Positions 1 through 64,000 of a stretch of 64,000 nt of DNA are shown piece by piece. Origin of the DNA: Microbotryum violaceum. Lineage: Eukaryota. The first letter of the stretch is position 1, and the number at the start of each line of letters is the position of its first letter. The DNA lies in contig LN717261.1 in the NCBI GenBank assembly GCA_001244265.2, positions 2,619,591-2,683,590 of the forward strand, given 5' to 3'. The notes below the pieces were generated by a model. That model searched no databases, was not told where the DNA came from, and saw only the letters and a list, made by a program, of their open reading frames with translations. The position numbers and the translations under genes are program-made.

Positions 1-1919
1 GAAGACGGCGCGAACGCGACCTTTGAACTCGGTCTCCCCAACGTCGTCAAGCGTCATGTCATCACCCGTTTCCCTCCCGAACCTTCGGGATACCTCCACA
101 TCGGTCATGCCAAGGCCGCTATCCTGAACCAATACTTTGCGCGCATGTACGAAGGTCGTTTCCTCATCCGGTTCGACGACACGAACCCGAGTAAAGAAAA
201 GGCCGAATTTGAAGAGTCCATCATTGAGGATCTGGCCCTCTTGGGCGTCAAGGCCGATGCGACGAGTTATACGTCCGATTACTTTGATGTGCTGCAGAGG
301 TACTGCGTGCAAATCATCAAGCAAGGCAATGCGTATGCCGATGATACCGAGCAGGAAAAGGTGCGTTCAGGCGGGAGCTTGTTCAAGTAGGATATACAAG
401 TTCGGACCCTGATCCTACAGTCGTCGCCAATACCCAAACAGATGCGCGATCAACGCATGAACGGGGTCCCTTCGGAGCGTCGTGACGCCTCGGTCGAGGA
501 CAACCTCGCCCATTTCGCCGAGATGGCGACCGGGTCCGAGGAAGGTCGTCGGTGGTGCATCCGCGCCAAGATCTCGGTCGACGATCCCAACAAGGCGATG
601 CGTGATCCGGTCATCTATCGCTGCAACCTCCTTCCCATCATCGAACGGGGACAAAGTACAAGATGTACCCTACCTATGATTTCTGTTGCCCCATCGTCGA
701 TTCGTTGGAAGGTGTTACCCATGCTTTGAGGACGAACGAGTATAGGGATCGTAACCCTCAATACCAATGGATGTTGACCACCCTCGGATTGCGTCGCGTC
801 GAGGTATGGGATTTCGGTCGTCTCGCCTTCGTCTACACCTTGTTGTCCAAGCGAAAGCTCAAGTGGTTCGTCGAGGAAGGTCACGTACGAGGATGGGACG
901 ATCCTCGGTTCGCTACCGTTAGGGGTATCAGGCGAAGGGGGATGACGATCGAGGCCTTGACGCAATTCATGTTGATGCAAGGTCCGAGTCAGGCCTTTAC
1001 GAATTTGGAGTGGGACGTGTTTTGGTCATTGAACAAAAAGGTCATCGATCCTATTGCACCGAGGTTCACGGCGTTGAAGAAGAAGGATTTGTGCGTCGAT
1101 CCTCAAGCGGATCGTCCTGTGAGATGATAATTTGGCTGACGGATACTTGGTTTGGGTCTTCGTCGTCCGATAGGGTCAAAGTCAAGATCATTGGGGGTGA
1201 AGGGTTGCCCACGAAGGGGCCGGAATCCAAGTCGATGCCTAAACACAAGAAGAATGCCGAAGTAGGCGAAAAGACGACTTGGTTCGATTCAACGATCTAC
1301 GTCGAACAAATCGATGCTATCACCTTTGCCCAAGATGAGGAAATAACTCTGATGGATTGGGGGAACGCGTTCGTTCGTTCGATTGAACGTGCCGGTGGAG
1401 CGCCGGAGGGGAAGGTCGAAACTATCGAGATGGAGTTGAACCTTTCCGGCGATTTCAAAAAAACGAAGAAGAAGATCACTTGGTTGGCATCACCTTCCTC
1501 CAACGACGGTTTGCAAGCGTTGACCAAAGTGACTCTGTTGGATTATGACTACCTCATCTTCAAGAAGAAGATGGAAGAGGACGACAAGTTCGAGGATTGG
1601 TTGACCCCCCAAACCGAATTCAGGACCGAGGCGTTCGCGGATGTCAATGTCGCTGGATTGGAGAAGGGGACTATTATTCAGTTCGAGAGGAAGGGGTTCT
1701 ATATTGTTGACAAGGCGGCCAAGGACGGCGGGGAGGAAGGGGCGGAGTTGATTCTGATTCCGGATGGCAAAGTGTCGACTGTGGTGAGTAAGCACGAGGC
1801 GACGTTGAATGCGGCTGCGGCTGCTTCAAAGCCCAGGGGTGGGGAGGACAAGGCGGGAAAGGCGAAGAAGGAGGACAAGAAGGCCAAGGGAGGGGAGAAG
1901 AAGCAAAAAAAGGTTGAGG

Positions 1920-1952
<33 letters not shown>

Positions 1953-2222
1953 GGTGTTTACCTGATCTGGCACCGGAGGAGCCCAAGGAGAGCATCTTGC
2001 TTTCGGATGGCAAGGAGGGGTTCGAGCAGAAGGTATTTACCAAGATGTTCAAGGTTCCTTCCGTTTGTGAGTCCTGGTCCTAACTTTCCTTTGCGCGTGG
2101 AGGGAACTAGATCAGAATGGCTGACGGATTGCTTTCTCGGCGTCTGCCTAGATGGAGAGGACGGCGTCGATGCCCCGGCAACGACCAAGATGTTTGCGGT
2201 CAAACCGGTTTACCAGCAGTAG
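1..2222 (+). CDS. GUS1: Cytosolic glutamyl-tRNA synthetase, 5'-partial, spliced (introns about 361-441, 1091-1173, 2067-2151)
   Basis: [17 protein letters not shown] (HIGH motif), [38 protein letters not shown] and [16 protein letters not shown] introns. An apparent 1-nt loss at about 634-636 breaks the frame (see findings). Confidence 0.95.
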
Positions 2223-2590
2223 ATCCTCGACGTTGAATTTTTTGCTAATGAAACCAGAGAAAGAGAATGATCCTGTCCCGAGTTTTGTCACTACCGGGTC
2301 GGAGAAAGTTGAAAGAAATCGGCGCCTAGTGATTGCCGACGGTGCCTGAGATCGACATCGAGAGCTACTTTTGGTGCTTGACGGATCTTCACATTTTGTT
2401 TTGAAGAGCCGATGCGTAATCAGAACTACTTAGGTAGGTACGGATCGGAAGACTTTCGGGAAGCTGGAAATGCCCGCGACCACGAGCGCACGCCGGCGCC
2501 AAGTGGGTTACTGCACCCAAGTCGAATCCCGCTGGGTTGCCCTCCTTCGCCGAGACGACCTTCGACGGGGCTCCCTGCCCACCCGCCTCG

Positions 2591-5500
2591 ATGTCGTACG
2601 CTGGGTGTCGTGGTGAAGGCCCACCCTACATCCCACCTGTGATCGTCCCCCACCTTCGTCGTCGTCGCCCTGGCACTCGCACTCGCACTCTCATCCGGGC
2701 ACGTTCCCTCCTCCGTCGTCTCTCTCCGCCAACGGCGGCGCAGGCCGTTCCGGCTTCGCATCGTCCTCGACCTCGACCTCGACCTCGACCTCGGGAGTTG
2801 CTGAAGCACTGATTCCTCGGCCTCGGCCGCATGTGCTGGACCAATACCGACTCCCATCCCTGGCAGCGACGTTCTCAGCCGCCTCGGCCGCCGCAACTGC
2901 AGCCTCGGGAACAGGTTCCTCGTCGCATCACTCTTCGCCTTCGTCGTTGCGCTCGCCTTATTCCCGACCGTCAGCGCTGTCAGCCTCAGCCGCGGCGGCG
3001 TCGTCTCGTTCGAGTCCACCGACGACGACGCGCTCGACTTGCTCTCACCCCGGCCGCGCGCTTTCGTCCTCTCTGGCTCAATCTTGTTCGTCTAGGTCCG
3101 GTTCGATGTCCACTTCAGCGAGCAATCAACCGACGACCCCTGGTTGGGGTGTGACCCCTTCGAGTTCGACTTTCACTTCGGGTAATCAGGCGGGTGGCCA
3201 AGGCAGTGGAGGTCAGAAACCCGAGTCGTCGATCGACCGAGAGGACGATCACGATCACGATCACGATCACGATCACGATCACGATCACGATCACCATCAC
3301 GATCACCATCACCATCACGATCACGATCACCACCCTATCTCAGGCGGAGTCGAGGCTGGCGAAGGGAGTGACGATCAAGGTACCGGGGTCGGTTCAGGGG
3401 ACGAAGGGAGTCGGAAAGCGGAGAGAAGAGGATCAGAGTTCAAGAGGGAGGGGTCGTTGAGGTTTTCGAGAAAGAAGAAGAGGGCGAGGGTCGTGCTTAG
3501 TTGTGAGTCCGCAACGGGGGTGACCCGAATGCGATACGATCGATCAAGTGACCTGATGTCCCCGGATGAGTCGTGTTATATAGGCACCATGTGTGTTCGT
3601 CGCAAGGTCAGCACTGCTTGTCCTCCGAGACTGGCTCCGTAGACACGTTTGAGCTCAAGCCTGACCCCCTGACCCCCCCCCCCTGACCCGCCCCTCACCG
3701 GCGCTTTTCCCGCTCTTCTCTCCCAAAAATAGACCAAATGCGACAAGGTCGTACCCTGCAGCGCTTGCGTAAGACGAGGAAGTCCAAACGATTGCGTCGT
3801 CGAAGGAGTCGACGAAGTAGCCCCGTAGGTCTCCAGAGTGGTGTAGAGCGACTCCCGACTCCGGCGTGGAGCTGACGGGAGCCCGAACCCGTTCGCTGCC
3901 CAGTCAACCATTCGCCCTCAACGAAGAGCTCGTCGCGCTCCGGAGTCGAGTCAACACACTTGAAGGACTCGTCAACTCCTTACTGACCGCATCGAGGACC
4001 TCACCAGCGACACAGCCCATCTCTTCACCGAGCTACATTACCGCCTCGACCTCGACTCCGACCTCGCACCTCCTGCCGCACAAGGCTGAGAACGACGAGG
4101 CCCACGTCGCCGAAGCGTTGCAGAGACTGAGCGAAGGTGTCACTAACGATGCGCGATCACCGAATGCGATAGCCGCGAGAGTGAATCCGAGCTCGAATCA
4201 TTTCCGATCGAGTGGATCGCCCGAGCTCGATCATATCTTATCCCTGATCCCCGAACGCGCCATATGCGACCTCTTGCTCGAATCCTACCTCCTCCGCGTC
4301 GACTGGCAACTGCACATCCTCCATATCCCGACGCTCAAACACGACTATCGCACCATGTGGGACAAGTTGCGATCACCGGCGCCCGCGACGGGACCCGAAT
4401 CGCTCGAGGCTTGGGTTCCACCGAGGTTGGGCACGTTCTTCATGGTCCTTGCGTTGGGCATGTATTTCATCCCTCCGGAATTGTCGCCCTATTCGGCCGT
4501 CGAGGCAGCGGCGATGCCTTCCAAGTGGTTGGATGCGGCAGAAAAGGCTCTCGGTCTCGCGGATTGGTCCGGTCGACCCCAACTAAGGACGGTGCAGACC
4601 ATCCTGCTAATGGGACAGTTCTGGCACCACTTGGGCGAGATCGATCGTTTCGTCATTTGGATCGGAGCGGGCGTTCGAGTCGCGCAATCTTTAGGTCTGC
4701 ACAATGCCGAACAAACGGGTATCCTCCATCTCCCATACGACGACTTCCCCATCAAGACTTATGCGCGCGACTTTTTCTGTCGCGAGATGGGCAAAAGATC
4801 TTGGTGGAGTCTCTGCGCGGATGATTGGGACGTTTCGTATAGGACGAGGAACGTGTCGGTGTTGAGGACGCAGGACTTCTCGACGCCTTCACCGTTCAAT
4901 TTGACGGATGATGATTTGATGGACGGGCCGGTGCCGTCGAGGAATTTGACGCAGCCGACGAGTGTGACGTTTCAGATTTGTTTTTCGGTGAGTTTTTTCC
5001 GTGGAAGAAGCAGATTGGAGAAGAGGTCGCTGACGAGGGATTTGTGCGCACATAGGACCTGATCTACCTCTCGCAACAATGGCGGCAGCCGCATCGCGAG
5101 ATGGGCAACATTGGCAATCTCAGTATCGAGACCGTCATTTCACTCGACGAGATCGTACGAGGCATGTCGGTACGGTTCCCTTTCTACCTGCAGTTGGAGA
5201 AAAAGGACGACCCGGCCGTCAAGGCGCTCGAACAAGCGCACCCGTTGGTCGCGATTCAGAGGTTGCACCTTGCGAAGGAACTGCATTGTCGAGTGAGTTG
5301 CGTGCGATTGTTGATGGATCAGAGATGCGGCTGATCTTTGCAAGTTCGACCTCACAGTATGTCAGGTTGCATCGTCGAGCCTTGTTCGGCGACGACCTCG
5401 GCACGGCCCAAGCGCGGGTCTCTCGTTCGACGCTACGCAGTTCGGCGAGCACGTTGCTTTCGATCGTGGCCGAGTTCCGCGCCAAGACGGATTATGCGCA

Positions 5501-6030
5501 CAAGTTGTGGTGGGTCAACTCGTACATGACCCTCGCGGCGGTGGCGTTGTTGTTCAGCAACATCCAACTTCTCATTTCTTCACCCACACCCGTGGCTTCG
5601 TCCGTACTCAACGATGCTGCTTCGAAACGTCACGAGGTTCTGACGACGCTCACTCTGACGCGAGGGACCCCACCTCTAAGTCCTCATACGGTACAAGGTC
5701 TCCGTATCATCGACCTTCTGCTCCAAGAAGAGAACGTCATCGTCGCCAACGCCAAACGCGCCACAGTAGGCGGTCGTCAATTATCCGAACGCGACGCCGA
5801 ACGCTACTACGCCGCGATGGACGTCGTTGCTAAAGCGACGATGTGCGTCGCGGAGAGGGAGACGTTGAGGTTGAAGGATTTGGCGGACCATTGGAACGAT
5901 TTCGAACCGAGACCGCAGAGCGTGCTGCAGCAGCAACAAAAGATCGCGGCGCAGGGGGGCCAGCAACAGCAGGTTGGACAGTTGATTCCGCCGTCGGGGA
6001 TACAACAGCAGCAGCATCAGCTGCAGCAGC

Positions 6031-6094
<64 letters not shown>

Positions 6095-6548
6095 GGCGAC
6101 AGCGACGGCTACACAAAATGCCACGAGCCATGTGGGAGGAGGAGGAGGTGCCCCGATGCTCGTCGTGCCTTCCCCGCATGGAGGAGGAGGAGCAAACTAC
6201 TCCACTCGATCGAACAACGGCGGTTCCATGTCGGGGATGCAAACACCCAACGATGGAGCCATGGCTCAACAGCACCATCAGCAACAACCCCAAGCAGCGA
6301 ACTACCACCTCTCCTCCTCTTCGACGAGTCTGGACTTTTCGAACCCGCAAGCATGGGGCACCACAGCAGCAAGTGGCGGACCTCAAGGTTACGCGAATAC
6401 GCCGGCTGGAGTGGGACTCGCTTCTACGGGGAGTACAGGTGCGGGTGCGGCTGCGGGTGGACTGGGCGGTTTGCAGGCTTTCCAGTTCCCCTATGATCCG
6501 TTTTGGACTCAGGATGATGGCTGGGACGATTTCTCGCGGTTGGTTTGA
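2591..6548 (+). CDS. Zn(II)2Cys6 fungal transcription factor with Fungal_trans-like middle region, multi-exon, start uncertain
   Basis: Splicing 3503-3583 and 3608-3732 rebuilds RKKKRARVVLSCTMCVRRKTKCDKVVPCSACVRRGSPNDC. It is followed by ILHIPT and KRSWWSLCADD motifs, polyQ, and an acidic/aromatic C-terminus. The ATG at 2591 needs a 1-nt correction in the C run at 2647-2651. Confidence 0.88.
3247..3333 (+). repeat. (GATCAC)n microsatellite encoding an Asp-His tract
   Basis: Direct reading; lies in the coding frame of the transcription factor. Confidence 0.9.
6029..6094 (+). repeat. (CAA)n microsatellite encoding polyglutamine
   Basis: Direct reading; lies in the last exon of the transcription factor. 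Confidence 0.9.
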
Positions 6549-7323
6549 GTAGAAGGAAAGGAGGTTGAAGGAGGTTGTTTGTACTGTAGCGTTGTTTTCC
6601 ATTTGTTGTGTTGTTCTGGATAAGGAAAGGGGAGGAGGGAGTATAATATATGGTATCGTTGCAACTGTTGTCGATTCTGATCATGCTGCGGGTTCCTTTC
6701 AGAGGATGGTGGACGGAAAGAACACAATCAGAGTCTTGTCGGGGGCGAAGTGGGGGAGGGGGGCGTTGGCTGCCCGGCTGCGAGCGCGCCAAGTTGGCTC
6801 TTGTTTGAGCTCCCTACCAGCACTCGGAAACGACGTCAAGGCGAAAGAAACGAGAGTCCTTTTATACTTCGTCGCACGTTTTGACCGTGGAGTGCGACTG
6901 ATCGGCATTCGTTCGTGCCAAGCCCGACTCGGGGGCGCTCGGGCTGACCGGTCGACGTCACTGTGCACCTCGGAGGGCAGTGGGACTAGGTTCGAACTAC
7001 CACGAGGACAGAGTCAAGAGGTACGAGAACCACGCTTGGAAAGTTGGTGAGTGGTCTCAAGAGACGGTCTGGTCACTGGAAGCGTCGGCGAGACGGTGAC
7101 TGTGCGATCGGCTCTACGCGAGCAGGCGGAAGATCGCCGGCCTTGGGCGGGGTGAGGCAGGATCGACGATGAGAAAGTAGCACAAAATGAACTATGCCTG
7201 GTGATGGGGGTGTCGCGCTTTCCACCTAGCGCCGTGAAAGACAATGTCAACTAAGCCCCGCCTCCCTTCGCTCGCAGACACCCCGAGGCCGAGGAATCTT
7301 CCTCTGGAAATTTGACACCAACC

Positions 7324-9684
7324 ATGTCCTGCCTAGCTCGAGTACGCTCCAAATTCACCTCCCGTCACTACCGCACAACATCCGAAACCTCCCGCCTGCG
7401 CACCTCCTTCATCCGTCGGGAAAAGATTCTCACCCAGGCCCGAGCCTTGATCCCGTTCCTCCAAGCTGGACTCATCATCGTCGGCTTCTTGTACTTCTTT
7501 GCCATTCCGACGCAATGCTTGGGGAGAGGGCATTATATCAGTGAGAATGCCTTGCAGCCTGGTCAGGTGCGTTCGATCGTGCGTTTGGGCTCGGGGCCGG
7601 AAGAGGAGAAGATGCTGAGAAGGACTTTCTCGCGTCACTGCTTGGGACGTCAGGTCAATACGTATTGGAATTGGGCCGACGTGCACATCGCGGACCAGTA
7701 TGCCGAGCAGGTCGAGGCGTGGAGCGCGTTGCCTTTGCAGCAGTAGGTCCCACCTGATACGCGGGATTGGCTAGAGGGGGATCAAGCTGATCGAAGATTC
7801 GTCGACTTTGGTTCGGCCAGACGAACGCAGGAGCTGAAGAAGGCGTTCCAAAAGTTGGGCTATGCGACGGCGACGCAGGACTATCTGTTTGAATTAGGAT
7901 CGGGGAATAGTGTACGTCTTGGGGTGGTTTGATCGTCAAACTGCTAACGATCGAAAGACTGACTGCGCATGATCGGGACCTATAGACCCTGCAAGGCACG
8001 AACGTCTACTCGATCCTCCAAGCTCCAAAAACGGACGGCGCCGAGTCGCTGGTCCTTGGGGCTTCGTGGTTATCTAGGGCTCTGCACCAGGACACCAAGG
8101 AAAAGAGGGTGAATGTTCGAGGCGTTGCGAGTGTTCTGGCTTTGGCCAACTTCCTCAAGAGTGAGTTTGCACGTGAACGATGGAATCATAGCCGGCCAAC
8201 TGAATTGGGTTCGGCGCAGAGTATTCAACGTGGTCCAAGGACATCATCTTCCTCGTCTCGGACGACTACGTCGCCGGAGCTCAAGCCTGGATTGACGAAT
8301 ACCACGGCAACCAACAGAGCAATATCCGAGCCGAACCTCTTTCGCTTACGACGGGACCGATCTGGGCTGCTCTGAACCTAGACTACCCGTACCACTCCTT
8401 TTCGCACCTCGGCCTCTTCTACGAAGGCGTCAATGGCCATCTCGCGAACCTCGATTTCCTTAATTCGGCATCACACATCACCAAAGGAATGCGCGTACCA
8501 CCCGTCTTGCATGCTGATGTCGAGCTCGCGGATTTAATGCCTTCGATTTTCTACGATACACCATTGAGCTTCTTGGACAACCATGCCGTGAGGACGTATA
8601 CGCGGGCAGCCAAGACGGTGTTGCATCAGGTCGCGTTGACCGCTTCGGGGAAGGCACAAGGGCCCGAAGCGGTGTTTGGCAAGTACCGCATTGATGCGTT
8701 GGCGATGTTTGGTGTTCCTGCGGAAGGGCCGTACGGGTTCCATGTACTCGGTCGGTGCGTCGTTCGATCCTCAGCATGGCTGTACTGGGAAGAGACCTGT
8801 GCTGACGTTGTGATCGTCATCGATGGACACAGTATCGTGGAATCGACGTTCCGCTCGCTCAACAACCTCCTCGAGCGCTTCCACCAATCCTTCTTCCTCT
8901 ACCTCATAACCTCGGTCGACACATTCGTCGCGATAGGGAACTACCTCGCTGCTCCGGTGTTGGTCTGTGCGGGTATGACGATTATGGGGTTGAATGTGTG
9001 GGAACAGGCGGGGGTTTCGGTCAAGGGGGAGAGGAGGGAGAGGAGGGAGAGGAGGGAGAGGAGGGAGAGGTTCGTGGGGAGGCCGATCGCGATCATTGGA
9101 TTGACGCATGCGATTGGGTTTGGGCTGTTTTCGTATGTCAGTGGGTTAGATCCGATGGGGGATCTTTCGGTGAGTTGGGAGTGATGCGTGAGTCGTTCGA
9201 GGGTCAAAGGCTCATGTCGAATTTGTCCCAGTCCCGCCTCCCACCTACGCTCGTCTTTATCCTCCTCTTTGCCCCCCTCGTCCTTTCGACCGTCTTCAAA
9301 TCACGTCGCCGAAAAGGTCGAGCTCCTTCATCGATGGTGCTCGCCTCGCTCTCGTTGATCCTCGGTGGGATGACGATCGGCGTCGTCGCGTGCCTCAACT
9401 TTGGCGCGTCCGTGCTCCTATCGTTCTCCCTCTGTCCTGCCTTGACGCTGGTCAAACCGCGGCGACATGCTCTCTCCGAACGAATCCAACAATTTCTCGT
9501 GCTCGTTTTTTCACCTCCCGTAACATGGGCATTAGTAAGAGCATGGAAGAGGGAAGCAGCGGATGCTTGGGCGAGGGGGTTGTTGCTCGATTGGCAGATG
9601 ATGGGGACGTGGTCAATGCCTTTTACCTTTGTCGTGGTGGTGCCTTTGGTGCTGCAGGCGGGTACGGTGGGTTTACTGGAATAA
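7324..9684 (+). CDS. GAA1: GPI transamidase subunit Gaa1, multi-exon
   Basis: YISENALQPGQ, APKTDGAESLVLGASW, WSKDIIFL, ESTFRSLNNLLERFHQSFFLY and a multi-transmembrane C-terminus. Confidence 0.92.
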
Positions 9685-10130
9685 ATAAACTAGAAGAGCC
9701 TGGCTGTTGTTTACTAGAGTGAGACGCCTCTGTTCTGCTTTATCTGGATTGCTTCTCGAAATCTCTGGAGCGCGCCGAGGAGTTTCCAGGTCTGTGGAAG
9801 CAGCACCGCGTGCAGCCGTGCTCCGAGAATGATAGACAGGATCAAACAGTCATAGTTCAAGTCTAGAACCTCGGGTCAGTGAGCTGACGAAAGCCAAGGC
9901 AGGGAAGTTCTAGGCGCGCGCAAGTTATCCAACAAGTCCACAGATCTATATCGCCTTCTATAATCGGTCACCTCGGGCAAAAGCCTCAGGCCTCAGGCCT
10001 TGCAGTCTGCTCCTCTCTCTCTCGACCTCTTCCACGTGTGGCGCTCTCGCAGCCGGGGCCGTAATCGCCCAACACAAAGTACTTGTCCTACCTCTACCTC
10101 CCGCACGTGGCCCTATTCTGCGCGCACCCC

Positions 10131-12459
10131 ATGACTCTAGGCCAACGCCTCGACTATTACCTTTCCCAAGTCCCGCCTGCGCCCACAGCGCTGCATCACC
10201 AATGGCCCTCGTGGCGAGGTGACCGATCGGATTGGACGATGCTGGCGTCGATCTTGGTGCCGGCTTTGGCGGGCTGGGTTTATCTGAAGCTTATCCATGT
10301 ACGTTGGGACGAGAGGGCGAGTGAATTCGAGTGGCTCGTACCCGCGGAGGCTTTGTGAGTTGGCTTCTTCCCCAAGCAGGGTGGTGATGAATTTTAGCTG
10401 CTGGGCCGGCTCTGAAACGGTTTTCACACTCGTCGTTGGGATGGATAGGCCATCCTGGAAGCCAGCAAAGGTCTTGTCATCCGCCTCGATCGATTCGCAT
10501 CAATCGGACCCTTCCCTAGTCCCAACAACGGAGCACACGTCCCAAGAGCGTACCTACATCACCTGCTACGCCCCCGCGTCCGGAGCGCACCTCTCGACCG
10601 TCCCTTCAACGACCGCAGCCGAAATCGACGAAGCGATCCTCAAAGCCGAAAACACGCAAAGAGAATGGCGCACCAGCTCGTGGAGTCGAAGGAGGAGGCT
10701 GATGAGGACCTTGTTGAGGTGGTGTACGGTCGAGATGGAAGGGATCGCTAGAGTCGCCAGTAGGGATACGGGCAAGACTCGTACGTTTTACCCTCCCAGA
10801 AGTTTCATCGTCCCCGTACTTGTGCTGATCATTCGTTCTGGGCGGTTCTGGGCGTGCCTACAGTTGTGGATGCAGCTTTTGGGGAGATCTTGACCACGTG
10901 CGAAAAGTTGCGATGGGTTATTGCGAATGGGGAGGACTGCTTGAGGCCGGAACCGAGGCCGTCAGTTTTGCGGGGTTAGAGAGCCGCAAAAGGCGTGGGC
11001 AAGACAGCTGATGACAGCTTTTTTCACAGTACAAACGTGGTCTTGGCACACAAAGTGTCCAAGGTGCATTACGAGCCGTTGGGCGTCGTGGCCGCGATCG
11101 TCAGCTGGAATTATCCGGCGCACAGTCAGTCCAAATTCGCCTTCACCGATCACAAGGAACGGCGCAGCAGGAACTGATCATGTGCGAGTCTCATCCTGCT
11201 CTACAGACGCTCTGTCACCCATCATCGCCTCCCTCTTCACTGGCAACGCGATCGTCGTCAAACCCTCCGAACTCGTCGCCTGGTCCTCGCACCACTTTGT
11301 CCAGGCGGTCCGATCCTGCCTCTCCGCCTGTGGTGAAGACCCCAACCTGGTACAAATCGTCGTTCCCCTCCCCGATACCGTAGAACATCTCACCGCACAC
11401 CCTCGCATCAAACACATCACCTTTATCGGCTCCGAGCAAATCGGTCAAAAAGTCGCCATCAAAGGTGCTGAAGCGGGAACGCCCGTTCTCCTCGAATTGG
11501 GCGGTAAAGACCCTTGCATCATCCTCGACTCGGCCGACCTCAAAGCTTTCGAAAACACGTGGATGCGCGCTGCTTTCCAAGCGGCCGGACAGAATTGTAT
11601 AGGCGCGGAAAGGTTCATCGTGCATGAGAAAGTGTACGATCGGTTCGTCGCTTCGATGGCTTCTCGTGTCGAGGCTTTGAAAGTGGGCGATGTCTTGGCC
11701 AAGGATTTGGATCGGGATCCTACGAATCGCGTCGATGTTGGAGCGATGGTTTCGGATCGTCTGTTTGGTGAATTGGAACGACTCGTCCTTTCGGCCGTTA
11801 AAGATGGAGCGAGATGCATCGTCGGTGGTAAAAGGATCAAGCAGCATCCTACCTCTCCCCAAGGGCATTATTTCCAACCGACCCTGTTGGTCGACGTGAC
11901 GACCGAAATGGAGATCGCGAACCAAGAGGTCTTTGCTCCCGTGATGACGGTGATGAGGTTCAAGGAATTGGACGAGGCGATCGAGTTGGCCAATTCGACG
12001 AGGTATGGATTGGGCGCGAGTGTGTTTGGGAGGAAGCAGAGCGATTGTAGGTACGTCGTTGAGAGGGTCGAGGCGGGGATGGTGTGCACCAATGGTACGT
12101 TCTCTCGGTGGTATGCGTTAATTCCGGATCCCCGGGGCTGAGGAGTTTCTTACGTTGATTGCAAAACAGATTTTGGCGTCTTCTACCTCAACCAAGCCCT
12201 CCCCTTTGGAGGGTGCAAAGCCTCGGGCTACGGTCGATTCGCCGGTAAAGAAGGCCTTCGTGGTCTATGCCATCCCAAAGCCGTGACGGAAGATCGGTTT
12301 CACGGATGGATCCAGACGGGGATCCCTCCTTTACTTGCGTATCCTATCAATTCGGGTCTGGGCGCATGGGGTTTCGTCAGTGGGTTGGTGGGTATGGTGT
12401 ACGCCGATGGGGTGTGGAACAAGCTCAAGGGCTTGGTCGGGCTCGTTTCGGCCAAGTGA
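10131..12459 (+). CDS. MSC7: Aldehyde dehydrogenase family protein, Msc7-like, with N-terminal membrane segment, multi-exon
   Basis: YEPLGVVAAIVSWNYP, VVKPSE, FIGS, LELGGKD, AGQNCIG (catalytic Cys), EVFAPV and LPFGGCKASGYGRFAGKEGLRGL. Confidence 0.85.
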
Positions 12460-12564
12460 AAATAAACAAAAACAGGGGGCGATAATTAGGAACCGAGTCT
12501 TTTGCCTTTCTTTAGGAATTAAATCACAAGTCTAGTAATTCAATGCACAACGCTTCCTCTTAAT

Positions 12565-14024
<1,460 letters not shown>

Positions 14025-15052
14025 GGTACCTCAGAGTTGGCGGTGGTGGGCTGTGTGGGCTGGAAGATAGGAGCTGGGGTGAGTTGAGAGCGAGCAGAAG
14101 GGAGAGGCGGTCAGGCGGGTGAGGACGTACGCTGGGAAAAGGCTTGCTGCTTGCTCCAGATGACGACCCGGACAGTTTCCAAGCGAGCTCCTGAACGAAC
14201 GTTGTTTCTTTTGTCTTGGCGGGGAAGGAAGCTTTATCCAAAGAGGCCTGCGGTGCAACCCAATTGACAGAACGAGAATTGACAGAACGAGGCAACCGTC
14301 ATTTTCGGAACTCGCGCGAGGCGGCGGAGGGTCGCTGCACCGCACTCGGCCGCGGATTAGGTAAGATTGAGTGTTCGTAATCCCACCATTAAGCCCGGGT
14401 CGCGCTCTTTTGGAAACGCGTTTGAGACGTGGCGCTCTGGCTCTCGTTCTTTCCCCCACTTGAGTCTCACATCTGCTGCTCAGAGCTCACCGGTCGCACT
14501 CATACTCAGCAGGACCACCTCGGCAAGCTCAAGTTAGTGATCAAGCACACCGGACACGGCTACGCGTACCGCCTACCATTGGGCCCTCTCGGCTCTCGCG
14601 CAAGGCTCACTCAACCAGCGCGATCTCCCCAAGCCGCGCTCCCGATTCGGATTCGGCGATAGCCCCTGCGAGTCGGCGCACGCTCGCAACCGGCCAAGCT
14701 CCAACTGCCCAATCATTAGCACCGCCAACAGAGCTGAGGTAAGCACATCCTCGCATCTTCCGGGTTGAGCCCGCTGGAACCCGTCAGAGGAGCAGCAATG
14801 CCAGATGCACGACGACGACGAGCCGCTTGGACCTCTTGCTCGCCCGATCGCACTGGAAAGGTTTTCTTTGCGACCGTCAGCGATCAACCCCCTCTCTCGA
14901 CTTCCAAGTGGTGACTACCGTTACCTTTGCAAGAAGCAGAACGAATTATCACCTTAACTGGCTGTGCACAAGACATACTCACTGATACGCCATGAACAAC
15001 AGCCCCTGTCCGTCTCGCGAAGCGTTCACGCTTTCCGCTCTGCCCTGCCACC

Positions 15053-16985
15053 ATGAGCACACCATATGCAACAGAGCGTACTCCGCTGCTCTCCAACCCA
15101 CAGCACGGCGAGAGCAATCCATCAGCTTCCCCTACATCTGCCACCCCACCCAATCCCATCGCCTCGTCCTCCCTGCTCCCTCCCTTCCGTCGGCTGCTGC
15201 TCGCCGCATTACTCCAGGCCCTCTCCTTCGTCGCGACTGCCACACCCATCATCTTTGCCTTTCGTACCATGTCCTGCGAGATCTACTACGAACGCAACCC
15301 TCCATACCAAGGCAACGATGATAGATGTGCGAGGAAAGAAATCGATTCGACCACGGCTTCGGCGATTTCGCTCATGGTCACCTTGACCACTTTGTGAGTC
15401 GGCGCAGCATTCGAGCTTGGAAAAAGCAGGAACCCCCAACTGAAGCCATTGCCATCCTCAAGCTCGGGACTACTGAACCTCTTCACCACGGGCTGGATCA
15501 TCCGTCGTCGAGGCGTCAAGCTCGCCATGACCTTACAAACGCTCGTCCCCTGCGTTCGCAACGTCTGCCAAATCTACGGGATTTTCCACGGCGGACTCCT
15601 CGGCATCCGCCTGATCCAATGGACGCAGCTCTTGACCATTTTTGGAGGAGGTGGAGGGTACATGCTCACCGCCAATAGTTATGCCGCGGCTTTGGTCACC
15701 CCTGAGGAGAGAACGGCCAGTTTTGGGATCCTGCAAGGCTTTCTCATGCTCGGCACAGCATTGGGGTATACTCGTGAGTCAGACCGCAAGTTCTTTGCCT
15801 CATAATGATCTTCACTTGCTGATCTGTGGTTCACTATAGTCGGTGGATTCGTCGATGACATGTTTGGAGCACCAGCGCCCTTTGAGATGACGTTTGGCCT
15901 CCTCATTTTGTCGACCCTGCTCTCCGTCTTTTTCCTCCCTTATATACCCCCCGATGCCCAATCACCCAAAGTCAACGGCGAAGGTGTATTGGCACCGCTC
16001 AAGATCTTTTGGCCTAGACACGTCCAAGTAGAAGGCACGAGTCGCTCGGTCCGCTATTGGGGAATGACCTGGCTCGCGATTGGCAGCTTCTTGGGGGTGT
16101 TTGCGACGGCGTTCGTGCCACTCGCTTTGCAACTTACGGCGACGAACATGTTTGGGTTCGGACCCAAGAAGGTAGGATGTCTGACCTCACATCGAGACCT
16201 CGGTGTCAGAATCTAACCGACTGATCTCGTGATCCCGCAGAACGGCTACCTGCTCTCATTAACTGCGGTCTCGAGAGCCGCGTTCCTCACCTTTGCCTTC
16301 CCCCGAGCCATCGCACGTGGAAGGATATGGCTCAGCGGACCCAAAGTCGAACCAACTTCCCCATCAGCACCCACGAGACCACCACAAGCCCCCACGCAAG
16401 CCAAAGATCTCGAACCCCTATCCCTCAATCCGGATGAACTGACTGAGTCTGCGCCAGTGCCCGAACCGACGGACCAAGTACACGGCAGTCGGTTCGATCT
16501 CTTCTTTTTACGAATGAGCATGCTCGTTGATGCTTGTTTGACCGCTTGTGTCACTTTCACGACTCTGGGATGGCACGTCTATTTGGGTGAGTTCAGCAAG
16601 GCCACGCACTGCACCCGTTCTCTTCCCGAACCACGCTCCGGGCAAGATAACTGAATGCGCGAACCCAACCTTGGCCCTCACAGCCGCTCTCATACTCCCC
16701 CTTGCTAGCGGTACCGCCCCCGCCGCCAAAGGCGTCATCATGGAACTCGTTGAACCGTCGCAACAATCCCTCGCATTACAAGCCATCGCCCTCGTCGAAT
16801 CCTTGGCGATGGTCTCGACCGTTTCCGTCTTGGGGATCGCTTTCGCGATGTTGAGTGAGGTCGGCAAGGGGCCTTGGATTTTTGTGGTTAATGGTTCGAT
16901 TGCGTTGGTCGCGGCGGGTACTTTGATGTTGGTGCGATTTCCGCCGAGAGGTGTGGTGGGCACAGCGGTCGGAGGGGGGGATTAA
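15053..16985 (+). CDS. Major facilitator superfamily transporter, multi-exon
   Basis: N-terminal TERTPLL sorting motif, many hydrophobic helices, PEERTASFGILQG, and GT-AG introns. Confidence 0.8.
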
Positions 16986-17379
16986 ATTGGACAGAGATAA
17001 GGAAGCCTGCACAGCTTAATTTAGTTTGTATTGGTCCGGCGGACGTTCTCGTAGGTTAGTCTTGTATGTTTTTTAAATTCATAGAGAAGGTAATGTGTAC
17101 CTAATCGGTTCACTTGTGCGCAACTTTGCGAAGCGCAGACCGCGGAATGTACTACCTTCTCACTGTCGTGTACTACCTTCTCGATAGACTGCGGACTTGA
17201 GCTGATAATGACCGAGCGAGAGCAAGGAAAAGAAAAAGGAACGATTCTTCGTTGTTCCTGATACCTCTCATCCTGCGCTTTGCGGGAGACACGAATGCCA
17301 ACCGTCCGCGATATCACATGGCTATCGCGACGTGTTTGCAGACCGCGTCCGGTTTGTGAGATTAGGTTTATTATGGCAC

Positions 17380-19450
17380 TTGCATGAGCGATCGGAGCTG
17401 ACTCCAAACGCGTTCGCATCCCTCCCCATCCGTCAACCCAAAGTGCTGAATCAGGCGCGGGTTGTACTCAAGCTGGCAGGGCCATTGATGAGCAAAAGCA
17501 TGAAACACGCTCGTGGCAAACTTCAATCTCGGAAACAGATCGGGAAGGATACTTCTCTGCAGGCGATCGAAGTACAGTACAGGTCAGCGGCGCCCCAGGG
17601 CCAGAAATCTAAGGAACGACGGATCCGCCACTCTTGCTGACCGATTGCATGTAGCCGTCCAAATTACACGCAACATCATACAGCACTCCGAGTGTATCGT
17701 TGGAAGGGAGTTGGTTCGAAATATGTTGCAGCAGCGATAAGCAAGCCGTAGTAGCGCCTGCCTCATCAAAAACAAGCGTCAGGCCTTGTAAGCGGTTGAG
17801 AGAGGAGCTGAGCTGACGAACCTCTTCGCCTGATTGATACAAGTTGATCATCTTCAACGCGATATCGTGACGGTAAACACAGACAGCTAGGCCCGTATCG
17901 GACTTGCCCCGCGAGATTTGTGTCGCACCGCCGTTGGCCGCTTTCCACGAATCGGCACAGGCCTCCAAGACGCGAGAGGAAGGGCGTCAGCGCGTTGAAA
18001 AGATCGCAGGGGGCTCAGATCAGCGGACCTTTTCTGATCTCTTGCTGTCGCCACCATCACAGATCTCCTTCATCGATTCGAGCTCGTCTTCGCCGAGGAA
18101 GAGGGCTGGCGTCGACTCCTGAAAATCGTATCTGGCTGAGGTGTCGCGAGAATGTTGAAAGTTGCCATCCAGAGCGACAAGATGCTGCACTTCGACTCTA
18201 TGGTGGGCTTGATTTAGACGCATCCATCCGTAGCATGCAGGACACTTATCCGAGAGAGAACTCGCAACACCGAGGACGAGGTCGCCCAATTCTCGCTCGG
18301 ATGTCGTGAGAGCCCGAAAATCGTCAAGGGCGCGCTGGAGTTGCTTTCGCAGCTCCTTGTCCTGCGCGAATGATGATAAATATCAGATAATGATCAATAG
18401 CAACCATGACAGGGGGTCGAGCTCACGAATTTATGCTGACTCAGGCCCGGCCGACCCCATCCAGTTTGCTCATAGAAAATGTCGAGCCCGCGAGCTGCTC
18501 CATCGACAGGAAACGGCGCGGTGCTCCACCAGGAGTCGAGAAATTGTAAAAGTCGAAAGGTGAAGGCAGGGCGAGGAGCAGCTGCAGTCGATCCGATCAA
18601 TCCGATCTGAACAAGGCGCTCGGCGTACGTAAGGCATGGGCTATCGCTGCTGGATCTCGGACAAAAAGCGATCGCCACCTCGACCACTGCATCGATTCGA
18701 CCTTGTCAGCGCGTTATTCGACACAGTGACCCAACTTGCCTTATTCACATACAGCTTATGAGGTCGTAAACGTCAAGCAGTAATGTGGGGGGGCTCTCGC
18801 ATGAACAAGGCGGCGGCACTTCGCTAGCGACCGAACCGTGGCACAGCTCCTCGTCCACGTCAATCAAGGGCCGTAGATGACCTTTGACCCCAGCGCAAAA
18901 ATGCGATATACTGGCGCAGAAGCGCTGGCCGTTCCAAGCGCCTAAGACGAGATTCGTTGAACATGAACTGCTTGTACGTTTTTTGCTTCGACTGACCACG
19001 TGTGGCTGGTTCGAAACTTTCGACTTGGCGCAGATCAGCCAGTGATAATCGCTGTGCGGTTGCACTATAGTCAGGCGCGATTGGCATATGGGATGTTCGA
19101 TCCGGAAAGTATGGGGCCGGACTAAAGTCGCGTTCATGGCCACCACCGTACTCGCTGTGACGTTCATCATCCCAATCCATCCCACTCGGGTTGGCGGCTT
19201 CGTCGGCCTGAATCGGAGGGCCCATTGGAGGCCGAGGAGACGGCGAGCTAGCTTCGCCACGAGCATGTTCATCGAAGGTTCTTTGCCGAATTTGGCGCGC
19301 AGTGTACGTAACCATGTACCGGGTTCCGGGGATGTTAGTGCGGAGTCGAGCGTCTGAGACGAAGGCCTCGGGGCTTTTAGTCAGGATGTCCGACAGTCCC
19401 TCGAAGTAGTCAGGTCGGAACTTGAAGCGATTCCATTTATGCCTGCCCAT
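17380..19450 (-). mobile_element. Kyakuja-Dileera-Zisupton (KDZ) transposase relic with CxC1-like domain, 3'-truncated or degenerate
   Basis: Minus-strand motifs in family order: LVQIGLIGSTAAAPRPAFTFRLLQF (CxC1-like), CPAC, ALDGNFQH, CADSWKAA, TGLAVCVYRHD...NLYQSGE, LYDVAC, VFHAFAHQWPCQLEYNP and FGLTDGEGCERVWS (17401-17442). Confidence 0.85.
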
Positions 19451-19743
19451 TGTCTGATGCAAATTCGAGAATGTATTACTGTGTGTTACAATAGTTGGTG
19501 CTCGTCTTAGAACTGAGGCGGGTCTGATTTGGCGCTGAGCGGGGGGAGGCTGGAAGAGACAGCTCTGTGGGCGACTGCACAAGTACTCCCTAATAATAGG
19601 TCAATCTCATTAGCAAGTTGCCCTAGTCCTCGGGCCATCTAGCAACCCGGGTTGCAGGCGGGCAACATGTATTATGGCTACGCCGCGCGGGAGCGGGGTC
19701 GGAGGCGCGCTGCGCGCGCCACTTTTTAGCGTGCTTATATATA

Positions 19744-20005
19744 TAGCCAGAGGTGGCGCGCAGATCCATTTGTTGCCCAAACGGCGGCCCATAGCCTGCA
19801 TAGCATGCATAGCCTCCAGCCTGATCCAGCCTCCCGCTACCCTGGTCTGCGCTTCCGTTTCAAAGTTCGACCGGAGGGAGGAAAAAATGTCCAAAGATGA
19901 GGTAAGCCTCGACCCATTTTGAGCCAAAATTGTCCAAATTTTGGGGGCTGCCTAGCCGATTTTCCGGTCCCCAGAATGTCCAAATTTGCGGGCCGCCTCT
20001 GGCTG
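19744..20005. mobile_element. MITE-like element, or transposon terminus, with imperfect terminal inverted repeats and flanking TA
   Basis: Left TA-TAGCCAGAGGTGGCGCGCAGAT versus reverse complement of the right end TA-CAGCCAGAGGCGGCCCGCAAAT. Three internal TGTCCA...GCCT repeats. Confidence 0.55.
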
Positions 20006-20022
20006 TAAGGTATGCGCCTCTG

Positions 20023-20118
20023 ATTACCCTAACTAGTAAGAAAACTACCCTAACTGGTATAAAAATTACCCTAACTAGTAAAAAAACTACTCTAACTAGT
20101 AAAAAAATTACACTAACC
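20023..20118 (+). repeat. 21-bp tandem repeat (AYTACCCTAACTAGTAAAAAA), about 4.5 units
   Basis: Direct reading. Confidence 0.85.
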
Positions 20119-20130
20119 CTCTATCCTCTA

Positions 20131-21625
20131 TCTTCTATCTATATAAATGAATCTGTGTGGCTAAAGAACGTCAAAGAACGTCAGAGAACGAAAGACAAAG
20201 CACGTGGTTTGACGTCATCGGCAGCTCTCGGTCCAGCGCGTCTCAGTTAGCTAGCGCTGTTTCAGCATCGGCGAGACCGCTTCGCCTACCTTCGTCGAGG
20301 TTCCATTTCCCATCAAAGCAGCCTGGCACATGACTCTCTGCTTCCCGGACGACCGGTTTTGCGTGCCTGCCACATCGGAGCGTAGTCCCTTCAACCATCC
20401 AGTTCTGCCACTGCCGAGCAGTCATCTGCAAGCTTTCAAGTCCCGTCTCCTGTACAACAATCTTCACGGAGAGCAGCGGGGCAGCAGAGACGTCGGCAGC
20501 TGCTCGCGTTCCTCCTCTGCACATTCCGACTCCTCCCGACTCCCGCTCTAATCGCACAGACATCGCCGCCAGCAACCTCGAACAATCGCCGAAGCTCAGC
20601 GACAACGATGCCTTCGCCAGAAGCAGCAGCGCGAAACCGATCAACACGACGTCGCGCAAACTGGTTCGTCAATTCAACCTGCACCGGCAGCAGGCAGCCT
20701 CAGTGTCGCACGGCAAGTGCAACGGGCCCGCAGTTCTTCACCTCCAAGCCTGACATTCGTTCGTCCACTTGAAGCGGTTCCAGACCTCGGGTAGCGTCGG
20801 CCAGTGCGCCAATTCCGCCGTTAGGGGCCCCGCCAGCGTGTCACGGGGCTTCACTCCAGGACGTTCCGCGGCCTTCCACGACATTCTATGAGTCCGGTTC
20901 AAACTGAGGCGCAGGTTTCTCCATCTTTCTCCCTCCTGCTCTTCACACCTTGCCCATCGCACCTCAGCCCATCGCCACCTCGAGCTCGCGACATCCGAAG
21001 CGGTCGTCGTGGAAGCTCTGCAACGAATACGGGATACAGAAATGGCTGCCGCATGCAACATAGCTACGAATTCGAGTAAGTAACTTCATGAACTGTGCTC
21101 TTGGTGTGGGATTGTTCAGAAGCTAATGGGTTACTACCAAGCAAAAATTCCCTTCAACACGTCCTCTTCGAGTGTCAACCCTCGAGTTGTTTCTTCACAG
21201 GCGGCTGGTGACACTGCATGCGTGAGTTATTCTATGACATGGCTGTGCATTCTTAGATATGACGGACAAACTGATACGAAAAACAGACATTGAACGTCAG
21301 TGACACAGCGGAAGGGTTGACTTCGTACGGTTGAGAATCCGGGTCATTGGAACACTAAATGTGAGTCCTCACTGCCATTGCTACAGATGGACAACAGCAA
21401 AGACTACTGATAGTTATAACAAATCACGCCAGAAAAACAGGTCCGTGAATTCCGGCTCACCGTCCCGTGGCAGATCCTCAACGGCTCCGTTCGGTGGAGT
21501 GACCGTCGTGTTGACAGGTATGTGCCAATCTTTCAAAAGCAAAACGCAGGGCAGCATGACTAATTGACCGGTTGGACTGTAACATCACAGGGGATCCGAA
21601 GCAATGCCTTCCCGTCATCCTCAAC
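20131..21625 (+). mobile_element. Non-autonomous Helitron, 3' end missing
   Basis: Begins A|TCTTCTATC, the same start as the Rep/helicase Helitron at 48977. Collinear with 49130-50640. Ends in a helicase remnant (FGGVTVVL[14 protein letters not shown]). Confidence 0.75.
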
Positions 21626-23326
21626 GATGTCACATCGTCGAAGTCGAGGTCAATTTTGCCAAGGGGGATTTCTTATGGTAGATTCAACGATTGAGTGAGC
21701 CAGTATCGCAGTTGCGCATTGAAGACTCGCTCATCTTCCATATTTAGGACACTGTCGTCGTGACCCAAGAGGTCATCAAGTTCATGAGTGTTCGATTCTT
21801 CTGAAGAACAAATCGATGACGCTACGCTGTATTGATGAGACGAAGGCGACTCGTAGTCGCGAACTCGTGCGGTTTGTACGAGTTCCGCGCAGAATACTTT
21901 GATGTCCATTCGAGCATGATCCAACGTGTCGTCTCGTTCCTCAGGATCGGCCCCAGCAGAACCTGCAACGGTACCGTAATCGCTCGTCTCGCCGTGCGGT
22001 CGCGACTCGGGGACAGGCGGTTCCAAAGACTTCGGATTGTCCCCTTGGAGCGAAGTCATTGACCTCCTCGATTGTAACTAGAGCGCCCAAATCGTCGATT
22101 TGGGTGGAACGGGCCATGGGTGGAATGAGCCATCACGTCAGTTCAGAAATGGCCCCTGACGATGGACAAGGAACGGGCAGCCGCGACGATGGGAATGTCC
22201 GTTTGCTCACCGAGCTGTAGTCTACTCGTTGGCGAATGTGTGGCTCGTAAAGCTTTTTCCCCGATCCAGGAGACAGGTCCACTTCATTGATAGACTAGAA
22301 GCAGTACAGAAAATTAGGGGTGGAAGTAACGATGGTGACTGACGCAGTACGCATCCTTCGCAGTCTGACGGGTGAATGTGAATGGGTCGCGTCAACGTCG
22401 TCGGAGAAGCCTCGCTGGGAGGACCCGGCGGGCTCAACATCCTCAAACACGTCTTCGAGGCTCGATCTCCAATGAGGTTTCGAGCTCGATTCATGTATGT
22501 GTGTTGGCTCCAAGGGGAAAGGAGCTGAGAACGCCGGTGGCGACGCAGCGGCACCGGGTAGGTCGAGGACTTGGAGACGCGTCCGACGCGATTGCTTCAC
22601 GCTCAGATATCGGAGGTGGGGTATGAGCCTTGGGCGTCCATTTGTTTCGTCTTCCACGGGCCATCGTTGGTGGCCTGTGTGGTGGACTCAAAGGAAGCAC
22701 CTTCCGACGCGGGCGCAGATGGCCGCGTGTAGCACTGACGTCAAAGTGAGACCTAATTTGTCGGACAAATTAGTCCTCTGAGTCAAGTCGCCAGGTTGAC
22801 TTGTCCGTCACGGCTAAGTGCGACTTTGCAGGGTTGACAGTATTTAATGCTAGAGCTAGGTATCTTCTTACCCCCTTGGTTGCTACAGCACACATATCAA
22901 CGTTCGTACAGAGCCTACTAGTAGTACAGGCCGGCCTCAGTTGTTGCGCGGTGTTCCGAGTCCGACACAGCTTCGACTTTGTGACCATCGACTTGTATCT
23001 GCTTCATCCGCTAGAGGGCTGTACAGCCACAAATGTGATCTAAAGTTTTGGGGCGTACGTGTGCCAATTCACGTAGGCCCGGGGCGTACCGACCTCGGAC
23101 CCAGTACGCCTTATTGGGCGGAGCGTGAGCCATTTAGGGCGTCAACAAATGTGCGGCACGCCCCGAAAAAAACGAAATTGCTACAGCTTCCGCTAATCTG
23201 CATGTATCGTCTTCCCTTGTCGTATACATACTTTTTAAGTGTAGTAGAGCATGACAGAGCCAGCAGAGACGCCCATAGAGGCCCTACATCACCTGTAGTA
23301 CCCTGTCCGCACCGGAGCCCACTCAC

Positions 23327-23605
23327 TGAGGGTCGGTTAATTCCGGTAATACCCATTCTGAAGGGTATTACCCAGGTCTCACCTGGGTATTGTCCCGAGC
23401 GCGCCTGGGTAATACCCAGCTGACGGGTAATATTCAGGCGCGCGGTATTAACCCCACGTCGGGCATTAACTCTCTGACGGGTATTACCCATCTCCGCGGG
23501 TAATACCCAGCCGACGGGGAATACCCGGGCGCGCGGTAATACCCCCCAGCCGGGTATTAACTTTGACATGGGTAATATCTGCCTGGATGGTTATTCCCCC
23601 AGCCT
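23327..23605. repeat. Array of palindromic GGGTAWTACCC motifs, probable DNA-transposon subterminal region
   Basis: About ten full or partial copies of GGGTA(A/T)TACCC with short spacers. Confidence 0.6.
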
Positions 23606-23932
23606 CCGGGTTTCTTCTGTACGTGCAGCGTAGTTACTACCGGGTCTGGGTTGTTACCACCGCAATACCACCACTCGGATGTCTAGAACTTCTCTGTAAC
23701 ACTCTTGCCTCTGGCAGTGGATGAAACAGACGAGTGAAGGAAGCCAGTGTATTATTCCGGGTTCAGAAAATTGGGCCGAGCTTCGTCATCCATACGGTCA
23801 AAGATGTACTCCCGGGACTCCTCTCGACCAACCCTCCGATGTATGCGACCAGCTGAGCCCAGGATGCACCGCAGATCCACAATCTCGACCGCTCCTGAAG
23901 CACGTTTACCTTGAGTGAAGAACAGATTCTGA

Positions 23933-29794
<5,862 letters not shown>

Positions 29795-32006
29795 TGAGAC
29801 GATTGGCTCCGACCATTGAAGGCGGTGAGGATGACATGATAGGCTGAACGGGAGCTGCATCCATGACAAACCCCCGACCAGGAAGCGAGCGCAGAATCGA
29901 CTTGCCGCGGATGCTGAAAATGAGATTGTTTGGGGACCAACAGCGTACGTCATCGATTCCAACAGACGGTCAATGGAGATAAAACCGCATTGAGCACCGG
30001 GCATGTAGTAGACCCTCTTAATGGTGATACGAGCGCCATATGAGGTAAGAAACGTCACTGAGCCATGACCGGGAGATTCGATTTGAGATTGATCGGCGAC
30101 AGAAATTTTGAGAGGCTCAGAGACAACGTCCGATAGGACCAACTTGTCTCCAACGCAATGGACCTTAACACCCGAGTCAATGATCCATGGAAAACGTGGC
30201 ATCGTTCGCAAATAGGGGAAAGTGTAGGTCATCAATGCAGATTCATCTACACCAATGGCAGCTACGTTCGAATTTGAGTCCGAGGAAGCGGAGTGCTCGC
30301 ATCCTTGTTCCTGCTTGGACAGAGACGCCAACCACGCTCGTGTCCCAGTGCTTGCAGCGCGAACAATACGACTTGGAGTAGTCCTTTTGCACCGTGGTGG
30401 AAATACGGGCGACGAGGCTAGTATCGTCAACGATCCGAGCGGATAACGATTCCTTTTGTTTGTTTCGGGAATCAGCCATTTCGACGTTCATCAGGAGTTT
30501 CGGATAGAACGTGTTCCAATCCATGTGGATGTCGATGTCGGAGGCAAGGTTCCCAACGATCGAGTCATACTGGGCTGGGAGCGACCGAACGAGCCTGCCT
30601 GCAAACAGCCAATGCGGAAGCGGAGCTCCGAGGTTCTGAAAATCGGTCATGGCAATCTTGACCTTGTTGACGAATTCCTTAAAAGGAATATCCCCAGAGT
30701 AAGGTTGCGCTAGAGTGTTGAGGAGGTCCATAGTGCGACTTGGGCGACCGTGAGAGTGGAGACCATGGAGGGTGTCCCACATCTCGTACGCCGTGGTAAG
30801 ATGAATCAAGTGAGACATCTGTTCCTCAGAGATCGAATTGGCGATGTACTTGCGTGCTAAATCGTTGCGGCGGATGGCCTGTTCGCGATATTCCGCGACC
30901 TTGTCCGCAACTTGAACGCTGGTGAGCCTGGGCGAGGCGCCCGAGTGCGCAGAACCAGAGCCCCCCCCCAAGCCCGCTAAAGCCGGAGGAGGCTGGTTCA
31001 ACTGGCGCGACGGACGCAGTTGCATGTGCGATAACGAGCGTGGACCGATAGTCCGCGACAAGGGAGTCGATGGATTGATTGACGACATCCCATACTTTGT
31101 CGGCTCGAAGATTGATAAACGCACGTTGTGACCAGCTCTTGTACCCTTGTGTGTCCTTGAGATACAAGCGATTGCCCGACCCGTTGGGGAAGTCGGATTC
31201 GCCCGTTGAGCTCATCTCCACGATCCTTGAACTTGGACCTCCAAGCATCGAACGGCCTAGGAAGAGTATCAAACTCGAGAGGCTCGTCTGTTGACCACGA
31301 AAGCTGTAAATAATTTAGGTCTCCGGGTTGTCGAAGTGGAAGGCGAGAAGCTCAGACACCCTCACGTCCAAGAGGGGTGCCATTCGCTCGAAATCATCGT
31401 CATGGAGCTCGATATCCAAATTGTCTAGATACATCTCGTCGAAGTTGGCTGGAGCGAGAGCCTAAACTAGGATGTTGATGACGATGATGGCACAGACGAC
31501 GCGACGCGGCGGGGGAGGCAAGAGACGGCGCACTCAGACAAAACGCCTCGTTCAACCAGCCAAGAAGCTTATAATTGCAAAATCGAACAATTAGAGCCCT
31601 TGCTGTTACTTCGGTACAGCCCAGAGTGTTTCCCACGCGCTCCGCACGTTCTTGAGGGTCGGCAAACTTTGGCGCACCAAGCCGAATGTGGCTGAAATGG
31701 GTCCCCGATTTGTCCACAGGCACCTACGGGCCTAGACCCCACCCGCACCGGCGCGCCCTGATTTGTCCACCCCCGACTACGCGCCTTCGCGATTTTGGCC
31801 CATCTGAGGCCCCAAATTTGTCCAGTCGGGCACTACGCGCCTCAGGCTGGGCTTTCGGGGGTCCTCGCTCAGCGCAGCTGCGCGCGCAGACGTGGTGGTG
31901 AAGCGACCGACTTGCGACCTTTGACCTCTTTCCACCACCCACACTCCCCCTCCTATTTAAGCCCACACCCACGCCCAACGCACCACACCTCACAACTTCA
32001 ATCAAC

Positions 32007-34032
<2,026 letters not shown>

Positions 34033-34089
34033 AATGTTTCGCCCCTGCCCCAAATCCAAGCGATGCTCTTGATGCACCCTTATAGCGTT

Positions 34090-34400
34090 GCCGTTGCGAG
34101 CCGCTTGTCCTTCCTTAGATCCCCTCCCGTGTCCTGTTCTGCCTGCTTTTGCTCGGCGACGAAAATTGATAAATCCAACACAATCTGATGATCAACTCCC
34201 AGTTTATTTTCGGTAAAGGTGTATCTAACAAGAATACCTCTGCTGGGCCGTTGCGAGCCGCTTGTCCTTAGATCCCCTCCCGTGTCCTGTTCTGCCTGCT
34301 TTTGCTCGGCGACGAAAGTTGATAAATCCAACACAATCTGATGATCAACTCCCAGTTTAAGTTTCGGTAAAGGTGTATCTAGCAAGAATACCTCTGCTGG
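34090..34400 (+). repeat. Tandem duplication of about 157 bp just 3' of GAPDH
   Basis: Units start at 34090 and 34247 (GCCGTTGCGAGCCGCTTGTCC...ATACCTCTGCTGG) and differ at few positions. Confidence 0.9.
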
Positions 34401-34661
34401 GGATCCAGTCTCGGTTTCGTCTTGCTTGAAGCGTGTCAGCCCCCACGTATCATTTGCTGACTGATCGAGCGCAGAGTGGAGTTGCGCGGATTACCAACTG
34501 CGGTTGCAACTGCATGAGGTCGCCAACTTGGGAATGCTTCATTACGCCCTGCAATTCTCAGTTGGCTCGTAGACTAAGCGAGAACAGCCTGACTTTGAGA
34601 CCTTACCTAGTGCAGCAAACAACTCGTGATATAGTCTCGAGTGGTAACAAAAGAATAAGAA

Positions 34662-34733
34662 CGGCTGGACCAGGAGTCGAACCTGGGTCGCTTCCATTAA
34701 TCGGAAAAGCTTTGACCACTAAGCTATCCGGCC
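34662..34733 (-). tRNA. tRNA-like gene or pseudo-tRNA (apparent anticodon TTA, atypical loop); possibly a SINE head
   Basis: GGCCGGA TA GCTT AGTGGTCA AAGC T TTTCC GATTAAT GGAAG CGAC CCAGG TTCGACT CCTGG TCCAGCC G folds as a cloverleaf with A and B boxes. A TTTT run lies about 10 nt downstream. Confidence 0.65.
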
Positions 34734-34759
34734 CCTGATATCAGTAAGGTCTACTAACA

Positions 34760-35399
34760 CCTTCAACACTTCCCCTTAGACCTTTGCCACGGGCTACTTT
34801 CACAACAGTGTATACTAAATATCTTGCTTTCATATTACAGGTCTGCCTTCGTTGCTCATGGACCGGCTCGCGATTTGAGATTGACTCGACGGTGACTCGC
34901 GCTCTTTGGCTTCGGGGTTCTGAGTCAAGGGAGGGATCAGCAGACACAGGCAGAAAGTCGGCTTTGAGGGGCCAGGGACTGCTGAGGTGGAGGTTTTGAG
35001 GGGCCTCCACCGCGTCTTGCTGTAACTGAGCATAGACTTGGGGCTTCGTGGGTCAGGGTAGTTGCGCAGTCGCTCTCTTGTCTTTGTCTCGACCGAGTTG
35101 GGAAGTGACGGCGGGGTGGGTCTCTTGTCGTTAGTCAATTAGTTTTGTACTCTTTCTCTTTCTCTCTCTCTCTTCTTCTCTCTCTCATCTTCTCTCTCTC
35201 ATTCGTCTCCTGGGGGGAGCAACCGCTTGGCTCGGGCACTTGAATCCCAAGTATCGGATTGGTGGACACCGGCCCGTTTCTCGCATCTTGCGGGCGGTTT
35301 GTGTTATCATCGTCGACTTCCATCTAGTTTTTTTCCGTAGGCCAAATAGGGGGAACATGAATTGGGGGCAATATGATGAACAGTTTCTAAAAATAAAAA
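34760..35399 (+). mobile_element. 5'-truncated LINE copy (3' UTR only), related to the adjacent full-length element
   Basis: Diverged collinear match to about 42410-43033; ends in an A-rich tail (TAAAAATAAAAA). Confidence 0.8.
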
Positions 35400-35406
35400 T
35401 CTACAC

Positions 35407-35510
<104 letters not shown>

Positions 35511-35568
35511 CGAAATCGCGCCACCCGCCACCTTTGAAGCTACAAGTGATACATCAGCCTACATTAGC

Positions 35569-42298
<6,730 letters not shown>

Positions 42299-43289
42299 TG
42301 GGGGACGAGGATGGAGGGTGTTGTGAGGAGGAGGATCATCTTGGAGGAGAGGTTGAAGCTGATGGCGGGAGGAGCTTGGGGGAGGAGAGGGCAGTAGAGG
42401 CGGGGTTCGACTTTCCCCCCACCACCACCACACACACACACCAAATTCTCGTGACATCATTTTCTCCTACGGTACACTAAATAGATCGCTTTCATCTTTC
42501 ATTTGTTACAGGTTCACCGTTGCGGATCATGGACCATCTCGCGATTTGGCGTCGACTCGGTGTGGCTCGCGCTCTTCGGCTTCGGGGTTCTGAGTCAAGG
42601 GAGGGATCAGCGGACACAGGCAGAAAGTCGGCTTTGAGGGGCCAGGGACTGCCGATGGGGGAGGTTTTGAGGGACCTTCACCGCGTCTTGTTGTGACTGA
42701 GCAGAGACTTGGAGCGTCGAGGGTCGTGGTGGTTGCGCAGTCGTGCTCTTGTCTTCGTCTCGACCGAGTGGGAAGTGGCTGTGGGGTGGGCCTTCTGTCG
42801 TTAGTACATTTCTTTTCTTTCTTTTTTTCTCTTCATCTCTCTTTCTCTCTCTCATTAGTCTCTTGGGGGGGAGCAACCGCTTGGCTAGGGCATTTGAATC
42901 CGAATCTCGGATTGGTGGACTTGGCTCGTTTTCTCGCAATTTTGCGGGCGGTTTGTGTTATCATCGTAGTCTTCCATCTAGTTTTTCCGTAGGCCAAAAC
43001 AGGGGGAACAGGAACTGGGGGCAATATGATGAACGTGTTCTACAAAAAAAAAATGGTAGCCATGGCGGGCGGACTGGTGCACGGTCACATTGACTTCTAC
43101 TGGTTGTGTGCCGGTTTTCTTCATCTTGTGTGATGGGAGGAGGTGCGATGGAAGGAAGTGCGATGGGACGAGGTGCGAAGGCTAAGGTGCGAAGGAGGTG
43201 TGAACAGTAGGAGGGAGAGAGATGAAGAAGTCCGCCCGTCAATTTAAACCGGGCTCATAAATTGTCGCGGAAGGTCGCGGAACAACGTG

Positions 43290-43500
43290 GAGTGATGTCG
43301 CCGCTGAGGAATTAGAGGAGTCACCCGGAAATCCATGATCCACTCAGTGAGGTCACAGCCACTGTCGCCGTTGGGGAATCAGCGGATTCACCCGGACAGA
43401 TGATCTGCTCAGTCAGGCCACAGCCACTTTCGCCGTTGGGAAATTAGTCAAGGTGCCACCGTTTCTAGCGCTCCCAGCGGTTAGGAGTCACCCGGACATC
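43290..43500. repeat. Imperfect tandem repeat of about 65 bp (2-3 units) downstream of the Helitron helicase stop
   Basis: Recurrent TCGCCGYTGRGGAATYAG...TCACCCGGA...CTCAGT...CACAGCCAC. Confidence 0.6.
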
Positions 43501-43564
43501 CATGCCTCCCCTGTTAATTGGAATTGGAATTGGCGGAGCTTCAGTTGGAGCTTTGACACAACCT

Positions 43565-46500
43565 TCATTCCATCAACTCAAAAACCACTCTAAGAACTAT
43601 GTTTTCTGTTACATTATCTGCTTCCCCATCCTCAGTAGGGTGAAGCAAAACTTTCACACCGTCCACACTTGTTGTCCGGGACAACGCGACGTACAGTTGG
43701 CCGTGAGAAAAAAGGGGTGTTTCCAGACACACCCCTACCTGCGCAAGTGACTGCCCCTGCGACTTGTTGATGGTCATAGCCATTGCCAGCCGAATAGGAA
43801 ACTGGGTCCGGTGCAGAGTGAACGGAAGACCAGCTGATAATCCTGTTTTCAGCGTGATGCGCGGCAATAAGACGGGCTGCCCAGCATGATCGCCTGTGAG
43901 GATGATTGCCTCGAGGACGCGGGCGTGTAACCGCGTTAACAATAGTCTTGTGCCGTTGCACAGCCCCGCAGCCGGATCCAAGTTCCGGAGGAGCAAAACG
44001 GGACATCCTACTTTGAATTTGCAGCATGCAACGGCATCCCTGCAATGTTGAGACTCTGAAGGTACTCGATCGAGAACAGTGACTCGTCTTCGTCTTTGAC
44101 CGAATCCGCGCTGTAAAACGTTTGAGCTTCGCCCGGTAGCAGGTCGAGCACCATGTCGTTGATCTGATCCACTTCTGAGTTTTTCGGCGCCAGAATTGCT
44201 CGATTGCTGAAGTAGGCAACTTTTTCGTCTGTAGACATGTTGTCCAGCACGAGCACGGGAACAGGGTAAACATGTTTGATCAATCCGGATCTGTTTTTCG
44301 AAGCAGCCGATAGGAGAAGATCGGATGGGAGCGCGATGGTGTCCTCTGTCTTGTTCGCCGAGCCGTCTCCGACTCCTAAGAGCCAATTTGCAAAGCCCTC
44401 TGCCTTTGTCCATTCCGTTTCGGTCATGCGATCTGCAGCGGCTAGAAGACGCATGTTTGTCTGAGCTCGCACTGCAGGCTGTCAGTATAGGGGTTTCAAA
44501 GGCAGGTGAGGAGTCTCCACTTACAGAGAGACGCAGTACTTGGACTGCTCCCCAGAAGTCAGCATTCATGATGCAAGTGTCGACAATCTGTGCAGGGGAT
44601 GCCTTGGGGACAACGGGAAGGCATTGCTTCGGATCACCTGTGAGGTGACAGCAAAGCCGGTCAGTTCTGCCCTGCGCTGTCTTTAGAGGGAATGGAACAC
44701 ACCTGCCAACACGACGGTCACTCCACCAAATCGAGCCGTTGAGGATCGCACATCTTGCAACATCCTGTCCACCAGCTGGAAACATCGACGGTGCTGCATC
44801 GGTGCTTCGTCCCAGACGATCAAGTCGCACATTCGAAAAAGCTCGGCGAGTTCTCCTTGCTTCGGAACGTTGCACGTAGACTCGTCAAGATGTCGATCGA
44901 GATCTTGAACCGTGAGTGTGCTGTTCTGCCTTTTGACAGCAACAGTGCAGCAATACCCGATGATGCAACAGCAAGAGCATATTTTCCCTCGGACCAAATT
45001 TGAGCAAGGATCGTATTTTCCAAGAAAGTTTTTCCTGTCCCTCCTGGAGCATTGATGAAGAAGACCTTTCCGCGGTTGTTCAGGATTGAGTCAAGAACGG
45101 TTTCAACAACAATGCGTTGTTTGGTGTTGCACAACTCAATATTCTTTCTCCAGAGCGCATCCATTTCGTGAAGTTCCGCTGGTGTTGCTGATTCCTCCAG
45201 AATAAGACGTTTTGTTGCAGCTTCGTCATTGAAATGGATTGTTGGCAACGGCAGACCATGGTCTGCTAATGAGGAGTTGAGCCGTTGGAGAATATTGTTG
45301 AGCTGAAGCAGCCCCCAATTAGCGACATACTCGGGCGTGATCATCATCTGTTGCCTTTGGTTTTGGAGGTGGTACTCGACGTCCTGGGTGAGGTTGTCAT
45401 AGTGCCTCGTCTACAACTGCGCCACGTTTGTCACTCCATCATCGGCCGTTAACAGCATGGCAAATAGGTGCCGCAGCTCGTGCCCAGTGCGGAAGATCAC
45501 CGCTTTGGTCAGACATCTGTCGGCTTCAACGTCGTCGCGTAGGAGTCCCCGTTGGACACAGGCTTCCCGGAAGGTTCAAAACTCAACACCGTTGAACGTC
45601 CTCAGGTGCGCAAATGTTGTCGGTGAAGGAATCTTGAGAAGAAGCAGTCTCAGGTAGTACCGCTCGCCGCCTTCAGGACCACAAAAAAAGATTCTTCCGA
45701 TTGTCCGGTTGTCCCTTTTCCGTGGCACCCAAGCTCGATCTTTGCTGTTCCACCTGAATCGGGTTGGCACGTCGGCGTAGAGCAATCCTTGCGCATTGAA
45801 ATCAGGAGGTGTCTTGGCGCACAACTTGATGAAGGCGGTTAACGTCGTTTCTGGTGGCGCTGACAAATCCGGTGCTCCGTGATCTGGGTCGAACCGAACT
45901 TGTTGCGCATTTGGGAGGTGTAGCGCAAGTCTGGCCACTGCGGGATCTCGATCGTGCATCCTGAATCGAAATATCCGGTGAATGGCTTCGGGGGCGCAAA
46001 CATATTGAGCGTCAAGGAAGTTGTTGATTTTGTCTTGAGCTCCGGGTTCGTCGATCGTGAATGAAGTACGGTCGTGGCCCTTGTAAACATACTTGTACAG
46101 GTACTTGATTGCAGCAACGCCGCTTGCGATTTCTACCTTGACATGACAGTTGTACTTGGACGCAAGGAACAGATTTGTTGGAACAACATTTGCATCCGTA
46201 TAAACTTCTTCTTGCGCTGTGCCCGGGAATTTGACATATTGGTGTATGCCGCGACGCCGGTAGTGTGAATAACCACCGTCCTCCCTGGTTGTGCGTGGTT
46301 GGAGTCGCTTAGGAAACCGTTTGGTACATTTTCCATGTTTGTCGTGGCAGGTATGGTTGGCGGGACGATCACATCGCCGGTGTAGCATGGAGTTTGTGAT
46401 GGTCTCAAACAATGCGGGAAATTTGTCGCGGTCCGGTATTTCTGCGGTGACTATCTTGTTGTAGTCATCGTTTGTTTTTTGGTTTGTCTTCTGGGTCCAT

Positions 46501-48977
46501 GATCAAAAGGATGTGGGCGTGAGGCAGTCCGCACTTTTGAAATTCGACAACATAGACATATGCAATGACCTGTGCAAAGAATTGAGGCTCGTGAGCATTC
46601 CATTCATTTATATTTTAAGGATTGACCGCGCCAATGAGATACCTTTCCAAAGACTCTCGGCGCACGACCAACACCTAACACATCCGCAAGAAGTGCTTTC
46701 AATTTTCCGTGAAAGACCCGTGTTACTATGTCGGGACGGTCGGATGCGGTTTGGCCCGGAAGCAACACGTTCACAATTTCCGACCAGGCAGGGTTGCATG
46801 TCATCGTGATGAATATGTCCGGAGCACCAAAAACACGAACAATGACCATAGCATCTTGGTAAAGTTGGATCATTTGGCGTGGTGATCCGGTGTGTGAGGA
46901 CGGTAGAATGACTCTTTGCCAATCTGCGCGGGATCGAGTCCTTCAGCCAGGCTTGCTTGAAGGGACAAATACTCTTTGGCTCTGAGCTTTTTCTGGTTCG
47001 CTCTCATCCAATATAGTCGTTCTTGTTCAGTCATTGCCAAGGCGTCCGCGACAAATTTCTGGAACAACCGCCCCCCTAGGAACAGCGTCGGGTAACTGAT
47101 ATTGTGAGGACGAATATGGAAGTAATATGTGTTGAATTGACTCTGTGTCACATGTTTGGATCCGGCCGTTCCGGTTTGTGGGTTGGCGTTGGTGTTAACT
47201 GTTGTGCGTTGCAATACACCGTTTTCGTTTTGCACACGCCGAGCTGCCTCTGCTGCAATAGCGTTTTGGCTGAGGGGGATTCTGTCGTGGTACCAGTCCT
47301 CGCCATACGGTAACAATAGCGGGTATGTGAGTGCCATGAGTGCAGGGTGACCATTGTGAATGAGCTGAATTCTGCTGCTGTCATTGTTTGGCGGGTGACG
47401 GAACCGAACAACGATCTCTCTTCTTGAAGATCGGTACTCGGTGTCGTCTCCGGGTAGTATGATGGCCACCTCCTCTCCTCCTCTTGCGCTGGCAAGTTGT
47501 ACATTCTCGGGTCTCGATTGCGCGGTGCAAGTAAGCGGAGCTGGTACATGTGAGACGCTTCGCTGTTCATGAACTCTTGTGCCGTCAAGAACAGTTTGAC
47601 GCGACTGCTGTGGAGTCGCAGCATGCCGTCGAGTACAGGAACATAAGCCGAGTCCAGACGTCGAACTTCTTCCGGCGGTCCGTTGAATCTTCGTCGGGCT
47701 TCAATGCGTTCGGTCGGAGCCAAGAATAGAATTTGGGCAAACACGGGGTCGTCTGCTGGGCCTGGGGCCAGCGTACCGATACGGTGAAAGATGGCTCCGC
47801 TAAGATAGAAGGATGGCGGTCCGGAGCCGCTGATGACGCCATGACCTTTGCTCGTGCCGAATGATGCCATAGCAAAGCTTTTGTTGAATGCAAGGATGCG
47901 GTCCCGAAAGATTTTCTCAACTGTTTCACGGATAGTCAGCAAGGCCGTTAGTCTGCTGTACTCATTTTAGCAAATTGAACGAATCGATGTGTACTAACCT
48001 GGGCCTTCGCCAGTCAGGAGCTCGAGCAGCTCGGGCGGGGGTTTTACGATCCCGGGCAATCGAACTTTGCCGTCCGCGCAACAGAGTTTGAACGGTGTGG
48101 CGCCGCCTGGGGTCGGTGATTTTTCGAACTCCCAGTGTAGAGCCAAACAGATCGGACATTGCAATGTCATTGATCCAAGATCGTGTCGGGGAAAAGGCCC
48201 TTCTGGCAACGGTAGCAGCGCTGTTGGGACGGTCTGGCCCGATGGCTCTCTTGCGCGTTGTTGTCGTTGACGCTGCCCCGCAGATTGCTGATCAACGACA
48301 GTAGTGGCTGAAGTGGCAGTTGCTTCCGTACTTGAACCGGCGACGCGAGAAAGGCTTGAAACCGCTTCCATTTGTGGACGAACGAATCTCAAGCCCCGAG
48401 GTGAAGGACTGCGGGCCCGTCGCATTTGCCGGGCCACACTGGGACTGCTGGCTGCCTGTGCAGATCGACTCGACAATCCATTTTGTGCGTCGTCGTGTTG
48501 ATCGATTGGTGGCAGCGTCTGTGCGATTAGAGCAGGAGTCGGGTTGTGCGGAGGGGCGCCTGCTGCCTCGCGAACGGCGCGCTCAGCTCGCTCACGTTGC
48601 CGACGTCTCTGCTGCCCCTGTGCTCTCCGCGAAGGTTGTTCATGAGGAAACGGCACGTGAAAGTTAGCTGACATTTTGGCAGTTGCAGAGGTTGTTGGCG
48701 GCGGCGTCTGGATTAGAGCGGAGGTCGGGTTGAGTGGAGGAGCGGGAAGGCAGGGGGTCCCTGCAACGGCTTCCATGCATGGACCACACATTCAAGTTTT
48801 TTACTGTCATCGCGCGCGAATTCTGGATTGATGCTTTTGGCGAAGCAGCCTTGCGGACGGCGCATCGGCGACCCGTCGGCTGCCCCTGGGGGCTCTGCTC
48901 TCCATGAAGAATGTTATACAGCAGAAGGCCACGGAGCGTCGTGGAGTGAAGCCCAAAGCAGATTGAATGATAGAAGA
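43565..48977 (-). mobile_element. Helitron with Rep/Pif1-helicase gene (spliced, with frameshifts and stops); 3' terminus not found
   Basis: CPICLALHW and CCADG zinc motif, FITMTCNPAW, DRPDIVTRVF, EFQKCGLPHAHIL (HUH), [41 protein letters not shown] and [10 protein letters not shown]. The 5' end TCTTCTATC is at 48977. Confidence 0.92.
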
Positions 48978-49062
48978 CTAGTGCGGTGGCGCGCTTCGCG
49001 CGCCATGACATCACGCCACGTGGTTTGTCTCGTTCTAGAACGTTCTTTGTCTCGACGGCCTA
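48978..49062 (-). mobile_element. Mini-Helitron of about 90 bp; its first 5 nt are probably displaced to 54505-54509
   Basis: Family 5' subterminal sequence, then hairpin GGCGCGCGAAGCGCGCC, then ACCGCA-CTAG|T. Confidence 0.6.
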
Positions 49063-49068
49063 TCCTTA

Positions 49069-50954
49069 TTCTTAAAACTTAAAAGAATAAAAAACGTCGT
49101 CGAGACAAAGAACATTCTAGATCGAGACAAACCACGTGGCGTGACGTCATAGGCAGCTCTCGGTCTAGCGCGTCCCAGTTAGCTAGCGCTGTTTCAGCAT
49201 CGACTCCCTTCGCCGAGTTCCATTTCCCATCCATGCGGCCTGGAGTAGATGCGGCCTGGCACATGACTCTGCTTCCCAGACGACCGGTTTTGCGTGCCTA
49301 CCACATCGTAGTGTAGTCCCTTCAACCATCCAGTTCTGCCACTGCCGAAGAGTCATCTGCAAGCTTTCACGTCCCGTCTCCTGTACAACAATCTTCACGG
49401 AGAGCAGCGGGGCAGCAGAGACGTCGGCAGCTGCTCGCGTTCCTCCTCCTCCGCACAATCCTCCTCTTCCCCTCCCGCTCTAATCGCAGACGTCGCCGCC
49501 AGCAACCTCGAACAATCGCCGAAGCTCAGCGACAACAATGCCTTCGCCAGAAGCAGCAGCACGGAACCGATCAACACGACGTCGCGCAAACTGGTTCGTC
49601 GAGTCAACCTGCACCGGCAGCAGGCAGTCTCAATGACACACGGCAAGTACAACGGGCCCGCACTTCTTCACCTCCAAGCTTGAGATTCGTTCGTCCACGC
49701 TTTGAAGCAGTTCCAGACCTCGGGTAGCGTCAGCCAGTGCGCCAATGCCGCCGTTAGGGGCCCCGCCAGCGTGTCACGGGCCTTCACTCCACGACGTTCC
49801 GCGGCCTTCCACGGCATTCTATGAGTCCGGTTCAAATTGAGGCGCAGGCTTCTCCATCTTTCTCCCTCCTGCTCTTCACACCTTGCCCATCGCACCTCAT
49901 CCCATCGCCACCTCGAGCTCGCGACATCCGAAGCGGTCGTCGTGGAAGCTCTGCAACGAATACGGGATCAAGAAATGGCTGCCGCATGCAACATAGCTAC
50001 GAATTCGAGTAAGTAACTTCATGAACTGTGCTCTTGGTGTGGGATTGTTCAGAAGCTAATGGGTTACTACCAAGCAAAAATTCCCTTCAACACGTCCTCT
50101 TCGAGTGTCAACCCTCGAGTTGTTTCTTCACCGTCAGCTGGTGACATTGCATACGTGAGTCCTCCCTTGACATGGCTGTGCAGTCTTAGATATGACGGAA
50201 AAATTGATACGAGAAACAGACATTGCGACACGAGAAACAGACATTGCGACACGAGAAACAGACATTGCACGTCAGTGAAACAGCGGAAGGATTGACTTCG
50301 TACGGTTGAGGATCCGCCGGGTCATTGGGACACTAAATGTGAGTCTTCACTGACATTGCTACAAATGAACAACAGCAAGAATACTGATAGTTCTAAAGGA
50401 CGAATCACGCAAAAAAAACAGGTTCCGTGAATCGCGGCTCACCATCCGTGGCAGATCCTCAACGGCTCCGTTCGTTGGAGTGACCGTCGTGTTGGCAGGT
50501 ATGTGCCAATCTTTCAAAAGCAAAGCGCAGGGCAGCATGACTAACTAACCGGTTGGACTGTAACATCACAGGAAATCCGAAGTAATGCCTTCCCGCTATT
50601 CCACAGGGGAACCGAAGCAATGCCTTCCCGTTATTCCGAAGTCGCTTGCTTCATGGAATGCTGACTTCTGGGGGGAAGTTGAGGTGCGGCTTGACTTCGT
50701 ACGGTGCAGAATCCGGGTCATGGGAACACTAAATGCAAGTCTTCATTGCCATTGCTACAGATGGAAAACAGCAAGAATACTGATAGCTGCACGACGTCTC
50801 GGAGGTCTGAAGGCCAGCAACAACATTTTCAATGGGAAAGGCCTGAGCGAAAGCGTTCCGGTCCGGTCCCACACAGCTCTTCGCCGAACCCTGCCTCTAC
50901 CGCATCAACATCGACGTCTGTGAGGTGGCGCGCGGAGCGCGCCGCCGAACCTAG
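49069..50954 (+). mobile_element. Non-autonomous Helitron, complete
   Basis: Ends in hairpin GGCGCGCGGAGCGCGCC plus GCCGAAC-CTAG|T. Homologous to 20200-21620. Confidence 0.8.
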
Positions 50955-53900
50955 TAGTATAGTAAAATAAAAAACGTCGCGAGACAAAGAACATTCTAGA
51001 ACGATACAAACCACGTAGACAAACCACGTGGCGTGACGTCATAGCCAGCTCTCGGTCCAGCGCGTCCCAGCTAGCCAGCGCTGTTTCAGACCGCTTCGCC
51101 TACGTTCGCCGAGGTTCCATTGAATAGCACGTGACTCTCTGTGTCCCGAAGCAGACTGTTTTGCGTGTCTCCCACGTCGACGTCAGAGAACGGGAGACAA
51201 ACCACCTGGCGACAGACCGTTCCGTCCACGTTCGCCGAGGTTCCAACGTTCGTTGAGGTTCCATTTCCCATCAAAGCAGCCTGGCACATGACCCTCTGCT
51301 TCGGGCTTCACTCCACGACGTTCCGCGGCCTTCCGCGACATTCTATGAGTCCGGTTTAAACTGAGGCGCCATCTTTCTCCCTCCTGCTCTTCGTACCTCA
51401 TCCCATCGCCACCTCATCCCATCGCCACCTCGAGCTCGGGACATCCGAAGCGGTCGTTGTGGAAGCTCTGCAACGAATACGGGATCAAGAAATGCGTGCC
51501 ACATGCAGCATAGCTATGAATTCGAGTAAGTAACCTCATGAACTGTGCTCTTGGTGTGGGATTGTTCAGAAGCTAACGGATAACTACCAAGCAGAGATTC
51601 CCTTCAACACGTCCTCTTTGAATGTCAACTCTCGAGTTGTTTCTTCACCGTCAGCTGGTGACACTGCATGCGTGAGTTATCCCTTGACTGAGAATCCGGG
51701 TCATCGGCACACCCAAATGTGACTCCCCACTGCCATTGCTACAGATGGACAACAGCAAGAGTACTGATAGTTGTAACGAATCTTGCCAGAAAACAGGCTC
51801 TGGTCACGTGAATTGCGGCTCACCATCCCGTGGCAGATCCTCAACGGCTCGGTTTGGTGGAGTGACCGTCGTGTTGGCAGGTATGTGCCAATCTTTCAAA
51901 AGCAAAGCGCAGGGCAGCATGATTAACTGACCGGTTGGACTGTAACATCACAGGGGATCCGAGGCAACGCCTTCCCGTTATTCTCAAGTCATCGTCTACA
52001 CAAATCGTCGATTTCGTTGATGCTCCGGGAGGGACAGGCAAAACGTTCTTGGAAGAAACGGTCCTTGCTCGGATTCGGTCAGAGGGAACATGCGCTCTTG
52101 CCGTTTCATCATCGGGTATTGCTGCACAGCTACTGCCAAAAGGCAGCACGGCACATTTGCGGTTCAAGATCCCGATCGACATCTTCGACGACTCTAGGTG
52201 CAATGTTCCGAAACAAGGACAGTTCGCCGAGCTTTGGGACGAGACACCGATGCAGCACCGTCGATGTTTCCAGCTGGTTGACAGGATGTTGCAAAATGTG
52301 GGATCGTCAACGACTCGGTTTGGTGGACTGACCGTCGTGTTGGCAGGTGCGTGCCAATCTTTCAGCAGTACAGCACAGGGCAGCATGACTAACTGACCGC
52401 TTGGACTGTAACATCACAGGAAATCCGAAGCAATGCCTTCCTGTTGGAGTGACCGTCGCGATGGTAGGTGTGTGCCAATCATCCAGAAGCAAAGCGCAGG
52501 GCAGCATGACTTACTGACCGGTTCCACTGTAACATCACACAGGATCCGAAGCAATGCCTTCCCGTTATTCCACGCCTCGGTTCGGTGGAGTGACCGTCGT
52601 GTTGGCAGGTGTGTGCCAATCTTTCAGAAGCAAAACGCAGGGCAGCATGACTAACTGACCGGTTGGACTGTAACATCACAGGAAATCCGAAGCGATGCCT
52701 TCCCGTCGGAGTGACCGTCGCGATAGCAGGTGTGTGCCAAACTTTCAGAAGCAAAGCGCAGGGCAGCATGACTTACTGACCGGTTCCACTGTAACATCAC
52801 ACAGGATCCGAAGCAATGCCTTCCCGTTATTCCACGCCTCGGTTCGGTGGAGTGACCGTCGTGTTGGCAGGTGTGTGCCAATCTTTCAGAAGCAAAACGC
52901 AGGGCAGCATGACTAACTGACCGGTTGGACTGTAACATCACAGGAAATCCGAAGCGATGCCTTCCCGTCGGAGTGACCGTCGCGATAGCAGGTGTGTGCC
53001 AAACTTTCAGAAGCAAAGCGCAGGGCAGCATGACTTACTGACCGGTTCCACTGTAACATCACACAGGATCCGAAGCAATGCCTTCCCGTTATTCCACGCC
53101 TCGGTTCGGTGGAGTGACCGTCGTGTTGGCAGGTGTGTGCCAATCTTTCAGAAGCAAAACGCAGGGCAGCATGACTAACTGACCGGTTGAACTGTAACAT
53201 CACAGGAAATCCGAAGCGATGCCTTCCCGTCGGAGTGACCGTCGCGATGGCTGGTATGTGCCAATCTTTCAAAAGCAAAACGCAGGACAGCATAACTAAC
53301 TGACCGGTTCGACTGTAACATCACAGGGGATCCGAGGCAACGCCTTCCCGTTATTCCCAAGTCATCGTCTACACAAATCGTTGATGTCGTTGATGCTCCG
53401 GGAGGGACAGGCAAAATGTTCTTGGAAGAAACGGTCCTTGCTCGGATTCGGTCAGAGGGAACATACGCTCTTGCCGTTTCATCATCGGGTATTGCTGCAC
53501 AGCTACTGCCAAAAGGCAGAACGGCACATTCACGGATCGAGATCCCGATCGCCACCTTCGACGACTACGTGCAATGTTCCGAAACAAGAACAGCTCGCCG
53601 AGCTTTGGGACGAGGCACCGATGCAGCACCGTCGATGTTTCCAGCTGGTGGACAGGATGTTGCAACATGTCCGATCGTCAACGGCTCGGGTTGGTGGACT
53701 GACCGCCGTGTTGGCAGGTGCGTGCCAATCTTTCAGCAGTACAGCACAGGGCAGCATGACTAACTGACCGGTTGGACTGTAACTCCACAGGGGACAAGTT
53801 TTCTCAAGATGCCTTCCCGCAATTTCCAAGTCATCGCCTGCTCAAATCGTCCACGCTTGCATCATGGAATACCGACTTTTGGGGGGAAGTTGAGGTGCTG

Positions 53901-54504
53901 CTTGACTTCCTACGGTTGAAAATCCGGGTCATCGGAACACTAAATGTGAGTCTTCACTGCCATTGCTACAGATGGACAACAGCAAGAATACTGATAGTTG
54001 CACGACGTCTCAGAGATCTGAAGGCCAGCAACGACGAAGGGCTCGAGCGAGTGCGTTCCGGTCCGGTCCCACAGTTCTTCGCCGAACCCTGCCTCTACCG
54101 CATCAACATCGACGTCAACATCAACGAATCATTATACTTCCAGAAGATCCAGGGCATAACAATTGTGGAGACTTAGGGAAAGGCAGCAAGATGATTCTAT
54201 CAATCAATCGCCTCCACCCCAGCCAACGCCCGATGCCAACGCTATCCCGCAGCGACGACCTACCGTCCGGAACCTCCGGGAGCGCGTTCAGTTCGCGCAC
54301 GGCGACATCCCCCCGCCGCACAGTCACCGATTGCACTGCGTCCACTGCCGGGAGCCTACCCTCGACATGACTTAGGTGCAATGGATCTTCTGTCCAGTCC
54401 TGCAAAAATCCCCGAAAACATAGCTGAAGCAGCGTAGAACCGTAGCCATCTGCAATAATGTTTTTCAATGTGAGGTGGCGCGCTCCGCGCGCCGCCGAAC
54501 ATAG
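50955..54504 (+). mobile_element. Non-autonomous Helitron with duplicated helicase fragments and an internal tandem array; first 6 nt probably at 49063-49068
   Basis: DAPGGTGKT...WDExPM fragments at about 52010 and 53390. Ends in hairpin GGCGCGCTCCGCGCGCC plus GCCGAAC-ATAG|T. Confidence 0.8.
52320..53350 (+). repeat. Tandem array with 262-bp period (alternating subunits of about 120 and 142 bp)
   Basis: Near-identical ORFs start at 52433, 52695 and 52957. Each subunit is the helicase intron plus flanking exon ends. Confidence 0.9.
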
Positions 54505-54809
54505 TTAGATATATATAAAAAACGTGGGACGCCCAGAGAGGTGCACCGTGCCAGAGTGTGCGAGGAGGGGGGAGCAATGGTACACCATCCCTCTACCAAG
54601 CTCCCCCCCGGCCCAAAAACAGAAAAGCTGCCTTATCGCGCGTGCGCGCACGAGTTTTTTTGGCTGGCTTAATGGACCTGCCGATCTGCAATTTGTCCAG
54701 TCGGCCACTACGCGCCTCAGGCCGGGTTTTCGGGGTCCTACCGCGTCGTCCTCGTCCTCGTCCTCGTCGCAGCGAGACGGCGCACCCCTCCCCTCTCCTT
54801 CGTGCGGCA

Positions 54810-55721
54810 ATGTTCACTCCCTCGAACGCACCGGCCAAACTTCCCGCCCGCCAAGCACCGCGCCAAGTCGGTCCGGCCGACACGGGCATCGGACGGCATT
54901 GGAAGACCCAACTCGTCTCGGCCGTACACTTCCTCAAGCAGCACGCCCGCCCCATCCGACTCGAGGACCTGGCATTGCTTTCGGGTGTCGAGGCTTTGTT
55001 GTCAAATGCGGAACTGCTGAGCAACTTCAGGAGTCATGAAAAGGTCGTGGTCGATGACAAGACGGGCCTGTTCAGCTACAAGGTGCGGCACGAGTCACTT
55101 TTGGGGGGGACCAGGGTACGCGCATCCCGTGGCTGACCTTTCTTTACCTATCCCAGCCCGACTATGACATCAAATCCAAATTCGACCTCGAGAACTTGGT
55201 CATGCGCTACTCGAGTCGCGGTGGCCTCTCGGTCAAGAACCTGCGCGCGTCTTGGCCCAACGTCGTCCCCGCGATCGAAGAACTAGAACAAGAAGGTAAG
55301 GTCTACGTCACTCGGACGGGAGGCTCGGCCGAACGAGAAGGCGCTATGAAGGCCGTTTTCCGGAACGAGTTCCCCAAACGACCCCGAATCGACGACGAGT
55401 TTTTGAACCTGTGGAAGAAACTGAAGGCGCCGACCAAGGAGGAGTTGAGCGTCCAACTGAACGAAGGTACGGGGCACACCCAATCGGTCTAGGTCTACTT
55501 TGATCGTGAACTCTACTGATGCAGTATTGTACCTGCGCTCAATAGCCGGTCTCACGACGGCCTCGACGGTCGCGTCCGATTTGCCGAGGAATCAGAACAA
55601 GAACCCGAGGGGTAAAGGGCGCAAGGGACCCGGCTCGGCGAATCGGAGGATCAAGTTGACCAATACACACTTGAAGGGCAAGGTCGACCTGTCCAAGGAT
55701 TACACACCTCCGGGGAGGTAG
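54810..55721 (+). CDS. TFA2: Transcription initiation factor IIE beta subunit, 3 exons
   Basis: TQLVSAVHFLK, FSYKPDYDIKSK, GGLSVKNLRASW, IDDEFLNLW and RRIKLTNTHL...DLSKDY. Introns about 55083-55156 and 55468-55545. Confidence 0.9.
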
Positions 55722-56189
55722 ATGGTGGTGGGGACCGAGTGGTGGGTACTTGCTGTGCGAGGTTCAAGGGGTTTGTTGTCTGGGAGATGTATGTTGTATT
55801 CATTTTGTGTGGACTCCAATGAAGCATTTAAGAGTGGACCGAAACCATGTTCCCGACGAGGAGCGCCGAGGAGCGCCAAGGAGCGCTGAAGACATATGCA
55901 CTTGCACGGGGGTTGCTGGGGTTGTCCGGTGCTGGAAGACCCCAACCATGTGCAGTGTTTTTTGAATTAACCCGAGTCCTATCGTGGACTGGTCCTAGTA
56001 CGCTCTACTCGGAGCGAGGCTCGATCACGAACTCTTTACGAACCAACTGAGAGGAGCGCCTGAGCTCGCGAGTGCCGAGCTGCCGCCCTTCCTACTCCTT
56101 CCTGCTCCTTCCCTCCCCTCCCCCTCCCCGTCTCTTTCTCTCTCCAATTCAATCTCCAACTCAAGCTCCAGCAGCAGCTCCGCTCAGCC

Positions 56190-59100
56190 ATGACGCAGCT
56201 GACCTTGCTCGAGGACAAGACGGTCGAGCAACTGAAGCAGATGGGCTTCCCCGCCGCTGATGCGGTCCGAGCTGTGCGGGTCAGTTCCATCATCGTCATT
56301 CCAGCTCGAGTCGCCGTCTACGAGATCGCAGTGAACCTGATCAGCTGCCCGAGCCTGTCTCTGAACTTCCTTTACAGCGCAAGGGCACTAATTTCGATCA
56401 TGCTTTGGATGCCCTTCTGAGTGGCGAAAACCTTGGAGATGATACCGACATCATCGTTGATACATCATCATCACCGGCACCAGCACCATCACCAGCACCG
56501 GCCGCATCTGCTGCGACGACAGCCAAGACGACCAGCGATGAACACCCGTACGCCGATGCCGACGAGGACAGATTACCTCCTCCTTATGGACCTAGCTCGG
56601 CATCCTTTGGCCCCCCTCAAGATTACCATGAAGCAAGACCTGCTTCGACCGCACTCGTCCCCTTCAAGTCTCGTAAGCGATTCGATTCGGGCACGTGCCT
56701 CTCCTCCTTCCCTCCGCACACTGACTCCCTCCTCCCCCCCTTGCATAGCCCGATCGAAGTGGTCCCCCGACGTTGATCTAACCCTCGACGAAGAGACCGA
56801 CCCCATCAAACCCTACGGCGGTTTCGACCCGCACCAACTCGCCGACGCGCTCGAACAATCGACCAAAGCAGGACGGAGATTCAGCCTCGGGCCGGCTTCG
56901 TCCTCTACTGCGACGCTCGGTCCCTCTTCGAACGATGAGGAGTCTGATTATCAGAGAGCGATTGCGATGAGCATGCAGGAGGCTGAGATGGCGAGTTCTA
57001 ACGCAAATATGGTCACTTCCACTGCGATGGGCACCGATACCAAGATGATCGGGCCCGACGAACAGCGCAAATCCGGGGCGGAGTCGACGCAGAACCGCGG
57101 GCTCGAAGCAGGCGACGATGATATCGAAAAGGCCATCTCGTTGAGCTTGGGCGATTTGAGGGATCAAATGGGACCGGGCGGAGCACCCATTGCGGCCATC
57201 AAGCCAGAGGATAGGATCCGACAACCCGATCAAGGGTGAGTCTCGGGAGGAGCTCGCTGCTTCGGAGCTCCCAGTCTGACCTCCGCCCGTTGGCTCCACA
57301 GACCCGTAATCGTACGATCGACCTCGGCGCTCCTCGGCCTTTTGTCGTCCTTCATCCAATGCCTCTACGCCGTTCCGACTTGGCGCAAAGCCGTGCTCGA
57401 GTTCAGGCCGAACCAATTCGACCTCGGATGCTCCAAATCCTTGCAGGGCATATGGGATGGCACCGAACCACCGGCTTTGGAGGGCACCGCAAGGGATGAG
57501 AAGGACCCGGTATGGGGTCAGTTGGTGTTCAATATTTGTGGTGAGACTGTTGGCCTGGCTGATCACAGGCTTACTCTCCCCGCAGCCCTCATCGCGATCC
57601 AACGCCTCTTTGCCCTGATGCAAGAAACGAAGCGTTCCTTCCTCCACATCACCGAAGCGACCCAAGTCCTCGACCCCAACGGCCTCCTCCTTCTACCTAC
57701 CCGCATCGATGCAGTTGAAGACGTATCGACCATGATCGAAGGTTTGATCAGCACCTTCCGATTGTATTCGACCCTCGACGCCAAGCCATTGCCTTTGGAT
57801 GAACGACCATTGGCTGTTCAAAAGGTGGTGCAGAGATTCTCGTTGTCGGGCAAGACGTTTAATAACAATCCGGTGTCGCTTGCTGAGCCGCTGGACGAGA
57901 ACATGGCGTACCCGATTGGGGATAGTATTGCCGTACGTGTATGAAAATTGGCCTGCGTCGACGGAACCTACACTCACAACGACCATCTCTGAAAATCACA
58001 GATCCTTCGGCTACGAGTCCCCACCTTCTTCGTCGGTGTCTCCGCGCCTACGTTGTACCAGTTTATTGACGCGAACCTCAATGAACTACCTTTACCCTCG
58101 ACAGGGAAACCCGCCTCGTTCAGCCTGATCACGCAATTCTCTCAATCGCTTATCGTACGATTGGATCGTTATGAAGAAGGCATCATCTCCTTGGATGACT
58201 TTGGCTCGTCTTCGATCCACGAAGCACTTTCCAAACACGGCGAGGCGAACGTGAGCGTAGGCGCCCCGAGGAAACGAAGTCGACGAAGCGTCAAGTTTGA
58301 AGAAACGCTTTGGTTGGATCGTTATGATGCTTCGAGGAGGCTTGAGATTGCGCAAAAGATAGCTCTGGTGTGTGATTTGAGGAGGCAGGTGGAGGATTTG
58401 GAGAGGATGAGGAACAGGTGGAGTAGCACTCTGGAGGGGAAGGAGGCGTTGGGGTTGATCAGGGACACGAGGGAGTATTTGAACAAGGACGAAGGAGAGG
58501 AGGATGCGGACGATGTAGGAAAAGAGAGGAGGAAGAGGTTGAAGATCGTCTATGAGAAGATTGAGCAAGAGGTACAGAAGAAGATTCGAGGGTGCGATGA
58601 GGTCATTGAGGAATTGAGGGAGACGATCGACGCAACGTTCGATAGGGACGAGTGGAAAAGAAGGGGACCTTATGAGTTGAAGGCCGTGTTGATGAGGAAT
58701 GGTTTGAATGGGAGGGGTAGTTCGTGGGCTGTGGTCAAGGAGGAGGGCAAGTGGTGGAGAATCAAGGATCTGGAGAAGGAAGAGGTGACTGGAAGGCTAA
58801 TGTCCCTGCTTTGAGTGAGATCATGGCTGATTGCGGTAGTTGCCACCCACAGGTCTCGTTCGAGCAAGTCGTCTCTGATCCGTCAGGTCTGATGATGAGC
58901 GCTGGCGCGACGTTGCTCTTTTACGATAACCCCAAATTTGCACACGGCAACGACGGCTCCGGAGCCGACACCTCCATCACGATCCCTTCCGTCCTTCGTT
59001 CCCTCATACTCCAAGACAACCACAATTTCGCTTCCGAATTACCGACCGAAATTGTCGAGACGTGGACGCCGCCTCTCGAACGCTTGCCACCGACACCTCC

Positions 59101-60726
59101 CATGGCGGAAGAAGAACCCTGGGTCGACCGACTCTCAGGCCCTGCGACGCCTCAGATGGAGCTTGCGCCTCCTTCACCGCCCCTCTGCGTGAGAGGCCCT
59201 CTCACCACTGCCGAAGACGTGATCGAGATCTTGCCCCCTACCGAGACGAATTTGACACCTTCTTCGCCTGTTGCTGTCGACCTTGCCATTGATGATGACT
59301 CAACGGTGACGGCCGACTTTAAGAACATTGTCGATTCGCCCAAAGCTATGGTGGCACGGGAGACTTCGATGTCTGCGGGTGCATCGGTCGTGGCTGTTGA
59401 TGAGCAAGCTGATGCACTGCGATTACGGGGAGGTGCCGCGGATGATGTCGAGATGGAGAGTGGAGAAGAGCAGGAATATTCCGATGATAAAGACTTTGAC
59501 GACGACGAGGAGGAAGTCGAATTGGGTCTACTGCAACCCATGTCGGCGCGGGATAAGGAATGGAACATTGATTTCGCGATTGGGAAGGTCAGTGGGAAAC
59601 CGGTGTGGTTGGATCCTCGGTCCCCACTCGAAAAGAGTCAGGTCGCATGCCCCAAGTGTGGGAAGACGATGACGATGTTGTTGCAGGTCAGTACCACTTC
59701 GCTGTTGGTCAGTCTCGGACGTGTAACTGATCTCTCCCTTCTTGGTAATGAAGGTCAATTCCCCGACGACACCCGACCGCATGCCGCAGCCCGATCACTC
59801 TTTGTCTTCGCGTGTCCAAGGAAGGAATGCTCGAGCAAGGATGCGGGCAAGGCGATGAAGGTGTGGAGGGTGCAGATGCCTAGTCCGAATGAGTTTTATC
59901 CGCATACTGAGGAGACGCAGAAGAGGAGGAGGGAATTGGGTGAGTAAGATTCGAATTGGGGAAAGACCTGAGACATGTGTGGTATGGCTGACTTGTGGGA
60001 ATTATGCGATGGTTCCTGCAGAAGCTGCATTGGACCCTACTACGGCTTTGGCGGGATCGGTAGATGCTGCGCCTTGCATGTGGCCAGAGTGGGATGTCAT
60101 ATGCGAGTCCGAACCTTATGAGGATTCCTACCTAGGTGAGTTGAGGAGACGTCCTTACGTTGCAAATGTTTGTGCTTGCTCACCATCGATCTTTGAGATG
60201 GAACAGAGTCGGATCGACAACCCACCGAAGGCGCCGCCGAAGACGCCGACTTGCCCGACACCCAATCCGGCGTCGACAAGGCGTTCCTCACATTCCAAGA
60301 ACGTGTCGAACGAGTGCCCAAGCAAGTACTGCGCTTCTATCGATTGCCAGGTGAAGAGGAACCTCAACCCTTATGGGCGAACAAGAAGAAGGTCACGTCG
60401 GATCAGGTGCAGCCTTGTTCGTTGTGTGGGGCCAAACGACAGGTCGAATTCCAGGTGAGTTGCGGACGTGAGCAACTATCAGAGGAAATGTCATGCTGAC
60501 GAGAGCTTGGGGTCTGAACTTATAATCCCAGATCCTCTCGACGCTACTTTCCTTCCTCAAAGACGACCACTTCTCCTTCGACTCGCTCCTCGTCTTCACC
60601 TGCGTCGAGAATTGCGCTATCCCCGACGCCGGATCGAACAAGAGCGGCTGGGCGGAAGAGGTGCTCATCTCTCAGGACTTTGATCAACACGGCGTTCGAT
60701 TCGGTCGTGCCGCCCCAGAGTATTGA
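56190..60726 (+). CDS. UBA + two UIMs + catalytically dead USP-like domain (Rup1/Ucp6-like), fused in frame via LRLRGG to a PDCD2/Tsr4-family domain, multi-exon
   Basis: VEQLKQMGF (UBA). DYQRAIAMSMQE and DIEKAISLSL (UIMs). FIQCLYAVP and YELKAVL...WWRIKD...LLFY (USP fold lacking catalytic Cys and His). GKVSGKPVWL, CPKCGKTMTMLLQ, RSLFVFAC, FQERVERVPKQVLRFY and CSLCGAKRQVEFQIL (PDCD2). Confidence 0.8.
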
Positions 60727-60924
60727 AATTCCATGCCATGAAATGAAGGAACAGGAATGGTCAAAGTAGTAAAAATATGGGAATAAAGAGGGAAGAGGCT
60801 AATTCGTGGAAAGTGGGGGGGGGGGGGGAAATAAAACTAAGGGGTGGACCGTGTCCGCCATAAAAGTGGGTGGAAGACGAAGGAATTGATCAAGAGAAAA
60901 GAAGTGTCTATAAGATGCTCGAGC

Positions 60925-63719
60925 TCAATCGGCGTTCGTAACTCTCAAAGCCGTTGAAGCGCGCGAAAGCTTCGTCCTCGAAGTGTCGGATCGTACCACG
61001 TCGACGGAAGGATGACTCGCATAACCGCCTTCACCACCACCGTTGGCTCCGATCCCGGTGAAACCCATACGGGAATCGAAGGATGAATTCCGGCTTCCTG
61101 AAGCGGAGCGGGGGTAGAACTTCATGAAGGCCGCTTCGGGGAGGTCGGAATCGCCTAACATCGCGACGCCGTATTCTTGAAGTGAAGGTAAGGGGCGTCC
61201 GGTGCCCGAGGGCAGGCCTTCAGGAGCCGCAGCGCCAGGTGGGATCGAAGGGCCTACAGAGGAAGCCTGGAGGTTCGGGCGGCGCGACCGCTGCGAAGGT
61301 GTACGAACGGTGTAGGTGTCGGCGTAGGAGGAATTGGAATCGGCTCGATACAAGCCAGCGAGGAAAGGGATCGATTTGACTGATGCGCTGAGAGACGGGG
61401 AGATGGCATCTAGGATCGAGGTCTTCTTGCGTTGCGTTTCGATCGAGCTTGCTGAAGCGGCCTCGACGAAACCTCCTGCCCCGACCCGACCAACCACGTG
61501 GGACTGACCCATCTCGCCTACGCGCTGGTGGTCTGAGAAGGGGTCTGGTGATGCGGCATCAAAGACCGCACCCGTCGACGCATCGCCATCCTGATCGTGT
61601 TTACCGCGGTAGTAATCGTCGACGTGACCATTGTTGGCCGACATCGCGCTACCTAACGAGAGCTGGCGAGCTTGCACAGGTCGGGTGTACACCAGGCTCG
61701 AAACTATAGGCGCAAATTGATTACTTCCACCACGGGTCATGTCCAGCGGTGTATCTGGTACTTCGTGTCGCGTCTTTTGAGAATTGCGGCGCCGGATGAA
61801 GATCGCGGCGACACCAACGAGAGCAACGAGACCGACCAGTGTGCCCACCGAAGCGGCAATCGTTTTCGTCTGCTGCGCGGCCTTACTCGACGCTTCGTCA
61901 TCCTGCGTAGAAGCAGATACGGGGGGAACTGCTGCGACACTACTGGCGCTCGATGACGTCGTGAGTGTGTCCTCGGCGGGTGTCGTCGCAGGGGCTTGAG
62001 TCGGCTGCGCAGAATACGTTGTTGTAGCCCAGGGGATCGTCGAGGTCGTGTCGGCTGCGGCCTGTGACGTTGAGTGGTGCTTTTTCTTCTTCTTCTTCTT
62101 GGACTTGGTCGTGGCTCTATGGCTCGTCGTATTCTGCTTCGAGAAGGATGTGGAAGATCGGACAGACGAAGTCGTCGTTACGGGCCTAGGCGCGACTGCG
62201 GACTCCCCATGGAACTGGGGTGTGAATGAGTACTCGCCCTTGCTTTCGTCGATAGTAAAGAACGAGATAGAATCGGAGGGCGATCCAGTCGACGTGTCGA
62301 TTCCGAATGCGAACACGACCGTCCCTGAAACGAGTCGGGTTGCTGTGTGCCATGCCCGGCTAGGGGAGGCGAGAGACGAGTGGCGATTGCGGATCAGAGT
62401 GGACCAGGTCCATAGAGCGGTATCCGAGTTGAGGTCGCTGGGAGGCGTAAGCAGATGAATATCGTTCAGGACGGCGTGGTCTTCGCGGATTCCACCATGC
62501 ACCAGCACGGCTCCGGAAGGGACAGCGATCGCGACATGGCCCATTCGGGGCGAAGGAGGGGTGCCTCTTGCGATCTGCAGTGAGCTTGCGTTGTATCAGC
62601 AGGTGTCATGAGTGGTGAACCAGGAGCATGCGGCCTCGAACTGACCCTTTTATTCCATATTTTCAGTCTCGAATCAAAGACAAGAATTTCTGAAAACGGA
62701 GCGAGACCTCCGTGAGCAGTCTGGCCGCCCAGAATGGCGACAAAGCGTCCACCCTCAAGCACAGTCGCCGTGTAATCGCTGACGGGTGGTTCAAACGTTT
62801 TGGCACTTGTGCCACTCGGCGCTGTCCACGCAAATGACTCGACCTCATTCTGGCCATGGTGATTCTCTGTCGTCGAGTATCGATCGATACCGAGGTAGCC
62901 GATCGTCTCGTCGGAGCAAGTATATTGTTCCGCGATGCCGCCAAAGACGTAGATATCATCTGATCGTGCCGTGGCGTTGTAGATCGCCACTGCTTGCGCT
63001 TGACGACGACGAGGCGGCGTATGAGAAACTATCTGCGGTACGGTCCACTCGGCGCCGACCTCGATGGTGTCAGAGAGAGTGAGATTGCTCATGTCCAGCC
63101 GATGGACGGTATGATCGTGCTCGCAGTCCTCTGTGACCCCACCAATGACCCAAACTCTGCCACGATCATCGATTGCAGACGCGACCCACGCAAGTGGATC
63201 AAGGTCTTCCGAAACGCTCGAAACGGCGAGCGGGTTAAGGATTCTGGTCGAGGGGCGACTGTTCCAGACAATCGAGTTGGCAAGGTTGAAAACAAGCACC
63301 TCGTTCGTCACAGTTGTCCCATTCTCGCCTAACTGTCCTCCCACAAAGTAGAGCAAGTTCGTCTCTTGGACGTAGATGGCCGAATGACCGTATCGACCTT
63401 CGACGGCTATCGGATTGGGCGAATGTTCCACAACAGTCGCATTCGAGCTGCTGTTGTGCGCCCCGCCTGGCGGTGTGGCAGGTGCTTTCGGGTGCGGCGA
63501 CAACCGAATGGTACGATTCCCTGCTCGTGCCACCAACAACTGTTGAGGGGCGACGTCGAACGGCTGAGGCCCACGCCGAAGGAGCGAGCCGCGAAGTGCT
63601 TTCAACGGCGAGATGATCGCGGCATTCGTCGAGACGGAGGCCGTGGCCGCGATCAATGTGAGCGCGAACAAGCGATGGCCTCGACGGCGCCGACACGATG
63701 GCGATGTCATGGGAGCCAC
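60925..63719 (-). CDS. Kelch-repeat single-pass membrane protein (signal peptide, propeller, Ser/Thr stalk, transmembrane helix, cytoplasmic tail); intron about 62579-62645
   Basis: RYGHSA...YFVGG, VWVIGG, IYVFGG, RMGHVA...VHGG and RAWHTA. Transmembrane segment IAASVGTLVGLVALVGVAAIFI followed by RRR. Confidence 0.82.
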
Positions 63720-64000
63720 GGTATGTTAGTTTGTGTTGATACACGCGAAGCCACTTGATCTGTGGTTGTGGCGGAGTGCGTTGAGGGCGAGGAGGTGCTG
63801 GGGGCGGGCGCGCTTCGCGCACTCCGAAAGCGATCATCGTCACTCAACACTTCGGTTTCCTGGGCACGCGTACTCGCCGCTTGGCCGCCCCCCTTTATAA
63901 GAAAGAAGCCAAGGCGTGACCCTCGAGCTCCCTCGAGCCTGCGCTAGATTATAGGGGACATGGCCTCCCATCTTCGAGTTGAGATGCACAGCCACCCTAT

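What the first reader, a model, noticed from the sequence alone, without database searches (positions are those of the whole stretch)
58853..59690. Bare ubiquitin tail (LRLRGG) links a pseudo-deubiquitinase to the ribosomal-protein chaperone Tsr4/PDCD2: candidate DUB-cleaved polyprotein
Seen: one stop-free exon carries the last USP-fold motif (VSFEQV...ATLLFY), a Pro/acidic linker, LRLRGG at 59417-59434, and then the acidic N-terminus and GKPVWL/CxxC core of PDCD2. No ubiquitin fold precedes the motif. Established: LRLRGG is the exact C-terminus of ubiquitin, where DUBs cut ubiquitin-ribosomal protein fusions. Tsr4/PDCD2 chaperones ribosomal protein uS5, and Rup1-type UBA proteins bind the DUB Ubp2. 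Inference: two unrelated proteins are made as one precursor and separated after GG. That would leave an upstream product ending in LRLRGG, which could be conjugatable or act as a di-Gly C-degron. This would be an operon-like polyprotein strategy in a fungus.
Basis: partly seen in the sequence, partly recalled or inferred. Interest (0 to 1): 0.8.

Follow-up and report, generated by a model that had tools for sequence, protein, structure and literature searches.

The report
Ubiquitin tail joins two fungal proteins
An anther-smut fungus, like its yeast and rust relatives, encodes a dead deubiquitinase and a ribosomal-protein chaperone as one protein, joined by a floppy linker holding only ubiquitin's last six residues, which looks like a built-in cutting site but has not been shown to be cut.

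Summary
Exon 58853-59686 is stop-free. It carries the end of a USP fold, a disordered linker, LRLRGG (59417-59434), an acidic leader and the start of Tsr4/PDCD2. The gene matches annotated MVLG_06233 of Microbotryum lychnidis-dioicae (1264 aa).

- **Transcripts:** spliced contigs from two runs cross the junction with no joint inside this exon.
- **Range:** the fusion occurs across Pucciniomycotina (Microbotryum, Rhodotorula, Sporobolomyces, Rhodosporidiobolus, Puccinia, Cronartium).
- **Conservation:** in 32 full-length orthologues GG is 32/32, the Leu at P4 31/32 and Ala after GG 29/32, inside an otherwise gapped linker.
- **Fold:** Pfam and two AlphaFold2 models find no ubiquitin fold before the motif.
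- **Upstream module:** it belongs to the USP25/28 family and lacks the catalytic Cys in 31/31 aligned orthologues. It has the Rup1-like parts UBA, PPxY and UIM.
- **Cut position:** GG|A lies where unfused Tsr4 proteins begin.

Best reading (about 0.5): a cellular deubiquitinase cuts after GG. Cleavage itself is untested. The main rival is an uncleaved ubiquitin-tail docking motif.

I found no paper describing this. I rate it a new variant of deubiquitinase-processed fusions. Separately, the window has one C fewer at 59761-59764 than the RNA contigs and the annotated protein.

The parts
56190..60726 (+). Fused gene with 11 exons: 56190-56279, 56378-56672, 56749-57235, 57302-57516, 57586-57932, 58002-58784, 58853-59686, 59754-59939, 60022-60135, 60207-60454, 60532-60726. 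It corresponds to annotated MVLG_06233 (1264 aa).
   Evidence: All ten introns are removed in the X6 contig (3978 nt) and the X3 contig (3902 nt). The exon set reproduces P0002 for 1021 aa as the window stands, and exactly if the C-run has 5 C.
56217..56410 (+). UBA domain (aa 10-41; the span includes intron 1)
   Evidence: Pfam UBA, E 2.6e-5 on P0002 and E 4.4e-5 on the exon. Coordinates.
56576..56587 (+). PPPY motif (aa 97-100), a WW-domain ligand type as in yeast Rup1
   Evidence: PP is 32/32 and Y 30/32 in orthologues. The Rup1 PPPSY motif helps recruit Rsp5: a Y135F mutant bound Rsp5 less well (PMC2626285, passages).
56940..57155 (+). Two UIM-type motifs (aa 193-208 and 251-264)
   Evidence: Pfam UIM, E 3.6e-7, for the first. 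The second was read from the sequence. The USP25 alignment covers both.
57306..58924 (+). Catalytically dead USP25/28-type USP domain with a coiled-coil insertion. Cys box 57306-57368, His box 58671-58736, last strand ATLLFY 58907-58924. The span includes introns.
   Evidence: The orthologue profile hits USP25 5o71_A at E 4.7e-40 and USP28 8p1p_A at E 7.3e-31. Cys is absent at the nucleophile column in 31/31 aligned rows, and the window has Gly there. His is kept only in the 4 rust-type rows.
58853..59686 (+). Junction exon (exon 7), 278 codons, spanning USP end, linker, LRLRGG, acidic leader and Tsr4 start
58925..59416 (+). Linker. A short conserved helical stretch (IPSVLRSLILQDNHNFASELP, 58982-59044) also aligns to USP25. 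A Pro/acidic disordered region follows.
   Evidence: AlphaFold2 gives no secondary structure over residues ~72-238 of the exon product. The orthologue alignment is heavily gapped here. Indels in a relative's contig are -3, +12 and +6 nt (table 4).
59417..59434 (+). LRLRGG (aa 928-933), a ubiquitin-tail mimic. The proposed scissile bond follows 59434 (GG|A).
59435..59515 (+). Acidic leader AADDVEME...DDDEEE (aa 934-960), the would-be N-terminus of free Tsr4
   Evidence: Unfused PDCD2/Tsr4 homologues start about 6-44 aa before the V/I-E/Q-LG motif, several with acidic leaders.
59516..60726 (+). Tsr4/PDCD2 module: VELG, GKxxGxPxWL, CxxC zinc ribbon, PDCD2_C. The span includes introns.
   Evidence: Pfam PDCD2_C, E 1.4e-24 on P0002; exon hits.
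59761..59764 (+). C-run of 4 in the window. RNA contigs and the annotated protein imply 5.
   Evidence: joint 59690->59761 with ATTC between, in X2, X3 and X6.

Best explanation
SHOWN.
- One open reading frame encodes two modules: a catalytically dead USP25/28-type scaffold (UBA, PPPY, two UIMs, pseudo-USP) and the uS5 chaperone Tsr4/PDCD2.
- They are joined by a disordered linker whose only strongly conserved island is the ubiquitin C-terminal hexapeptide followed by a small residue: [L/M]-R-L-R-G-G | A.
- The arrangement and the island are conserved across Microbotryomycetes and Pucciniomycetes.

INFERRED (about 0.5).
- The island is an endoproteolytic site read by a cellular ubiquitin-tail-specific protease, most plausibly a USP-class deubiquitinase.
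- That enzyme cuts after GG, as at ubiquitin-ribosomal protein fusions.
- The cut would release a scaffold ending in ...LRLRGG and a Tsr4 beginning with Ala plus an acidic leader. That is about where stand-alone Tsr4 proteins begin.
- Because the ubiquitin globule is missing, I infer the protease is brought close by the scaffold. In yeast, Rup1 tethers the deubiquitinase Ubp2 to Rsp5. High local concentration on an exposed linker would then substitute for fold recognition.
- The pseudo-USP cannot be the protease, because it lacks the nucleophile.
For: **Continuous reading frame.**
- There is no stop from 58721 to 59947.
- The X6 contig (0 other letters in 7 of its 8 listed pieces, 2 in the last) and the X3 contig (a relative) each remove all ten introns. 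Neither has a joint in 58853-59686.
- The X6 contig runs from 65 nt before the ATG (56190) to 110 nt after the stop.
- Indels in the relative's linker are -3, +12 and +6 nt. Indels after the stop codon are +10 and -1 nt (table 4).

**Conserved fusion.**
- One search found 19 long proteins (1073-1338 aa) from Microbotryum, Rhodotorula, Sporobolomyces and Rhodosporidiobolus.
- Fused models also exist in Puccinia striiformis, P. triticina, Cronartium quercuum, Meredithblackwellia and Pseudohyphozyma.

**Motif pattern in 32 full-length orthologues.**
- GG 32/32; P4 Leu 31/32 (one Ile); P1' Ala 29/32 (the others G, S, T).
- P3 Arg 28/32 (Ser or Met in the rust-type rows); P5 Arg 22/32; P6 Leu 17/32, otherwise Met.
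- The flanks are gapped. Invariant LxGG with a variable P3 and a small P1' is what a protease that reads the ubiquitin tail would demand (recalled: ubiquitin L73, G75, G76; viral PLpro LxGG).
- In the wider session set, 79 of 81 proteins covering the region have [LIVM]xGG 38-66 residues before the PDCD2 landmark. P1' is never Pro and never a bulky or basic residue; the single acidic P1' count is the P0003 mis-scoring noted under evidence against.

**Accessible site.** The linker is disordered in two AlphaFold2 models.

**Cut position matches natural N-termini.** Unfused homologues start about 6-44 residues before VELG, several with acidic leaders. GG|A lies 27 residues before VELG in the window's protein.

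**No second Tsr4 seen.** The 'shorter' search found no separate Tsr4 of M. lychnidis-dioicae among 35 hits.

**Precedents.**
- USP1 cuts itself at an internal Gly670-Gly671 motif (PMC3750636, passages).
- SDE2 is cut at GG by USP5, and tail residues matching ubiquitin's are required (PMC13572447, passages).
- Rup1 tethers Ubp2 to Rsp5 (PMC2626285 abstract and passages; PMC7653365 passage).
Against: - No result here shows two protein products.
- Cellular deubiquitinases normally draw much of their affinity from the ubiquitin globule, which is absent (recalled). SDE2 cleavage is described as UBL-directed.
- Contigs cannot prove a single transcript. An internal promoter could supply Tsr4 independently. 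The Rhodotorula graminis model P0091 starts at the Met of MQLRGG.
- The conserved island would be equally expected for a non-cleaved binding motif.
- Orthology of the scaffold to yeast Rup1, and hence Ubp2 recruitment, rests on architecture only.
- The counts are of related sequences, not independent events. In one search, 23 session proteins without the landmark and 8 with too little upstream sequence were left out. One of the 79 (P0003) was scored at a chance downstream VEMEGG, although it also has LRLRGG.
Confidence: 0.5

Rival explanations
1. The fusion stays intact. LRLRGG is an uncleaved ubiquitin-tail mimic that docks into a tail-binding cleft: the protein's own pseudo-USP in cis, or a partner deubiquitinase such as a Ubp2 orthologue in trans. 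It would act as a tether or pseudo-substrate regulator that holds Tsr4 next to a ubiquitin-editing scaffold.
For: The upstream domain keeps a USP25/28 fold but has lost the nucleophile in 31/31 aligned rows. Such a domain could still bind a tail. Conservation of L-x-G-G fits binding as well as cutting. USP25 is known to be auto-inhibited by one of its own segments (PMC8424594, passage).
Against: AlphaFold2 leaves the motif at pLDDT ~30, with no docked conformation, in the full-length orthologue. A purely binding motif would not need a small P1' residue, nor to sit where free Tsr4 proteins start. In the unnamed short-linker forms only 4-12 residues separate the last USP strand from the motif. 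That looks too short to reach a cleft in cis (inference).
Confidence: 0.25
2. The two halves are expressed largely independently. An internal promoter or start gives Tsr4 with a short leader, and the conserved island serves that leader, for example by its removal or turnover, rather than separating a polyprotein.
For: In Sporidiobolales P6 is often Met (MQLRGG, MRLRGG, MHLRGG), and a TPMSxD Met lies about 15-25 residues upstream. The R. graminis model starts at that Met. One catalogue entry (P0090) starts at the TPMS Met.
Against: Microbotryum and the rusts have Leu at P6, so the Met is not universal. The upstream frame has no stop, so any full-length mRNA still encodes the fusion. The in-frame indels show that the whole linker is under coding constraint. 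Gene callers pick the first Met of a fragment, so these starts may be artefacts.
Confidence: 0.1
3. RLRGG mimics the RG-rich N-terminal extension of the client uS5 (Rps2). It occupies the Tsr4 client site in cis as an auto-inhibitory pseudo-client.
For: Tsr4 binds the Rps2(5-28) peptide of the RG-rich N-terminal extension, and R11 there was detected with an antibody raised against methylated RGG motifs (PMC13627120, abstract and passages). The motif lies only 27-36 residues from the Tsr4 fold in the two proteins measured.
Against: The invariant core is L-x-G-G, not R-G-G. The rust-type rows have LRLSGG or LRLMGG. The flanks are strongly acidic, unlike the basic client extension. All six positions match the ubiquitin/NEDD8 tail. 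AlphaFold2 shows no docking.
Confidence: 0.07
4. Artefact: two neighbouring genes wrongly merged by annotation and by contig assembly, with LRLRGG a chance match.
For: Transcript contigs of compact fungal genomes can merge overlapping neighbours, and the tool warns that a contig across two genes shows no single transcript. The window also carries a 1-nt discrepancy further downstream.
Against: There is no stop codon for the upstream gene in 409 codons, and no intron in the junction exon in two runs. The same continuous frame is annotated in more than 30 species of two classes. Chance expectation for the motif is 7e-5, against 32/32 conservation of GG.
Confidence: 0.03

Closest known systems
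Natural ubiquitin and ubiquitin-like fusion precursors cut by deubiquitinases (ubiquitin-eL40 and ubiquitin-eS31, FUBI-eS30, SDE2)
   Same: An LRLRGG/GG motif sits directly before a second, unrelated protein. The partner belongs to ribosome production. The proposed cut is after GG, with a small residue following. SDE2 cleavage needs tail residues that match ubiquitin's (PMC13572447, passages).
   Different: All of these have a folded beta-grasp domain before the GG. Here there is none. The N-terminal partner is a ~930-residue scaffold, not a small modifier. The ribosomal-protein and FUBI examples are recalled, not taken from a call.
USP1 autocleavage at an internal Gly-Gly motif
   Same: A diglycine site inside a USP-family protein, outside any ubiquitin fold, is cut. 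The fate of the C-terminal fragment depends on its new N-terminus (PMC3750636, passages).
   Different: USP1 is an active enzyme that cuts itself. The domain here lacks the catalytic Cys in 31/31 rows, so a cut would need another enzyme. USP1 cleavage inactivates one protein rather than releasing a second one.
Viral papain-like protease polyprotein sites (LxGG)
   Same: A bare LxGG followed by a small residue lies in flexible inter-domain linkers of a polyprotein, read by an enzyme that also reads the ubiquitin tail (recalled; papers seen only as search listings).
   Different: Those are viral and carry their own active protease. This is a cellular gene with a dead protease-like domain.
Human USP25/USP28 and yeast Rup1
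   Same: Shared with USP25/28: N-terminal UBA-like domain, UIMs, and a USP domain split by a coiled-coil insertion. Shared with Rup1: UBA plus a PPxY-type Rsp5 ligand.
   Different: The catalytic Cys is absent, and His is absent outside the rust-type rows. The C-terminal region is replaced by the linker, LRLRGG and Tsr4. Sequence orthology to Rup1 was not tested.
Tsr4/PDCD2, dedicated chaperone of uS5
   Same: PDCD2_C domain, N-terminal zinc ribbon and the VELG/GKxGGxPxWL motifs. Function as described in PMC6648895 and PMC7736825 (search listing and start of abstracts).
   Different: Elsewhere it is a stand-alone protein of about 350-430 residues. Here it is the C-terminal third of a 1264-residue product.

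Membership tests
USP25/USP28 family (peptidase C19) | Sequence similarity across the USP core, including the coiled-coil insertion | tested here: met
   The profile of 32 orthologues hits USP25 5o71_A at E 4.7e-40 and USP28 8p1p_A at E 7.3e-31. Aligned stretches lie on both sides of the insertion. Pfam UCH scores 28.7 bits against a 23.9 cut-off on P0002.
USP25/USP28 family (peptidase C19) | N-terminal UBA-like domain and UIMs | tested here: met
   Pfam UBA E 2.6e-5 and UIM E 3.6e-7.
USP25/USP28 family (peptidase C19) | Catalytic Cys and His | tested here: not met
   Nucleophile column: S 22, G 3, V 3, N 1, A 1, T 1, gap 1, Cys 0. His column: S 18, T 10, H 4. It is a pseudoenzyme member, not an active deubiquitinase.
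Yeast Rup1-type adaptor | N-terminal UBA plus a PPxY-type motif that binds Rsp5 | tested here: met
   UBA. PP is 32/32 and Y 30/32; the window has PPPY at 56576-56587. The yeast motif PPPSY is described in PMC2626285. The motifs are present; binding was not tested.
Yeast Rup1-type adaptor | Sequence orthology to S. cerevisiae Rup1 and binding of Ubp2 | not tested
The only lead is the ESM Atlas look-alike clusters of 619-654 aa ascomycete UBA proteins, score 0.88.
Tsr4/PDCD2 | PDCD2_C domain with an N-terminal zinc-ribbon half | tested here: met
   PDCD2_C E 1.4e-24 over profile positions 1-110 of 111. CPKC and GKVSGKPVWL are in exon 7.
Tsr4/PDCD2 | Binds the N-terminal extension of uS5 | not testable with these tools
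   Taken from the literature for yeast and human only.
Ubiquitin or ubiquitin-like fusion precursor | Beta-grasp fold immediately before the GG | tested here: not met
   No ubiquitin-family Pfam hit at E<=0.1 on the exon or at E<=0.01 on four whole proteins. AlphaFold2 shows disorder.
Ubiquitin or ubiquitin-like fusion precursor | C-terminal LRLRGG-type tail directly followed by the partner protein | tested here: met
Ubiquitin or ubiquitin-like fusion precursor | Cleavage after GG by a deubiquitinase | not testable with these tools
   It needs protein-level data.
Self-cleaving USP (USP1 type) | Active USP domain in the same chain | tested here: not met

The most novel reading that the evidence does not exclude
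This is a true cellular polyprotein in which six residues of ubiquitin, without the fold, suffice as a processing site, because the scaffold recruits its own deubiquitinase (a Ubp2 orthologue).

The cut does two things at once. It frees Tsr4 in fixed 1:1 stoichiometry with the scaffold. It also gives the dead USP25/28 scaffold a free ubiquitin-like C-terminus (...LRLRGG-COOH).

That free tail could then act as a signal: a ligand for zinc-finger UBP domains that read the free ubiquitin C-terminus, or a product-like plug for the partner deubiquitinase. This would couple Rsp5/Ubp2 ubiquitin editing to the supply of the uS5 chaperone.
Probability: 0.15. Interest if true: 0.9.

Novelty: new variant of a known kind. 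Interest (0 to 1): 0.72.

Why it matters
If the cut is real, it would be the first cellular, non-viral case I know of in which the ubiquitin tail alone marks a processing site between two unrelated proteins. It has been kept across a whole fungal subphylum.

That would bear directly on how much of ubiquitin a deubiquitinase really needs. It would also add a fungal example of polyprotein-style co-expression. As a 'Rosetta stone' fusion, it links a USP25/28- or Rup1-type ubiquitin scaffold with 40S ribosomal protein supply.

The question is directly testable in Rhodotorula toruloides, which I recall to be genetically tractable. If the linker is not cut, the motif is still a natural ubiquitin-tail mimic of unknown use.

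I found no paper on it. 'Tsr4'+'Rup1' gave 0 papers and 'MVLG_06233' gave 0. Nothing relevant appeared. The Tsr4 domain survey PMC4275035 has no occurrence of 'UBA' or 'basidiomycet' in its main text; its supplements could not be seen.

Tried and rejected
- **Own genome:** none is held for this window. I could not scan it for a second Tsr4 or for other LRLRGG islands.
- **Sequencing runs:** no RNA holder was listed. Laying four runs nevertheless gave intron-less contigs.
- **Complex prediction:** pseudo-USP (residues 195-716) with the tail segment (762-824) of P0004 scored 0.00. The tool gave no verdict, and this is not used as evidence either way.
- **Pseudo-USP search:** the word-indexed search returned only fused Microbotryomycetes proteins (18 of 18). 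Unfused orthologues outside Pucciniomycotina, and how they end, remain unseen.
- **Cluster look-up:** ten unnamed fragments, including the short-linker forms, came back with no names. Their taxa are unknown.
- **ESM Atlas:** it gave only look-alike clusters (USP28-like, UBA proteins) at 0.88-0.92. These are leads only.
- **In-frame reading of intron 7:** my first reading, 59687-59752, was wrong. I had mis-indexed one line. Searches corrected the intron to 59687-59753.
- **Hidden or decayed ubiquitin domain in the linker:** rejected.
- **Self-cleavage by the USP-like domain:** rejected.

Full report
**1. What is in the sequence**

The + strand frame is open from 58721 to 59947. Translating 58853-59686 gives 278 residues. 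In order, they are:
- the last USP strand (VSFEQV...ATLLFY);
- a short helical stretch, then a Pro/acidic run;
- LRLRGG at residues 189-194, which is 59417-59434;
- an acidic stretch (AADDVEME...DDDEEE);
- VELGLL, GKVSGKPVWL and CPKC.

Pfam places the neighbouring domains as follows:

| Region | Family | E-value |
|---|---|---|
| Upstream exons | UBA | 4.4e-5 |
| Upstream exons | UIM | 1.1e-7 |
| Upstream exons | UCH (weak) | 0.0049 |
| Downstream exons | PDCD2_C | 1.5e-12 and 3.1e-5 |

On the junction exon itself nothing but a sub-threshold zinc-ribbon hit appears, and no ubiquitin family. LRLRGG occurs once in all six frames of the window, against 0.059 expected.

**2. Is it one gene?**

No RNA run is on record for this stretch. 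Four runs were laid on it anyway.

- Run X6 shows 0 other letters in seven of the eight listed pieces of its contig, and 2 in the last. This single 3978-nt contig lacks all ten introns.
- The X6 contig runs from 56125 to 60836. That is 65 nt before the ATG at 56190 to 110 nt after the stop.
- Run X3 comes from a relative. Its listed pieces differ from the window at roughly 3-10% of positions. It has a 3902-nt contig with the same structure.
- Neither contig has a joint inside 58853-59686.

The tool warns that a contig across two genes does not prove one transcript. However, the upstream frame has no stop, so any mRNA that includes the USP end must read on into Tsr4.

The relative's indels in the linker are -3, +12 and +6 nt. 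Its indels after the stop codon are +10 and -1 nt (table 4). The linker is therefore under coding constraint.

The exon set taken from these joints reproduces the database protein P0002. P0002 is the annotated MVLG_06233 of Microbotryum lychnidis-dioicae p1A1 Lamole, 1264 aa.

**3. How widespread is the fusion?**

- A search for longer proteins with the exon product gave 21 hits. Nineteen are 1073-1338 aa, from Microbotryum, Rhodotorula, Sporobolomyces and Rhodosporidiobolus. Eighteen of those carry PDCD2_C in their precomputed Pfam list.
- The exhaustive representative search gave 57 hits at E<=0.001.
- Named cluster members add Puccinia striiformis, P. triticina, Cronartium quercuum, Meredithblackwellia, Pseudohyphozyma and two unnamed Microbotryomycetes species.

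The fusion therefore spans at least Microbotryomycetes and Pucciniomycetes.

A search for shorter proteins with the Tsr4 part gave 35 hits. None is a separate Tsr4 of M. lychnidis-dioicae. Two hits are explained by annotation:
- a Microbotryum intermedium model (P0093, 149 aa) that is the C-terminal remainder of the same gene, split by annotation;
- a Rhodotorula graminis model (P0091) that starts at the Met of MQLRGG.

**4. Is the motif conserved?**

In an alignment of 32 full-length fused proteins, the linker is heavily gapped. One island stands out:

| Position | Residue | Count |
|---|---|---|
| P6 | Leu (otherwise Met) | 17/32 |
| P5 | Arg | 22/32 |
| P4 | Leu (one Ile) | 31/32 |
| P3 | Arg (Ser or Met in the rust-type rows) | 28/32 |
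| P2, P1 | Gly-Gly | 32/32 |
| P1' | Ala (others G, S, T) | 29/32 |

A wider count covered all session proteins that have the PDCD2 N-terminal landmark and at least 75 residues upstream. Of these, 79 of 81 have [LIVM]xGG 38-66 residues before the landmark.
- The two exceptions (P0064, P0073) are proteins whose own N-terminus lies there, so they are unfused.
- Eight proteins had too little upstream sequence and 23 lacked the landmark; these were not counted.
- One of the 79 (P0003) was scored at a chance downstream match, but it also has LRLRGG.
- These are related sequences, not independent events.

The constant core is L-x-G-G followed by a small residue. That is the part of the ubiquitin tail that tail-reading proteases need (recalled knowledge).

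**5. No ubiquitin fold precedes the motif**

- AlphaFold2 on the R. paludigena orthologue, using the 32-row alignment, gave mean pLDDT 71.9. The UBA, USP and PDCD2 parts are folded. Residues 717-823, which contain the motif, are below 50.
- The window's own exon product has no secondary structure over residues ~72-238, with pLDDT 41-55.
- Pfam finds no ubiquitin family on four whole proteins at E<=0.01.

**6. What the two modules are**

*Upstream module.* The orthologue profile hits solved USP25 (E 4.7e-40) and USP28 (E 7.3e-31). The match covers the UIMs, both halves of the USP core, and the helical stretch after it.
- At the column of the USP25 nucleophile no orthologue has Cys: S 22, G 3, V 3, N, A, T and one gap. 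The window has Gly.
- The catalytic His column is S or T, except for His in the four rust-type rows.
- PP-x-Y is kept: PP 32/32 and Y 30/32. The window has PPPY.

This resembles yeast Rup1, which has a UBA domain and a PPPSY motif that helps recruit Rsp5, and which tethers Ubp2 to Rsp5 (PMC2626285, abstract and passages; PMC7653365 and PMC8424594, passages). I did not test sequence orthology to Rup1.

*Downstream module.* It is Tsr4/PDCD2 (PDCD2_C, E 1.4e-24). The literature describes this protein as the dedicated chaperone of uS5 (PMC6648895 and PMC7736825; search listing and start of abstracts only).

**7. Mechanism**

My best reading is that a deubiquitinase-type protease cuts after GG. The points in favour are:
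- the specificity-like conservation pattern;
- an exposed, disordered site;
- a small, never-Pro residue after GG;
- the position of the cut. Unfused Tsr4/PDCD2 proteins begin about 6-44 residues before VELG, several with acidic leaders. GG|A lies 27 residues before VELG here.

The dead USP domain cannot do the cutting. The scaffold may instead recruit an active partner, but this is inference from yeast Rup1-Ubp2.

Known precedents for GG-directed cuts are USP1 autocleavage at Gly670-Gly671 (PMC3750636, passages) and SDE2 cleavage by USP5 (PMC13572447, passages).

Against this reading:
- no protein-level data exist;
- the missing globule should make the site a poor substrate (recalled);
- a binding-only motif would be conserved in the same way.

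Rivals, with my odds, are listed in their own section:
- uncleaved docking motif, 0.25;
- independent internal expression, 0.10;
- client mimic of the RG-rich uS5 extension (PMC13627120), 0.07;
- artefact, 0.03.

**8. Novelty**

I found no description of the fusion or the motif:
- 'Tsr4'+'Rup1' gave 0 papers;
- 'MVLG_06233' gave 0 papers;
- searches listed nothing relevant;
- the Tsr4 domain survey PMC4275035 has no 'UBA' or 'basidiomycet' term in its main text; its supplements were not visible.

The gene models themselves are public. What is new is the reading of the linker. I class it as a new variant of deubiquitinase-processed fusions.

**9. A discrepancy in the window**

- The C-run at 59761-59764 has four C.
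- The contigs of X2, X3 and X6 all carry one more. This shows in the joint 59690->59761 with ATTC between.
- The annotated protein (QVNSPDD) needs five C.
- With the canonical intron 59687-59753, the window as it stands matches P0002 for 1021 residues. It then shifts frame and stops at residue 1052.
- With a fifth C, the spliced product equals P0002 exactly (comparison only).

This is most simply a homopolymer error or a difference between assembly versions. It lies 327 nt downstream of the motif and does not affect the finding.

Noticed in passing
window 59761-59764: The C-run has 4 C in the window. Spliced contigs of three runs and the annotated protein imply 5. As it stands, the correctly spliced frame shifts after residue 1021 and stops at residue 1052. 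This is probably a homopolymer or assembly-version difference.
   Followed up: yes
window 59687-59753: Intron 7 (67 nt, GTCAGT..AG) has no stop in the exon frame. That is why the raw frame looks open to 59947.
   Followed up: yes
window ~59297-59299; P0003: Relatives carry an 18-nt in-frame insertion here (+12 and +6 nt in the X3 contig; a loose end in X1). M. intermedium (P0003) has an extra EVPPYE at the matching place, which gives a second PPxY motif in the linker. The window lacks it.
   Followed up: partly
P0057, P0060, P0061, P0077 (rusts and one unnamed rust-like protein): These orthologues keep the catalytic-position His but have Val at the Cys position. Their motif is LRLSGG or LRLMGG rather than LRLRGG.
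   Followed up: partly
P0021, P0022, P0056, P0099, P0100 (unnamed metagenome or run-derived proteins): A short-linker form exists. Only 4-12 residues separate the last USP strand (FAFYQ or FAFYH) from a [LMS]-x-[LV]-R-G-G-A site, so the long linker is not essential. The taxon is unknown.
   Followed up: partly
P0091 (Rhodotorula graminis), P0003 and P0093 (Microbotryum intermedium): Public annotations disagree. R. graminis has a stand-alone PDCD2 model that starts at the Met of MQLRGG. In M. intermedium the gene is split inside PDCD2 into a 1132-aa and a 149-aa model.
   Followed up: partly
window 60815-60826: A run of about 12 G lies in the 3' untranslated region. The X6 contigs break there (loose ends).
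   Followed up: no
A1 alignment, positions 733-771 of P0004: Two further small conserved islands lie in the linker: ETVxDIxLDSPP (P742 is 32/32) and TPMSxD (P767 is 29/32). Their role is unknown.
   Followed up: no
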